DNA from: an uncultured Spirochaetota bacterium
GTDB taxonomy: Bacteria; Spirochaetota; Spirochaetia; SZUA-6; Fen-1364
Assembly: GCA_963734545.1 (NCBI GenBank)
Contig: CAVTHO010000004.1
Span: forward strand, 96,001 to 160,000
DNA length: 64,000 nt
Direction of reading: 5' to 3'
Shown here one piece after another: positions 1 through 64,000 of this stretch. The position numbers were made by a program, and so were the translations under genes. Numbering within the stretch: the first letter of the stretch is position 1; the number at the start of each line of letters is the position of its first letter. The notes beneath the pieces were generated by a model. That model was not told the origin of the DNA. It saw only the letters and a list, made by a program, of their open reading frames with translations, and ran no database searches.

Positions 1-1
1 C

Positions 2-670
2 TCGGACGGCTTCGTCGTCCTCGGAACCGAGCTGAGCCGCGAGGACGTCGAGTCCTTCCGGGAGCTTCGCAAGCCCCTCGTCTTCCTCGACACCTACCAC
101 GAGTTCCTGGACTTCGACTTCGTCGACATGAACAACGAGGACTCCGTCTTCCTCATCCTGTCCCACCTCCACGCGATGGGCCACCGACAGATCGGCTTCG
201 TCCGCGCGGCGGTCGAGACGCGAAACATCCGCTTGCGCGAAGAGGGATTCTACGCGGGGCTGGGCAGGCTCGGCCTGGAGGCGGACAAATCCTTCGTCTT
301 CGGCGTCGACCAGACCTATCACGGGGCCTACGACGACATGAAGGCGATCCTCGCCGGCGGGCTGAGGCTGCCGACGGCTCTTGTCTGCGGCAACGATATC
401 ATCGCGAGCGGCTGCCTGAAGGCCTGCTCCGACGCCGGCATCAGGGTCCCCGATGACCTCTCTATCGTCGGCTTCGACAATCTCCCCCTCTCGGCGGTCG
501 TCGACCCGCCGCTTACCACCATACAGGTTTCCAAGGCCGAGATCGGCCGTATGGCCGTCCAGCTCCTCGTCTCGCGGCTTCGGAGCGATCCCGACATGCC
601 CTCGGTGAAGGTGCTCATCGGCGGCAAGCTCGTCGAGCGGCGCAGCGTGAAAAGGAGAGAAGCGACATGA
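2..670 (+). CDS. LacI/GalR-family transcriptional regulator, 5' part outside window
   Basis: Frame open from base 2 (SDGFVVLGTE...KPLVFLD). Typical sugar-binding-domain motifs: GHRQIGF, PTALVCGNDIIA, VPDDLSIVGFDN, PPLTTI. Confidence 0.9.
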   Translation, partial: SDGFVVLGTELSREDVESFRELRKPLVFLDTYHEFLDFDFVDMNNEDSVFLILSHLHAMGHRQIGFVRAAVETRNIRLREEGFYAGLGRLGLEADKSFVFGVDQTYHGAYDDMKAILAGGLRLPTALVCGNDIIASGCLKACSDAGIRVPDDLSIVGFDNLPLSAVVDPPLTTIQVSKAEIGRMAVQLLVSRLRSDPDMPSVKVLIGGKLVERRSVKRREAT

Positions 671-1638
671 AGTATTCCGTCATCCTCGGCAACCTGGGCA
701 ACACCTGCGACAGGTTCCTGTCCTCGGGCTACAAGGAACAGCTCCCCAAGCCGGAGATGATCAGGCAGGCCGCGGCCATCGAGGGCGTGAAGGGCGTCGA
801 GCTCGTCGGCACCTGGGACGTGACGCGCGAGAACGTGGACGAGGTCGGCGGGCTCCTTGCCAAACACGGCCTCCAGTGCGTCTCGATCATCCCCGACCAC
901 TTCTCGCAGAAACGCTGGGGCAAGGGCGCCTTCGTCGCGAAGGACCCCGCGATCCGCGCCCAGGCACTCGAGGAAACCCTGTCCGCTGCCGAGCTCGCGC
1001 GGAAGCTGAGATGCCCCCTCGTCAATCTCTGGCCAGGCCAGGACGGCTACGACTACATCTTCCAGTCCGACTACCGCGCGGAGCGGCGTTGGACCATCGA
1101 GGCGGTGACAGCGGCGGCGAAGGCCTACCCGGATATCCGCTTCTCCCTCGAGTACAAGCCAAAGGAGCCCCGCACGCACTCCACGTGGGCGCGCGCCGCT
1201 GACACACTCCTCGTGGCGAGGGAGACGGGCCTCCCCAACGTGGGGGTTACCATCGATACGGGCCACTCGCTTTCGGGCGGCGAGAACATGGCCGAGGCAG
1301 CAGTCATCCTGTCGGACTACGGCCGCAAGCTCTTCCACCTCCACTTCAACGACAACTACCGTTCGTGGGACGACGACATGATCGTGGGCTCGGTGCACTT
1401 CGCGGAGTTCCTCGAGCTGCTCTTCTGGCTGCGGGAGGTCGGTTACGACGGCTGGTACTCCATGGACCAGTACCCGTACCGCGAAGACGGACAGGCCGCC
1501 ATCCGCTCGAGCGTCGAGTTCCTGCGCGGGCTCGAGACCATGCTTGACGGCTCAATCGACGAGCTGCGCGCCGTCATTGCCTCGGGCGACCCGATCAGGT
1601 ACACGGCCTGGCTCAGGTCGAAGCTCTTCCGACGCTGA
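667..1638 (+). CDS. Xylose isomerase-like TIM-barrel sugar isomerase/epimerase
   Basis: WPGQDG, EYKPKEPR, DTGH and HFNDN..WDDD metal-binding motifs of the class I xylose isomerase family. ATGA overlap with the LacI gene. Confidence 0.85.
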   Translation: MKYSVILGNLGNTCDRFLSSGYKEQLPKPEMIRQAAAIEGVKGVELVGTWDVTRENVDEVGGLLAKHGLQCVSIIPDHFSQKRWGKGAFVAKDPAIRAQALEETLSAAELARKLRCPLVNLWPGQDGYDYIFQSDYRAERRWTIEAVTAAAKAYPDIRFSLEYKPKEPRTHSTWARAADTLLVARETGLPNVGVTIDTGHSLSGGENMAEAAVILSDYGRKLFHLHFNDNYRSWDDDMIVGSVHFAEFLELLFWLREVGYDGWYSMDQYPYREDGQAAIRSSVEFLRGLETMLDGSIDELRAVIASGDPIRYTAWLRSKLFRR

Positions 1639-1676
1639 CGACTCCGCGCGGACCAGGGAGTGAACGCAACCGCACC

Positions 1677-2075
1677 CTACTTGCGCCTGGGTTTCGCCTT
1701 TGCGAGGTTGTGTTCAACACCGGCACGGATGAGCGCCTTCAGGGCACTCGCGTTGAGCTTGTCGCCCTCATGAATGTCGATTGCCCGCAGTTTGTTGCCC
1801 TCGAACCCGTTGTTGAAGAGCTTGTGCGGGTCATCGAGGCTCGCGCCTTCGTGAAGCGTCAGCTTCACCTTGTCTTTCAGGATGTTGATGTGGCAGACAC
1901 TCCCGTTGTGCTCCCACACCGGCGTGCCCGGGCGGTTGGCAGTGACCCATTTCCATTCCTCGGTTATCTCAGGGTCAGCATCGTGGATGATCTTGCGAAG
2001 CCTCGTGAAAGTCTCGCCGCGCCAGTCCGGAGTCTTGGCGATCAGGTCATAGATGAGCTCGTTTGGGTTCGGCAT
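1677..2075 (-). CDS. DUF1801 (YdhG-like) domain protein
   Basis: DWRGETFTRLRKIIHDADPEITEEWKW...PVWEHNG...GASLDDP pattern. SD GAGGGGAGG upstream. Confidence 0.85.
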   Translation of the reverse strand: MPNPNELIYDLIAKTPDWRGETFTRLRKIIHDADPEITEEWKWVTANRPGTPVWEHNGSVCHINILKDKVKLTLHEGASLDDPHKLFNNGFEGNKLRAIDIHEGDKLNASALKALIRAGVEHNLAKAKPRRK

Positions 2076-2113
2076 TATTGCTGAGTCCTCCCCTCAGTCT
2101 GTTGGGAAAGTGT

Positions 2114-2161
2114 GCCACCGCGGCTCGCGAGCGCGGTGTGCGCTTGCGAGCCGCGCGTGGC
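2114..2161. terminator. Long GC-rich intergenic hairpin
   Basis: GCGGCTCGCGAGCGC-GGTGT-GCGCTTGCGAGCCGC, extended by GCCAC/GTGGC, between the yciI-like and DUF1801 genes. Confidence 0.5.
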
Positions 2162-2177
2162 CGGGAGCGCTCGGGCC

Positions 2178-2501
2178 TTACGACGCTCCAAAGATCTGTA
2201 CGAGCTTTGTCTCCCCGTCGCCGTAGAGCCGTCGCATGTTCGTGACCCACTCGATGGCCTTCTCCTTGGTGTCCACCTGGATGACGGTGAAACCGGGTAT
2301 CAGCTCCTTCGCCTCCAGGAAGGGGCCGTCGGTGATCGAGACCTTGCCCTCGGTCAAGTGGATCCTGGTCTCCTTGGGATGGAGCCCACCGCCGGTGATG
2401 AGGATTCCCTTCTTGACGGACTCCTCCATGAACTTCCCCAACTCGGCAGGGTCCCGAGGCTGCTGCCTCTCCGTTGGGGAACCGTAGACAAAGAACTGCA
2501 T
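2178..2501 (-). CDS. YciI/DGPF-family protein
   Basis: ITDGPFLEAKELIPGF (DGPF signature). Adjacent to an ECF sigma factor. SD GGAGAAGG. Confidence 0.9.
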   Translation of the reverse strand: MQFFVYGSPTERQQPRDPAELGKFMEESVKKGILITGGGLHPKETRIHLTEGKVSITDGPFLEAKELIPGFTVIQVDTKEKAIEWVTNMRRLYGDGETKLVQIFGAS

Positions 2502-2577
2502 ATCCTTCTCCTTCCGTGAGGCCTCAGCCCCGGCGATCCTGGGGCGCTTGCCTCACCGCATGTGATTTCGTTCAGTA

Positions 2578-2604
2578 GTCGTACGGGGACAGGCAAAAGG
2601 GACA
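2578..2604 (-). promoter_or_regulatory. Candidate ECF42-type promoter for the DGPF gene
   Basis: Minus strand TGTCCC-N17-CGAC, similar to the ECF42 consensus TGTCGA...CGA/TC. A second copy is at 25899-25925. Confidence 0.6.
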
Positions 2605-2615
2605 ATTTCAAAAAA

Positions 2616-3881
2616 CTATCCTGAAATTTCTGCGAGCCGTTTTTCCAGAAAACGGCGCTCAGGCTCCTGCCGGGCAAGCTTGAGGGCGCGCCGGTAGGAT
2701 GCCGCGGCCTCGTCAATGCGCCCCAGCCTCCTGTTCATGTCGGCACGCACGGCATGAGCGGGGTGGTAGTCCGCAAGCTCTCCCCGGTCGAGCAGGGCGT
2801 CGATGAGGGCCAACCCGGCGATTGGCCCGTCACGCATGGCCACGGCGATTGCCCGGTTGAGCTCCACGACAGGCGAGGGGCCTGTCTCCAAAAGCATGTC
2901 GTAGAGGCGGACGATCTGGGCCCAATCCGTTGCCTCGACCGACGGCGCCACGGCATGAACCCCGGCAATGGCGGCCTGGATGGTGTAGGACCCGAACCGG
3001 CCGGACAAGAGGGCCCGATGTACCAGGCCTATCCCTTCCGCTATCAACTCCCGGTTCCAGAGCGACCTGTCCTGATCCTCGAGAGGGATCACGTCACCCC
3101 GCGCGTCTACCCGTGCCGGCCTGCGGGATTCATGCAGGAGCATCAGGCCGAGCAGGCCGATGGCCTCAGGCTCCGGGAGGAGGTCCACGATCAACCGGCC
3201 GAGGTAGAGGGCATCCTCCGCCAGGTCCCGCCGGGAAAGAGCCTGGCCTGCCGTGGTGACAAACCCCTCGTTGTATACCAGGTACACGACCTGAAGGACG
3301 GCCGCAAGACGCCTGGCCAGCTCGGCGCGGGACGGGACCTCGTAGGGGATGCGCTCCTTGCGAATCCGGTCCTTGGCGCGGGCAATCCGTTTCGTCATGG
3401 TTGCCGGGGTAACAAGAAAGGCCCGCGCTATCTCCTCGGTCGTGAGGCCGCAGACCTCGCGAAGCGCCAGGGCGATCCGGCCGTCCTGCGGCAGGGCAGG
3501 ATGGCAGCAGGTGAAGATGAGGCGGAGCTGGTCGTCCTGAAGGGTCTCGTCATCCAGTGCCTCGGGATCGAGAGAGGCCTCCCGGGTTTCCTGGGCCACC
3601 GCAGCCAGCAAGGCCTCGTGACGCCCGCGGCGGCGGACAACGTCGATTCCCTTGAACCTGCCGGTAGAGACAAGCCAGGCTCGCGGATTCCGGGGCAGGC
3701 CTTCCCTCGGCCACTGTTCCAGGGCCGCGCGAAAGGCCTCTTGAAGTGCCTCTTCCGCCAGGTCAAAGTCGCCGAGCAGGCGGACCAGGGTGGCCAACAC
3801 CCGCCTCGACTCGGTGCGGTACAGCTCCGCCACTTGTTCGTCTATCGATTTTTCCAATCCCATTCTTTCTGTCCGCTTCAA
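2616..3881 (-). CDS. ECF42-type RNA polymerase sigma factor with C-terminal DUF6596/TPR extension
   Basis: DFDLAEEALQEAF, LRLIFTCCHPAL, GLTTEEIARAFLV, YLVYNEG, LEDQDRSLW, TDWAQIVRLYD, SPVVELNRA. Exact start uncertain (3881 TTG or 3863 ATG). Confidence 0.9.
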   Translation of the reverse strand: MKRTERMGLEKSIDEQVAELYRTESRRVLATLVRLLGDFDLAEEALQEAFRAALEQWPREGLPRNPRAWLVSTGRFKGIDVVRRRGRHEALLAAVAQETREASLDPEALDDETLQDDQLRLIFTCCHPALPQDGRIALALREVCGLTTEEIARAFLVTPATMTKRIARAKDRIRKERIPYEVPSRAELARRLAAVLQVVYLVYNEGFVTTAGQALSRRDLAEDALYLGRLIVDLLPEPEAIGLLGLMLLHESRRPARVDARGDVIPLEDQDRSLWNRELIAEGIGLVHRALLSGRFGSYTIQAAIAGVHAVAPSVEATDWAQIVRLYDMLLETGPSPVVELNRAIAVAMRDGPIAGLALIDALLDRGELADYHPAHAVRADMNRRLGRIDEAAASYRRALKLARQEPERRFLEKRLAEISG

Positions 3882-3883
3882 TA

Positions 3884-3912
3884 ATACTGCCGGGGTCAGT
3901 CCCCGGCAGTAT
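3884..3912. repeat. Perfect 12-bp inverted repeat at the 5' end of the sigma factor gene
   Basis: ATACTGCCGGGG-TCAGT-CCCCGGCAGTAT. Confidence 0.8.
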
Positions 3913-4107
3913 CTAGACGCGGAAAAGCCGGCGCGGCCGGCAAGAGGCGCGAAGGGTCAGAGAGACGGAACGCCCGCCGCCACGTGGTCTGCCAGCAGCA
4001 CGATGGCGTCAAAAGGCCGCGGCCACGCCCATGCAATTGGCGAAAAGTCCACAAAATAGCCGAGCTGTATAAAGACATCCGGGTTGGTGCGCCGGTAGAG
4101 TAGCCGC

Positions 4108-5655
4108 ATGTATCTGGTCAGTCGAGTGAAAAATCTTTCTCCCGTTGCCTGGATGATCGCGGCCGCGGCATTGGCCAAGCTCATCATTCACCTGCTCACC
4201 GGCTCGAACTACGGTTTCTTCCAGGATGAGCTGTATACGATCGCTCTCTCCAAGCACCTGGACTTCGGCTACGTTGATCTGCCCCCGTTCTTTCCCCTTC
4301 TCGTTGCCGGGAGCCGGTTTCTGTTCGGGGAATCCCTGATTGCCTGCCACATCCTCCCTTCGCTTGCGGGCGCGCTCACCGTGGTATTCGCCTGTCTCAT
4401 CGTTCGGGAGCTCGGCGGAAGGATTTTTGCCGTCGGCCTGACGGCGTTGGCGCTCATCACCTCCCCCTGGTGGCTCATCTTGGATTCGGTCCTCTGCTAC
4501 GACAGCGTAGACCAGCTTGCGCTTACCGTATTCCTGTTCTTCATTGCGCGTTTTCTGCGCACGGGCGACCGGAGGCTCTGGGTCGTCTTCGGCGTGACGG
4601 CGGGCATCGCCTTTCTGACAAAAGGGACGATTCTCTTCCTCGGACCGGGTTTCGTCATCGCGGTCCTCCTCTCGAAATACCGCCGGCAACTTCTTTCGGC
4701 CGAGCCGTGGATAGCGGTGGGTATCTTCCTTGTCCTGGCATCACCGTACGTTATCTGGAACTACGTGAACGATTGGCCGACCGTTGCGTACTGGGTGAGC
4801 TATGGAACGCAGAGGGTACTCCGGTATTCTTTCCTCGAGTACCTCGCCAATTTCCCGCTCACAATGGGATTCGCGATGACGCCCTTCGTCGTCGCCGGGC
4901 TTTATCGTATTTTCCGGCGGTTCTCCGATACTCGCTTTCATGTGTTCGGTATCCTGTTCCTTGCCACCTTCGTCATCGTCTTCGTCCTTCGCGCCAGGGC
5001 GATCGTGCTGGCGGAGCTGTGCGTTCCCCTTGTCGCTGCGGCCGCAGTATGGATGGAGGAAGGGCTCCGGAGCTCGGGCTGGATGAAGTCTTTACGGATC
5101 GCCGCCGTAGCGCTGCTGCTCGCGGAAGGCATCGTAGCGGCGCCGCTGTCGATCCCTATTCTGCCGGAGGCGCGCCTCCTCTCGTATGCGAAGACGTTCC
5201 GCTTCATGTACAAGGATCTCAAGGATTTCAAGACCAATCCCGGGTGGAGTCACCTTGCCTACTTGTTGGGCAGGACCGGATGGGATGAGATCGTCAAGGC
5301 CGTCGCGGACGCGTACAACTCCCTTCCGGCGGAAGACCGCGCGCGGGCCGGAATCATCGGGGGCTGGTACGGCCCTGCGGGCGCCGTCGACCTGCTCGGA
5401 AAGCGCTACGGCCTTCCCGACGCCGTGTCGGGAAGCATGAATTACTATCGATGGGGACCGGGGAGCTCATGGGACGTCATGATCTTCGTCTCGGTCGATT
5501 ACGATACACGGCCGCAGATGTTCTTCCGGGATGCGACGCAGTCGGCCTCGGTGGATTCCAAGGTGACGGGATACCAGAACAGGTACGAGGTCTGGGTCTG
5601 CAGAGATCCGTACTCGCCGCCTGCGGAACTGTGGCCTTCCTTCCTGATGTATTAG
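4108..5655 (+). CDS. GT-C membrane glycosyltransferase (ArnT/PMT-like, GT39/83)
   Basis: YGFFQDELY..ALSKHLDFGYVDLPP motif, many TM helices, C-terminal YGPAGA and YYRWGP. Confidence 0.85.
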   Translation: MYLVSRVKNLSPVAWMIAAAALAKLIIHLLTGSNYGFFQDELYTIALSKHLDFGYVDLPPFFPLLVAGSRFLFGESLIACHILPSLAGALTVVFACLIVRELGGRIFAVGLTALALITSPWWLILDSVLCYDSVDQLALTVFLFFIARFLRTGDRRLWVVFGVTAGIAFLTKGTILFLGPGFVIAVLLSKYRRQLLSAEPWIAVGIFLVLASPYVIWNYVNDWPTVAYWVSYGTQRVLRYSFLEYLANFPLTMGFAMTPFVVAGLYRIFRRFSDTRFHVFGILFLATFVIVFVLRARAIVLAELCVPLVAAAAVWMEEGLRSSGWMKSLRIAAVALLLAEGIVAAPLSIPILPEARLLSYAKTFRFMYKDLKDFKTNPGWSHLAYLLGRTGWDEIVKAVADAYNSLPAEDRARAGIIGGWYGPAGAVDLLGKRYGLPDAVSGSMNYYRWGPGSSWDVMIFVSVDYDTRPQMFFRDATQSASVDSKVTGYQNRYEVWVCRDPYSPPAELWPSFLMY

Positions 5656-5741
5656 TTCCGGTCGGCCTCCCGCGGAGGCCTATGCGCTGGTGTCCCTGGT
5701 GCAGTAGCTTTGAATCCAGCCCGCGATTCGGGAGAGGGACG

Positions 5742-6149
5742 ATGCGAAAGACGAACAGCAACCGATATCGTCGCAGCCAGCAACGCGAACGGATTCTGGA
5801 GCTCCTGAAGGAAACAGACACACACCCTACCGCCAACTGGCTCTACGCCAGGCTGCGGAGGAGTTTCCCTGACCTGAGCATGGGGACCGTCTACCGCAAC
5901 CTCGCCGTGCTGGCCGAACAAGGACTTGTTTCCAGGATCGACTTCGGCAGCACATTTGATCGGTTCGACGCCAATACACAGCATCACTATCATTTCATCT
6001 GCGATATCTGCGGGGCGATCATCGATCTTGACCTCCCGGTTGACGAGTCTTTGAACCGGCGCGTGCGGGCTGCCTCCGGGCTCGAGGCGAAGCGGCACGA
6101 CATCCAGTTCCGAGGTATCTGCGAGATGTGTACCCGGAAGCGGAAATAG
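5742..6149 (+). CDS. perR: Fur-family peroxide regulator (PerR-like)
   Basis: HPTA, LSMGTVYRNL, RFD, HHYHFICDICG and C-terminal CEMC. Directly upstream of katG. SD GGAGAGGG. Confidence 0.8.
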   Translation: MRKTNSNRYRRSQQRERILELLKETDTHPTANWLYARLRRSFPDLSMGTVYRNLAVLAEQGLVSRIDFGSTFDRFDANTQHHYHFICDICGAIIDLDLPVDESLNRRVRAASGLEAKRHDIQFRGICEMCTRKRK

Positions 6150-6172
6150 CGCGGACCCGCCGTCCGCCTATT

Positions 6173-8397
<2,225 letters not shown>

Positions 8398-8422
8398 CGG
8401 CTCCCGGCACCGGGATATTCCA

Positions 8423-8578
8423 CTATAGTTTCATCTCACCGTCTTTGAACACGATCGTCTCAATACCAGTGAGACGAAGCGTACCATATGTCGTCGTATC
8501 ATCCACGAGTTGCCAGCCGCCGCTCACACGTGTAAGCCTGGCGTCCGCTTTCCGGATGGCGAGTACAAGCGTGTCCTG
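8423..8578 (-). pseudogene. C-terminal remnant of an RTX/Ca-binding-type secreted protein
   Basis: Translates QDTLVLAIRKADARLTRVSGGWQLVDDTTTYGTLRLTGIETIVFKDGEMKL*, resembling the L.GIE.I.F.DG tail of RTX-like proteins. No proper start; abuts an IS end. Confidence 0.45.
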
Positions 8579-8626
8579 AGCGTCTGTGGGACCCTCAGGC
8601 AAAGGAACGGAGAAGGATCATCTGAA

Positions 8627-8678
8627 AGGGGACATTTCTATCGAGTCAAAACAGGGGACATTCTAAAGAGCTTTGACA
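8627..8678. mobile_element. Orphan terminal repeat of an ISNCY/IS1202-like insertion sequence
   Basis: Two AGGGGACATT direct repeats (8627-8636, 8653-8662) ending in ...TTTGACA, i.e. a 5'-TGTCA end with repeated transposase-binding sites. No transposase nearby. Confidence 0.6.
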
Positions 8679-8694
8679 ACGCTGATGTGTGATG

Positions 8695-8724
8695 TTGACA
8701 AAAGACCTGATTATCGGATATACT
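8695..8724 (+). promoter_or_regulatory. Sigma70-type promoter for the 8881 gene
   Basis: TTGACA-N18-TATACT. Confidence 0.65.
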
Positions 8725-8880
8725 CTTACGCCAATTAGAGATAGAAGGCCGGTTCGCCCTCTCTGATGGCTGCTGATGGTTCTCCAACGCGGGCTGGCAG
8801 GAGGTGACTTGGGGTAATTTCGATTTCGCAGTGGCTGAATCTGAAAGGCAAGTGATTATCATTCAAAATTGGAGGAATTC

Positions 8881-9990
8881 ATGCGGACTCAACGATCGAT
8901 CCCAGCGTGGTTCACCGTCGCAATCGTCGTATTCATCGCACTGGTCCTGCCCAGGAACGTAGAGGCCCAGGATGTGTACGTCCCCTTCAAGGTGCAGATC
9001 GCCGGGGGGCTGGCCGACTCCGGACCCTCACCCAGCTCGAATCCAGTAATAACGATCGACAGCAATGGAACGTCGACGTTCATGGTGACCAGCATCATCA
9101 TCAAGCGTGGCGTGATGAACCCAGTCGACTTCACCTTCCTGTCCGTCAACAGCGTGACAATCGATGGGATGCTGTTCGATACGCGAACTGGCAACCTGTT
9201 CGGCCCGATTGGTGCTGAATACGGCGTATTGCAGTCCGCCGATATCATGGGAATGCCGGTGCGGCAGACGGGCAGCATGACCAGTGGACCAGGCGGCAAT
9301 GTCCCGCACCAGATCGTCGCCGACGGGGCGGGAGCGCAGGATATCGTCGTACGCCTGTTCTGCAGATCGGACCGCCGCGACCTGAACATCGCCACGATCC
9401 TCGTCGCCGGTCTGAAGAAGCTCCGCGACACGGTGACGGTCTCCTATACGCCCGGCAACTCGCCGCGCAGCGCCGGCTCACGCTCAATCGGCGGGCCTTT
9501 TCGCGCCGACCAACTCGTATGTACCACCGGGCCTCGGTCGGCCCGGTGGCACGTCACCAAACGTCTCTATGCCGCGGCGATGGGAATGCGCGCGGCGTCC
9601 TGTTCCTGCCCGGCTCCGAGATTGAATGTTTCCACCAGACCCTGCAGTTTCTTCGCGAGCTCGGTGAGCTCGACGGTCGCATTGGACATCTGTGATGCGG
9701 CAGAAGCTGCCTCCTGGGTAAGGTCGTTCACGTTCTCCACAGCCCGGGAGACCTGTTGCGCATTGATGGTCTGTTCTTCCGTTGCCGCCGAGATGCTCTG
9801 CGCCATGTCGTTGATCGACTTGTTCGATGAGGTCACGCTGACGATGGCTTTCACCTGGCTCTCGATCCTGTTCGAAAGCTCAGAGACGGCCTGGTTTGTT
9901 TTCTGGGTCCCCGAGATGATCATATTCATTGAGTCCAGGGCGTGCCGGGCAACATCGACGCCCCGGGTGACATTCTTCAGGCTTTCCTGA
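8881..9990 (+). CDS. Secreted hypothetical beta-rich protein; natural end probably near 9460, stop codon missing
   Basis: SD GGAGG and signal peptide ending VEA-Q. Protein-like up to VSYTPGN, then the frame runs antisense into the MCP gene. Confidence 0.6.
9524..9549. terminator. Hairpin between convergent genes
   Basis: CCACCGGGCC-TCGGTC-GGCCCGGTGG. Confidence 0.55.
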
Positions 9991-11291
9991 ATCAGCTGCT
10001 CGATCTCCCGCGTGGATGACGCGCTCCGCTCGGCGAGCTTGCTCACCTCCTGAGCCACCACCGCGAACCCCCGTCCGTGCTCTCCGGCCCGCGCGGCCTC
10101 GATGGACGCATTCAACGCGAGCAGGTTCGTCTGGTCGGCGATCTCCGAGATGACGTTGACGATTCCCCCGATGTGCTCCGCGTTCTCCGAGATGGAGCGG
10201 ATTGCCGAAACGGTGTCGTTCACCGCCTCGACTCCGGCGCGGGCCATCGTGATCGACGCCTCCGAGGAGGCAGAGACATCCTGAAGCGTGAGTGACACCT
10301 GCTCCGTGGAGGCGCGCATCTCCTGCACTCCGCCGGCAGCGTGCGTTGCCGACTCGGCCTGGCTTTGTGCATGCTCAGACACCTGCTCCACGCTGGACGT
10401 CAGCTCCTCCACCGCTGCGCTGGTCTCCTCCAGCGTGGACGCCTGGCCTTGCGAGTTCGCGGCGAGCTGATGAGAGCTGGCTGCGATCTGCGCGCTGGAG
10501 CCTGCCAGCTTTTCCGAGGTCTGGCGAATCTCGACCACCATTCCCCGCAGCTGGTCGGTCATCTCGTTGAAACCGGCGCCCACGATTCCCAGCTCGTCCT
10601 TCGCGCGTATCTGGACGCGCGCCGCGAGGTCCCCTCCCGCGATCCGCTTGATGGCATCGCCCAGCTTCTTCAGGGGCCGGCTGACCAGGCGGGAAACGGC
10701 GAGAAGATTGACCGTGGACATGATGACGAGAAAGACCAGGAGAGTGACGCTCAGGATGATGACAAAGCCGTTGATCTGTGCGTACTTGTACCCCTGCGTC
10801 ACCGAGTAGCCGACGTGCCATTGCCAGGGAGCGAAGTAGTCGTACAGTGACCATACCCGCTTGCCCGTGACGGTGGACCACTGCTCGGATCTTGCCTGGC
10901 TGCCGATCATGCGTTTCACGAATTCCGTGCCCGCCAGATCCGCGGCTCCGGCTGAAAGGCCCGGGTAGAGCACGACCTTGCCATCAGCGCTGATGACATG
11001 CGCATAGACGTCAGCCGCATTCTTTCCGGCGTTCACTTCGGCGATGAAGCTCAGGGCTTCCTCCTGCGCGGAAGCCCTGTAGGATTCGACGTCGTCCAGA
11101 CCCGCCTCCTTGATGGCGTCGTAGTTCGTCTGGGCGTGGGAGAGAAGCTTTGTGAGCTTCTCTCCGTAGACCTCCATGTCCTTTCCGTTGATCATGCCGG
11201 CCACCTGCGTATAGAGCATACCGAAGATCCCCGCGAAAACGGCCAGCAGGAGCACCGTCTGAAGGACACTCATTTTGGTTCGGATGTACAT
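9567..11291 (-). CDS. Methyl-accepting chemotaxis protein (TM-Cache-TM-HAMP-MA)
   Basis: [36 protein letters not shown] hairpin, HAMP (AGGDL...DELG), two TM segments. Confidence 0.95.
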
Positions 11292-11306
11292 GACTGTTCC
11301 TCGTAC

Positions 11307-12266
11307 CTACTGGACGATAGTCGCGTTCTTTATCAACGCGGGCTTAAAGACGATTCCCGCCGCGCTGGCAAGCTTCACATTCAGCTGAAATTTCGTCTGC
11401 TTGTTCTGCGTCGACGGAATACTGGACGGGGCAGCCCCGCCGAGGATTCTCAGGGCCGTCTGGGCGCCCCACACTCCGAACTCCTCAGGAGGCTTTACCA
11501 TGCCGATCATGGCGAAGGGCATCACGTAGCCGTTGATGGTGCCGGTCGGGATTTTCGTCACCGAGCCCACCAGGCTGGCGGCTTCCTGCGCGTCCCATCC
11601 CTTGATGGCGGCGTTGTTGCCGAAGAAGATCGCATCGACGGATCCGGCCATTTCCTTGTACGCGACCTTCCAGTCGGCGAAGGTCGTGACGAACTTCTCC
11701 GAAGCGAACTCGAGGTTGAAAAGCAACTTGTAGTATTTCAACTCCTTGCGCTCGGTTTCGCTGTCGCCCGTGATGAACCCGACCTTCCTGCCCTTTGCGT
11801 ATTCAAGAAGCCGCGCGACCAGTTCCTTGACATGCGACACCTCGATCATGCCGGTCGTGTTCGTGTAGGGCATGCCATAGATGCTCGCGTCCCAGTTGAG
11901 CCCCAGGTGAACGACAGGCAGTGCGGCATCCTTGAAGTAGGGCATGATGACGAGCCGCGTCGCGTTGTCGTCCGAGGCGATGACGACGTCAGGCCTGGTC
12001 TTTTCGATGTAAGCCTTGGCGTTGAGCGCCGCCTGTTTCGCAAAGTCCGCCGACGGGTTGTTCTTCGTGTCCATGTGCAGGACGTCGAACGTCACGCCGC
12101 TGCCTTTCAGACCCGCGGTGATGCCGTCGAGGATCCCCGCGCTCCATGCGTAGTCGCTGTTGTAGGAGTCCAGGTAAAGCACCTTTTTTCCCGTGGCTTT
12201 CTGCCCGAAAAGCGCTGCGGCCGCGATGGCGAACACCGCGACAACCAGAACCAGTTTCCGATTCAT
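11307..12266 (-). CDS. Orphan ABC-type substrate-binding protein
   Basis: Signal peptide, KVLYLDSYNSDYAWS, PDVVIASDDNA, EEFGVWGAQTALRILGG..PSSIP, VNxKLA-like end. 15 bp upstream of the MCP gene. Confidence 0.85.
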   Translation of the reverse strand: MNRKLVLVVAVFAIAAAALFGQKATGKKVLYLDSYNSDYAWSAGILDGITAGLKGSGVTFDVLHMDTKNNPSADFAKQAALNAKAYIEKTRPDVVIASDDNATRLVIMPYFKDAALPVVHLGLNWDASIYGMPYTNTTGMIEVSHVKELVARLLEYAKGRKVGFITGDSETERKELKYYKLLFNLEFASEKFVTTFADWKVAYKEMAGSVDAIFFGNNAAIKGWDAQEAASLVGSVTKIPTGTINGYVMPFAMIGMVKPPEEFGVWGAQTALRILGGAAPSSIPSTQNKQTKFQLNVKLASAAGIVFKPALIKNATIVQ

Positions 12267-12304
12267 ATGTTCCCTCCAAACTGAAATATCAGTATCTCCT
12301 TAAT

Positions 12305-12320
12305 AGCAAATTGCATGCCA
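12305..12320 (-). promoter_or_regulatory. Sigma54 (-24/-12) promoter of the SBP-MCP operon
   Basis: Minus strand TGGCATGCAATTTGCT, matching the TGGCAC-N5-TTGCW spacing. Confidence 0.8.
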
Positions 12321-12447
12321 GTTACAAAACAATCTTTGTTATCATAAGAAATGGCAAAAAAAGTGCTGAAAACTACCGTTTCTGATGAGCGTAGACCCGT
12401 AATGTCTATAATCTAGTATTGGACAGGGTGTGTGAGGAGGGCGGAAA

Positions 12448-12485
12448 TGTATCAAAAATGGAACAGTATGGTACGTTTCGGAACA
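12448..12485. promoter_or_regulatory. Candidate enhancer-binding-protein sites (UAS)
   Basis: TGT-N12-ACA and a second site, both ending GGAACA 20 bp apart, about 130-165 bp upstream of the sigma54 promoter. Confidence 0.45.
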
Positions 12486-12491
12486 AACCGG

Positions 12492-12525
12492 CGCGCCGCC
12501 CCGGGCATTTGCCCGGGGCAGCGCG
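12492..12525. terminator. GC hairpin downstream of the second MCP gene
   Basis: GCCCCGGGCA-TT-TGCCCGGGGC with flanking CGCG pairing. Confidence 0.5.
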
Positions 12526-12556
12526 GAGTCCTCACAATTGCGAGTTCTCTATCGGC

Positions 12557-14110
12557 CTATTCCTCGAGGTTGAACTGCTTCACGAGATCCTTGAGCGTGC
12601 CGGCGAGATCTGTGAGCTCTTCGTTTGCCACCGCCATCCGTTCGGCAGCCTCGGCGGCTTTCTGCGTGAGACCAGCCGCGCTCTCGATGGCAATGGCCAC
12701 CTGGCGCGCACCGGCCGTCTGTTCCTCGGTGGCGACCGAAATGCCCTGGCTCAACGTACTGATGGCGTCAGTGGATTCGAGAACGCCCCCGATGGCGCCG
12801 CTCTGCCGCGAGAGGTCGTTTGCCACCGAGGCAACCAGCTCGTCGGTCTTCCTGGCGCCGGCGATGATCGCGTTCATCGAGTCCAGTGCCGCGTGCGCTA
12901 TCTCCACGCCCGCTGCAGTCGTCTTTCCGCTCTCACGGATGAGCGTATCGATCTCCTGCGTGCTCGCGGAGCTGCGAGTAGCGAGCTTCGCCACCTCGTC
13001 CGCCACCACGGCGAACCCGCGCCCATGTTCCCCGGCACGCGCTGCCTCTATTGCCGCGTTGAGAGCGAGAAGGTTCGACTGGTCGGCGATCTCCGAGATG
13101 GTGGTGACGATGCCGGAAATGCGCTGCGCGCTGGCGGCAATGGTCTGAATTGCATCGACGGTCCTTTTCACCGCCTCGCCGCCCGCCTGCGCGCTCTCCA
13201 TGGACGTCCGCGTGGCGCCGGACACCTCCGTGAGAAACAGAGAGACTTTCCGCACGGTTCCCTCCACCTGTTTCATGTCACCGCTGGTCTTCTGGAGGCC
13301 GGCTGCCTGACTCTGCGCTCTCTGTGAGACTGCTTCCACGCTCGATGTGAGCTCCTCGACGGCGGCGCTCGTTTCCTCGAGTGCAGCCGCCTGAGTGCGC
13401 GAATCCTCGGAGAGGTCACGCGCGCTCTCGAGCATGGTGGCGCACTTCGAGAATACCGAATCCGAGGCAGTGCGCACGCCCTGGGCGACCTCCCGCAGCT
13501 TGCCCGCCAGCTCCTCCCGCTTGGCCGACTGTTCGGCGATCTTCTGTATGGTTCTTGCATTTATACGCAGGATGAGGAAAGCAATGACGCAGAGGATGAG
13601 GTAGATGACGCCATTCGACACCACGTCGCTCGTCATGGTCGCCTGGCCGGCCTCTCGGGCTGCAGGGAGGAGCCTCGCCATCCACACCAGGAAAATCACC
13701 GCGAGGCCGGAAATGCCCGTGAGCAATGTGTGAATGGGCCGGTAGCCCACGAGTGCCGCAAGAATGACCGGGGCAATCATGTAGTAGCTGATCTTCGCCA
13801 TGTAATCCCGGGTCGGATCCGCCGGCGTGGCGGAAATGAATGCGAGCAGGACAAAAACGACCGTCACGAAGATGTTGGCGGAGATCCTGTAGCGCCCGAG
13901 AAAAATGCTCGCCAGGCAGGAGCCGATGGCAAGGAGAAACCCGCCCTCGGCGAAAAACTGGGCCATGTTGCCGTCGCGGTAGTCCGTCACCATGACGGCG
14001 GGAACAGTGACAAGCAAGAGCAAGCCGAGGACGAGGAGGATTCTCACCTTCTCCTGGATCTCGAAAGATTCCTTCGCAAAACGCTGAAATATTCCCTGTG
14101 TGAGCTTCAT
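12557..14110 (-). CDS. Methyl-accepting chemotaxis protein with multi-TM sensor
   Basis: [36 protein letters not shown] and about six N-terminal TM helices. ATG 14110 (MKLTQG). Confidence 0.93.
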
Positions 14111-14121
14111 GACAAGTACCA

Positions 14122-14137
14122 AGCAAAATGCGGGCCA
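14122..14137 (-). promoter_or_regulatory. Sigma54 (-24/-12) promoter of the second MCP gene
   Basis: Minus strand TGGCCCGCATTTTGCT. Confidence 0.75.
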
Positions 14138-14200
14138 ACCTGGCCCGGTCGTCACGAAACGGGAGAAAGCTGCGGAAAATCCCTGTGAAAAGGCCGATTT

Positions 14201-14641
14201 TCACCAGTTGGCGATAAGTGCGGCAGGGGGCTGTTTTCGCAAACCCCTGCTACATTTTGCGTCACCCGTGCATTTTGTTTCAGGGGCGGGCGCGACCGGG
14301 AAGCTGAAATGCCATCGACGGCGGCAGAGCACCGGATCATGCTTCGCGTAGTCTGAAAACTTTGCCCACGCGTCCTGGTTGGTGCCCTGAAGAGGCGGGC
14401 CGCCGGCTTCGAGGATGAGGCGGATGCGAAATCCGTAGACAAGCTCGCTGTCGGCAAGGTGAGCCAGGATCTCCGTGACAGACCACTTGTCCGTGGCGGG
14501 ACGCTGCGCCAGTTTCTTCCTCGAGACGCCCTTGACCAGCCGGGCAATCTGCCGCGGAGTGGCGGCAAGGACTTCCATCGGCTCCTTTCCCTCGAGGTAG
14601 CCGAGGATTCTCTGGGTGTATTGCTGCGGTGTTTCCTGCAT
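14201..14641 (-). pseudogene. DinB/YfiT-family protein, C-terminally truncated
   Basis: RPATDKWSVTEILAHLADSE..YGFRIR..DQDAW-like motif. Family-like sequence stops near 14325 and the C-terminal H..H helix is missing. Confidence 0.65.
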
Positions 14642-14673
14642 GACAGGTATCCCTCCTTTGATAATCTCCAAGG

Positions 14674-14990
14674 TCAGCCGGCAGGTGTGAGAATCCCGGT
14701 CGGCAACCGCCCCAGGGGGAAAAGCACGTGCGCCTTCACGCGCGCTTTCGTGCGGATCTCCAGGCGCATTGTCGCTGTCCGAAGGGCCTCGACGACGATC
14801 CAGCCTCTTCCCGTGAAAGTCACCTCCTGCCCGGGGGCGAGCACGGAGTCCTCCCGACGACCACTGCGGTCACCCACAGCCTGCCCGCGACGCAGGAAAT
14901 GCGGCACGCCCTGCCCCTGAGTCTGAGCGAGGCGAGCTCACCACGCGCCAGAACGAGTGTTGACGGATTCATCTCGAGCAAGTTACGCAT
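14674..14990 (-). CDS. DUF2917-like small cupin protein, frameshifted near 14865
   Basis: RISCVAGRLWVT in one frame continues as GRREDSVLAPGQEVTF..G.IVVEAL in another. Confidence 0.7.
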
Positions 14991-15074
14991 CTGCTCTCCT
15001 CTCGAGATGAAGAAAGCAAATACGGGGGAACGAAGCAACCCGGTTCTTGCTGGCCGCAGCCCGAGCGGCAGATC

Positions 15075-15518
15075 CTAGTCTGCCGGCTCGAGGACGATAT
15101 CGAACGTGCCGGTCGCGGTTCCTGCGCCCGGAAAAACTTCCGTCTGGATGGGCAGGAAAGCGTCCGCGGCGACGTTCATGTGAATGTGCGGCGGGGGACC
15201 GCCGGAAGAGGCGGGGAAAGGACTCTGAAACCGGTACCGGCCGTTCCTGTCCGCAACAACCGTTCCCCGGAGCTTGTCCGTATACCCTTTGGGGCCTGCC
15301 AGCCAGAATTCGACCGTCGCACCTGGAATGGGCAGGCAATCGCCAGACTCGCGGATGGTACCCGTGAGAACGAATCCGGACCCCACATTGGCCCGTTTGG
15401 GCGCGGTGGGAGCGTAGGACAGGTCCAGAGTACCGCCCGGAGTCGGCTTACACTGGGCCACAACAGGGCCGGCGGCCAGAACGACAAAGACCACGCACAG
15501 AAAAAGCGCACGCTGCAC
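15075..15518 (-). CDS. Exported intradiol ring-cleavage dioxygenase-like protein
   Basis: Signal peptide, LTGTIRESGDCLPIPGATVEFW.A...G.Y, LRG...DRNGRYRF, PHIH, FDIVL. Confidence 0.75.
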   Translation of the reverse strand: MQRALFLCVVFVVLAAGPVVAQCKPTPGGTLDLSYAPTAPKRANVGSGFVLTGTIRESGDCLPIPGATVEFWLAGPKGYTDKLRGTVVADRNGRYRFQSPFPASSGGPPPHIHMNVAADAFLPIQTEVFPGAGTATGTFDIVLEPAD

Positions 15519-15690
15519 GGTGACACCTCCCGACCTCGATACGGCGTCTTGCAGTCTTCAATATACTCAACGCGAATGCAGGCGGCACGTACGCAGCACC
15601 CTGTTGCGGCAGGGGTGACCCGGGCAGGGGCTCGGTAGCAATGACGTCTCGAAGTGGTGTTCCATGTATGCATGCTGAAAGGAGGCAGGG

Positions 15691-15900
15691 GTGGAACAAC
15701 GGAAGAGCCTGAGGCGTTCCCGCGCCAACAGGATGATCGGCGGAGTGGTGGGCGGGCTGGCGGAATACATGGGGATGGACCCTGTGCTGGCGCGGGTCCT
15801 GTATATCCTCATTTCCGTGTTCTCCGCGGCGTTCCCCGGCATCCTGGTCTACATAGTTCTCTGGATCGTGATACCGGAGGAGCAGGTGAGCTCTTCCTGA
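15691..15900 (+). CDS. pspC: PspC domain protein
   Basis: LRRSRANRMIGGVVGGLAEY.G.DPVLARV...YIVLWIVIPEE. Confidence 0.85.
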   Translation: MEQRKSLRRSRANRMIGGVVGGLAEYMGMDPVLARVLYILISVFSAAFPGILVYIVLWIVIPEEQVSSS

Positions 15901-15925
15901 CCCCTGCCCCTGGCAGGCGGCCGGT

Positions 15926-18612
15926 TCAGGCCTGAATGCCCCGGACCGCAGCCTGGCTCACGTACGCCGTGAGCCTCGAGCTCTCCGCCTGGCGCAGGCG
16001 CACGTTCACGCTCAGCCTCTCGAGCATCTGGGCCACTGCCATGTCACCCTGGGGTACCCGCGTCCGGGCGAAAAACTGCTCGACCTCGGCAGCGAGCTCC
16101 GGAGTGTCCAGGGCGGAGCACCCCTCGATCATGCGCACCGTCCCCGATGCGGGGAACTTCCTCAGTATCTTGCCCCAGTTCTCACGGATGGCATCCCATG
16201 CCGCCCTGCCGGCATGCTCGGTCAGCAGGTAAGAGCCGAGAATGTAGGGGGCGTCATCCGTCTTCACCTCGCTCAGCATCATTTCGATTGCCGCGCTGAA
16301 CAGCGCGCGCTCACGGAACTCGCCAAGGGCCCGCAGGAAGCGCAGCTTCTCCTGGTCAGTGGCGGCGCCGCGGGAAAGAGCCAGGAACTCGTCGAAACGC
16401 GCCCTGCCCCCTGTGTGCGCGAGGGTCGAAACGAGTGCGGGAACGACGTTGGGGTCAACCGAGCCGCGGTCCTTCTTCCAGGAAGTAAAGAGTCCTCCTG
16501 CAGCGGACTGCACCTCCGCGTCCTCCCCCACCGTGCCGAGCAGCGCCGCGAGAGAGCCGCGCAGCTCCCGGGCAGCGGTCGACTCGTCCGCCTTCGGCGC
16601 CCAGCCGAGATTCCGGAACACCGGCCTGACGAGATGGCGGATGAGCTTCTTGAACGCGGCTCGATCCTCACCGGACGTGATGCCGTGGAGCGCCTGGAGC
16701 GAGCCTCCTATGATGCTCCAGACACTCGGGTCTTCTTCCCTGGAAAGCATTCGTACGAGATCCAGGTATGCGTCGGAGCCCAGCTTCTGCGCGCGTACGA
16801 ACGCCCACGAGTCATTGACAAGGTTGAAGCGCTCGATCACCTCCAGTCTTTCAAATGGCGCGGCAAGGAGGCCGGACAGCAGCTCCGGCGCGTAACGCAC
16901 ACGGTAGAAGCCCGAGCCGCCCGCGTTTGCGGCCACGTACCGGAACCCTTCCTGCAGGGGGACCTCCTGCTCCCTCTCGGCGAAAATGCGCTTCTCCAGC
17001 CGTGACAGTTCCGTCCTCCGTGGCGTAGCGAAGCTGGAGCGGGATCGGCCAGAGCTGGCCAGCGTGGCTCTCCCTGCCCAGGAAGGCAAACCGTTCCTGG
17101 GAGAGCCTGATGAAGCCGTGTCTGTTCGACGGAGAGACCGTCACGACGGGGTGGCCATCCGTGAGAAACCACGCGTCCATGATCTGCCGAACGGGAACGT
17201 CGAGGCCCGCCTGCCGGGCGCCTTCCTCCAGGGCATCCCACAGGTCGGTGACCTCCGCGTTTCCGTGGCTGTAGCGCGTCAGATAGACGTGCGCGCCGGC
17301 ATAGAACGGAGCGGCGCCCGCGAACTGATGAATCTGGAACTCGACGCTCCCCCCCTTCTCGTACGTGATCTTGTCGAATCGCTGTTCCACTTCATCGGGG
17401 TGACCAACGGGCGCCCAGCAGGGGTGCGTGCTGTTGAGCGAGTCCAGGGCAAATGCCGCTGCCCGGTGCAGCCCGAAGGAGTTGAAGATGCGCCATTCCG
17501 GCTGGAAGTCCGCCATGACGAGATAGGCGAATATGGTGGCGTTGGACTCGTTGAGCGGAAGACCGTCCCACCAGGCCATGGTGACAAGGTTGCCGAACCA
17601 CATGTGCGCCAGCTCATGGAAGACGACCTCGGCAACGCGCTGCAGCTCTGCGACGGTTGCATGCGGCTCGTCAACAAGGAGCGCCGTGGCGCGGTACGTG
17701 ATGAGCCCGGTATTCTCCATCGCCCCCGAGCGGAACTCGGGGATCGCGATCATGTCGATCTTGTCCCCGCCGAAGTAGGGAACGCCGAGCGTGTGCTCGT
17801 ACCATTCCACGCCATATGCGGCGCATTTCAATGCGTAGCTCTTGAGCGCGTTCTTCCCCGGCACGGACCAGATGCGAAGCTCTTTGCCGTTGGCCCACGC
17901 GGGCTCGGAGCTTTCAAACTCCCCGATGCACCAGGCAAGCAGGTACGTGGACATCCGGGGCGGTCGTCGCAAATTCGACGGTCTTCCTTCCATTCTCCAC
18001 TCTCTCCGACGTGACGCGCATGTTGGAGAGCGCCGTCAGTTGTCCATCGATGACGAACTTGACGGCATAGGTAGCCTTGGCGGCCGGCTCATCCCAGCAG
18101 GGAAAGGCGCGGCGCGCGTGGGTCGCCTCGAATTGCGTCGTGGCCACCCAGTGGTCGATCCTGTTGTCATCCGTCCACTTGCTCCTGTAGAAGCCCTCGA
18201 GGCCTGGCTGCACCAGGCTGCCCTCGTATTCGGCAGTGAGCTTCCAGACGCCCTTCCCGAGCGTCTCATCGAAGGAGAACTCGGCCGTCTGGGACTTTTC
18301 ATCGAGCGCGGCCGCGCTTGCGAATTGCTCTTCGCGTGCCTCTCCTGTCACAGGGTCGACAAAGCTCACGCGCGCCTGCGTCTTGACCGCCTCATATCGG
18401 CGCCCCTGGCTGTCGACCATCTGCGCCCTGGTGATTTTCAGCCCGAGGGAGTGCACCGTGATGCGATCAACCGGCTCGCGCACCTCCACATCCACTGCAA
18501 CGCGGCCGCTGAAACGGAATGATCCGAAATCGGGCCTCATCAGGACGTCGTAGTGACGGGGCACCAGGCTCTTGGGAAGCTGATATTGAGACACGCCATT
18601 GCGCTCGTTCAT
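15926..18612 (-). CDS. pepN: M1 aminopeptidase N with ERAP1-like C-terminal domain; two frameshifts (about 17960 and 17005)
   Basis: TQFEATHARRAFPCWDEP, MSTYLLA, GAMENTGL, HELAHMWFGNLVT..WW...LNE and YEKGGSV spread over three overlapping ORFs. Confidence 0.9.
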
Positions 18613-18694
18613 TGAAGACTTCCTTTCTGCAAACACTCTCGTCAGTAATATGGAACATCGAGCGAAGCGCGGCTACTGAAAGCGCAACGCAGCC

Positions 18695-19681
18695 GTGAAG
18701 GAGTTTGCCGGAAGGTTCCAGAATCCGTTCCTTCGCAATGCGGTCCGGTTCATGATCGACTCCCCCGGCTGGCCGATGATTGACTACCCTCTCCTTGGAT
18801 TGTCGGGATTCCTTGCACCCTCCACGCTGGGAGCCGGCGTCCCGATTGGCGGGTCGCAGCAGGTAGTGTACAAGATTGCCGAGCGCTACGGCACATTGGG
18901 CGGCGAAGTCCGGTACCGGACCCGGGTCAAGGATCTCATCATCGAGAATGATTGCGCCGTTGGCGTGCGTCTCGAGGACGGCAGCGAGCAGCGGGCGGAC
19001 CTGGTGGTCTGGGCCGGCGACGGACATACGCTGATCTTCGACATCCTCGGCGGGCGCTACATCAACGATGACATTCGCGCGATGTACGAGAAGTGGATTC
19101 CAGTGAAGCCGCTGGTCCATGTCTGCATCGGCCTCAACCGGGACATGTCGAAGGACCCGAACCGCATCCTCTTCGAGATTGAGAAGCCCATCAGTATTGC
19201 GGGAGAAGAGTACAAGTGGCTGTGCTTTCTGCATCACTCATTCGACCCGACCATGGCCCCAGTCGGTAAGTCCGCCGTGGAGGTCTGGTTCGCCACGAAG
19301 TATGATTACTGGCAGGAGCTCTCCAAAGACCGCGCGCGCTACGAGGCCGAGAAAAAGCGAATCGCCGATGCCACGATTGCCGAGCTGGATAAGCGCTTTC
19401 CCGGGTTTGCGTCCCAGGTGGAAGTCGTGGATGTGCCGACGCCGGCCACCTATTACCGCTACACGGGCAACTGGCAGGGCTCGCCGGACGGTTGGTATAT
19501 CACCGCGCAGACCATGAGGCAGAACCCGCTGCGGGCGCTGCCCGGCCTGGCAAATCTCCGGATGGTTGGCCAGTGGACCGCGCCGTTTACCGGCACGGTC
19601 ATAGGCGCCCTGTCCGGAAGACAGGCTATTCAGCTGCTCTGTCGGCAGGACCAGAAGGGGTTTGTGACGACGGTACCGTAG
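18695..19681 (+). pseudogene. Phytoene desaturase-like FAD oxidoreductase lacking its N-terminal Rossmann domain
   Basis: PIGGSQ, VDVPTPATYYRYTGNWQGS and MVGQWT motifs present. No GxGxxG dinucleotide-binding start and no SD. Confidence 0.7.
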
Positions 19682-20690
19682 ATGTACTCCTCTGCGCCCG
19701 GCGCCACGCGCCAGGCGTCACGCCCACCATTCGCTTGAACGCGCGGGAGAAGGCCGCCTCGCTTTCGTAACCCACATCGAGTGCGATATCGAGGATCTTG
19801 GCGTCGGAGTCGCGCAGCCGGCCCGCCGCGAGCTGCATGCGCCACTGCCCCAGGTACTGCATGGGCGGCACGGCGAGGAATTGGACGAAGCGTTCGTGCA
19901 GGATCGAGCGCGACAGGCCGCACTCCTCTCCCAGCCGCTCAAGGGTCCAGGTCTCACCGGGCCGCTCGTGCAGCAGCGCCAGGGCGCGGCCGACGCCCGG
20001 GTCGCGCATCCCGGCCAGCCAGCCCGTCTGCCCGGGGGGCAGCCCGTCCAGGTACCGGCGCAGCACTTCGACGAACATCATCTCGCTCATGCGCTCGAGC
20101 ACGGCCTCGCCGCCGGGCCGACGCCGGTTCGACTCGTCGACCGCGGTGTCCAGGAGGTGTCCGATCCAGGTCTGGCCGCCCGCGGCAATGCCCGGCATGC
20201 GCAGTATGCGCGGCAGCGCCGCCAGCAGGGGGTTGAAGGGGCGCGCGTCGAAAGCCAGGAAGCCGCACACGATGGTGGTGTGATCGCGGCCGCCGCCGTC
20301 CAGCCGCGCGGTGGTGCCGCCCTGGCCGCCGATGCTTATCGAGAACGGCAGTTGAGGAGGGCGAGGCGCGAAGTAGATGCCGATATCTTCCTTCCGGCCC
20401 CTGAGGCCGGGCGCGCTCGAGATGACCTGCGCGTCCCCGCGAGGAAAGAGGATCACGTCCCCTTCCTCGAGGCGCACCGGCGGCTCGCCGACGATAGCAG
20501 CCCAGCAGGAACCGCGGGCAATGCAGTGGAAAGCTATCATGGCATCGGTTCCCGGCATGATCGCGGGAATAATCTGACTTGCAGGCGGTGCCTCCGCCAC
20601 CCAGGGGTCAGCGGCATCGAGGTAGAAGAAGACTGCTCCGCGCAGGCGCACGGCGCGCAACAGGTCGGACAGAACGTCACCGCTCATCAC
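19626..20690 (-). CDS. AraC-family regulator (cupin N-terminal domain)
   Basis: DVLSDLLRAVRL, WTLERL...GLSRS, YLGQWRMQLA, VGYESEAAFSRAFKR. Confidence 0.95.
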   Translation of the reverse strand: MMSGDVLSDLLRAVRLRGAVFFYLDAADPWVAEAPPASQIIPAIMPGTDAMIAFHCIARGSCWAAIVGEPPVRLEEGDVILFPRGDAQVISSAPGLRGRKEDIGIYFAPRPPQLPFSISIGGQGGTTARLDGGGRDHTTIVCGFLAFDARPFNPLLAALPRILRMPGIAAGGQTWIGHLLDTAVDESNRRRPGGEAVLERMSEMMFVEVLRRYLDGLPPGQTGWLAGMRDPGVGRALALLHERPGETWTLERLGEECGLSRSILHERFVQFLAVPPMQYLGQWRMQLAAGRLRDSDAKILDIALDVGYESEAAFSRAFKRMVGVTPGAWRRAQRSTSTVPSSQTPSGPADRAAE

Positions 20691-20848
20691 ATCCCCCCAA
20701 CGGATCCAGATCGGCGGTTCGCGAAGTGCCGCGGCGCTTTTCCGGACGATTGGTCAAATCTTCCCGACGCCCGGTGAAGCCTCGATCTCCCTGCGGGAGG
20801 TACCGTCTCACGCAGATGGTCTTACTCAAACAGGAAAGGAGATCGACC

Positions 20849-21676
20849 ATGAGTACAGTACTAAATTCCGTTGCTCCCGACTACGAAGCCATCAAGACGC
20901 GCCAGCAGGCAACCTGGGCGTCCGGTGACTTCGGCCATATCGGGACGCGGCTTCAGATAGTGGGCGAGTCGCTGTGCGAGGCCGTTGACCTGCGCTCCTC
21001 GGACAAGGTCCTTGACGTGGCAGCGGGAAACGGCAACGCGTCGCTTGCCGCGGCACGCCGCTACGCGGACGTCACGGCCACGGACTATGTCCCTGCGCTC
21101 CTGGATCAGGCAAAGCGCCGCGCCGAGGCCGATGGGCTGCCCCTCCGGACCCACGTTGCCGACGCTGAAAACCTGCCGTTCGCGGACGGCGAGTTCGACG
21201 TCGTGCTCTCGACCTACGGCGTGATGTTCGCCCCTGATCAGAAGCGGGCCGCTGCGGAGCTGGTACGGGTGACGAAGCCCGGAGGCCGCATCGGTCTGGC
21301 CAACTGGACGCCGGAAGGGTTCATTGGCCAGTTGTTTCGCGTCATCGGCCGTTTCGTGCCGCCGCCGGCAGGGCTCACGTCTCCCGCCTCATGGGGAGAT
21401 GAGACGCGACTGGTGGAGCTGTTCGGCCCGCGCGCCCGCGATATCCGCTCGGAGCGCAAGCAGTACGTCTTCCGCTTTCTCTCGGCCGAGCACTGGATCG
21501 AGGTGTTCCGTACCTACTACGGGCCCACGCTCAAAGCCTTCGCGGCGCTCGACGGCGCGGGCCAGAGTGCGCTCCAGGATGCGCTCACCGATCTGCTGGG
21601 CAACTATGACCGCGGCGATGGCCGAGGCCTGGTGGTGCCGGGAGACTACCTGGAGGTAGTCATCGACCGCGCGTGA
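20849..21676 (+). CDS. Class I SAM-dependent methyltransferase
   Basis: VLDVAAGNGNAS, DAENLPF.DGEFDVVLSTYGVMFAPD, LANWTPEG. Divergent from AraC. SD AAAGGAG. Confidence 0.93.
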   Translation: MSTVLNSVAPDYEAIKTRQQATWASGDFGHIGTRLQIVGESLCEAVDLRSSDKVLDVAAGNGNASLAAARRYADVTATDYVPALLDQAKRRAEADGLPLRTHVADAENLPFADGEFDVVLSTYGVMFAPDQKRAAAELVRVTKPGGRIGLANWTPEGFIGQLFRVIGRFVPPPAGLTSPASWGDETRLVELFGPRARDIRSERKQYVFRFLSAEHWIEVFRTYYGPTLKAFAALDGAGQSALQDALTDLLGNYDRGDGRGLVVPGDYLEVVIDRA

Positions 21677-21700
21677 CGCGTGGCACGCGATGATCGTCGG

Positions 21701-21741
21701 CGTCCGTTTCGCCCGTGCGCTCAGGCGGGTCGAAACGGACG
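21701..21741. terminator. Hairpin downstream of the methyltransferase gene
   Basis: CGTCCGTTTCG...CGAAACGGACG, 11-bp perfect arms. Confidence 0.5.
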
Positions 21742-21881
21742 GCTTCTCCCTGAACGCGTGACGTGCCTTTCTCCCACACGAGGATCGTGATATCGTCGAG
21801 GCAGTTGAAAGCTGCCATCGGCGCAAATCAAAATAGCCGCGTAGTCCGCTTGTGACGCCGGACGCGGCAGAGGAGCGACGT

Positions 21882-22607
21882 ATGCTTCGTGTGAGAAAAT
21901 CGTGGGTCCTGATCTCCAGCAGCATCCTGCTCATCGCCCTGACAAGTCTCCATGCGGGCGCCCTCGGAGCAGAGGAGTCGAGATCGGTCCGGGACGTCGG
22001 GGGATTTGACAGCGTCAGCTTCGGCACCAGCGGCGAGCTCTTCATCACGCAGGGGGATCGGGAAGCGCTGGAAATCGTGGCCCCGGCCGGGGAACTTGCG
22101 CGCATCGTGACGGAGGTGCGCGGCGGCACGCTCTTTATCGGCAGGGAGGGAACAGGATCCGCCTTTTCCTTTCGCCTCCCGATATTTCGACTTACGGTGA
22201 AGACGATCGCCGCTCTCGAGACGCACAGCTCCGGCAGCATCAGGGCGAATAATCTCCGCGCGGGCTCTCTGCGCATCCGGATCAGCTCGTCCGGCGGCAT
22301 TTCGATCGATTCACTCGCCGCTGACTTGCTGGAAGTGCAGATCAGCTCGTCCGGATCGGTCAGGGCGGCGGGAACGGTGGAGCAGCAGAGCATCCATCTC
22401 AGCAGCTCCGGGAACTACCGGGCGGGGAATCTCGCAAGCAGGACAGCAAGCGTCAGGGTATCCAGCTCGGGCGATGCAACCCTGCGCGTCTCGGAAAGCC
22501 TCGAGGCGGACGTTACAAGCAGCGGAAACGTGCGATACTACGGAAGCCCCCCGCAGGTGAACGGGAATGTGACAAGCTCCGGCCGGCTCGTCAGGCTCGG
22601 AGACTGA
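21882..22607 (+). CDS. DUF2807 / head-GIN beta-solenoid exported protein
   Basis: Signal peptide, repeated ISSSGSI/VSSSG motifs, ADVTSSGNVRYYGSP. Confidence 0.85.
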   Translation: MLRVRKSWVLISSSILLIALTSLHAGALGAEESRSVRDVGGFDSVSFGTSGELFITQGDREALEIVAPAGELARIVTEVRGGTLFIGREGTGSAFSFRLPIFRLTVKTIAALETHSSGSIRANNLRAGSLRIRISSSGGISIDSLAADLLEVQISSSGSVRAAGTVEQQSIHLSSSGNYRAGNLASRTASVRVSSSGDATLRVSESLEADVTSSGNVRYYGSPPQVNGNVTSSGRLVRLGD

Positions 22608-22656
22608 CTTCACCGTGAGCGCGCAGGGGCTTCCGCGGCTGGATCAGGGCACGTCC

Positions 22657-23076
22657 CTACAACCTGGCGGTGCCCCCGCCCATGGCCACGATGGTGTCGA
22701 AGGCTTCCTTCTCCAGCGGCATGACCGAAAGGCGCCCCTCCCGCACCAGGTGTATGTTGCGCAGCGAGGGCTCGGCCTTGATCCTCGACAGCGTGACCGG
22801 ACTCTTCAGCGTCCACGCCGGTGCGACATCAACAGCGGACCAGATCTCCTCTTCGGATGTCTTGTCAGGGAAAGGCTCGGACAGGATCTTCATGGCAGCC
22901 ACGACGCTCTTCTCCTCGCCCGAGTGGTAGAAGAGAACCAGGTCGCCCGGCCTCATTTCCCGAAGATAGTTGCGGGCCTTGTAGTTTCGTATGCCGTCCC
23001 ATGTGGTCTTCCCGTCACGCACGAGATCAGGCCACCCGTAGGTGTCGGGATCGCTCTTGGCCAGCCAGTAGCTCAT
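22657..23076 (-). CDS. EVE domain protein
   Basis: YWLAKSDP, WDGIRNYKARNYLREM..GD.VLFYHS, RLSVMPL. Confidence 0.95.
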   Translation of the reverse strand: MSYWLAKSDPDTYGWPDLVRDGKTTWDGIRNYKARNYLREMRPGDLVLFYHSGEEKSVVAAMKILSEPFPDKTSEEEIWSAVDVAPAWTLKSPVTLSRIKAEPSLRNIHLVREGRLSVMPLEKEAFDTIVAMGGGTARL

Positions 23077-23085
23077 ACAGCCTCC

Positions 23086-23709
23086 TTATTCTGCTGACGG
23101 ATGGACCATGACGGGAAAACCTCCCGCAATGACCCGCACAATCGATTTCGGGGTCAACACCTGAAACATCGCGCCGCCGGCCGGGATGGTCCGGCCGTAC
23201 CCACCCGGTTCCCATTGTGTCAGACCATGCTCCCGCACCAGATACGGGAGACCTTCATTGTCCGCCACCAGCACGCCCGGCGGTAATTCCGACACCGGGG
23301 CGAGGTAAGTGCGTTTCCCCCGTTCGCCGTTCACCCGCTCGGCATGCAGAGCGAGATCGATCTCATCCGCGGAAGGTGAAGGCCCTGCGAAGAGGCCGGG
23401 GTTTGCCGCAGCCCAGATTTCCCGAAACAGACGGTACCGCGCATGCTGGCACTCGGCGCACGGCCGGTGGCCTGCTGCCAGCGCCGTCGCCTCATCCAGG
23501 AAGAACAGCTCCGTGTACCGGCCCGGGGCCATGATCGTTCTCTGTCGCCCGCGGAACTCGAGGACGCAGGTGATCCACCTCTTGCAGGCGAAAGCGCGCC
23601 GGATGCTCTGGTGGCCGTCGTGCAGACAGCCGCGGTTGCCCATCAATGTGCCCCGAGAGTCAGTGGCGATCAGCTCACCGAAGGGAGTAACGCGGTTCTG
23701 CCTTGGCAT
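23086..23709 (-). CDS. Conserved hypothetical protein with Ada-like Cys motif
   Basis: NRVTPFG, GNRGCLH, WITC, ELFFLDEATALAAGHRPCAEC. 9 bp upstream of the EVE gene. Confidence 0.75.
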   Translation of the reverse strand: MPRQNRVTPFGELIATDSRGTLMGNRGCLHDGHQSIRRAFACKRWITCVLEFRGRQRTIMAPGRYTELFFLDEATALAAGHRPCAECQHARYRLFREIWAAANPGLFAGPSPSADEIDLALHAERVNGERGKRTYLAPVSELPPGVLVADNEGLPYLVREHGLTQWEPGGYGRTIPAGGAMFQVLTPKSIVRVIAGGFPVMVHPSAE

Positions 23710-23802
23710 TCCTTCCTCACAGGAGAAAATAATGGAAAGCGCGGCGCCGGGGGAGACGAAAAGACGATGACGACGGGGCGCCTCTCTATTACATTCAAGG
23801 AG

Positions 23803-24675
23803 ATGAACAGAAAGGGTCTCCTGTTGTTCGCCTCCATGTGCGTGATCTGGGGAATCCCCTATTTCCTGATCCGCGTGGCCGTGGGCGAGATCTCGCCTGC
23901 CATGCTCGTGTTTGCCCGCACCGGGATCGGCGCGCTTATCCTGATGCCGATCGTGATCGCCCGAGGCGGCCTGCGGGGACTCGGCAGAAAATGGATTCCG
24001 ATACTCGCCTTTGCGGTCGTGGAGGTCGGCGGGCCCTGGTTCTTTCTTTTCAGCGCCGAGCAGCGCATTTCAAGCTCTCTGGCCGGACTCCTGGTCTCCT
24101 GCGTTCCGCTGGTCGGGATCGTGGTCGCGCCGCTCTTCGGGAACCGGGAAAAGATAGGACCCGTGGGCCTCGGCGGCCTGGCGCTGGGATTGGTCGGGGT
24201 GGCAGCCATCGTCGGTCTCGATCTTCACGCCTCCGACCCCAGGTCGCTCGTGGAAATGGCGCTGGTGGCGGTCGGCTATGCCGTCGGACCCGCCATTCTC
24301 GGACGCTACCTGAAGGGCGTTCCATCGGTGAGCGTGATCGGCATTTCGCTCGCGGCGTGTGCAGTGGCCTATGCGCCGCTCGCTGTTGCTCAGTGGCCGC
24401 GCGTCATGCCCGGCGCGGACGTGTTCGCATCCGTCGGTGTGCTGGCGGTCGTCTGCACCGCCCTTGCATTCCTGCTCTTCTTCGCGCTGATAGAGGAGAT
24501 CGGGCCCGTGCGCGCCACGGTTATCACGTACATCAATCCCGCCGTGGCAGCAATCGCCGGGATCGCGATCCTGCACGAGACGTTCACGGTCGGGATGGGA
24601 ATCGGTTTCGTTCTCGTTCTGGCCGGTTCCATCCTGGCGACCCGGCGCCGGGAAGTGACGAGAAGCAGAGCTTAG
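23803..24675 (+). CDS. DMT/EamA-family transporter
   Basis: CVIWGIPY, AEQRISSSLAG, GPVRATVITYINPAVA, about 10 TM helices. Confidence 0.9.
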   Translation: MNRKGLLLFASMCVIWGIPYFLIRVAVGEISPAMLVFARTGIGALILMPIVIARGGLRGLGRKWIPILAFAVVEVGGPWFFLFSAEQRISSSLAGLLVSCVPLVGIVVAPLFGNREKIGPVGLGGLALGLVGVAAIVGLDLHASDPRSLVEMALVAVGYAVGPAILGRYLKGVPSVSVIGISLAACAVAYAPLAVAQWPRVMPGADVFASVGVLAVVCTALAFLLFFALIEEIGPVRATVITYINPAVAAIAGIAILHETFTVGMGIGFVLVLAGSILATRRREVTRSRA

Positions 24676-24681
24676 GGGCCG

Positions 24682-25242
24682 ATGGAGCCGATCCTCTCGT
24701 TTCGATCCCCTCGGGATTTCCGTGCCTGGCTGGAGGGACACCACGACCAGGAGGAGGGAGCGTGGGTGGAATTCTACAAGGACGGCCGGCCCGCCCTGAC
24801 CTTCAACGATGCCCTGGAGGAGGCTTTCTGCTTCGGCTGGGTAGACTCGCTGCTGAAGAGCGTTGACGAGACCCGGTATCGCCTGAAGTTCTCGAAGAGA
24901 AGAAAGAAGAGCAAATGGTCCGCCCGGAACAGGGAGATTGCGGAACAGCTCATCGCGGCAGGCCGGATGACTCCCTGGGGACAAGCCGCCGTAGACGAGG
25001 CCAGGGCCAATGGGGCGTGGGAGGCTGTGGACCCGCGCCCGCTCTACGAGGATACGGAAGGCTTTCTCCGGGTGCTGGAGAACAACAGGGATGCCTCCCG
25101 GCAGTACGCGACCTTCACGGATTCCCTGCAACGACACTATGCCGGCTACTACTTTTCCGCCAGGCAGGACGCGACCCGGGAAAAAAGACTGAAGATGATC
25201 CTCGAGGCGATGAAGACGAAAAAGCGCCTTGCGGGGTACTGA
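24682..25242 (+). CDS. YdeI/OmpD-associated family protein
   Basis: FRAWLE.HH, DALEEAFCFGWVDS, SKWSARN, GRMT..G, ATREKRL. Confidence 0.88.
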   Translation: MEPILSFRSPRDFRAWLEGHHDQEEGAWVEFYKDGRPALTFNDALEEAFCFGWVDSLLKSVDETRYRLKFSKRRKKSKWSARNREIAEQLIAAGRMTPWGQAAVDEARANGAWEAVDPRPLYEDTEGFLRVLENNRDASRQYATFTDSLQRHYAGYYFSARQDATREKRLKMILEAMKTKKRLAGY

Positions 25243-25302
25243 GCGCAGACTCCAGGGCGGTCAGCATTGAGTCTGCCGGGGGTGAACCCCCGGCAGAATT
25301 CC

Positions 25303-25863
25303 TTACTGCATCGGCTCGTAGCACAGCCAGACATTCCCGTTTCCGAAGACGCGCGTCCTGGCCAGCTTCAGCTTCAGCTTCCCTTTGATGCCTTCGAACA
25401 TCGTCCTCCCCCTGCCGATGACGACGGGTATCAGCACGAGCTGATATTCATCGATCAGGCTTTCCTGCGCCAATTGAGTAACGATGCTGCCGCTTCCCAT
25501 GATCACCATGTCTTTCCCGGGCGCCTTCTTCATCTTTCGAACTTCCGCGGCCGGGTCGCCCTTGACCAGTCTCGTATTGCTCCACGATGCCTTGTCCATT
25601 GTTCTCGAAAACACGACCTTCGGCAGGCTGTTCATCCCTTCTGCAACGACCGGATCATTTTTCATCGCCAGAGGGGTCGGCCAGTAGCCTGCCATGAGCT
25701 CATACGTGATCCTGCCGAACAGGAGCTCACCTCCCGCGCTGGCATTGCCCTGGACAAATGCATTGAACTCCGCATCGTTGTTGTGCGCCCAGCTCATGTC
25801 GCCGTTCATGTCCACAAAGTATCCATCCACGGTGACCGAATTGAAAACGATCAGCTTCCGCAT
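25303..25863 (-). CDS. Dihydrofolate reductase / RibD C-terminal family protein
   Basis: MRKLIVFNSVTVDGY, LLFGRITYE, KVVFSRT, GSGSI, LIDEY.L...PVVIGRG. SD AAAGGAG. Confidence 0.92.
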   Translation of the reverse strand: MRKLIVFNSVTVDGYFVDMNGDMSWAHNNDAEFNAFVQGNASAGGELLFGRITYELMAGYWPTPLAMKNDPVVAEGMNSLPKVVFSRTMDKASWSNTRLVKGDPAAEVRKMKKAPGKDMVIMGSGSIVTQLAQESLIDEYQLVLIPVVIGRGRTMFEGIKGKLKLKLARTRVFGNGNVWLCYEPMQ

Positions 25864-25898
25864 GTTGCTGCTCCTTTCGTGCGATCTTTCGGACAGGA

Positions 25899-25925
25899 GT
25901 CGGAGCAAACGAAGGATTCTCGACA
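25899..25925 (-). promoter_or_regulatory. ECF42-type promoter for the DHFR-like gene
   Basis: Minus strand TGTCGA-N17-CGAC. Confidence 0.7.
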
Positions 25926-26031
25926 TCAGGAACGATTCGCTCTCCCCATTCTGTTGTGCAATCTCGGGAGGAGCCATATAGTATCTTTTCTGCCGGGTCG
26001 GCACGCGACGCGGCCTGAAGGAGAACGTGTC

Positions 26032-26934
26032 ATGAAGGATGAGGGCAGGGTTTCCTATTCCAGCCGCAGGTATGGCACTGGCGCCTTCATGCGCCGCAAG
26101 CAGTGGTGGTACTTCGAGGGTCTCGACGAGGCGAGGAAGCTCTATTTCGTGTTCCTCGCCCTCGAGGCTGTGCCGATGAGCTACGTGTCCCTCAAGGTCA
26201 TCGACTACAAATCCGGGAACCGCTGGACCGAGGACCATTTCGGCCGATTCGACGCTTCTCCCGGTGATCGGGTGGATGTACACGCGAAGGGGAAGTGGGG
26301 CTCTCTCCGTTTTTCGGGAAGGGCAGAGGACGGCTGGCGCGTCGAGGTGAAGACCGGGCGCCTGCAGGCGGAGATCACGCAGCGCCCCGAGGCCGAGCTC
26401 CACGTGAACAACCTCCTCACGCAGCACATCGACTACTCGATACGCCAGTTCATCAAGAACGACTGCCAGGGGGAGCTTGCCCTGGACGGCGAAGCCGGCC
26501 GGTTCTCGGGCCACGGCTACCATGAGCACAACTGGGGCGTGCAGGCGAGGCACTCCACCGCGCACTGGCTCCACTTCTGGTCCCCCGCCGCGGCAGGAGT
26601 CATCCTCTCCTGCCATTACGACGAAGGCCTGCCCCACCACTACAGTTTTCTCTGGACCGGAGGCGAGGAAAAGACACTCCATTCGCCTGCGGAATTCCTG
26701 TTCGATGCCGCGGAACCGGACAAGCCGTGGAAGGTCGTTTCCCCCGACCTCCTGATCGAGGCGCGGCCTGTCACCGGGCACAAGACGCGTATCCGCGTCC
26801 CTCCCCTCCTGCCCTACCTCGACGTGGACTACTACGAGCAGCTCCTCGAGGTGCGAGGCCGCGCGATTGTCGAGGGCAGGGAGGTCCCGATCACCGGCAT
26901 GGGAAAGCTCGATTTCAATTGGAATCGATGGTAG
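26032..26934 (+). CDS. Tocopherol cyclase / CrtC / AttH-like double beta-barrel protein
   Basis: QWWYFEG and GHGYHEHNWG motifs. SD AAGGAG. Confidence 0.6.
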   Translation: MKDEGRVSYSSRRYGTGAFMRRKQWWYFEGLDEARKLYFVFLALEAVPMSYVSLKVIDYKSGNRWTEDHFGRFDASPGDRVDVHAKGKWGSLRFSGRAEDGWRVEVKTGRLQAEITQRPEAELHVNNLLTQHIDYSIRQFIKNDCQGELALDGEAGRFSGHGYHEHNWGVQARHSTAHWLHFWSPAAAGVILSCHYDEGLPHHYSFLWTGGEEKTLHSPAEFLFDAAEPDKPWKVVSPDLLIEARPVTGHKTRIRVPPLLPYLDVDYYEQLLEVRGRAIVEGREVPITGMGKLDFNWNRW

Positions 26935-27041
26935 AAAGCGAGACAGGGCAGGAGGCGCGATGAGCAAAGCAGGCAGAACGAGGGGCGGCCCCGCGCCGGC
27001 CCTGCTGCCCGCCGGGCGTCTCTCCTTCCGCCGGATTTTTC

Positions 27042-27109
27042 TTGACCGTCCATGATTATTGTGATAATTTAGCATTATCGGATTAATCTGAATTATCAGA
27101 AAATACTGA
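27042..27109 (+). promoter_or_regulatory. Sigma70 promoter followed by a 9-bp tandem operator-like array
   Basis: TTGACC-N17-TAATTT, then ATTATCGGA TTAATCTGA ATTATCAGA AAATACTGA (27074-27109). Confidence 0.65.
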
Positions 27110-27143
27110 ATCGGAAAAAGACGGACGGCCGGGAGGGGATCAG

Positions 27144-27416
27144 GTGGCACGGAAACAGGTAGCAAAGACCGCGGGATGCTGCAGCGTCGAGGCCGTGGTC
27201 ACGGTGGACGCGCGGGGGCAGATCGTGCTCCCCAAGGACCTTCGTGATCACGCGGGAATCGCCGCGGGAGACAAGCTCGCGGTCGTGAGCATGATGAGTG
27301 GAGGCAGAGTGTGCTGTCTTTCCCTCATGAAGGTGCAGGAGCTGGCCGGCACGGTGAGAGAGATTCTCGGCCCCGTGGCGCGTGAGCTCGCAGGAGAGGA
27401 GAAATCCAGTGGATAA
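27144..27416 (+). CDS. AbrB/MazE/SpoVT-fold DNA-binding protein with two Cys-Cys pairs (HgcC-like)
   Basis: GCCSVEAVVTVDARGQIVLPKDLR...I..GDKL...VCCLSL. SD GGAGGGG, GTG start. Overlaps the arsM start. Confidence 0.8.
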   Translation: MARKQVAKTAGCCSVEAVVTVDARGQIVLPKDLRDHAGIAAGDKLAVVSMMSGGRVCCLSLMKVQELAGTVREILGPVARELAGEEKSSG

Positions 27417-28233
27417 CGATGTCAGATCGGAAGTCAGCAAGAGATACGCTGAGACGGCAAAGCTGCCGGTGAGCGCGGGCTGCGGATGCGGGTGCGGGTG
27501 CGGCCCGCAGGGCACGGTCAGCGCTGCAAGCGAGCAGCTCGGCTATGACCGGGAGGATCTCTCGTCCATCCCGAGGGAAGCAGACATGGGGCTGGGATGC
27601 GGCAATCCCACCGCCATTGCGGACCTGCGCCCGGGCGAGACGGTCCTGGATCTCGGTTCAGGAGGGGGGATCGACTGCTTCCTCGCCGCGGGGAAGGTCG
27701 GTCCTGCCGGAAAAGTGATCGGTGTCGACATGACCCGGGAAATGATCGACAGGGCCCGGAAGGCCGCGGGCAAGAGCCCGCACAAGAATGTGGAGTTCAG
27801 GCTCGGCGAGATCGAGAGCCTCCCGGTCCGGGACGGTGAAGCGGATGTGGTCATTTCGAACTGCGTGATCAACCTTTCCCCGGACAAGGGCAAGGTTTTT
27901 CGGGAAGCCTTCCGCGCGCTGAAGCCGGGGGGACGTCTCATGGTGTCCGACATTGTCTTGAGCGGCGAGCTGCCGGAGAAGGCCCGCTCGAGCATGGCTC
28001 TCTGGGCGAGCTGCGTGTCCGGAGCGATCCTTGAAAGGGACTACCTCGGGCTCATGAAAGAGGCCGGGTTCGAGGATATCAGCATAGCAAGCCGCAAGGG
28101 CGCCGCTGACCTGATCGACCCCGAGCAGGCGGAAGCGCTGCGCGGCCAGGTGCCTGACCTGTCAGCGGAGGAGGCAGTCCGGCTCGCCGGCATGATTCAG
28201 AGCGTCAGCGTGAAAGCCCTGAAGAGGCGGTAG
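27409..28233 (+). CDS. arsM: Arsenite S-adenosylmethionine methyltransferase
   Basis: CGCGCGCG N-terminus, MGLGCGNP, VLDLGSGGGIDCF, VISNCVINLSPDK, WASCVSGA. Confidence 0.92.
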   Translation: MDNDVRSEVSKRYAETAKLPVSAGCGCGCGCGPQGTVSAASEQLGYDREDLSSIPREADMGLGCGNPTAIADLRPGETVLDLGSGGGIDCFLAAGKVGPAGKVIGVDMTREMIDRARKAAGKSPHKNVEFRLGEIESLPVRDGEADVVISNCVINLSPDKGKVFREAFRALKPGGRLMVSDIVLSGELPEKARSSMALWASCVSGAILERDYLGLMKEAGFEDISIASRKGAADLIDPEQAEALRGQVPDLSAEEAVRLAGMIQSVSVKALKRR

Positions 28234-28319
28234 CCCAGGGGCCGGGCCCGGCCAGCCAGCCTGGCCGCCCGGCCCTCGTATTGTCAGGGCTCTGCCCGGC
28301 CCCTGCCTCGCCCGCCTTG

Positions 28320-28706
28320 TTACGACTCCTGCAATACCGACAGGAAATTCCCCGCGGGATCCTTGAACCAGGCTATGTCGGGGCCCTGCCTGCTGGAGAG
28401 TCCGCGCGCAACGCCCTTCTTGTCGGTCTTCAGGCCATTGTCGTAGTGCTCGAATCGCACGCCACGGTTTGCGAGCTCATCCACCGCCTTGTCGATGTTG
28501 TCGACGACGAAGTTCAGGATGGTGAACGTTGCCGGCTGGTGATTGTCTTTTGAGTAGACAAACACCGCGGCGCCGCCGGGCAGGTGAAGCCTCAGCCCCA
28601 TGGCTTGTTCCTCCACCTTCAGTCCCAGGGTCCCGGTGTAGAAGTCCCTGGCTCTTGCCAGATCATCAACCGAAAAGCCGCTGAAAGCGGCATTTGCTTT
28701 GAACAT
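28320..28706 (-). CDS. VOC/glyoxalase family protein
   Basis: [13 protein letters not shown]...[25 protein letters not shown]. Confidence 0.92.
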
Positions 28707-28856
28707 GGCTTCCTCCTCAAAGAGTCCCAAGATAAGATACTTAGGGAAACCGGCTGCGGGGGGCATGAACCCGACAATTCACACCGGAGCGCGGGCAGGC
28801 CGGCCGGGCCAGCGGCTGCGCTGGCCGATCTGCGGGCACTTTCGTACCTTTGGAGA

Positions 28857-29543
28857 ATGCCAGATATCCAGACGGAAAAAGCCATCTACGGCGCGGAGAG
28901 GCTCACCGGCTACCTCGCGGTGCCCGAGGGGAGAGGGCCCTACCCTGGTCTCATCGTGATCCACGAGTGGTGGGGACTGAATGAGCAGATCCGCTCAGTC
29001 ACCGTTGATCTTGCAAAGGCGGGGTATGCGGCCCTTGCCGTCGACCTCTTCCGCGGGACGGTGACTGCGAGCCCTGACGAGGCCAGGAAGCTCGCCATGG
29101 GTCTCGATTCATCACGGGCCGTCTCCGATCTTCACGAGGCCTTTCAATTCCTCTCCGGCAGGCCTTACGTGAAGAAGGGAAAGGTGGGGAGCATCGGCTG
29201 GTGCCTGGGGGGCGGGTACTCGCTGGGCCTTGCGCTTTCCGAGCCCTATCTTGCCGCCTGCGTGGTGTACTACGGCAGGCTCGAAAACGACATCGGGCGG
29301 CTTGCGAAGATCAGGAGCCCCGTACTCGGCTTCTTCGGCCAGGATGATGCGGGCATTCCCGCGGCCTCTGTGAACACATTCGAGGCCGCGATGAAGCAGG
29401 CGGGCCGCGAGATCGAAACGCACATCTACCCGGGAGCGGGACACGCGTTCGCCAATCCCACGCGCACCGAGGCGTACAGACCCGAGGCGACGAAGGACTC
29501 GTGGAGCCGAATGATGAAGTTCCTCGCAGCGAAGCTGGCATAG
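28857..29543 (+). CDS. Dienelactone hydrolase family protein
   Basis: IVIHEWWGLN, GWCLGG nucleophile motif, YPGAGHAFAN. Confidence 0.93.
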   Translation: MPDIQTEKAIYGAERLTGYLAVPEGRGPYPGLIVIHEWWGLNEQIRSVTVDLAKAGYAALAVDLFRGTVTASPDEARKLAMGLDSSRAVSDLHEAFQFLSGRPYVKKGKVGSIGWCLGGGYSLGLALSEPYLAACVVYYGRLENDIGRLAKIRSPVLGFFGQDDAGIPAASVNTFEAAMKQAGREIETHIYPGAGHAFANPTRTEAYRPEATKDSWSRMMKFLAAKLA

Positions 29544-29633
29544 GCGCCGCAAGTCCCCCCGCGCCTCTTGTCCCTGGACAGCGCCCTCGGTAGGCTGTGC
29601 CTGCAGGTGCCACCGGAGTGGGCCCGGGAAGGA

Positions 29634-30524
29634 ATGAAAATGGACAGATGGTCATTGAAGCTGTCGGTTCTTGCGCTGGTCGTGGCGGTCCTCGCGGGCT
29701 GCGGCCGCGCGGGGGAGGCGCCTGCGCCGGGAAAGCCGGCCCTCGCGCTGGAGCGCGCGGCCTCGGGCGGCGGACAGGAATCCGCCAAGGGAGCCCCCGC
29801 TGCTGAAACCGGCACGGCGGCAGCCACGGACGTCCTGCAGGCAGGTCTTCCGTCTGCACGCATGGTGATCAGAACAGCGTCACTTTCCGTGCGCGTCAAG
29901 GACGTCGACGCGGCGTTTGCGCGCGCCATGCAGCTCACGGAGGCCAGCGGCGGGTACGTCCAGTCCAGCACGCAGTCCGTGGAAGGCGGCCAGCGGGCGG
30001 ACATGACGCTTCGCGTCCCTCCGGAAGGGTTTCTGCCGCTCGTCAGCTCCCTGGAGGCCCTGGGCACGCAGGAGAGCAAGAGCCTGGGCGGACAGGACGT
30101 GACGGAAGAGTATTACGACCTCGACGCGGAGCTGCAGAACAAGGTCCAGGTCCGCGGAAGGCTTTTTCAGCTATTGGAGAGGGCCTCCAAGGTAACGGAT
30201 GCGATCCAGGTGGAGGAACAACTCGATCGCGTGGGCGCGGAGGTCAACAGGATCAAGGGACGGATGAAATACCTGCAGACCATGGTCGGGCTGGCCACCG
30301 TCAATCTCAGCATCTATTCGGAAGCGCGACCCGCGGCGGAGGAATTCATCAACTGGAGCATGATCGGTCATGGCTTCGTCACGGCCGCCCGTGTGCTCGT
30401 GCGCGCCTTCTTCTTCATTCTCCAGGCCCTGGTCGTGCTGGTGCCGCTGGGCGTTCTCGGCGGGGGTATCGCGTGGGGCGTGGTGGCAGCAGTGCGGGCG
30501 CGGCGGAAGAAACAGGCGTCGTAA
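29634..30524 (+). CDS. DUF4349 lipoprotein
   Basis: LAGC lipobox, MVIRTASL, LRVPPE.F, QDVTEEYYDL, C-terminal TM helix. Confidence 0.85.
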   Translation: MKMDRWSLKLSVLALVVAVLAGCGRAGEAPAPGKPALALERAASGGGQESAKGAPAAETGTAAATDVLQAGLPSARMVIRTASLSVRVKDVDAAFARAMQLTEASGGYVQSSTQSVEGGQRADMTLRVPPEGFLPLVSSLEALGTQESKSLGGQDVTEEYYDLDAELQNKVQVRGRLFQLLERASKVTDAIQVEEQLDRVGAEVNRIKGRMKYLQTMVGLATVNLSIYSEARPAAEEFINWSMIGHGFVTAARVLVRAFFFILQALVVLVPLGVLGGGIAWGVVAAVRARRKKQAS

Positions 30525-30534
30525 CGGCGCGCGG

Positions 30535-30903
30535 CTAGCGCAGGTCCTTCAGTGTCAGCTCGGTTCGGCCGATCAGGATGATGTCTTGCGGGTGCAGGCG
30601 CACGTATTTTCCGAGGGGCACGCGCTTGGAGTTCACGAAGGTGGCGTTCGTGCTGTCCAGGTCCTCGATGAAGTATTCGTTCTTCAGCTTCTGGATCACC
30701 GCGTGATGCCGGGAGGCCAGGGGATCATCCAGCACGATGGAGTTGTCCTCATCCCTCCCCACCGTGATCCGGCTGGTGATGGGGATGCTCCTGCCTTGAA
30801 AGACGAGAAACATGGGGCCGGGCTTGTGCACCTTGGAGAGGCGCTGGCCTACCACGCTTTCCGAGAAGATCGTCTCGTTGGGATTCTCGTCCTTGTTTGA
30901 CAC
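30535..30903 (-). CDS. FHA domain protein
   Basis: ITVGR, ASRHHA, EDLDSTNATFVN. Confidence 0.92.
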   Translation of the reverse strand: MSNKDENPNETIFSESVVGQRLSKVHKPGPMFLVFQGRSIPITSRITVGRDEDNSIVLDDPLASRHHAVIQKLKNEYFIEDLDSTNATFVNSKRVPLGKYVRLHPQDIILIGRTELTLKDLR

Positions 30904-31018
30904 GCGGCGCCTCTCCTTCTAGAGCACCCGACATTTTTGCCCGCTCGCGGATTTCACCTGGAAGTGTAGTCTGCAAGCGGGCGGTTTTCAAGGCAACGGA
31001 TCAGCGGTATGCGCCCCG

Positions 31019-31993
31019 CTACCGGGTGACCACGCTGGTGTGGGAGGCCATCCAGCGGCCCACCCGGGCCATGGCCCAGGGATAATAGATACCCGCGGTA
31101 ATGACGCTGAGAAGGCCCTGGCCCCACATGAGAAGGAAGCCCCGTCCCAGCGGGCCGTCGAACTCAAGCGTGGCATGGGTCGGAGCCTCGGGCCCTTCAC
31201 CGTCTTTCACGACGATGCGCTGCGCGATGTAGCGGTACATCCGCAGATAGGCGGCCGGGTAGTAGACGAAGAGCGTGATCACGGTGAGCAGGGTCTGCCC
31301 CAGGAACATGCCGAAGGTGGGCCAGAACCGGGCGTTCCACCGCACCGCGTATCCTTCCAGCCTGAAGTTGTCGTAGAGCCAGCGGTAGACATAATACACG
31401 TAGGCGCCCAAGGCGATGAGGTACACCGGCAGGATGATCAGCATCATGACCAATGACGTCGCGCCCGGCGAATCTGCCCTTGCCTGGGCCAGAGTGACCA
31501 CAACGCTCAGGGCAACGACAGCCGCAATGGGAATGACCAGGGTGAGAAGCACGATAAGGAACAGGCTGCCGCCCTTGCCCTTGAAGTCAAATGACTTGCC
31601 ATCGAAAGAAGTCTCCTCCGTGATGTAGCGGGTGATTCGTGTGACGTACCAGGCCCCGTAGATGCCGAGGGTGATGATCGTGAGGAAGCACCCCAGCAGG
31701 TTCATCCCGAACCAGCGGCCCATGGATCCCCGGAATCCGAACTGCTTCCCCTCCAGGCTCAGTGCGGGGATGGTCACGCGTAGAATGGGGATATACAGGA
31801 GGGTGTACAGCACGAAAAAGAGGACGAAAGCGAGCAGGAGAACAAGGAGCCCCACCGGGTTGCCGGGGTTGTCCTGCAGCCTCAGGGTCTGCGCAATGAG
31901 CAGAATATAGAGCAGGACCGCCGGGATGTAGAGGCCTAGAAACAACGGAAGATAGCGGCGAATGGGCAGATTGTACTCGAACCGTCGCGTCAT
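31019..31993 (-). CDS. DUF898/YjgN-family membrane protein
   Basis: Three copies of LT.IT.GIY/VY.PW/AW-like units and F.F.G..G segments. Confidence 0.8.
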   Translation of the reverse strand: MTRRFEYNLPIRRYLPLFLGLYIPAVLLYILLIAQTLRLQDNPGNPVGLLVLLLAFVLFFVLYTLLYIPILRVTIPALSLEGKQFGFRGSMGRWFGMNLLGCFLTIITLGIYGAWYVTRITRYITEETSFDGKSFDFKGKGGSLFLIVLLTLVIPIAAVVALSVVVTLAQARADSPGATSLVMMLIILPVYLIALGAYVYYVYRWLYDNFRLEGYAVRWNARFWPTFGMFLGQTLLTVITLFVYYPAAYLRMYRYIAQRIVVKDGEGPEAPTHATLEFDGPLGRGFLLMWGQGLLSVITAGIYYPWAMARVGRWMASHTSVVTR

Positions 31994-32125
31994 GAGTGTG
32001 TCCCCTTTCTTATTCTGGATCGCGCCTTCCATTGTAGCGCAGGACCCGGAGCCGCCAACAACAAAATCGGCGTTTGTGGGGCTCGCGGCTTGACTGCTGG
32101 AAGTCGGATTATTATTAAACAAATT

Positions 32126-32169
32126 TCATATATGATCTATTGACTAATAAAGAACATATTATGTATAAT
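32126..32169 (+). promoter_or_regulatory. Sigma70 promoter with palindromic operators (PadR autoregulation candidate)
   Basis: TTGACT(32140)-N18-TATAAT(32164). Palindromes TCATATATGA (32126-32135) and ACATATTATGT (32154-32164). Confidence 0.65.
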
Positions 32170-32180
32170 ACAAGTCATGC

Positions 32181-32753
32181 ATGGAGTACTTCATGTCGCT
32201 TAGGAATGCAATTCTCGGCCTGCTGAACAACGAGCCGATGAATGGATACGCCATCAAGACCCTTTTTAACGAAGCGATCAACTTCATCTGGCAGGCGGAG
32301 CTGAGCCAGATCTATCGCGAGCTCGACGCAATGGAAAAGGAAGGGCTCGTCACGTCGTCGATCGAGCAGCAGCATGACCGTCCGAACAAAAGGGTCTATT
32401 CGATCACGGAATCCGGACGGGCTGGATTCCTGGAATGGCTGAAAGAAGCGCCCGGGCAGTTCCTCGCGCCCAAGCGGGACGATTTCATGCTTCGGTTCTT
32501 CTTCGGCTCCCTTGCGGGCGATGAGGTCATGAGGCAATCACTCGAACAGATGCTCCTGCATGTCCGAAAGGCCAGAGAAGCTCTTCTGGAGCCGGCGCGG
32601 ATTGCCGCGCGTCATCCCGGTGATGCGCTCATGGCCAGGGCGGATCGTGCGTGCCGGGAAGACCGCTATTGCGGCTTCATCAAGAAGAGAGCGCTGATGA
32701 CATACGAGACCATAATCCGCTGGGCCGAAGAGTGCCTTGCGGAATTGAAGTAA
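32181..32753 (+). CDS. PadR-family transcriptional regulator
   Basis: LRNAILGLL, GYAI, W.AELSQIY.EL..ME, RPNKRVYSITESG. Confidence 0.92.
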   Translation: MEYFMSLRNAILGLLNNEPMNGYAIKTLFNEAINFIWQAELSQIYRELDAMEKEGLVTSSIEQQHDRPNKRVYSITESGRAGFLEWLKEAPGQFLAPKRDDFMLRFFFGSLAGDEVMRQSLEQMLLHVRKAREALLEPARIAARHPGDALMARADRACREDRYCGFIKKRALMTYETIIRWAEECLAELK

Positions 32754-32767
32754 GGAGAACCTTGGAC

Positions 32768-33559
32768 ATGGAAACGACGATTTTCTACTACACGGCGACA
32801 GGCAACTCGCTCACGCTTGCCCGGTCGCTCGCGCGCGAGCTGGGGAACACCACGCTCGTGCCGATTGCACGGTACAGGCGGACCCGGGTCACGCCGGCGA
32901 CTCCGCGGGTGGGGATAGTGTTTCCCATCCATGCATGGGGACCGCCGCGCACCGTAGAAGAGTTCGTGGAGAACCTCGACCTGAAAGGGGTCCGCTACAC
33001 GTTTGCCATTGCTTCCTGCGGCGGCACCGCGGCGGGAACGCTCCCCCGGCTGCGGAAGGCCTTCCGTCGCAAGGGCAGTGATCTGCAGGCCGCATTCATG
33101 GTCCGGTCCCCCGGCTACATGGAGCTGGGCGGCAAACAGCCCCCGATCATCAATCTGGTCAGGCGATTGTCCGGCCGGCCATTTCCGACTGACACCGAAC
33201 GTCTGCCTGAGATCATCGAGACGGTGCGGGGAGAGAAGAAAGGACCCATCGAACGAAGCGCGCTTCCCGGCGCTCTCCTCGGCAGCTTCTTCCACGGCAT
33301 GGCGGCACCCCAGATGGCGAAGCTCGACGCAGCCTACCGGGTCGCCGAGACCTGCGCCAGCTGCGGCACCTGCACGCGCGTCTGCCCGCGCGGCAACGTC
33401 GCGCTGGAGAACGGAAACCCCGCATGGCACCATGACTGCGACAACTGCGGCGCATGCGCCACCTGGTGTCCCCAGCACGCAATCGGCTTCCAGGGAGTCC
33501 CGGCCGCACCGCGCCGCCATAATCCCGAGGTGTTCGCCGCGGACCTCATGTGGGCCTAG
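32768..33559 (+). CDS. EFR1-type flavodoxin-like / 4Fe-4S ferredoxin fusion
   Basis: YYTATGNS, GIVFPIH, CASCGTCTRVCP and CDNCGACATWCP. Confidence 0.88.
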   Translation: METTIFYYTATGNSLTLARSLARELGNTTLVPIARYRRTRVTPATPRVGIVFPIHAWGPPRTVEEFVENLDLKGVRYTFAIASCGGTAAGTLPRLRKAFRRKGSDLQAAFMVRSPGYMELGGKQPPIINLVRRLSGRPFPTDTERLPEIIETVRGEKKGPIERSALPGALLGSFFHGMAAPQMAKLDAAYRVAETCASCGTCTRVCPRGNVALENGNPAWHHDCDNCGACATWCPQHAIGFQGVPAAPRRHNPEVFAADLMWA

Positions 33560-33584
33560 CCGGCCCGAAGAAGAGCAGCAGGCT

Positions 33585-33944
33585 TTATCCGTTGCGAGCG
33601 AGAAGGTAGAGCGTGCAGCCTGTTGCGAGAATCGCGGGGACGGGGGCAATCCGGTGAATGGTCAGCATGACGCCGTGGCTCAGCTTCCCCGCGCTCATCA
33701 AAGCTCCGGTGGCAAACAGAGAAAGGAAGCACATTCCGGCAGCAACAACAGCCCCCACAGCCAGGGCCGGAGCTTCCGCGTTCTTGAGAATCCTGTACAG
33801 TTGGACGCCGATAACGATCACCGCGGCCAGGGCAATCAACTTATGGATGTTGAAAAGCGCCTGGCTCCACGGTTTGCCGGAACTGCTCAACCAGATACCG
33901 GAAGCCAGTGCCAGGATGTACGTGACTCCCATAAGTGTGATCAC
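33585..33944 (-). CDS. Small four-TM membrane protein
   Basis: GTG after SD AAAGGAG. SGIWLS..GKP...IHKLIAL, TGALMS, IHR (conserved His in TM helices). Confidence 0.65.
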   Translation of the reverse strand: MITLMGVTYILALASGIWLSSSGKPWSQALFNIHKLIALAAVIVIGVQLYRILKNAEAPALAVGAVVAAGMCFLSLFATGALMSAGKLSHGVMLTIHRIAPVPAILATGCTLYLLARNG

Positions 33945-33982
33945 GCGAATCTCCTTTCGGGACGAATATACGAGGCAGTCAG

Positions 33983-34789
33983 TCACACTTCCAGGGCAGG
34001 ATTGAAGTGGGGCTCGCGGTACTGGTTGCGCCGGCTGCCGTGACCGATCCATTCGAGCTGCTGGATGGCGTGCCGAGGGCACGTGTTCATGCACCGCATG
34101 CACTGCTCGCACGCCGCGGACCACGCAGGTCTTTCCCCTGTCATGCTGATGGCATGCAGAGGGCATTGCCGGGAACACGTGCCGCACCCCGTGCAGGCCG
34201 GCGTGGCCTTGAAGAGCTTCCACAGCTTGTGAATGCCGCGCTCATGGAAAAGGTGGTGGATGATGCGTGACCCGAGCGGACCGAACTTCGGATAGACAAA
34301 GGGCTTGTGCCAGCCCTCTCCCGCCATCAGCTTTGCGGCAATCCCGGCAAGCCTGGTTTCCGCCCGTTCCAGGATCCGCAATGCTTCCTCCGGGGTCGGC
34401 ACGTATGCCATCGGCATCCAGTTATCCGGCATCAATAGCGCATCAGAGAAGAAGACGTCGTAGCCCCGGGCAGAAAGAAGATCCCTGCACTCCTGGAGGG
34501 CCCAACCCTCTTCGTTCCGGCCGCCAATCGAAGCCAGCACGAATGCCTGGCGGCGCTCGGAAGCCACGGGCAGGGATTGAAGGTAATTGCGGACGATCCT
34601 GGGTGCACCCAGGGAGTAGACCGGAAACCCGATGCCCAGCAGCTTCGTTTCTGGATCGAGGCCGGCTGCATTGGTCATGGACAGAAGCCGCGTCTGTCGG
34701 CCGCCGGCAGCAAATACCTGCCGGCAGGCATCCAGCATGCGGCGGGAATTGCCCGTGCCCGTGAAATAACGCAATTCAACCATGTCCAT
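33983..34789 (-). CDS. Second EFR1-type flavodoxin/ferredoxin fusion
   Basis: YFTGTGNS, GFPVY, MPDNW, CTGCGTCSRQCP, CEQCMRCMNTCP. Confidence 0.88.
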   Translation of the reverse strand: MDMVELRYFTGTGNSRRMLDACRQVFAAGGRQTRLLSMTNAAGLDPETKLLGIGFPVYSLGAPRIVRNYLQSLPVASERRQAFVLASIGGRNEEGWALQECRDLLSARGYDVFFSDALLMPDNWMPMAYVPTPEEALRILERAETRLAGIAAKLMAGEGWHKPFVYPKFGPLGSRIIHHLFHERGIHKLWKLFKATPACTGCGTCSRQCPLHAISMTGERPAWSAACEQCMRCMNTCPRHAIQQLEWIGHGSRRNQYREPHFNPALEV

Positions 34790-34822
34790 GATCCCCTTTT
34801 GCGTGCGCGTCGAGTGCGCCGG

Positions 34823-36025
34823 TCAGTCGGCGGGTACTTCGACCTCCTGCCCTTTGCGCTCCGCCGACATATACGCGGAATACATGACGGCAACGGTATC
34901 ATATCCAAGCTCAGCCGTGGAGAATGAAGCCCTGCCCGCCGCCATGCACCCGTAGAAGCTGCTCATCTCCTGGACGTACCCATTCATCCAGTTTTCGTCC
35001 GGCGCGGGTTTGCTCCAACCCTGCTTGGTGCCGATCTTCTCCACCACGTAGACGTCCTCGAGCTGTTCTTCCTTCGGGTTGTAGGTTTCCAGCCCGTCGA
35101 TGGGATTGATGTTGCATCTGGTCCGATGGTTGTTCGCGAAGACCTCCAGCCAGTTGTGCACTCCCCCCATGACGATCTCGGAGGCGAACACATCCGCGAT
35201 CGTGCCATCGGAAAATGTGACGTGCATGAAGCCCCAGTCTTCCACGTCGACATAGGAAGTGCGGAAAAAGCCCTTGTCCTGGTAGCCGGGAAGCCGCGTG
35301 ATCTCGTGCGTCCGCGCGCTGACCGACACGGCACGCAGCGGTTTCCCGTGCCGGGCGAGCCCTTCGACACGCTTCAGGTAGAGCGCCGCCGAAAGCGGGT
35401 GAGTGCCCTTGCCCACGATGGAGCCGCCACCGGAAAGCTTCCACGTGCCGTAGGCAGCGGAATGAGAGCCCGAATGAGATTCCTCCGCGATTATCCAGAG
35501 GATCTGCGCTCCCGTCTTCTCGATGATTTCCACTTCCTTCTGGATCACCGGTGTGAAGATCCAGTTTTCCGCATAGTAGATCCGGGCCCCGCCTGCTTTC
35601 TCTGCATCCCGCATTCGGCGCGCGCTGGCAAGGGCTCCCTCCCGCATCTTTTCCTTCGAGAACGTGTTGCCGCGGAAGTCATTCACTCCGCCGGGTCCGA
35701 AGAACCCTGTGAAAGGCTTCTCTACAATTGCATGAACGCCTTTCTTCAACGCGGCAACCGCGACGGGCTCGTGGAAGGCAGGCGGAACGCACACGTGCAC
35801 CACGTCCACTTCATCCAGGAGTGACTCGAGGCTGTCGAATGCCGAAAGGCCGCGCTCACGTGCAAACGCCTCGCGGCTTTCCGGCCTGAGTGAATAGGCA
35901 CCGACCGGCTGCAGCCATGGCAGGCCTGCATGCGTGAGCGCGTCGAAATGGATCTGCGCCACGAATCCGACTCCGACGAATCCACAGCGTATTTCTCGCC
36001 CGCGTGCGGACGCCTTGCCAGTCAT
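34823..36025 (-). CDS. Gfo/Idh/MocA oxidoreductase
   Basis: GFVGVGFVA, HAIVEKP, YAENW, SGGGSIVGKGTHP. Confidence 0.9.
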   Translation of the reverse strand: MTGKASARGREIRCGFVGVGFVAQIHFDALTHAGLPWLQPVGAYSLRPESREAFARERGLSAFDSLESLLDEVDVVHVCVPPAFHEPVAVAALKKGVHAIVEKPFTGFFGPGGVNDFRGNTFSKEKMREGALASARRMRDAEKAGGARIYYAENWIFTPVIQKEVEIIEKTGAQILWIIAEESHSGSHSAAYGTWKLSGGGSIVGKGTHPLSAALYLKRVEGLARHGKPLRAVSVSARTHEITRLPGYQDKGFFRTSYVDVEDWGFMHVTFSDGTIADVFASEIVMGGVHNWLEVFANNHRTRCNINPIDGLETYNPKEEQLEDVYVVEKIGTKQGWSKPAPDENWMNGYVQEMSSFYGCMAAGRASFSTAELGYDTVAVMYSAYMSAERKGQEVEVPAD

Positions 36026-36072
36026 GCCTGCCTCCCCTCTCGGACAAGCATACAGCAGCAGGCGCGCGGATG

Positions 36073-37320
36073 CTAAGCCCTGACCCGCCTGCCCGCCAGG
36101 CTGTAGATCAGGGCTGCCCCGCCGGTGAGCAGTCCCGCCAGTGCGAGCGGGCCGACGAACGGCAGGACAGCCACCGAGATCACAAGCGATATCCAGGGCA
36201 GCGACTTCCTGACCCCCTGTGCCTTGAGCAGCTTCGTGCCCGCGGCCGACCCGATGATGTAGATCAGGACCGCGGCACCGCTGGGGATGAGAAGCGCGGT
36301 CTGCAGGTCCACGTCGAAGACATAGTAGACAACCAGCATGGCGAGCGACAGACCCGTGAGCAGGGTAAGGCTTCCCGCGGGCGCCCCGGTGGAGCTGCTG
36401 ACGCGTGCGAAGGCACGGGGAAGGGCCCCGTCCCTTGCCACGGCCAGCGCCACTCGCGACATGCCTGCCGTGTACGCGTTCACTGTTCCGAAGATGATCA
36501 CCACCGCGAGTATGGCCGTTCCCGCTGCTCCGTAGACTCCCAGCACGTGTGAAAACATCGCGGCAAAGGGCGCAACGCTTCCGCCCGCCGCATAGGCACG
36601 GGTGCCTACCGTCACAAACGCCACTGACAGGTACAGGAGCCCGATCAGCACGACGCTGAGCAGCACGCTCCTGTGAAAATCGCGTTTCGGATTCTTGAAC
36701 TCCTCAGCCACATTGGACACGTTCTCGTACCCGAGATAGGACCAGAAGATCAGCGCCGCCGCGGTGCCGATGGGGAGCAGGCCATTGGGAATGAATGGCG
36801 AGAAGTTCGCAGCCTTCACGGAGGAGAGGGAAAACGCCACCGCGAGCACGAGCAGGGCGATGATCGCGGCAACGATCCCGAGCTGCACGCGATTGCTGAA
36901 CACGATGCCGCGCAGGTTGATCACGTAGGGCACTACTATCACCGCGCACGCCACAAGGTGGATCTCCAGCCTCCCCAATGGGAATGCAAATCCAAGATAG
37001 GAGGCGGCAATCAGGGTCACCGCGGGCGCACCGGCGATATACCACAGTCCGAACAGCCAGCCCGCAACCGCTGCCGCATGCTGACCGAACGCCTCCTTGG
37101 CAAACGCGTACACGCCGCCTGACTCGGGATTGCGGGCGGAAAGCGATGCGAAAGTATAGGCGAATGGATAGCTCGCAAGACACAGCACGGCCCACGCCAG
37201 GAGCGAGGCCGGCCCGGCAAGCCGGGCCGCGAGCCCGGGCAGCACAAGCACACCCGACCCCAGGACGGAGCTGACGTACAGTGCAATTGCATGGCGAAGC
37301 GTGATCGTTTTGCGGAGCAT
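36073..37320 (-). CDS. APC-family amino acid permease
   Basis: VLGSGVLVLPG, AGPAS, SGG.Y, FWSYLGYE, AEEFKNPKRD, about 12 TM helices. Confidence 0.92.
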   Translation of the reverse strand: MLRKTITLRHAIALYVSSVLGSGVLVLPGLAARLAGPASLLAWAVLCLASYPFAYTFASLSARNPESGGVYAFAKEAFGQHAAAVAGWLFGLWYIAGAPAVTLIAASYLGFAFPLGRLEIHLVACAVIVVPYVINLRGIVFSNRVQLGIVAAIIALLVLAVAFSLSSVKAANFSPFIPNGLLPIGTAAALIFWSYLGYENVSNVAEEFKNPKRDFHRSVLLSVVLIGLLYLSVAFVTVGTRAYAAGGSVAPFAAMFSHVLGVYGAAGTAILAVVIIFGTVNAYTAGMSRVALAVARDGALPRAFARVSSSTGAPAGSLTLLTGLSLAMLVVYYVFDVDLQTALLIPSGAAVLIYIIGSAAGTKLLKAQGVRKSLPWISLVISVAVLPFVGPLALAGLLTGGAALIYSLAGRRVRA

Positions 37321-37400
37321 GGTGGGTGTGAGTATACAAATGCAGCATCACAGGCGGCAAACAGGGGCAATACCGCGGGGACAAGAATGTTCCCGGAAGC

Positions 37401-38042
37401 TCAGTGCAGGAGGCGGAAAGTCTTGATATAGAAATCCGACGCTTCGATTCGGGTTCCCAGCGCTGAGACCGCGCTGTTCCCGCCCCGCATGGCCCCGGCA
37501 ATGGTCACCGGCTTTTCGGCGGCAGCGGTCAATTGACTGTGCGCGGTACGCAGCCGGCCTATTTCATCGAGCACCGCCTGGCGGGCCTTGCCCTCACTTC
37601 CTTTGCCCTGCGCTGCTTTCTGATATGCAAGAATCAGGCTCTCCATGCGGGAAAGACGTTTCGACGATGCGAGAAGATAGAACCGCTCGGTCCCGCTCGC
37701 GTTGTCGAGGGTGAACCAGCTCTCACCGTCAGGGATGAATGTTTGCGTATTCAGGTAGGTGCTGGTGTCGAAATCAGAAAACTGACCGGGGAACAGGAGC
37801 TTCAGACTGCCTTCCGCGTCGTGGAGGAGAAGATAGATGAAGGCGTTCTTGACCGGCCGGACGCTGATCTTGAACAAATCTCCCGGTGAGATCGCGGCCT
37901 TCCCTGAAAAGTCAACGGCTCGGACAGAGCCGTCGGGCGCGCTTTTCACGAATGCCCAATCGAACTCCAGCTGGATCTCCTCTGACATTGTCACTGATAC
38001 CGGCAGGGCCAACAGGACTGCAATGAGCAACTTTTCAATCAT
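37401..38042 (-). CDS. Exported DUF4384-domain protein
   Basis: Signal peptide, GD.FKI, FIYLL..DAEG.LKLLFP, IPDGESWFTLD...GTERFYLLAS. Confidence 0.8.
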   Translation of the reverse strand: MIEKLLIAVLLALPVSVTMSEEIQLEFDWAFVKSAPDGSVRAVDFSGKAAISPGDLFKISVRPVKNAFIYLLLHDAEGSLKLLFPGQFSDFDTSTYLNTQTFIPDGESWFTLDNASGTERFYLLASSKRLSRMESLILAYQKAAQGKGSEGKARQAVLDEIGRLRTAHSQLTAAAEKPVTIAGAMRGGNSAVSALGTRIEASDFYIKTFRLLH

Positions 38043-38049
38043 TCTCAAG

Positions 38050-38100
38050 AACCTATCACGACACCGCTTTCTTGACAATTCGGGGAACCGGACATAGCCT
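38050..38100. promoter_or_regulatory. Back-to-back sigma70 promoters sharing one -35 element
   Basis: Plus strand TTGACA(38072)-N17-TAGCCT(38095). Minus strand TTGTCA(38078)-N17-TAGGTT(38055). Confidence 0.55.
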
Positions 38101-38172
38101 ACGGCCATAGTTCGGCTCCTCTCGAGCACTGTTGATTAAGAAAGGCGGACTGGACACCTGCGGCGATCAGGA

Positions 38173-40089
38173 TTGACGCTTGCTCTCATCGTGGCGGTCT
38201 CCCTGGCATTCGCGTGGGCCCTCGCCCTGGCCGCTGCCGCCCTGCACCAGGACTGGAACAATCGACTGAACGACGGGTTCTTCCGACTGCGATATCGGAT
38301 CAAGGGTTCCGAACAAATCCTGCCCGCCATCGGCCACGTGGACCTCACGGACTCGGTCGAGCGTGAGCTGGGCATGAAGGGGGGAGAGCGGAAAGACTTT
38401 GCGCGCCTGGTGAAGATCCTCTCCGAGGCGGGCGCCGGCTCCATCGTCTTCGACATGATATTTGCCGGGCCCGGTTCCCCCGGGGGTGATCGGCAGCTCG
38501 CGGACGCGAGCAGGCGAGCGGGAAACGTGTACCTGCCTGCGATCATGCGGACCGAGGAATACCGGAAGATGGCCGGCATCCCTTCCGGCAGCGAGCCTGC
38601 CGCACGCTGGCTCTGGCACCCGAAGGTGATCCGACAGGGTGACGCAGTCGTTGCCGCTGCTTCGATTGTGAGTTACGACGCGCTCAACGAAGCGGCACGG
38701 GGTGCGGGCAGCATAAACTGGGAGCCCGACGCGGACGGTCAACTCCGGCGCATGCCTCTCCTGGTCCTGTTCCGTGACGGGTTCATGCCCGCGCTTGCTC
38801 TCCGCGCGGCCTGTGACGCACTGCACGTCGATCACCGGCAGATTGAAGTCTCCTTTGGCAGACACGTCCGTCTCCCCGCCGCCCGCATGCCTGACGGGAG
38901 CCTCCGCGACATCGATATCCCCATAGACCGCGCGGGAAAGATGATCGTCAACTACGCGGGCCCATGGGACGCATCCTTCCCGCACTACTCATTCACCAGG
39001 CTTCTCAAGGCGGAAACGGATCCGGCCATGGCGGAGAGCGTCGCCGAGGAGCTGGAGGGCTCGCATCTCATCGTGTCAGACCTCACAACGAGCTCCAGCG
39101 ATTATGGCGCCAGCCCCTTTGAGCGGGTCTACCCGCGAAGCGGCATCCACGCGAACATCCTGAACAGCATCCTGACGGACCGCTTCCTCCGCATGGAAGC
39201 ATGGTACGAGGCACTCTGCCTGACGATTGGATTCGCGGTGCTGCTCTGGCTCGTGCTCTCGAGGCTTCGGCCTCTGGCGGGCACCGTGCTCGCGCTGGCC
39301 TGCTGGGCAGCGCTCGCCGGCGTGCAGTTCGCGCAGTTCGCATTGCGCGGAGTCATGCCCGCGCTTTCGGCGCCCACGATCGGCTTCGTGCTTGCGCTCG
39401 TAGCGGCCCACGCGTACCGCTTTTTCCAGGCCGAGCAGGAAAAGCTCAGGATCCGCACGCGGATGGAGCGCTACTTTGCCCCCCGCCTGATGTCCAAGAT
39501 CCTCCAGACCCCCGGCAGGCTCATGTCAGCGGAAAAGAAAGTGGTCACCGTGCTGTTCAGCGACATCGCCGGGTTCACCTCCTGGTGCGCGGCCCAGCCT
39601 CCGGACATCATACACCGCACCCTGAACGAGTATTTTGAATTGATGACGGAGATCGTGTTCCGCAACGAGGGGACCGTCGACAAGTTCATAGGCGACGGCC
39701 TCATGGCCTTCTTTGGAGACCCCCTGGAACAGCCCGACCATGCATTGCGGGCGGTACGGTCAGGAATTGAAATGCAGCAGACCGTGCGGCGGCTTCGCGC
39801 CCGCTGGGAGTCCGAGGGACAGATGCCAATCCACATCCGGGTCGGCATCAACAGCGGCGAGGTCGTCGTGGGTGACATGGGATCCCCACAGATCATGGCA
39901 TACACGGCCATCGGATCGAACATCAACCTCGGTTCGCGCCTGGAAAGCAAGGCTCCCATTGACGGAATTCTGATAAGTGCCCCTGTTTATGAGTCTGTGA
40001 AGAGCTCGGTGGACACGCGTTTTGCCGGCAGGATAACTGCCAAGGGCATCACGAACGAATTCGATACCTTCGAAGTCATCGTGCCCTGA
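38173..40089 (+). CDS. CHASE2-domain class III adenylate/guanylate cyclase
   Basis: N-terminal TM, CHASE2 (IVFDMIF, DADG.LRR.PL, G.IHAN), three TM helices, VLFSDIAGFT, DKFIGDGLMAFFG, YTAIGSNINLGSRLE. Start uncertain. Confidence 0.92.
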   Translation: MTLALIVAVSLAFAWALALAAAALHQDWNNRLNDGFFRLRYRIKGSEQILPAIGHVDLTDSVERELGMKGGERKDFARLVKILSEAGAGSIVFDMIFAGPGSPGGDRQLADASRRAGNVYLPAIMRTEEYRKMAGIPSGSEPAARWLWHPKVIRQGDAVVAAASIVSYDALNEAARGAGSINWEPDADGQLRRMPLLVLFRDGFMPALALRAACDALHVDHRQIEVSFGRHVRLPAARMPDGSLRDIDIPIDRAGKMIVNYAGPWDASFPHYSFTRLLKAETDPAMAESVAEELEGSHLIVSDLTTSSSDYGASPFERVYPRSGIHANILNSILTDRFLRMEAWYEALCLTIGFAVLLWLVLSRLRPLAGTVLALACWAALAGVQFAQFALRGVMPALSAPTIGFVLALVAAHAYRFFQAEQEKLRIRTRMERYFAPRLMSKILQTPGRLMSAEKKVVTVLFSDIAGFTSWCAAQPPDIIHRTLNEYFELMTEIVFRNEGTVDKFIGDGLMAFFGDPLEQPDHALRAVRSGIEMQQTVRRLRARWESEGQMPIHIRVGINSGEVVVGDMGSPQIMAYTAIGSNINLGSRLESKAPIDGILISAPVYESVKSSVDTRFAGRITAKGITNEFDTFEVIVP

Positions 40090-40096
40090 ATGCTGC

Positions 40097-41842
40097 TCAA
40101 AATACGAACATCTTTGCCGTGGTTCTGTCCCCATCAATCCAGCGGCCGTCGATGTACCCATCCCGCGCGATCACGACGTATCCCCCGACGGCAGGTACGC
40201 CGAGATTCTTCTTGATTATCTCCAGGGGGAAGGAGGCCTCAAAAGAGGAGCCCTTCATGCCGAAGTTCCCGAAGGTCTTGTCCAGCGATTCCCGCTGATT
40301 GTTCCTGAACCTCGGTATCTCGACATAAAATCGGCTCTCCCTCGGGTCATAATTGCATTCGGCGCCGAGATGGATCATCCCATTCTGCAAATCGAGACCA
40401 TACGAAACAAAATGGGAGGTGTAAAAATTGTGCGGATGGAAAAAAGAGCTGGGGGTGGCATCCTTCACGTCAAATCTCATATACAGATTCTTCTCATCCA
40501 CCGCGAGGTAAACCTTGTCAATGGCGAGGTTGCCTTTCTTTGCATTTCCCTTGTGAGAGAACGCAGGCAGAATCCCGTTCCAATCTTCGAAATTCCCGTC
40601 GATCTTTATGGTTGCGTGAGGCAGGTCCCGACCGACCAGTGTATCCTGAGGCGTTGCGGTCTCCTCCGGGGCCGGCACATTCTGCACTTCCGCTCCTGTC
40701 ATGAGCTCAGCCGGCGGCGACACGGAAGCATTGGTGAACTTTACCGAGACAGCTTCTTCAGATTCCAGAGTGACCGGGATCTTCTCTGTCTCGCCATTTT
40801 CATACCGCATCTCGAGCTCATGTGTCCCCAGCTCGACGTTCTCGATGGCCGCGGCGCGGCCTGCGGGTACCTGTCCCTGCTCAACGCCATCCAGCAGAAG
40901 AGTGCCGGTGCTGTTTGTCTCTATACTGACCTTTCCAAAGACTTTCTCGAGCTTGAAGGTCGTCTTTGCCTGCGGCGCGGAGGAGGCTGCTTCCCCTGGT
41001 GCGGGCTGTTTGCGCTGATCCCTCAGGAAGAGGAGGAAGCTCGAGCCTTCCTGGTGTCCTGAATCCTTGAGGTCGCCGAACAGCGGCGTGGTGCGCGTGA
41101 CGCCCAATCGAATCTGATTGTAGAGCATGAGCGGATCAAGATAGGGAGAGGTGTTTCCCTCCAGAGCAAGCTTGAGCTGGCGGACGAATTGAGACTCGTC
41201 GGGGACAGATTCTGAAGCTCCGGATGTGAGCACCTGCCGTGAGATTCGGGCGTATGCGTTCTTGAAGTACTGGTTCGTGATCTTCTGGGTCATGCCGCGA
41301 GTCGGATTGAGGAAATCTCCGGAGAAGCACGAATCGGCTATCAGCGCAACATGCTGGGCTTTCATGTTGCTGATGAAGCCTCTGATCTGCGCATTGGGAA
41401 GCCAGTTCGCCTGCTCATCGGCGTCCGTGCCTCCGTCCACGGGAATCCAGAACCCGGTATTGGATGTTTTGTCCAGATGCCCGTGCCCCGCATAGAATAT
41501 CAAAATGGAGTCTTCAGGCTCCAGGGTACTGATCAGCCTGTTGAAGAGCTTGATGATGCCTGCCTTTGTCGCAGCCTCGTCATAGAGCTCCAGGAAGTTG
41601 CTCACGAAGTATCTTCGGGAGAGGATTTCCTTGATCTCTTTCGCATCCTCCACGGGGTTTCGAAGCGCAATCCAGTTCTTGTACCTGTCCACTGCGATCA
41701 GCACGGCATATTGCTTTCCGACGACTGCTGTTTCTCCCTCCAGCTGACTGACGACGGTATTCAAACCTCGGAGGTCCGTGTTTTGAGCGAAGAGGGAAAA
41801 GCACAGGAACGACAGGAAGACACGCAGGACTGGTTTTTTCAT
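40097..41842 (-). CDS. Exported caspase-like (C14, orthocaspase) protease with PEGA-like and C-terminal beta-sandwich domains
   Basis: Signal peptide, YAVLIAVD.Y, LRNPVEDA, catalytic FYAGHG and IADSCFSG, LTSGASE.V.D, DGNFEDW carbohydrate-binding-like motif. Confidence 0.88.
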   Translation of the reverse strand: MKKPVLRVFLSFLCFSLFAQNTDLRGLNTVVSQLEGETAVVGKQYAVLIAVDRYKNWIALRNPVEDAKEIKEILSRRYFVSNFLELYDEAATKAGIIKLFNRLISTLEPEDSILIFYAGHGHLDKTSNTGFWIPVDGGTDADEQANWLPNAQIRGFISNMKAQHVALIADSCFSGDFLNPTRGMTQKITNQYFKNAYARISRQVLTSGASESVPDESQFVRQLKLALEGNTSPYLDPLMLYNQIRLGVTRTTPLFGDLKDSGHQEGSSFLLFLRDQRKQPAPGEAASSAPQAKTTFKLEKVFGKVSIETNSTGTLLLDGVEQGQVPAGRAAAIENVELGTHELEMRYENGETEKIPVTLESEEAVSVKFTNASVSPPAELMTGAEVQNVPAPEETATPQDTLVGRDLPHATIKIDGNFEDWNGILPAFSHKGNAKKGNLAIDKVYLAVDEKNLYMRFDVKDATPSSFFHPHNFYTSHFVSYGLDLQNGMIHLGAECNYDPRESRFYVEIPRFRNNQRESLDKTFGNFGMKGSSFEASFPLEIIKKNLGVPAVGGYVVIARDGYIDGRWIDGDRTTAKMFVF

Positions 41843-41918
41843 GGCACACCTTCTCAGGCCTCGAAGTGCCTGTCTCCACATTTGAACTGGCTGGCCTCGT
41901 CTCCTGCTTGCAATTGTT

Positions 41919-41947
41919 ACGGTACGGCAGAGAATATCGGGTGTCAA
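41919..41947 (-). promoter_or_regulatory. Sigma70-type promoter for the caspase gene
   Basis: Minus strand TTGACA-N17-TACCGT. Confidence 0.55.
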
Positions 41948-41997
41948 GGAGAGCTCTCGCCCGCCCTTGGTTGAGTATCTTGGAGGAGGGGGCATGC

Positions 41998-42462
41998 ATG
42001 AAGAATTTATCGCTCAGTATCCTGAGAGTGAGTCTGCTCCTGATTCTGCTCGGCTTCTTCATTCCAATCGGCTGCGATTCCAGCGGATACCAGATTGCGC
42101 AGGGCATGCTGGGAAACACAAAACAGGCAGGGAATGCCATCTTTCTGGAATCAATAGAAAACCTTTACGGGTATCTTCTGTTTGGAGTGTTTGTATTTGC
42201 CTTGTTGGGGCTTTTGTTCACTTTCACAGGCAAGGCAAAGAACAACTTTCTACCAGGGTCCGCAGGATTTGCCCTCAGCCTTCTCATGCTCATCATAGTC
42301 GTGCTGAGAATAAAATCCTTTCGAGATTCAGGGCTCCTGCATCTCGTACTCACAATCATCCCCATCAAGGTGAAACTTCTGATCGGGGGCTATTCCATGG
42401 CAGCGGGATATCTGGCAGGCGTGATTGGATTGCTGTTGAAGCTTCTGAAGATCTCAAAATGA
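41998..42462 (+). CDS. Small hypothetical membrane protein (about four TM helices)
   Basis: SD GGAGGAGG, hydrophobic segments, GFFIPIGC..SGYQIA. Lower GC than flanks. Confidence 0.7.
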   Translation: MKNLSLSILRVSLLLILLGFFIPIGCDSSGYQIAQGMLGNTKQAGNAIFLESIENLYGYLLFGVFVFALLGLLFTFTGKAKNNFLPGSAGFALSLLMLIIVVLRIKSFRDSGLLHLVLTIIPIKVKLLIGGYSMAAGYLAGVIGLLLKLLKISK

Positions 42463-42535
42463 CAGCGTGACGGACGGTCACTGACTGCAAACTAGGCTAT
42501 ACTACCACGGTGATTTGCCAGAAGACTGGAACTAG

Positions 42536-45500
42536 ATGAAGGCCGGAATTCTCACGGCTTACTTCGTGAGACGTGATGAAGCGAGAGAAGCCCTCCGCGC
42601 GCTCGGGAAAAAGGGCTTCCGCCGCGCCGCACTGATCCACAAGACCGCCGACGGACACGTACACACCCTGGACCCCTTCCTTTGGCGCCGCGCATTTGTC
42701 ATGACCTTCCTGGCAGTATTGTTCGGGGGATTGGCGGGAGCAGCTTTTCTGCTTTTCCAATGGTCGTGGCCGGGCCTGGGCACGCCTCTTTCAATCGCGG
42801 CTTCGATCCCGGGGGCCGGATCTGTCGGAGTCCTCCTTGGCTGGGCCTGGATGCGGAGATCGAAGCTCGGAGTCGAGCGAAAGCTCCTTGCGGATCATTC
42901 GCGCTGGCTGGCAACAGAGGAGACCGTCCTGATTCTCCAGGCGCCCATCGATCTCATGCGGTTCCCGGTGGCCGTGCTGCGGCAGAGTCGGTGAGATACC
43001 TCCCGTGGTCTCCGTGTTGAATCCAAAGCGCCCGAGCTCTGATCGATGATCCGGGGACCCTCGAGGCGCCGCTTTCCCCGGCACAGATGCAGGAGCATGC
43101 CAGGCGCATGGCCGTGGAAAACAAGGTGGATCCCGCGCCGCATCGGAACGCCAGGCTCCTCGAGCGGCTGAGACAGGCCCGGGAGTGGATCCACGTGGTG
43201 TGCGCGGATCTGTCGGAGGCGGCTCTGCTGGAACAGCGCTCGACCCCCATCGCCGAGTGGATCCTCGACAATGAGTACATCATCGAGGGCAACGTCAGGG
43301 ACGTCCAGCAGAACCTCTCCCGGCGTTTCTACCAGGCGCTGCCCGTGCTGGAAAACAAGCCTTACCAGGAGCTGCCGCGCATCTACGCGCTGGCCAAGGA
43401 GCTCGTCTCCCATGCCGGCCTGCGCCTGGACAGGGAGAACATCACTGCCTTTGTGGAAGCGTATCAGTCCGTGCGCACGCTGACGATCGCCGAGCTGTGG
43501 GCAATCCCCCAGATGCTGCGCATCGCATTGATCGAGGGCATCCAGGATCTCGCGGCCCGGGGCCTCACCGAGCTGCGGGATCGCGAGACCGCGGATTTCT
43601 GGGCGAACAGGCTCATCACGGCCAACCGGAGAGACCCCAACCACCTGTTCTCCATCATGGCGGAGCTTGCGGAGAATCAGCCCAGCCCGAGCCCCTACTT
43701 TGCTTTTCAGCTCATCGATCACCTCTACGACGAGGAGGCGGCGCTGGTGCCGGTGCAGGGCTGGCTGGAGCGCATCTATCGCAAGCCTCTCGGCGAGCTG
43801 AACTCGCGCGAGCAGAACCGCCAGACCAAGGATCAGATCTCGATCAGCAACGCCTTCACCAGCCTGCGGCAGCTCGCCCTGCTGGACTGGAGGCAGATCT
43901 TCGAACATGTCAGCCGAGGTGGAACGGCTGCTGCGGCTGGATCCCTCCGGCATCTACGCCAGGATGGATTTCGCCACGCGTGATCGGTATCGCCGCGCGA
44001 TCGAGGAGATTGCCCGCAGGTCCGGTCAGGCCGAGGAGAAAGTCGCCCAGGGCGCCATCGACCTGGCCGCGCGAGCCGGCGCGCAAATCGACCGCGGACA
44101 AGCTGTGGATCCATGTCGGGACCTACCTGATCGGTGAGGAAAGACGCGAGCTTACCCGACTCATCGGCTGCAGGGATGCCCTGTACTTCCGCATGCTGAA
44201 TTGGGCATACCGCCATCACTCCGCGGTCTATTTCCTGGGGCTCAGCCTCTTCTCCGCGCTGTTCCTCGCCGCGGTCGTGCTGCTGGGACTGCGCGAGCAG
44301 ACGTGGGAAACCCGGATCCTCATATCCCTCCTTTCGCTGATTCCCGTCAGCCAGCTTGCCCTCGAGATCGTGAACTACCTGGTCACGCGGATCTTTCCGC
44401 CCCGCACCCTGGCCAAGATGGATTTCGAAGCATCGGGAATTCCCGACTCGTTTCGCACGCTGGTCGTCGTGCCCATGCTGCTCGACGGATTCCCGGACGA
44501 TCGTCGAAGGAGGTCGGACAAGCTCGAAATCCGGTATCTGGCCAACAGGGAGGACAACCTGCTTTTCGGCCTGTTCACGGATTACACGGATTCGGAATCA
44601 GCACATCGTGGACGAGGACGAAGCGCTGCTCCAGGCGGCTGTTTCCGGGCTGGAAACCCTCAATCAACGCCATGGCGGGCGAGCGCTTCTTCCTTTTTCA
44701 CAGGGAACGGACCTGGAGTGAATCCGAGCAGAACTACATCGGCTGGGAGCGCAAACGGGGAAAGCTCGAGGAGCTCAACCGCCTGATCGACGGAACGAGG
44801 CCGGAAAGCGCCGACCGTCTCGTGTACGTGGGCCGGGCGGAGCGCCTGGCGGATGTCCGTTTCGTCATCACCCTGGACAGCGACACGCAGCTTCCTTCCG
44901 GTACCGCGCGCAGGATGATCGAGACCCTCGCTCACCCGCTGAACCAGCCCCGCTTCGATGCGGAAGGCAGGATCCTTGCCGGCTCGTACACGATCATTCA
45001 GCCGCGCGTGACCCCTTCCCTGCCGAGCACGAGCGCCTCGCCGTTCAGCCGCCTCTTCTCGATCGTGGCGGGAATCGACCCCTACACGAGGGCGGTATCC
45101 GATGTCAACCAGGATCTCACCGGTGAAGGCTCCTATCACGGAAAAGGCATCTATGACGTGCACGCCTTCAGCCGGGTCCTTTCCGGACGGTTCCCCGAGC
45201 AGAGGCTCCTGAGTCATGACCTGATCGAAGGCGCTCATGTGCGCGTCGGCCTTGCCAGCGATATCGAGCTTCTCGACGAGTTTCCGCGGGACTACCTGAC
45301 GTACGCGAGGCGGCAGCATCGCTGGATCCGGGGAGATTGGCAGATCGCGGATTGGATCCTCCCCCGTGTCCCCCGGCCGGGAGGAAGACGAGCGCCCAAC
45401 CAGCTCTCCTGGTTCAATCGATGGAAGATCCTTGATAACCTGCGCCGGAGCCTGATTCCCGCGGCAAGCCTGGCCCTGCTCGCCGTGGCATGGCTGATCT

Positions 45501-48500
45501 CGTCCCGGATGGAATGGATCTGCGCCCTGATCGTGGTCGCGCAGTTGTTCTTCCAGAACCTGGCGCAGCCTCTCACCTCGGCCACCACCCGTCATGGGCT
45601 TTCGAGACTCTCCCTCTCGAAGCAGGCCCATGACCTGCTGCGGACCCTTGTCGAGGCTTCCCTGATTCCGCACCAGGCCTGGCTGGCCCTGGACGCAATT
45701 CTTCGGGTGTGGTTCCGACGGCTCATCTCGCACAGGCATCTGCTCGAATGGACGGCGGTCCAGGCTAAAGGGGTTCCGTGCCCTCGTCTCACCTGCCGGA
45801 CTTCCTTTTCTCCACGGTAATGATAAGCGTGCTCAGCGGAATCGCAGGCTGGGCCGTGTACCGCTGGGCGCCGGCGATCCTCGTGCTGGCAGGCCCCTGG
45901 CTCGGATTGTGGCTGCTTTCCCCCCTCATCGGATGGCTCTTGAACCTTCGGCCGCGCGCAAAGCCTGATCGTGTCCGGCTTCCCGCGCGGGACCTCGCGT
46001 ACGTGAGGAAAGTCGCCCGCAGGACCTGGCGCTATTTCTCGGACTTCGTGTCTGATGAGACCTCCTGGCTTCCGCCGGACAACTACCAGGTCTTTCACCA
46101 GGACCAGCTCGCAATGCGCACCAGTCCGACGAACATCGGGCTCTGGATGCTCGAGCGCGCTGGCCGCGCGGGATTTCGGATATCTGACGGGAGACCAGGT
46201 CGTGGAAACGCTGGGGCGTTCAATGGAGACCATCGCCGGGTTGGAGCGTCATGAGGGCCATCTCCTGAACTGGTACGACGTGCAGACCCTGAAGCCCCTG
46301 GAACCCCGCTACGTGTCCACCGTGGACAGCGGAAATCTGCTCGGCTCCCTGTGGTCCCTGGAGCATGGGCTCGAAGAGCTGATTCAAAGACCGGTCCTGG
46401 ATGGAAGTCTCTTTGATGGACTGCGGGACACGGTGGAGGTCTTCAAGGAGGAAGCGGGGAAGGAAGGCATGACATTCCGGGAAGCCGGGGTCCTCGACGA
46501 GCTCTTGCGGACAAGCCGCGGCCCGACGGTGGGAGCATCCGCCGCGCTCCAACTGCTGCGGCAGGTAGAAGGGAGCGCGGGAGCGCCGGCCGAAGGAGCG
46601 GGAGAAGCCGGCGAGGATGAAGAGGGCAGGGCTTATTGGGCAAGGCACGTGCAGAGCCAGATAGCGGCCTGGCTGAGCATTCGGAACAGGTACCTGACCT
46701 GGGTCGAGATCATCACTGAGAAAACAGAAGAAGAAATCGCCCTGTTGGGGGATGAAGCCCTCAATGCCATCCGCCAGGATCTGCAAGCATGCCCCCTCGC
46801 TGCACAACCTCGCAAAGGGTCTTGTCGGCTGTATCCCGATTCTGCAATCGATCCGCGAGCAACCCTCTTCCGCTGCACGCTCTCTGCACGAGTGGCTCGA
46901 TCGAATCATCGAGGCATTCGACAAGTCGAAATGGCTGGCCGGCGAAATGCTGGGCCTGGCGGAGCAGCTCATCCAGAATGTGCGGGCGCTGTCCGAATCC
47001 ATCAACATGCGCTTCCTGTATGACAACAAGCGCAAGCTGTTCGCCATCGGCTTCAACGTTTCCGACGGCCGGCTGGACAGCGCCTCTTTACGATCTCCTG
47101 GCCAGTGAGGCGCGGATCGGCAGCTACGTCTCCATCGCCCGCGGGGAAGTTCCCATGGAGCACTGGTTCTCCATGGGCCGGCCTTACAGTGCAATCGGCC
47201 GGCGCCGGGTGCTGCTGAGCTGGACCGGGACCATGTTCGAATACCTGATGCCGCTCCTCCTCCAGCGCTCCTACGGAGGCTCGCTCCTTGACAGGGCTGC
47301 CCGGGAGGCCGTGGCCGTCCACATCGCCTACGGCCGCAAGCTTCACGTGCCCTGGGGCATCTCGGAGTCCGCCTACACGGACCTGGATGTCAACAAGACC
47401 TATCAGTACAAGGCCTTTGGCGTACCGGAGCTGGGATTGAAGCGGGGCCAGGGCAAGGAGCTTGTCGTTGCCCCTTATGCCAGCCTCCTGGCAATCGCGC
47501 TCGCCCCGAAAAAGACCGTGCAGAACCTGAGGCGCCTGGATTCGCTGGGCCTTCTGAACGAGTACGGCTATTACGAAGCCATAGACTTCGGCCGTCAGGC
47601 GAGCCGGGAGGGCGAGCGCGGGGTGATCGTGAGAGCGTACCTGGCTCATCACCAGGGTATGGGTTTCCTTTCAATGACCAATTTCCTCCACGGCAATCCG
47701 ATCCAGCGCCATTTCCACGCCGACGCGCGCGTACGCGCAGTCGAGCCGCTGCTCCACGAGAGCGTTCCCGGTCCTTCCCTCGCTGTACCACATCTCCACG
47801 CGCCAGAGGGTGCCTTCGGCTGACGTCTTCGGTGAAATCGCGCCGTCGGTGAGCAGGTTCGATTCTCCCCATACAGGCAAACCGAAGACGCTCCTGCTCG
47901 GCAATGGCCGCTATTCCCTGATGGTCACGAACTCGGGCGGCGGATACAGCCAGTGGGGCGACTTCGAGATCACGCGCTGGCGCTCAGATCGCACGCGCGA
48001 TCCGTGGGGAAATTACTGCTACATCCACGAGGCGGATTCGGATCGGCTCTGGTCCACCACCTATCATCCCACCGATGGAAAAGTCGAGCCGTACACCGCC
48101 GGCCTCGCCCTGGACCGTGCCGTGTTCCGGCGCATCGACAGCGGCATCGAAGTGGAAACAGAAGTCGTCGTCTCCCCTGAAGACGACGTGGAGATCCGGC
48201 GGATCACTCTCATCAACAGGTCCATCCGCACCCGCCGGCTCGAGCTCACCAGCTACATCGAGCTCTCCATGGCCCCGCACAGGGCGGACCTGCAGCACCC
48301 GGCCTTCAACAAGCTGTTCATACGGACCGAGGCGGTGCCGGAGCATCACGCGCTCCTCGCGGACCGCCGGCCGCGCGGGCAAAGCGACCCTCCCATCTTT
48401 ATCGCCCATCGCTTCACCACTGACACGGCGGGAGACGAGGCGCTGCGGTTCGACACGGACCGGCGCTCGTTCATCGGCCGGGGAGGCACGCTGGAGAGCC

Positions 48501-51500
48501 CGGCGGGCGCCCGCTCGGAGCCGGGCGGAAACCAGGGGTTTGTGCTGGACCCGATTCTCAGTATCCGCCGGAGCCTTGCCCTGGGTCCCGGCGAGAACGT
48601 GCGGATATCTCTTGTCATGGCCGCGGGTGAATCGAGACAGCGGGTCCTGGACCTGATGGACAAGTACGGCGACCCTCCCGCAGTTGATCGGGCCATGGAG
48701 TTCGCATGGGCCACCGCCCAGCTCGAGCTTCGGCTGCTCCGCATCCAGCCTGACGAGGCCAGGCGTTTTCAGGAGCTGGCCAGTCACCTCCTGTTTCCCA
48801 ACCCGCTCCTGCGCCCTCCCGAGGAACGCATTGAAGAGAACCGCCTGGGACAGGCAGGGTTGTGGGCGCATGGAATATCGGGGGACGTGCCGATCATCCT
48901 GGTCACCATTGGAGAGTCGCGGGATATCAGCCTGGTGAAGCAGTTGCTCCAGGCGCATTCCTATTGGCGCATGCGCGGCTTGAAGGCGGACCTGGTGATC
49001 CTCAACGAGGAGGCGGGCGGCTACGAGAAGCCGCTTCGCGAGCAGCTCGAGGCGCTGGTCCGGGCGCACGCGGCGGGCGCGGCGGAACAGACCGGCAAGG
49101 CCTTCCTGCGCAGCACGGATCAGCTCCCCGAAGCCGACCTGTCCCTCCTCATGGCCGCGGCGCGCGTGGTGCTCGTGGCGGCGCGCGGCACCCTGCCCCA
49201 GCAGATGGGCGTGCGCGGCGGAGGTTCCCCGAGGCGCAGGAATTCCTGGCCAGGAGACGCGCGCCGCGGGATCCCTCGGCGCCGCTGCCCTTCATGGAGC
49301 TGCCCTACTTCAACGGCCTGGGCGGCTTCACCCCTGACGGCCGCGAATACGCGATCTACCTCGGTCCCGGCGCTCACACACCGGCACCCTGGGTGAACGT
49401 CATTGCCAACCCGACGTTCGGCACCCTGGTCAGTGAGACGGGGCCGGGCTTCACCTGGTACGGCAACAGCCAGCGCAACCGGCTGACGGAATGGTCCAAC
49501 GATCCGGTGACGGATCCTCCGTCCGAGGCCGTGTACATCCGGGACGAAGAGACCGGTGTCTACTGGACCACCACGCTCTCCCCGATCCGGGAGGAGTCCG
49601 CCTACCGGGCGCGGCACGGCGCGGGATACACGGTCTTCGAGCACAACAGTCACGGGATCGAGCAGGAGCTGACGGTCTTCGTGCCGGTGGATGAAGCAGG
49701 CGGTGAGCCGATCAAGCTTCAGAGGCTGCGGCTGAAGAACGACACTTCCCGCACGCGCAGTCTTTCCATCACGTACTTCGTGGAATGGACCCTGGGGGAG
49801 AACCGCGAATCCTCCCAGATGCACGTCATCACCTCGTGGGACGACGAAGCGCGCGCCCTGACTGGCGCGGAACTACTATCACCCCGAATATGGAAGCCGG
49901 GTGGCATTTGCGGCCATCAGCCCGGCTCCACGGTCTTTCGGCGGGGACCGCACCTCTTTCATCGGGCGGAACCATTCACTGGCCTCCCCCATGGCGATGG
50001 AGCGGACCGCGCTCTCCTCTCGGACAGGGGCGGGCCTGGACCCGTGCGCGGCACTGCAGACGATCGTGGAGATAGCTCCCGGTGGAAAGGCCGAGATCAC
50101 CTGCATGCTGGGCCAGGCAGGGTCTGTGGAAGAGATGCGCGAGCTCGTTCTCACCTACCGCCGCGCGGCGGCAGTGGAGGCCGCGCTCGAGCGGACAAAG
50201 GCGTGGTGGGACGACCTGCTGGGAACGGTCGAGGTGCGCACCCCCGAGCTCGCGGCGGATTTTCTCATCAACCGCTGGCTTCTCTACCAGAGCCTGAGCT
50301 GCCGCATCTGGGGAAGGTCCGCCACGTACCAGTCAGGGGGCGCGTTCGGCTTCCGGGACCAGCTCCAGGACGTAACCGCGATTCTCTACGCGCGTCCCGC
50401 GCTGGCGCGGGAGCACATCCTGCGCGCGGCAAGCCGGCAGTTCACGGAAGGCGACGTCCAGCACTGGTGGCACCTGCCGGGCGGAGCGGGAATCCGCTCG
50501 CGCATCACCGACGATCTGCTCTGGCTTCCCCACGTGGTTGCCCACTATGTCCGGATCACCGGCGACAAGGCCATCCTGAACGCGGAGGTCCCCTTCCTGA
50601 ATGCCCCGTCGCTCGAGCCCGGGCAGCACGAGGTCTTCTCCACGCCCGAGGTCTCCGCGGAGAAGGCGACGCTGTTCGATCACTGCCGGCGCGCGGTCTC
50701 CCGCGGCCTGACGGCCGGGCCCCATGGGCTGCCCCTGATCGGGACGGGTGACTGGAATGACGGCATGAATCTCGTAGGGGTCGGGGGCAGGGGTGAGAGC
50801 GTCTGGCTGGCCTGGTTCCTCGTGGATGTGCTTCGGGGCATGGTCGAGCTCTCCGATGCGCTGGGGCGTTCTGAATTGAGCCGAAGCTACGCGCAGGAGA
50901 GGAAGACGCTCATCAAGCGCATCGAGCAGGCTGCCTGGGATGGGGAATGGTATCTGCGGGCGTTCTTCGATGATGGAACCTCCCTCGGTTCCTCCGCGAA
51001 CGCTGAGGCGGAGATCGATTCCATTCCCCAGTCCTGGGCTTCCCTGAGCGGCAGCCGGTGACGCGGAGCGCGCGGAAAAGGCCATGGAATCCGCATGGAA
51101 TCACCTTGTTCGGGAAGAAGAGGGCCTGGTGCTGCTGTTCGAGCCGCCCTTTGACAGAATGGAGCCATCCCCTGGATACATCAAAGGCTATCCCCCGGGA
51201 GTGCGGGAGAACGGCGGCCAATACACGCACGCCGCGCTCTGGTTCGCCATGGCGCTGGCGCGCCGCGGGAACGGAGAGCGCGCGGCAAAGATTCTCCGCC
51301 TGCTCAATCCGATCGAGCACACGGGCAGTCCCGAGTCAGCGCTGCGCTACGGGGTCGAGCCCTACGTGATCTGCGGCTGACGTGTATCGACTGCCCGGGC
51401 AGAATCGGCCAGGGCGGCTGGTCGTGGTACACGGGATCATCAGCCTGGATGTACCGGGCCTGGGTGGAAGAAGTGCTCGGATTGAAGATACAGGGGAACC

Positions 51501-51724
51501 AGATGCGCGTGGATCCGGTCATACCTGGTTGGTGGAAAGGCTTCAGCATGCACTACCGACATGGTGACGCGACGTATGAGATCCAGGTGGAGAATCCGGA
51601 TGGACGGCAGCACGGCGTGTCCTGCGTGGAGATGGACGGCCGGCGCCTGCCGGACAAGCTGATCCTGATTGAACGGGCCTTTGTCAAACACCGGATTCTC
51701 GTGCGCATGGGGGACAGCGCATAG
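42536..51724 (+). CDS. ndvB: Cyclic beta-1,2-glucan synthase (Cgs/NdvB/ChvB: GT84 + glucoamylase-like + GH94), many frameshifts
   Basis: EWILDNEY, ELWAIPQMLR, GWERKRGKL, ITLDSDT, LSHDLIEG, RQHRWIRGDWQ, LPPDNYQ, SWTGTMFEYLMP, APWVNVIAN, YQSGGAFGFRDQLQD, GDWNDGMN, GVRENGGQYTH in order across successive frames. Confidence 0.93.
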
Positions 51725-51727
51725 GCC

Positions 51728-52333
51728 ATGCGCACTGTTCGTCCTCCTGCGCCAACAGAGAGCGCCATCGTGGTCGAGCTGGTCCTCCAATCGGACTGTG
51801 GAATGCTCCCCGCCTTGTTCGGAGACGACGTGAAGGCCCTCATCCGTCATTTGCAGACCCTGTCTTCAAATCCCTACTCCGCTGAGAACACCCTCGTGAT
51901 CATCGACGAGCCGCGATCACCGGCAGTCGTGGGAGCGCTGGTCGGCTCCCTTGCACGGGTCATCCGGCGGACGAATATGCGCACGGCAGCCCACCTCTTC
52001 AGATGGTACGGGCCGGCAGTCGTTGCTCGATTTCCCATGCTTGCCCGGGCGGGCAAGGCGCTGGAGGCTCTCGAGCCGGAAGACTACTACCTCTCCCACA
52101 TTGCCGTCCTGCCTGAGCATCGCGGAAAAGGATTTGGACGAGAGCTCCTCATGGCAGGAGAAAAACAGGCCCGTCAGCAGGGAGCGCGCCGGCTCATCCT
52201 GGACGTGGAAGAGCACAACGAGGCTGCTCGTTCCTTCTACACCCGGCTGGAATACCACGCGGCATCGGTCATCCGCATCGACCTTGCAAGGCGCGGCGTG
52301 TTCTCCTTCAGACGACTACTCAAGATCCTGTGA
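51728..52333 (+). CDS. GNAT N-acetyltransferase
   Basis: YYLSHIAVLPEHRGKGFG, LDV...NEAARSFY. 3 bp after ndvB. Confidence 0.9.
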   Translation: MRTVRPPAPTESAIVVELVLQSDCGMLPALFGDDVKALIRHLQTLSSNPYSAENTLVIIDEPRSPAVVGALVGSLARVIRRTNMRTAAHLFRWYGPAVVARFPMLARAGKALEALEPEDYYLSHIAVLPEHRGKGFGRELLMAGEKQARQQGARRLILDVEEHNEAARSFYTRLEYHAASVIRIDLARRGVFSFRRLLKIL

Positions 52334-53257
52334 CCCCTCGGGTGGACGGGAGGCTTTCGACTGCGCAAGCCCGGCCGCCAGCTCCTCTCCCGTGAACCGG
52401 GCAAGGAGCACGGCGCCCAGGAGGATGCCCGCGTAGCCGAGTGCCGCGAGCACGCGCAGCCGCGGGTCCCCTGCCAGGCCTTCCCCGAGTGCGGCGATTC
52501 CGATGAATATCGCGGCCAGGCGCGCGCACAGGTCCGACACCGCGGTGACGAGAATGGCGCGGCCGTGCTGGTAGGCACGGGACAGGAGGAGAAAGCCCGA
52601 CACGTAGAAAGCGATCAGTCCCACGCCGGCGGCCACCGCGGGAAAGCCGAATCCGTGCCGTTGAAGCAATCCTATCAGGACCTTGGTTGCCACATCTCCG
52701 AGCCCCAGCAGGGTGCCTGCCATGATGGCAAAGACGATCACCCACGGCAGGCGGATACGCAGCAAGCCGGGGACCGCATAGGCCGCCGCGCACGCCAGCA
52801 GGCACGCGGCGATTGCCGGTACCAGGCGCGCAAGGGAAAGCTCGCCCGGGGCCCGTACCGAAGAGCTGTTTGCTATTCCCAGCACCACGATCCCGGAGGT
52901 CACCAGGACAACGCCGAGCCATTCCCGCGCGGAGAGCCTGTGCCGAAGGAAGATCAGGGAAAAGACGGCAAGGATCACGAATCCCGATCCCTGGATTGCC
53001 CGGGCCACTGACACGGGCGTATAGGCCAGGGCGAAGGCGAAGAGTCCCCAACCGATTGCGGACGCGGCAAGACCCGCCATCCAGCGCCCGGACTTCAGGA
53101 GGGCAAGAAGCGACGCCGAAGTTGAACGGCCGAAACTGATGCGCGGGGCCCGGTCCACGGCCTGCTTCTGCAGAACGATGCCTGCATCCCACAGGAGCGC
53201 GCACAGGCTTATGAGGATGAGGGCAGTCCAGATCGACATGCTGTTCGCTCGCGACAT
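52316..53257 (-). CDS. DMT-superfamily membrane transporter
   Basis: GIVLQK, RWMAGL, ALAYTPVSV, RAYQHGRA, about nine TM helices. Confidence 0.8.
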   Translation of the reverse strand: MSRANSMSIWTALILISLCALLWDAGIVLQKQAVDRAPRISFGRSTSASLLALLKSGRWMAGLAASAIGWGLFAFALAYTPVSVARAIQGSGFVILAVFSLIFLRHRLSAREWLGVVLVTSGIVVLGIANSSSVRAPGELSLARLVPAIAACLLACAAAYAVPGLLRIRLPWVIVFAIMAGTLLGLGDVATKVLIGLLQRHGFGFPAVAAGVGLIAFYVSGFLLLSRAYQHGRAILVTAVSDLCARLAAIFIGIAALGEGLAGDPRLRVLAALGYAGILLGAVLLARFTGEELAAGLAQSKASRPPEGSQDLE

Positions 53258-53275
53258 ACAATACTCGCCGCTGCC

Positions 53276-54202
53276 ATGGGGAACAAGAACTCGCTTCCCG
53301 CCTATCTTTCCACGAGCTCATCGGGCTTGCTGTCACAGAAAGCCGATCTGCTCGACGCGCGCTCCTCCCCCTGCCTGCTGTGTCCGCATCACTGCAGGGC
53401 GCACCGGCGCGACGGGGAACAGGGAAGGTGCCGGCTGGGCGCCGAGACGCTCGTCGCGAACGCCGCGCCCCACTTCGGAGAAGAACCTCCCCTTGTCGGG
53501 CAGGGCGGCTCGGGAACGATCTTCTTCGCCTCCTGCAACCTGGCCTGCGTGTTCTGCCAGAACTACGAGATCAGCCACTTTTCCAGAGGGGACGCGATGA
53601 GCGCCGAGGAGCTCGCCGCTCTGATGCTCCGGCTTCAAGGGCTTGGGTGCCACAACATCAACCTCGTGACTCCCACGCACGTCGTGCATGCCATCGTGCG
53701 GGCGCTGGCAATCGCCGCATCAAGAGGGCTGCGCATTCCGCTTGTGTACAACTGCGGCGGCTACGAGTCCGTGGAGACTCTCCGGCTGCTGGACGGAGTC
53801 ATCGACATCTACATGCCTGACATAAAGTATTCCTCGGATGACGAGGCTTTGCGCTACTCTGGCGTCAAGGACTACTGGCAGCGGGCAAAGGAAGCGATGC
53901 GTGAAATGCACCGGCAGGTGGGTGATCTGGAGATCGACTCGCGGGGAGTGGCGCGGCGCGGCCTGCTTATTCGCCACCTCGTGATGCCGGGAGACCTGGC
54001 GGGGACGGATCGGGTTGTCCAGTTCATTGCATCAGAGATTTCCCGGGACAGCTACGTCAACGTGATGGATCAGTACCACCCCTGCTTCAAAGCCGCCCGG
54101 ATTCCAGAGCTCTCTCGGCCGGTGACACGCTCTGAATATCTTCAGGCCGTCACGGAGGCACGGCGCGCCGGATTGTCACGGGGGCTTCCGACCTGGCCGT
54201 AG
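53276..54202 (+). CDS. Radical SAM protein, PflX-like
   Basis: CLLCPHHC, HFGEEPPL.G..GSGTIFF, CNLACVFCQN, HNINLVTPTH, RHLVMPG. Confidence 0.9.
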   Translation: MGNKNSLPAYLSTSSSGLLSQKADLLDARSSPCLLCPHHCRAHRRDGEQGRCRLGAETLVANAAPHFGEEPPLVGQGGSGTIFFASCNLACVFCQNYEISHFSRGDAMSAEELAALMLRLQGLGCHNINLVTPTHVVHAIVRALAIAASRGLRIPLVYNCGGYESVETLRLLDGVIDIYMPDIKYSSDDEALRYSGVKDYWQRAKEAMREMHRQVGDLEIDSRGVARRGLLIRHLVMPGDLAGTDRVVQFIASEISRDSYVNVMDQYHPCFKAARIPELSRPVTRSEYLQAVTEARRAGLSRGLPTWP

Positions 54203-54273
54203 AGAGGGCGGCGTGGCCGAAGGCGGCGTCCGCCGGCCGCAAGGTTGCGCCTGCGGCCTGCAGAGGGCCCGTC

Positions 54274-57202
<2,929 letters not shown>

Positions 57203-57272
57203 GAATTATATCACAGGACACGGAGGTCCACGACTGGCGCCTGTTTCAGTATTCTCGAAGCAAGGTCTTCAT

Positions 57273-57785
57273 ATGGCAAAGCTCAATTTCACGTCGGAAA
57301 TCAGGATCTACAAGGCAAACCCCTACATACACGTGAGCGCAGAGCAGGCGCTCCGTCTCAAGCCGGGATGGAAAAAGCCGCTTCCCGTCCTGGTGCAGAT
57401 CAACGGCAAGCCCGACACGCCATGGCGGATCAACATGATGCCTGTCGGAGACGGCAGCTTCTACCTGTACCTCCATGGCAATGTCCGCAAAGCCTCACGG
57501 ACAAAAGTGGGAGACAAGGTAAAAGTGACCGTGACTTTCGATGCGGAATACCGCAGCGGTCCCATGGACAAGATGCCCGCATGGTTCAGCTCTGCCCTGA
57601 AGAAGAACGCAACCGCCAGGGGGAATTGGGAGCTGCTCATACCCAGTCGTCAGAAGGAAATTCTTCGGTATCTCTCCGCCTTGAAATCATGGGAAGCAAT
57701 AGAACGAAACCTCAAACGAGCTCTGCACGTGCTTTCGGGAAAACCGGAGAGATTCATGGCCCGGTCATGGGACAACGGAAAGTGA
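57273..57785 (+). CDS. DUF1905 / YdeI-OmpD-associated protein
   Basis: NPYIHV, PV...ING, LYL...VRK, PSRQKEILRY. Confidence 0.8.
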   Translation: MAKLNFTSEIRIYKANPYIHVSAEQALRLKPGWKKPLPVLVQINGKPDTPWRINMMPVGDGSFYLYLHGNVRKASRTKVGDKVKVTVTFDAEYRSGPMDKMPAWFSSALKKNATARGNWELLIPSRQKEILRYLSALKSWEAIERNLKRALHVLSGKPERFMARSWDNGK

Positions 57786-57825
57786 ACGCCCTGCTTTGTT
57801 TCCGGGGCCTCGCGCGAGCCGGCCC

Positions 57826-58170
57826 CTATGGCCTTTCCGGCAGCCGGTCTCCAGGGAAGCCGTTGCAGGCGTGGATCTCGTAGACAAACACTCCCGCCTT
57901 CACGCCTGGGTCATCGTCCATGACCTTCCTGATTTCATCCACAGTGCCGTTGAAGATGCCTACTCCGCTCACGTCGCTCCCGTCCCGGACCGGACAAACG
58001 ATGGAGAGGATGCCTTCCGCCCTGAGGGCAAAATTGCGCCTGCCATGCTCCCAGACGATCTTGTCCGCCCCCGGGCTGCCATATGCGGCAGCCTTCCTGA
58101 GGATCACGGCGCTGTACTCCCTGCTCATGGGCATCATCTGCTTCATGTATTCGTCGGTGATTTCTTTCAT
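57826..58170 (-). CDS. YciI-like dimeric alpha/beta-barrel protein
   Basis: IVWEHGRRNF, GVGIF, MDDDPGVKAGVF.YEIH. SD GGGAG. Confidence 0.7.
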   Translation of the reverse strand: MKEITDEYMKQMMPMSREYSAVILRKAAAYGSPGADKIVWEHGRRNFALRAEGILSIVCPVRDGSDVSGVGIFNGTVDEIRKVMDDDPGVKAGVFVYEIHACNGFPGDRLPERP

Positions 58171-58407
58171 CTTGTTCTCCCTTACATATGCGGCTGACGG
58201 CAGCGGGCCGCGCCGAAACGCGGCCCTGATCCTTCCTTCAATGTGACTCATCGTCAAGGTATGAATCACGAGGAGTGGGGGTCTTGTACAAATGGGACAT
58301 ACCTGGGGGAGATGAGCGCGCCCGTATGGATGCGCTGAAACCGCATGTTCGCGAGGGTCTTGGAGCTCAGGCCCACGTGATCGGAGAATTCCCCGGCTCA
58401 TCCCATG

Positions 58408-59223
58408 TCATGCACCGAGGGACCACCAGTCCAGGAGATGGCCTGCCCGCTCTCCAGAAAACCCAGCTATAAGCTCAAAAGGCCCACTGTCCCGTCCCCA
58501 CACCTTTTTGATAGCCTGCCGCCTCGAGTGCACGTTCAACTTTGTATAGATGCTCTGCAGGTGGCTCTCCGCGGTTCGCTCGCTGATGAAGAGCCGGGAG
58601 GCAATTTCCGGCGTGGTCGACCCGAGCATGAGCAGGGCAAGAACTTCGATTTCCCGGCGCGAAAGCTCTGGGAATCGGTCTGCGATCTCCTCCTGAGCAG
58701 GACAAAGCCGCGATGCGGCCTGCAGTCGATCAAAGAGCGCCATGAGGTTGTTGAGATGGGGATTGACGGCCGCCAGGATTGCGCGCTCCTGGTCCGAAAA
58801 CCGCGGTGCCCAACGAGACCTGTGGAGCGAAAGCGTAAGAGGGTATTCCGCCTGGAAGGCCGCCAAGGCGAACATGAGACCATTGGGTCGGGTGAAATCA
58901 GCAACGTATTCTGAACAGGGGTAGTCACGCCAACAGATCCTCCAGCTTGCTTGAAACCTGGCCATCTCATCTTCGTCAGTCATCCATGGCTGACGATTGT
59001 AGAAGTAAGCGTTATAAGCACGCTGCGTGGAATCGGGAAGTCCGTTGCCCACGATGATTCTCGTTGTGCGCGGATCGAAGAAACCCGCTGATACGTCATA
59101 GGGAATGATTTTTTGGACAGCGTCAAAGGTCCGCCTGCAGAACTCGGCGCGTGTTCGCGCGCGGCTTACTTCAAGCAGGTACTCGTGAACTCTCGACCAG
59201 GGCACCCTTCCCCAGTTTTTCAC
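58408..59223 (-). CDS. LuxR-family HTH regulator with GAF-like N-terminus
   Basis: FSDQERAIL...PHL, LSRREIEVLALL..G.TTPEIASRLFISERTAESHLQSIYTKLNV.SR. Start approximate. Confidence 0.85.
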   Translation of the reverse strand: MKNWGRVPWSRVHEYLLEVSRARTRAEFCRRTFDAVQKIIPYDVSAGFFDPRTTRIIVGNGLPDSTQRAYNAYFYNRQPWMTDEDEMARFQASWRICWRDYPCSEYVADFTRPNGLMFALAAFQAEYPLTLSLHRSRWAPRFSDQERAILAAVNPHLNNLMALFDRLQAASRLCPAQEEIADRFPELSRREIEVLALLMLGSTTPEIASRLFISERTAESHLQSIYTKLNVHSRRQAIKKVWGRDSGPFELIAGFSGERAGHLLDWWSLGA

Positions 59224-59427
59224 GTTATCATTTTCAACCTGTACAAATTCGAATGAATTATAGCATGGCAGAATACCCTCCACAATGTCCTCTTGTCTGA
59301 AATCCGTACTTTGTACGGAAGTCACCAAGATCCAGGCGAGGTAGGATTTGCGCCAAATAGCCCGCAGGCTGAAACAGGGAGAAGCGGGGCCAGGGGCACA
59401 ACCACTGCCCTCATGGAGGAAGATGCC

Positions 59428-61851
59428 ATGAAAAAGCCGAGGAAGATTGTCTTGAGCTGTGCCGCAGCCTGCGTGCTGCTTGTCTCCCTGGTTTCCTGCC
59501 CCAGCCCCAACGAAACTCCAAAGAGCACCAACGCTGATCTGAGCGCTTTGGCGATCAGCTCCGGCATCCTCATACCGGCGTTCGCGGCTGGCATTACAAC
59601 CTACAATGTGACAGTGGGAAGCGCTGTCAATAACATCACTGTCACCGCTGCCAAGGCACACTCGGGCGCCAGGATCGAGCTGCGGACGAACGGAGGAAGC
59701 TGGACGGAGATCTCCTCGGGGACTCCTTCGCCCTCGCTGAGCATGAGCGATGGGTCGAACACCGTGGAGCTCCAGGTGACGGCCGAGGACGCAACCACAA
59801 CCAAGACCTACACGATCAGCGTGTACCGGCTGAGCGCCCAGGCGCTTCTCAGCGCCTTGAGCACAAGCTCCGGCACCCTCTCCCCGGCCTTTGATGCGAA
59901 CACGGCGAGCTACGCCGTGAGCCTGTCCAATGCGGCAAGCTCTCTGACGGTTACCGCGACGACGGCGCAACCGGGGGCGACGATGCAGGTGCGGGTCAGC
60001 AGCGAGGTTTGGCAGGCGGCCGCCTCGGGCAGTCCCTCTCCCCCACTCTCGCTGAACGTTGGAGACAATGCCGTGGAGGTGAAGGTGACGGCGGAGGACG
60101 GTCTCACCTCGAACACATACACCGTCACTGCGCATCGGAAAAGCGTGGATGCGGACTTGTGCGGGCTGGTGCCCAGCGCAGGGACGCTCAGTCCTGTCTT
60201 TGATGCGTCGATAGCCTCCTACACGACGAATGTGGGCAATGCGGTGAGCTCGATCACGGTGACAGCCACTGCGTCGTATTCGCTTTCCACGATCGAGGCC
60301 CAGGTGAACGGCGGGGGATGGCAGACGTGCACCTCCGGCACCCCTTCTCCGTCGCTTTCGCTGAACGTGGGGGACAACACCGTGGTTGTGCGAGTGACCG
60401 CGGAAGACGGGAGCCCTCAGAAGAGCTACAACCTCACGGTGCGCCGCCGGAATGGGAACGCGAATTTGTCTGGCCTGACCATCGGCTCAGGGACGTTGAA
60501 TCCAGCCTTCAGCGCATCGACGACGAGCTACACCGACACGGTGTCGAACGGGATCGGCTCGGTGAGCGTTACACCGACAGCCGCAAGCTCCCTTTCCACG
60601 ATCCAGGTGCAGGTGAATGGTGGTGGGTGGCAGGGGGTCAGCTCGGGCAGCCCTTCTCCAGGGTTGAGCCTGAACCTGGGGACAAACACCGTTGAAGTGA
60701 AGGTGACGGCTGAGGACACGAGCATTACGAAGACCTACACGATTTTCGTTGTGCGCAGGTACGCGGGGGCGCTGGATATCGACTTCGCAGCCGGGGCAGG
60801 GGCAAACAACACTGTATACTCGCTTGCAGTGCAAGGCGACGGCAAGATCCTCATCGGAGGTGCCTTCACAACCTACAACGGCACCTCCCGGGGATGCATC
60901 GCGCGACTGAACAGTGACGGCAGCCTGGATACCTCCTTTGCGGCAGGAGCCGGGGCAAACGGTGTTGTGTACTCGATCGTGCCGCAAAGCAGCGGCAAAA
61001 TCCTCATTGCAGGGTCCTTCACGAGCTACGATGGCACCCCGCGAGGGCGTGTAGCGCGGCTGAACAGCGACGGCAGCCTGGATACCTCCTTCGCAGCCGG
61101 AACCGGAGCTGACGGTCGCATAGCCTCGATCGCGGTGCAGAGCGACGGAAAGATCGTCATAGTTGGAGGATTCAACGCCTACAATGGCACGGCAGCAACG
61201 TTCATTGCGCGGCTCAACAGCAGTGACGGGAGCCTGGACACTACCTTCTCCGCATGGACGAGCGGCCCGATAGATGCTGTCGCAGTGCAACAGAGCGATG
61301 GCAAAATCCTCATTTGCGGCGGGTTCGGCAAGTGCAACGGCGTCTCCCAGAGATGCATTGCACGGCTGAACAGTGATGGCAGCCTGGACGCCACACTTGT
61401 TTCCAAGGCCGCGGCAAGTGAGATCCTCTCGATGGCAGTCCAGAGCAACGGCAAAATTCTCATAGGGGGGTACTTCACCGCCTATGACAGTACGAGCCGC
61501 GGGCGCATTGCGCGGTTGAACACCGATGGCAGCCTGGATACTACCTTCGCCTTCGGGGTCGGCGCGAACGAGGGCGTGTACTCGATCGCGGTGCAGAGCA
61601 CGAGTGTCCTTTACATCCTGGTCGGTGGTATCTTCACGGCCTATGACAGCACCAGCCGGGGATACGTTTCACGCATGACATACCTGGATGGCAGCCTCAA
61701 TGCCGGGTTCCTTACCGTCGGTGCCGGCGCAAATGGCTGGGTAAAATCAGTCGCCGTGCAGAGCGACGGGAGGATCCTCATTGGCGGCGAATTCACAACG
61801 TACAATGGAACCACTCGAGGCCATATCGCGCGGCTGTGGGGTGATGATTAG
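59428..61851 (+). CDS. Surface lipoprotein: four cadherin-like beta-sandwiches plus seven delta-60 repeats (beta-propeller)
   Basis: LVSLVSC lipobox, VTAED...KTY repeats, SLDTSF...AVQSDGKILIGG repeats. SD GGAGG. Confidence 0.9.
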   Translation: MKKPRKIVLSCAAACVLLVSLVSCPSPNETPKSTNADLSALAISSGILIPAFAAGITTYNVTVGSAVNNITVTAAKAHSGARIELRTNGGSWTEISSGTPSPSLSMSDGSNTVELQVTAEDATTTKTYTISVYRLSAQALLSALSTSSGTLSPAFDANTASYAVSLSNAASSLTVTATTAQPGATMQVRVSSEVWQAAASGSPSPPLSLNVGDNAVEVKVTAEDGLTSNTYTVTAHRKSVDADLCGLVPSAGTLSPVFDASIASYTTNVGNAVSSITVTATASYSLSTIEAQVNGGGWQTCTSGTPSPSLSLNVGDNTVVVRVTAEDGSPQKSYNLTVRRRNGNANLSGLTIGSGTLNPAFSASTTSYTDTVSNGIGSVSVTPTAASSLSTIQVQVNGGGWQGVSSGSPSPGLSLNLGTNTVEVKVTAEDTSITKTYTIFVVRRYAGALDIDFAAGAGANNTVYSLAVQGDGKILIGGAFTTYNGTSRGCIARLNSDGSLDTSFAAGAGANGVVYSIVPQSSGKILIAGSFTSYDGTPRGRVARLNSDGSLDTSFAAGTGADGRIASIAVQSDGKIVIVGGFNAYNGTAATFIARLNSSDGSLDTTFSAWTSGPIDAVAVQQSDGKILICGGFGKCNGVSQRCIARLNSDGSLDATLVSKAAASEILSMAVQSNGKILIGGYFTAYDSTSRGRIARLNTDGSLDTTFAFGVGANEGVYSIAVQSTSVLYILVGGIFTAYDSTSRGYVSRMTYLDGSLNAGFLTVGAGANGWVKSVAVQSDGRILIGGEFTTYNGTTRGHIARLWGDD
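59524..60759 (+). repeat. Four intragenic tandem repeats of 309 bp (103 aa)
   Basis: Units start at 59524, 59833, 60142 and 60451. Confidence 0.85.
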
Positions 61852-62000
61852 TCAGCAGACACAACGCATGAAACCGGCACAGCTTCACCTGGTCAGGCCT
61901 CGGGAGACGGCGGGAAGGTTGCGATGGACGCAAGGCTGGGGCTGCGCCACATGGAGCGAATGTACTATTCGAGCGGCACGCAGGCAGTACGGCTAGCCCA

Positions 62001-62576
62001 TTAAAAACGGAAGCCAACAGACAGCGCTGCGCGTGGGATTATCTCCGTGCTCTCATCAAGGGGATCGTTTGACTGGAGCGGTCCGTAGGCCAGGCCGAGC
62101 GCGATATCTATGTCGATGTTCCATGGAAGAAGAAACTGGTAGCCGAGCGATAGACCCAATCCTTCGCCAGTCGCCCTGAAGTCTTGATCTGAGCTGTAGC
62201 TCACTGCAAAGGCGGGACCTATGAAGAGTCCACTCAGCCCGTTCTGAAAGGGATGCCAATCCAGTTCAACCCACAGGATTGCGAGGAAAGACGAATAAGT
62301 GCCGTGATCCGCCCAGGTGAAGCTGGGCGCGATAGCCAGCACCAGGTGGTCAGAGAGGACACGCTCATAGCTCAGGTACACCGGGTATACGGTTGTGCCT
62401 TCCTTTGCGAGGAGGTTCAGGACAATGGGCATTGCCAGGTCTATGGACACCTCGTTCTTCTCTTTGCCGAAATCGGTGTCGGCGGCCACTGCAATAATCG
62501 GCGCTAAGAACAACAGTACGGTGGCGAACACCAGGGCCAGAGGTGCGCGGAATCTACTCATGAACTTCTCCTCCAT
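62001..62576 (-). CDS. Small outer-membrane beta-barrel protein (DUF3575-like)
   Basis: Signal peptide, alternating hydrophobic strands, GLFIGP, LGYQF, C-terminal SVGFRF. Confidence 0.7.
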   Translation of the reverse strand: MEEKFMSRFRAPLALVFATVLLFLAPIIAVAADTDFGKEKNEVSIDLAMPIVLNLLAKEGTTVYPVYLSYERVLSDHLVLAIAPSFTWADHGTYSSFLAILWVELDWHPFQNGLSGLFIGPAFAVSYSSDQDFRATGEGLGLSLGYQFLLPWNIDIDIALGLAYGPLQSNDPLDESTEIIPRAALSVGFRF

Positions 62577-62799
62577 GCAACTTGTAGGCTGCTAGGACTA
62601 TCGATCAGTAGGCTTGTCGCAGGTACGCCGTCCCATTTTGTTCGCCAGCGGCTACTTCTTGCCTTGGATTGTATGTCATCAAGTCAGAAATTTCAAGCAA
62701 AAACTATTATAATCTCCAATTAAGGGGCCGGTACTCATGAGAGACTGAATTGGATGGTATTGTTATATCAAAATGATATTGATGTAATGCTGCCCTATG

Positions 62800-63330
62800 T
62801 GCCTCCTGCTCTGCGCTACAAACCTCCTCGCCTCTGCCGCGATCCTCGCCCCCGAGGTGTCTACTGACAACCCCGCACGCGCCACCACCACTTCTCCTGA
62901 CCCGATCCCTGCATTCATCCGCCTCAGCGCGCTCGAGAGCCTCGGCGCTTCCCACCTCTCCCAGAAGCCCCTCCACCGCCACCGTGGCCTCTTTCGCGTC
63001 ATAGCTCATCCCGCTCACAAGCAGCGTACCCGCGTTCCGCGAGCTGTCCTCTGCGCTCGCTCCCACCTCTGAGAGTATCGCCTCGTTGCCTGCCTGCCCT
63101 GCCTTCTCCCGCGTGGCCTCCACCCATGCAAGCTTGCTCTCTCCCATGTTCAGGTAGGCCTGCCTCCACGCCTCGCTCTTCTCCCCATACTCCTGCTGGA
63201 AGCCCTGCCTCCACTGCACAAGGGCTCGCCCCAGCTTCTCCTGGCTGCTCGCCCATGCGCTTGCCGCCTGGGCCCTCACCAGCCCCACCTGTGCGTACCA
63301 CCCCTGCCGTCTGTCTCCAAGGTCCTGCAC
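62800..63330 (-). pseudogene. Internal fragment of a large helical protein, frameshifted near 62930
   Basis: Trp-periodic coiled-coil-like peptide continuing across two frames. No SD or signal peptide. Ends abruptly at an AT-rich patch. Confidence 0.4.
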
Positions 63331-63536
63331 TGACCGCGCCCAGTCCTGCCTTTTTTATAGAGGCTGTGAGGAAAGAGAAGAATCTGTAGGGGGAGCACGC
63401 TCGACTGAAGAGGGACGGCGTAGGTACGGAAGTGCAAGCTCATCTTACGCGGCTCCCCCTCGCTACGGACTCCTCGGCTCGCTCCGCGAGCCTGCGGGGT
63501 CCTCCGCTACCCCCTCTGGGTTATCTACGGGGCCGC

Positions 63537-64000
63537 CTAAAGAATCCACCGCCAGAGGCGGTGGATTTCAGGCGGGCCTCTAAAAGAGGCCTCTTCGCGC
63601 TCCTTCTCCTCGAGCCGCTCCTTTTCTTCCTGGTATCGCACATAGCGGCGTATCTTTTCCTCGTCCAGCCCTATGGTCGTTACGCAGTAGCCGCGGCTCC
63701 AGAAATGATTTCCCCAGTACGGTTTCCGCCTCAGGTTCCTGTAGGTCTTGAACAATCCTATTGCTGTCTTACCCTTTATGAATCCCATTAACTCTGATAT
63801 CGATACTTTTGGAGGAACGATCACCACCAGATGCACATGATCCGTCATCACTTTCAGTTCTTCTATCTCACTATGCTTCCACTCGCAGATCGACCTGATA
63901 CGTTCTTCGATGTACTTCGTTACAGGTCCTTCTAGAATCCGAAATCGATATTTGGGGCACCACACCACGTGATAACTACACTGGTAGACCACGTGCGACT
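63537..64000 (-). mobile_element. tnpA: IS200/IS605-family HUH (Y1) transposase gene, 5' end outside window
   Basis: YHVVWCPKYR, DHVHL (HUH), FIKGK, FWSRGY, catalytic Tyr in RRYVRYQ. Confidence 0.95.
63543..63567. mobile_element. IS200 right-end subterminal hairpin
   Basis: AATCCACCGCC-AGA-GGCGGTGGATT, perfect 11-bp stem at the tnpA 3' end. Confidence 0.8.

Follow-up and report, generated by a model that had tools for sequence, protein, structure and literature searches.

We found that a 90-aa protein encoded at the head of a two-gene arsM operon is very likely the dedicated regulator of that operon, as the original prediction had proposed, since it carries an AbrB-type domain and its gene is preceded by an array of short, regularly spaced boxes. 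The protein belongs to the HgcC family and probably acts as a metal(loid)-responsive switch. At somewhat better than even chances, sequence comparison points to an autoregulated repressor of the regulator–arsM operon that would leave the DNA once its cysteines have bound thiophilic metal(loid)s. The window analyzed here is a stretch of 64,000 nucleotides (C4:96001-160000) from the 5.1-Mb genome of an uncultured Spirochaetota bacterium, which contains one arsM gene and one HgcC-family gene above the respective cut-offs. The features of the locus are listed in Table 1.

Table 1. Features of the regulator–arsM locus (positions within the window)
Feature	Position	Strand	Basis
-35-like hexamer, TTGACC	27042..27047	+	sequence reading
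-10 region, GATAAT (15-nt spacer, preceded by TGT) or TAATTT (17-nt spacer)	27063..27070	+	sequence reading and alignment with relatives L004 and L006
Putative operator, four boxes repeated exactly every 9 bp, ATTATCGGATTAATCTGAATTATCAGAAAATACTGA	27074..27109	.	position weight matrix (PWM) and pattern search
Ribosome-binding site of the regulator gene, GGGAGGGGA	27131..27139	+	sequence reading; 4 nt before GTG 27144
HgcC-family AbrB/SpoVT-type protein gene	27144..27416	+	90 aa, GTG start; profile matches
Ribosome-binding site for arsM, within the regulator gene, GGAGAGGAG	27393..27401	+	sequence reading; 7 nt before GTG 27409
arsM, arsenite S-adenosylmethionine methyltransferase	27409..28233	+	NF008823, 331.2 bits versus cut-off 263
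VOC/glyoxalase-family gene	28320-28766	-	downstream of arsM

Three models matched the 90-aa protein above their cut-offs, namely NF040962 'HgcAB-associated protein HgcC' (equivalog; 107.3 bits, cut-off 70; match over positions 1-68 of the 70-position profile), TIGR01439 AbrB (37.2 bits, cut-off 28.3) and PF04014 MazE_antitoxin (30.4 bits, cut-off 24.7), which confirmed that an AbrB/MazE-fold protein with two Cys-Cys pairs precedes arsM. The AbrB domain match corresponds to the N-terminal ~50 residues, by sequence and, through weak matches, by predicted fold, and a PDB profile search returned SpoVT/AbrB-family DNA-binding domains and nothing else. The AlphaFold2 monomer (mean pLDDT 75.2) has a predicted C-terminal helix, H64-83, and its best Foldseek matches were SpoVT, AbrB-N, Abh, 5itm, Sso7c4 and MazE, which share the AbrB-type fold but were all weak (about 50 aligned columns, rmsd 2-3.3 Å, best E-value 0.026), with no match to the PDB at E ≤ 0.001 for this model of pLDDT ~75. 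Residues D22, R24, G25, Q26, L29, P30, K31 and R34, which make up the AbrB DNA-binding loop and helix, were invariant across the family alignment. A Pfam scan returned PF04014 alone, the ArsR/SmtB winged-helix domains HTH_5 and HTH_20 being absent, and no ArsD domain was matched in Pfam or NCBIfam at E up to 0.01.

The predicted two-gene operon with overlapping stop and start was borne out, the regulator stop and the arsM start overlapping by 8 nt at GTGGATAA when translation of arsM starts at GTG 27409. Because the closest relative, L004, keeps GTG 27409 and not GTG 27382, the start given in the ORF list, the former is likely the arsM start; the product is then 274 aa long, compared with 283 aa from GTG 27382. 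The stretch GGAGAGGAG is also found in L004, and in 54 of the 63 arsM-linked loci the projected gap between regulator and arsM did not exceed 50 nt. Among 48 aligned ArsM sequences (283-aa numbering), C73 (GLGCGNP), C161 (SNCVINL) and C211 were invariant, which we take to be the equivalents of the catalytic cysteines of characterized ArsM, and C36 and C40 were at least 90% conserved. One 210-nt contig of metatranscriptome library X7 covered positions 27275-27484 across the regulator–arsM junction with 3 differences; this is only a hint of a joint transcript, as a contig does not prove a single transcript and the library may contain DNA. Since no run contained half of the sampled words (0.27 in X1, less than 0.2 in all others), no habitat was inferred from these runs. 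The VOC/glyoxalase-family gene downstream of arsM was considered as an ArsI-like C-As lyase and ruled out: its translation contains no cysteine, and ArsI requires a Cys pair.

The four boxes of the putative operator have the consensus WTWWTCWGA, the core of which (TCWGA) is its own reverse complement, and the array starts just 3' of the -10 element of a sigma-70-like promoter. This candidate promoter was assigned only through alignment with relatives; a generic sigma-70 scanner called no promoter between 26850 and 28450, and neither of the two -10 options passes its rules. In 63 of 67 bacterial family loci, TTGAC precedes the start of the array by 4-39 nt (32 nt here), which places the array over the spacer, the -10 element or the start site.

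We compared the array with control sequences. The pattern TCNGA-N4-TCNGA-N4-TCNGA was matched once in the 64-kb window, versus 0.01 expected. Strict TC[ATG]GA cores at an exact 9-bp period were found in 47 of 81 family upstream regions and at periods of 6-8 and 10-13 in none of the 81, and the 9-bp repeat occurred in 9 of 3188 other windows and in 5 of 1620 shuffles. In 79/81 family upstream regions the three-box PWM score was above the 99.5th percentile of the 3176 control windows, and in 63/81 it was above the control maximum; because 47 of these 81 regions had served to train the PWM, the former count is partly circular. At positions 27074-27109 the array scored 31.6 bits and was the sole array above 14 bits in a scan of 10.3 million genome positions, and all three-box matches above 14 bits and two-box matches above 16 bits fell at the arsM operon site. 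These results suggest a one-operon regulon in the present genome. The box array is common to arsM-linked and hgcA-linked family members from both Bacteria and Archaea, and the boxes thus appear to travel with the regulator rather than with the target gene.

A profile search of the window found neither an ArsR-type HTH_5 match nor an HgcA match, as had been noted, and the proposed genome-wide search recovered both systems on other contigs: hgcAB (C6:160.2-161.6 kb; HgcA 399 bits, HgcB 112 bits), which stands behind a MarR gene and has no boxes, and an arsR-acr3 pair (C8:145.4-146.9 kb). The claim that the AbrB-type protein takes the place of ArsR thus holds at the locus but not for the genome as a whole, where ArsR could act in trans. 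The region upstream of MarR-hgcAB reached a two-box score of at most 6.3, and that of arsR-acr3 at most -0.4. With an arsR-acr3 pair in the genome, and with a terminator scan of 26850-28450 calling no terminator and finding no terminator-like site between 26934, the end of the upstream gene (an ORF without a Pfam family), and the operon, arsM might be controlled by the genome's ArsR or by read-through, the small protein being a general AbrB-like DNA binder that happens to lie beside arsM. We consider this decidedly improbable, as the pairing with arsM or hgcA recurs over more than 10 phyla, an array unique in the genome is the opposite of what a general DNA binder would leave, and the PWM is blank at the arsR-acr3 promoter, so that the element is not common to both promoters. 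The canonical arsR-acr3 pair might also answer arsenic, which is a point against the repressor reading.

We examined the genes downstream of family members in two samples. Among genome loci seeded with the present protein (best 80 of 299 matches), the downstream gene was arsM in 64/80 and hgcA in 12/80, that is, one or the other in 76/80. Among metagenome loci seeded with an hgcA-linked member (best 80 of at least 568 matches), it was hgcA in 46/80 and arsM in 24/80, with either gene present in 70 of the 72 assessable loci. Nearly all downstream genes thus encode enzymes that methylate soft metal(loid)s, an observation in favor of the repressor reading. Directly downstream of the family gene, arsM was found in 13 of 19 other Spirochaetota genomes with the family, and hgcA was not found in 12 of 14 arsM-adjacent Spirochaetota genomes. 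These comparisons, together with the separate, box-free hgcAB of the present genome, support the proposal that the family has a role independent of mercury methylation. The name of NF040962 implies an association with hgcAB; here, however, arsM lies downstream and hgcAB is on another contig, and the curated name 'HgcAB-associated' appears misleading for many family members. Judged by record titles, the carriers mostly belong to anaerobe lineages (Dehalococcoidia, Methanoregulaceae, Syntrophales, Nitrospirota and Spirochaetota).

The same neighborhoods bear on the naming of the protein by several pipelines, according to which it would be an orphan MazE/PrlF-type antitoxin of a toxin–antitoxin module. 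The PF04014 match and source names of homologues such as 'antitoxin PrlF' agree with this, but the gene has no toxin gene next to it, its neighbors being arsM and an ORF without a Pfam family; given also the recurrent arsM or hgcA partners and a score above the curated NF040962 cut-off, we regard an antitoxin as hardly credible. A tree of 81 family members (quick search, 93 columns) placed the hgcA-linked members in 4 groups. With 43 of its 78 inner branches unresolved, this tree gives no firm number of target switches: the branches with good support demand only 1 change. On a joint FastTree of 145 rows, 6 arsM/hgcA target changes were needed.

The 90-aa protein has one pair, Cys12-Cys13, immediately ahead of the first strand in the DNA-binding domain and another, Cys57-Cys58, in the strand that follows the domain. 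Among 79 family members, C58 was invariant and C57 and C13 were at least 90% conserved. The second pair was CC in 85/88 arsM-linked and 56/58 hgcA-linked members, whereas the first pair was CC in 80/88 arsM-linked but only 10/58 hgcA-linked members, these being raw counts of related sequences; an independent-pairs test of N-terminal CC against arsM linkage found only 2 supported independent pairs and therefore had no power. With the first CC retained by only 10 of the 58 hgcA-linked members and the second CC missing from three arsM-linked members, there is no universal cysteine set. C57-C58 lies within a predicted β-strand (E55-63), and joint binding of one atom by this pair is not obvious because neighboring side chains on a strand face opposite ways. 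The model of the C12-C13 stretch is of only moderate confidence (mean pLDDT 73, residues 11-20).

The cysteines might equally serve redox sensing or a structural metal, which weighs against the repressor reading. A DNA-binding regulator with cysteines that respond to redox or to thiol status, or that bind an Fe-S cluster or a structural Zn, rather than sensing As or Hg, would restrict expression of the methylation genes to suitable (anoxic, reduced) conditions. The evidence for DNA binding applies equally to such a regulator, its carriers are mostly anaerobe lineages, and the four conserved cysteines per chain could ligate a cluster. There is also a precedent in the cyanobacterial AbrB2 (cyAbrB2), an AbrB-type regulator likewise under cysteine control, reportedly through glutathionylation (work ascribed to Sakr, 2013). 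However, cyAbrB2 differs in that its signal is redox rather than metal and its targets are different; its AbrB domain is C-terminal. The targets of the HgcC family are almost exclusively thiophilic-metal(loid) enzymes, which a sensor of substrate or product would suit better than a general response to redox, and vicinal Cys pairs, a typical feature of As(III) sites, are uncommon as ligands of Fe-S clusters. We therefore judge redox or structural cysteines to be unlikely, though the most serious of the alternatives.

Cysteine pairs of this kind also recall ArsD. In passages of PMC4562236, E. coli R773 ArsD is described as an As(III) metallochaperone for ArsA and a weak repressor, with the vicinal pairs Cys12-Cys13, 112-113 and 119-120 taking part in As(III) binding and sensing, which is a precedent in favor of the repressor reading. 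The present protein resembles it in small size and vicinal Cys pairs, but the two have no sequence-family relation (Pfam: PF04014 only), and ArsD partners ArsA, not ArsM. As ArsD unites such pairs with both roles, and the present protein is small, cysteine-rich and translationally coupled to the enzyme, it could mainly be a metallochaperone or buffer supplying ArsM with As(III), or HgcA with Hg(II), with or without regulation. A search for longer or fused forms gave two matches: P0121, a family member with an N-terminal extension, and P0122 (268 aa), in which the C-terminal half of the family runs straight into ArsM. The latter would favor a chaperone, but it is a single sequence on a single contig with a garbled N-terminal half, and it is likely an artefact (frameshift or miscalled gene) rather than a true fusion. 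For a predicted complex of ArsM with the 90-aa protein the score was 0.02 (mark, 0.32), a result that argues neither for binding nor against it. Because a chaperone would not need a conserved box array at its own promoter, and the residues that never vary map to the AbrB DNA-binding loop and helix, we consider a chiefly chaperone function improbable.

The regulator idea had in part been put forward before. In PMC10349881, Zhang et al. (2023) noted an abrB/prlF/mazE-like gene immediately ahead of hgcA and proposed it as a putative regulator of hgcAB found mainly in archaea; passages of that article mention arsM solely as one of the ars genes close to hgcAB, and they describe neither an operator nor the cysteines. 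The present protein shares one family and one box array with the hgcA-linked HgcC proteins (NF040962; PMC10349881), but it heads arsM although the genome has hgcAB elsewhere, and arsM was the commoner partner in the sample seeded with it. Its N-terminal domain places it, by sequence and, through weak matches, by predicted fold, with the AbrB/SpoVT/MazE/MraZ swapped-hairpin superfamily. The sites of MraZ and AbrB are rows of short repeats near the promoter, and the presumed site here is similar. However, the HgcC family adds the Cys-Cys pairs, the C-terminal helix H64-83 and the exact 9-bp box spacing, and we know of no characterized member of this superfamily that senses a metal(loid). The proposed logic is that of ArsR/SmtB, in which a small autoregulated repressor stands first in the operon and As(III) on clustered cysteines releases it, but the fold is unrelated (no HTH_5), the operator architecture is different, and the ArsR of this genome adjoins acr3 rather than arsM.

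Under the preferred reading, that of an autoregulated repressor, we infer the following course of events. A dimer or larger oligomer of the 90-aa protein would bind to the four TCWGA boxes with their 9-bp spacing. As these begin immediately downstream of the -10 element and span the likely start of transcription, the bound regulator would block RNA polymerase and so repress rather than activate transcription. A thiophilic metal(loid), possibly As(III) or methylarsenite in arsM-linked members and Hg(II) in hgcA-linked members, would bind at the conserved pairs C12-C13 and C57-C58 and loosen DNA binding, and arsM and the regulator would then be switched on together.

We searched the literature, with subscription journals and supplements outside the scope of the searches. 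For an AbrB/PrlF/SpoVT-type gene with hgcA or arsM, only the hgcA link in the text of PMC10349881 was found, and for an AbrB-type metal sensor (metalloregulator, arsenite, vicinal cysteine) none was found. Among the entries listed, the name 'hgcC' gave unrelated acronyms and, with hgcA, nothing relevant, and arsM or arsenite methyltransferase combined with MazE, PrlF, SpoVT or HgcAB-associated gave only false matches to 'mazei'.

The control of arsenic and mercury methylation in anaerobes is poorly understood. According to passages of PMC10349881, an ArsR-like regulator of hgcAB was shown only in 2023 and in one bacterium, Pseudodesulfovibrio mercurii ND132, where it controls hgcAB and responds to arsenic, and passages of PMC9213503 state that anaerobes with arsM often fail to methylate arsenic in culture. 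The HgcC family offers a defined candidate regulator and a putative operator before both arsM and hgcA, among lineages that are dominant in wetlands, sediments and rice paddies, and with them a signature in the sequence from which expression of these genes could be predicted. Tentatively, and at somewhat less than even chances, the family may represent the first AbrB-fold metal(loid) sensor, an ancient switch of Bacteria and Archaea that acts on a box array to control arsM or hgcAB, with an N-terminal Cys pattern tuned to the ligand; it may control other methyltransferases too. If this is true, arsenic and mercury methylation in anoxic habitats would be inducible through a common, predictable promoter logic.

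The assembly that holds the window comprises 5.14 Mb in 10 contigs and is 89% complete. The product of the regulator gene matched NF040962, 'HgcAB-associated protein HgcC' (107.3 bits; cut-off, 70), TIGR01439, the AbrB looped-hinge-helix domain (37.2 bits; cut-off, 28.3), and PF04014, MazE_antitoxin (30.4 bits; cut-off, 24.7). That the protein is an antitoxin, as this last label has it, is hardly credible, since no toxin partner was found. The following ORF encodes an arsenite methyltransferase (NF008823, 331.2 bits; cut-off, 263), in which C73, C161 and C211 are invariant across an alignment of 48 ArsM sequences. In the closest relative (locus L004), whose regulator and ArsM are 91% and 89% identical to those of the window, the codon matching GTG 27382 is GCG, whereas GTG 27409 and the preceding GGAGAGGAG are conserved; we therefore placed the arsM start at the latter, where it overlaps the regulator stop by 8 nt. 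Because the flanking genes are unrelated, the operon comprises these two genes, preceded by a leader region of 209 nt; the overlapping stop/start arrangement of the original prediction was borne out. A sediment metatranscriptome library yielded a contig of 210 nt that spans 27275–27484 across the gene junction with 3 differences; this is only a hint of expression, because contigs show no single transcripts and the library may contain DNA. In a single metagenomic protein of 268 aa (P0122), the C-terminal half of an HgcC-family member runs directly into ArsM, a fusion that is probably artefactual (frameshift or read-through).

Features of the regulator-arsM locus and of the hgcAB and arsR loci elsewhere in the genome (G000); bare coordinates are window positions, and C- and L-numbers denote contigs and loci
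Feature	Position	Strand	Basis or remark
Upstream neighbour ORF, ~300 aa	26035-26934	+	no Pfam family at E 0.001
-35-like TTGACC	27042-27047		read from sequence
Candidate -10 GATAAT	27063-27068		15-nt spacer, preceded by TGT
Candidate -10 TAATTT	27065-27070		17-nt spacer
Four boxes, putative operator	27074-27109		matrix and pattern
Regulator gene	GTG 27144 to TAA 27416	+	ORF, 90 aa
arsM	start placed at GTG 27409 (ORF list: GTG 27382)	+	comparison with L004
Glyoxalase/VOC-family gene, downstream neighbour	28320-28766	convergent to operon	
hgcA-hgcB headed by MarR gene	G000:C6:160170-162080 (L098:5172-7081)	-	both over cut-off
arsR-acr3 pair	G000:C8:145503-146935 (L091:1441-2873)		profile matches

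Searches for HgcA and ArsR-type proteins agreed with the earlier statement that neither arsR nor hgcAB occurs in the window, and the proposed extension to the whole genome located both outside it, on contigs C6 and C8. The canonical HgcA on C6 (399 bits; cut-off, 275) contains the cap-helix stretch GVNVWCAAGK; hgcB follows (112 bits; cut-off, 99), and the gene preceding hgcA belongs to the MarR family, being neither HgcC nor ArsR. On C8, an ArsR-type gene (106 aa) directly precedes acr3 (439 bits). The whole genome contains one arsM and one NF040962 member over the cut-off; since both methylation systems are present and the HgcC-family gene accompanies arsM, a comparison within one organism is possible. 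Several further features were observed at these loci. A convergent gene for a thioredoxin-type ArsC-like phosphatase lies just downstream of hgcAB, and one gene beyond the MarR gene lies that of a 436-aa radical SAM/SPASM protein (L098:7176-8483, minus strand), whose first ~45 residues gave a sub-threshold AbrB/MazE match (PF04014, 23.7 bits, cut-off 24.7; NF040962, 19 bits). A second HgcA-like gene (G000:C3:477451-478410) scored 270.9 bits, just under the cut-off of 275, and where CVC is usual, the ArsR on C8 has a single Cys (EHCVNEL), with two others close to its C-terminus.

We examined which genes accompany the family in other genomes, where homologues at 58–92% identity came mostly from Spirochaetota MAGs. 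A scan of a genome collection seeded with this regulator gave 299 relatives, and in the best 80 loci the first downstream ORF on the same strand was ArsM in 61, HgcA in 12 and another or none in 7 (NCBIfam, E 1e-20). A tblastn check reassigned three of these seven to arsM, namely L005 (wrong ORF picked at first), L056 (arsM cut by the contig end) and L051 (an MddA-like methyltransferase first, arsM second), so that the final counts were arsM 64, hgcA 12 and other 4, the last comprising a UbiE-like methyltransferase (L060), a weakly ArsM-like methyltransferase (L063), a GltD-like oxidoreductase (L076) and one locus with no match (L053). Because the choice of query favours arsM in this sample, metagenome contigs were also scanned with an alignment of 12 hgcA-linked members; among the best 80 of at least 568 loci, 46 had hgcA, 24 arsM and 2 another gene, and 8 were too short to assign, with arsM-linked members predominating below about two thirds identity to the seed. 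The idea that the ArsR of this genome controls arsM and that the small protein is a bystander is very unlikely in view of this family-wide linkage to arsM or hgcA. A quick tree of 81 members placed those linked to hgcA in four groups among those linked to arsM (Methanoregulaceae, 5; Syntrophales, 3; Nitrospirota, 3; one singleton), although the tree is poorly resolved and its well-supported branches require just one change.

In a sample blind to the neighbouring gene, 401 Spirochaetota genomes drawn evenly, the family was present in 20, this genome included. The 19 other carriers had arsM directly downstream in 13 cases (8 of them one genus, so that the counts are not independent), arsM directly upstream with a MenG/UbiE-type methyltransferase downstream in 1, hgcA directly downstream in 2 and neither gene adjacent in 3. 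No hgcA match at E 1e-20 was found in 12 of the 14 arsM-adjacent genomes (completeness, 83–100%); one of the remaining two had a weak partial match and the other an hgcA elsewhere, as in this genome. Most Spirochaetota carriers in this sample are therefore without hgcA. Other arrangements were also seen: in one Spirochaetota genus, what follows the family gene is an ORF of 128–134 aa that is neither arsM nor hgcA (L186, G186:C1:1428600-1432600; L185, G139:C1:62300-66300) and has no NCBIfam match at E up to 1e-5, with a convergent acr3 coming next in G186; the order in L187:273-2356 is arsM, regulator, MenG/UbiE-type methyltransferase; the UbiE-like enzyme downstream of the L060 member lies at 6242-6991; and relatives of the MddA-like methanethiol S-methyltransferase (L051:6302-7069 and L188:2196-3002) scored 127–137 bits, below the cut-off of 270.

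The region upstream of the regulator gene is AT-rich within a GC-rich genome, and the commonest words over 81 such regions were ATCAGA, TCAGAA and AATCAG, plus CTTGAC. Strict TC[ATG]GA cores at exactly 9 bp occurred in 47/81 regions (other periods from 6 to 13, 0/81), compared with 9/3188 windows elsewhere in these loci and 5/1620 shuffles. A nine-column weight matrix (consensus WTWWTCWGA) was scored as the sum of three boxes; against 3176 control windows, this score passed the 99.5th percentile in 79/81 regions and the maximum in 63. Having been trained on the 47 strict cases, the matrix is independent for the other 34 only, most of which also exceeded the threshold. The two failing regions were L076 and L068. 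Arrays contained three boxes in 66 loci, four in 14 and five in 1. The box core is identical to its reverse complement, which makes each box a small palindrome and would suit an AbrB-type dimer with two-fold symmetry. TTGAC lies 4–39 nt before the first box of the array in 63 of 67 bacterial loci, and the array therefore overlaps the spacer, -10 element or start site; in the archaeal loci inspected, the boxes adjoin an A/T-rich TATA-like stretch as read from the sequences. A generic scanner called no promoter at the TTGACC/box region of the window, and the candidate promoter therefore rests on comparison. The three-box pattern matched once in the window (0.01 expected); over 10.3 million positions of the genome, three-box scores above 14 bits formed five overlapping matches at one site, the window array, where all two-box scores above 16 bits also lay, and upstream of MarR-hgcAB and arsR-acr3 the best two-box scores were 6.3 and -0.4, respectively. 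Between the array and the regulator gene, L004 has an 11-codon ORF ending in Cys (L004:5940-5975) that is absent from the window.

The regulator would most economically be read as a locally acting, autoregulated repressor, because it has an AbrB-type domain and because the array follows its gene whatever the target gene or domain of life, sits over the core promoter and occurs nowhere else in this genome. Searches of the PDB gave no solved structure of the HgcC family itself. An AlphaFold2 monomer built from a 79-member alignment (mean pLDDT 75; ~90 for residues 21–50) has short strands, a helix at 31–37, strands at 45–52 and 55–63 and a helix at 64–83; its top Foldseek matches were SpoVT, AbrB, Abh, Sso7c4 or MazE domains, albeit weak (best E 0.026), and a profile search of PDB sequences gave the same SpoVT/AbrB-type families (E 2.5e-4 to 0.65). 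In the same alignment, D22, R24, G25, Q26, L29, P30, K31, R34, A37, G42, D43, K44 and C58 are invariant, and conservation of C13 and C57 is 90% or more.

Cys12-Cys13 directly precede the first AbrB-domain strand, and Cys57-Cys58 come after the domain. The second pair is CC in 85/88 arsM-linked and 56/58 hgcA-linked members, whereas the first is CC in 80/88 and 10/58, respectively, most hgcA-linked members having a single Cys there and often a CxC further upstream; an independent-contrast test of this association found just two supported pairs, too few for power. A soft metal(loid) may be the ligand, because the targets are nearly always soft-metal(loid)-methylating enzymes and because ArsD, according to PMC4562236, uses conserved vicinal cysteines for As(III) binding and sensing. 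An ArsD-like chaperone function for the protein itself is improbable. On balance, we lean towards an operon controlled by an autoregulated AbrB-type repressor that is released when metal(loid)s bind its cysteines. The main alternative, a regulator whose cysteines form a redox, Fe-S or Zn site, appears rather unlikely, although a cysteine-controlled AbrB-type regulator is reportedly on record in cyanobacteria.

Zhang et al. 2023 (PMC10349881) noticed the family's gene upstream of hgcA and put it forward as a putative regulator of hgcAB that is mainly archaeal, and NF040962 catalogues the family as HgcAB-associated, whereas the member described here heads arsM. In the openly accessible literature searched, we found no paper tying the HgcC family to arsM or describing its operator or cysteines, and no report of an AbrB-fold metal(loid) sensor. 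The present analysis adds a contrast within one genome, where hgcAB stands behind MarR, arsR stands with acr3, and arsM has both the HgcC-family gene and the sole box array, together with the phylum-level Spirochaetota sample on the absence of hgcA from most carriers and the reciprocal seeding with arsM-linked and hgcA-linked queries. The fold is a known DNA-binding one and the family is catalogued, but the sensing function is probably new, and the target range of the HgcC family is wider than its name says.
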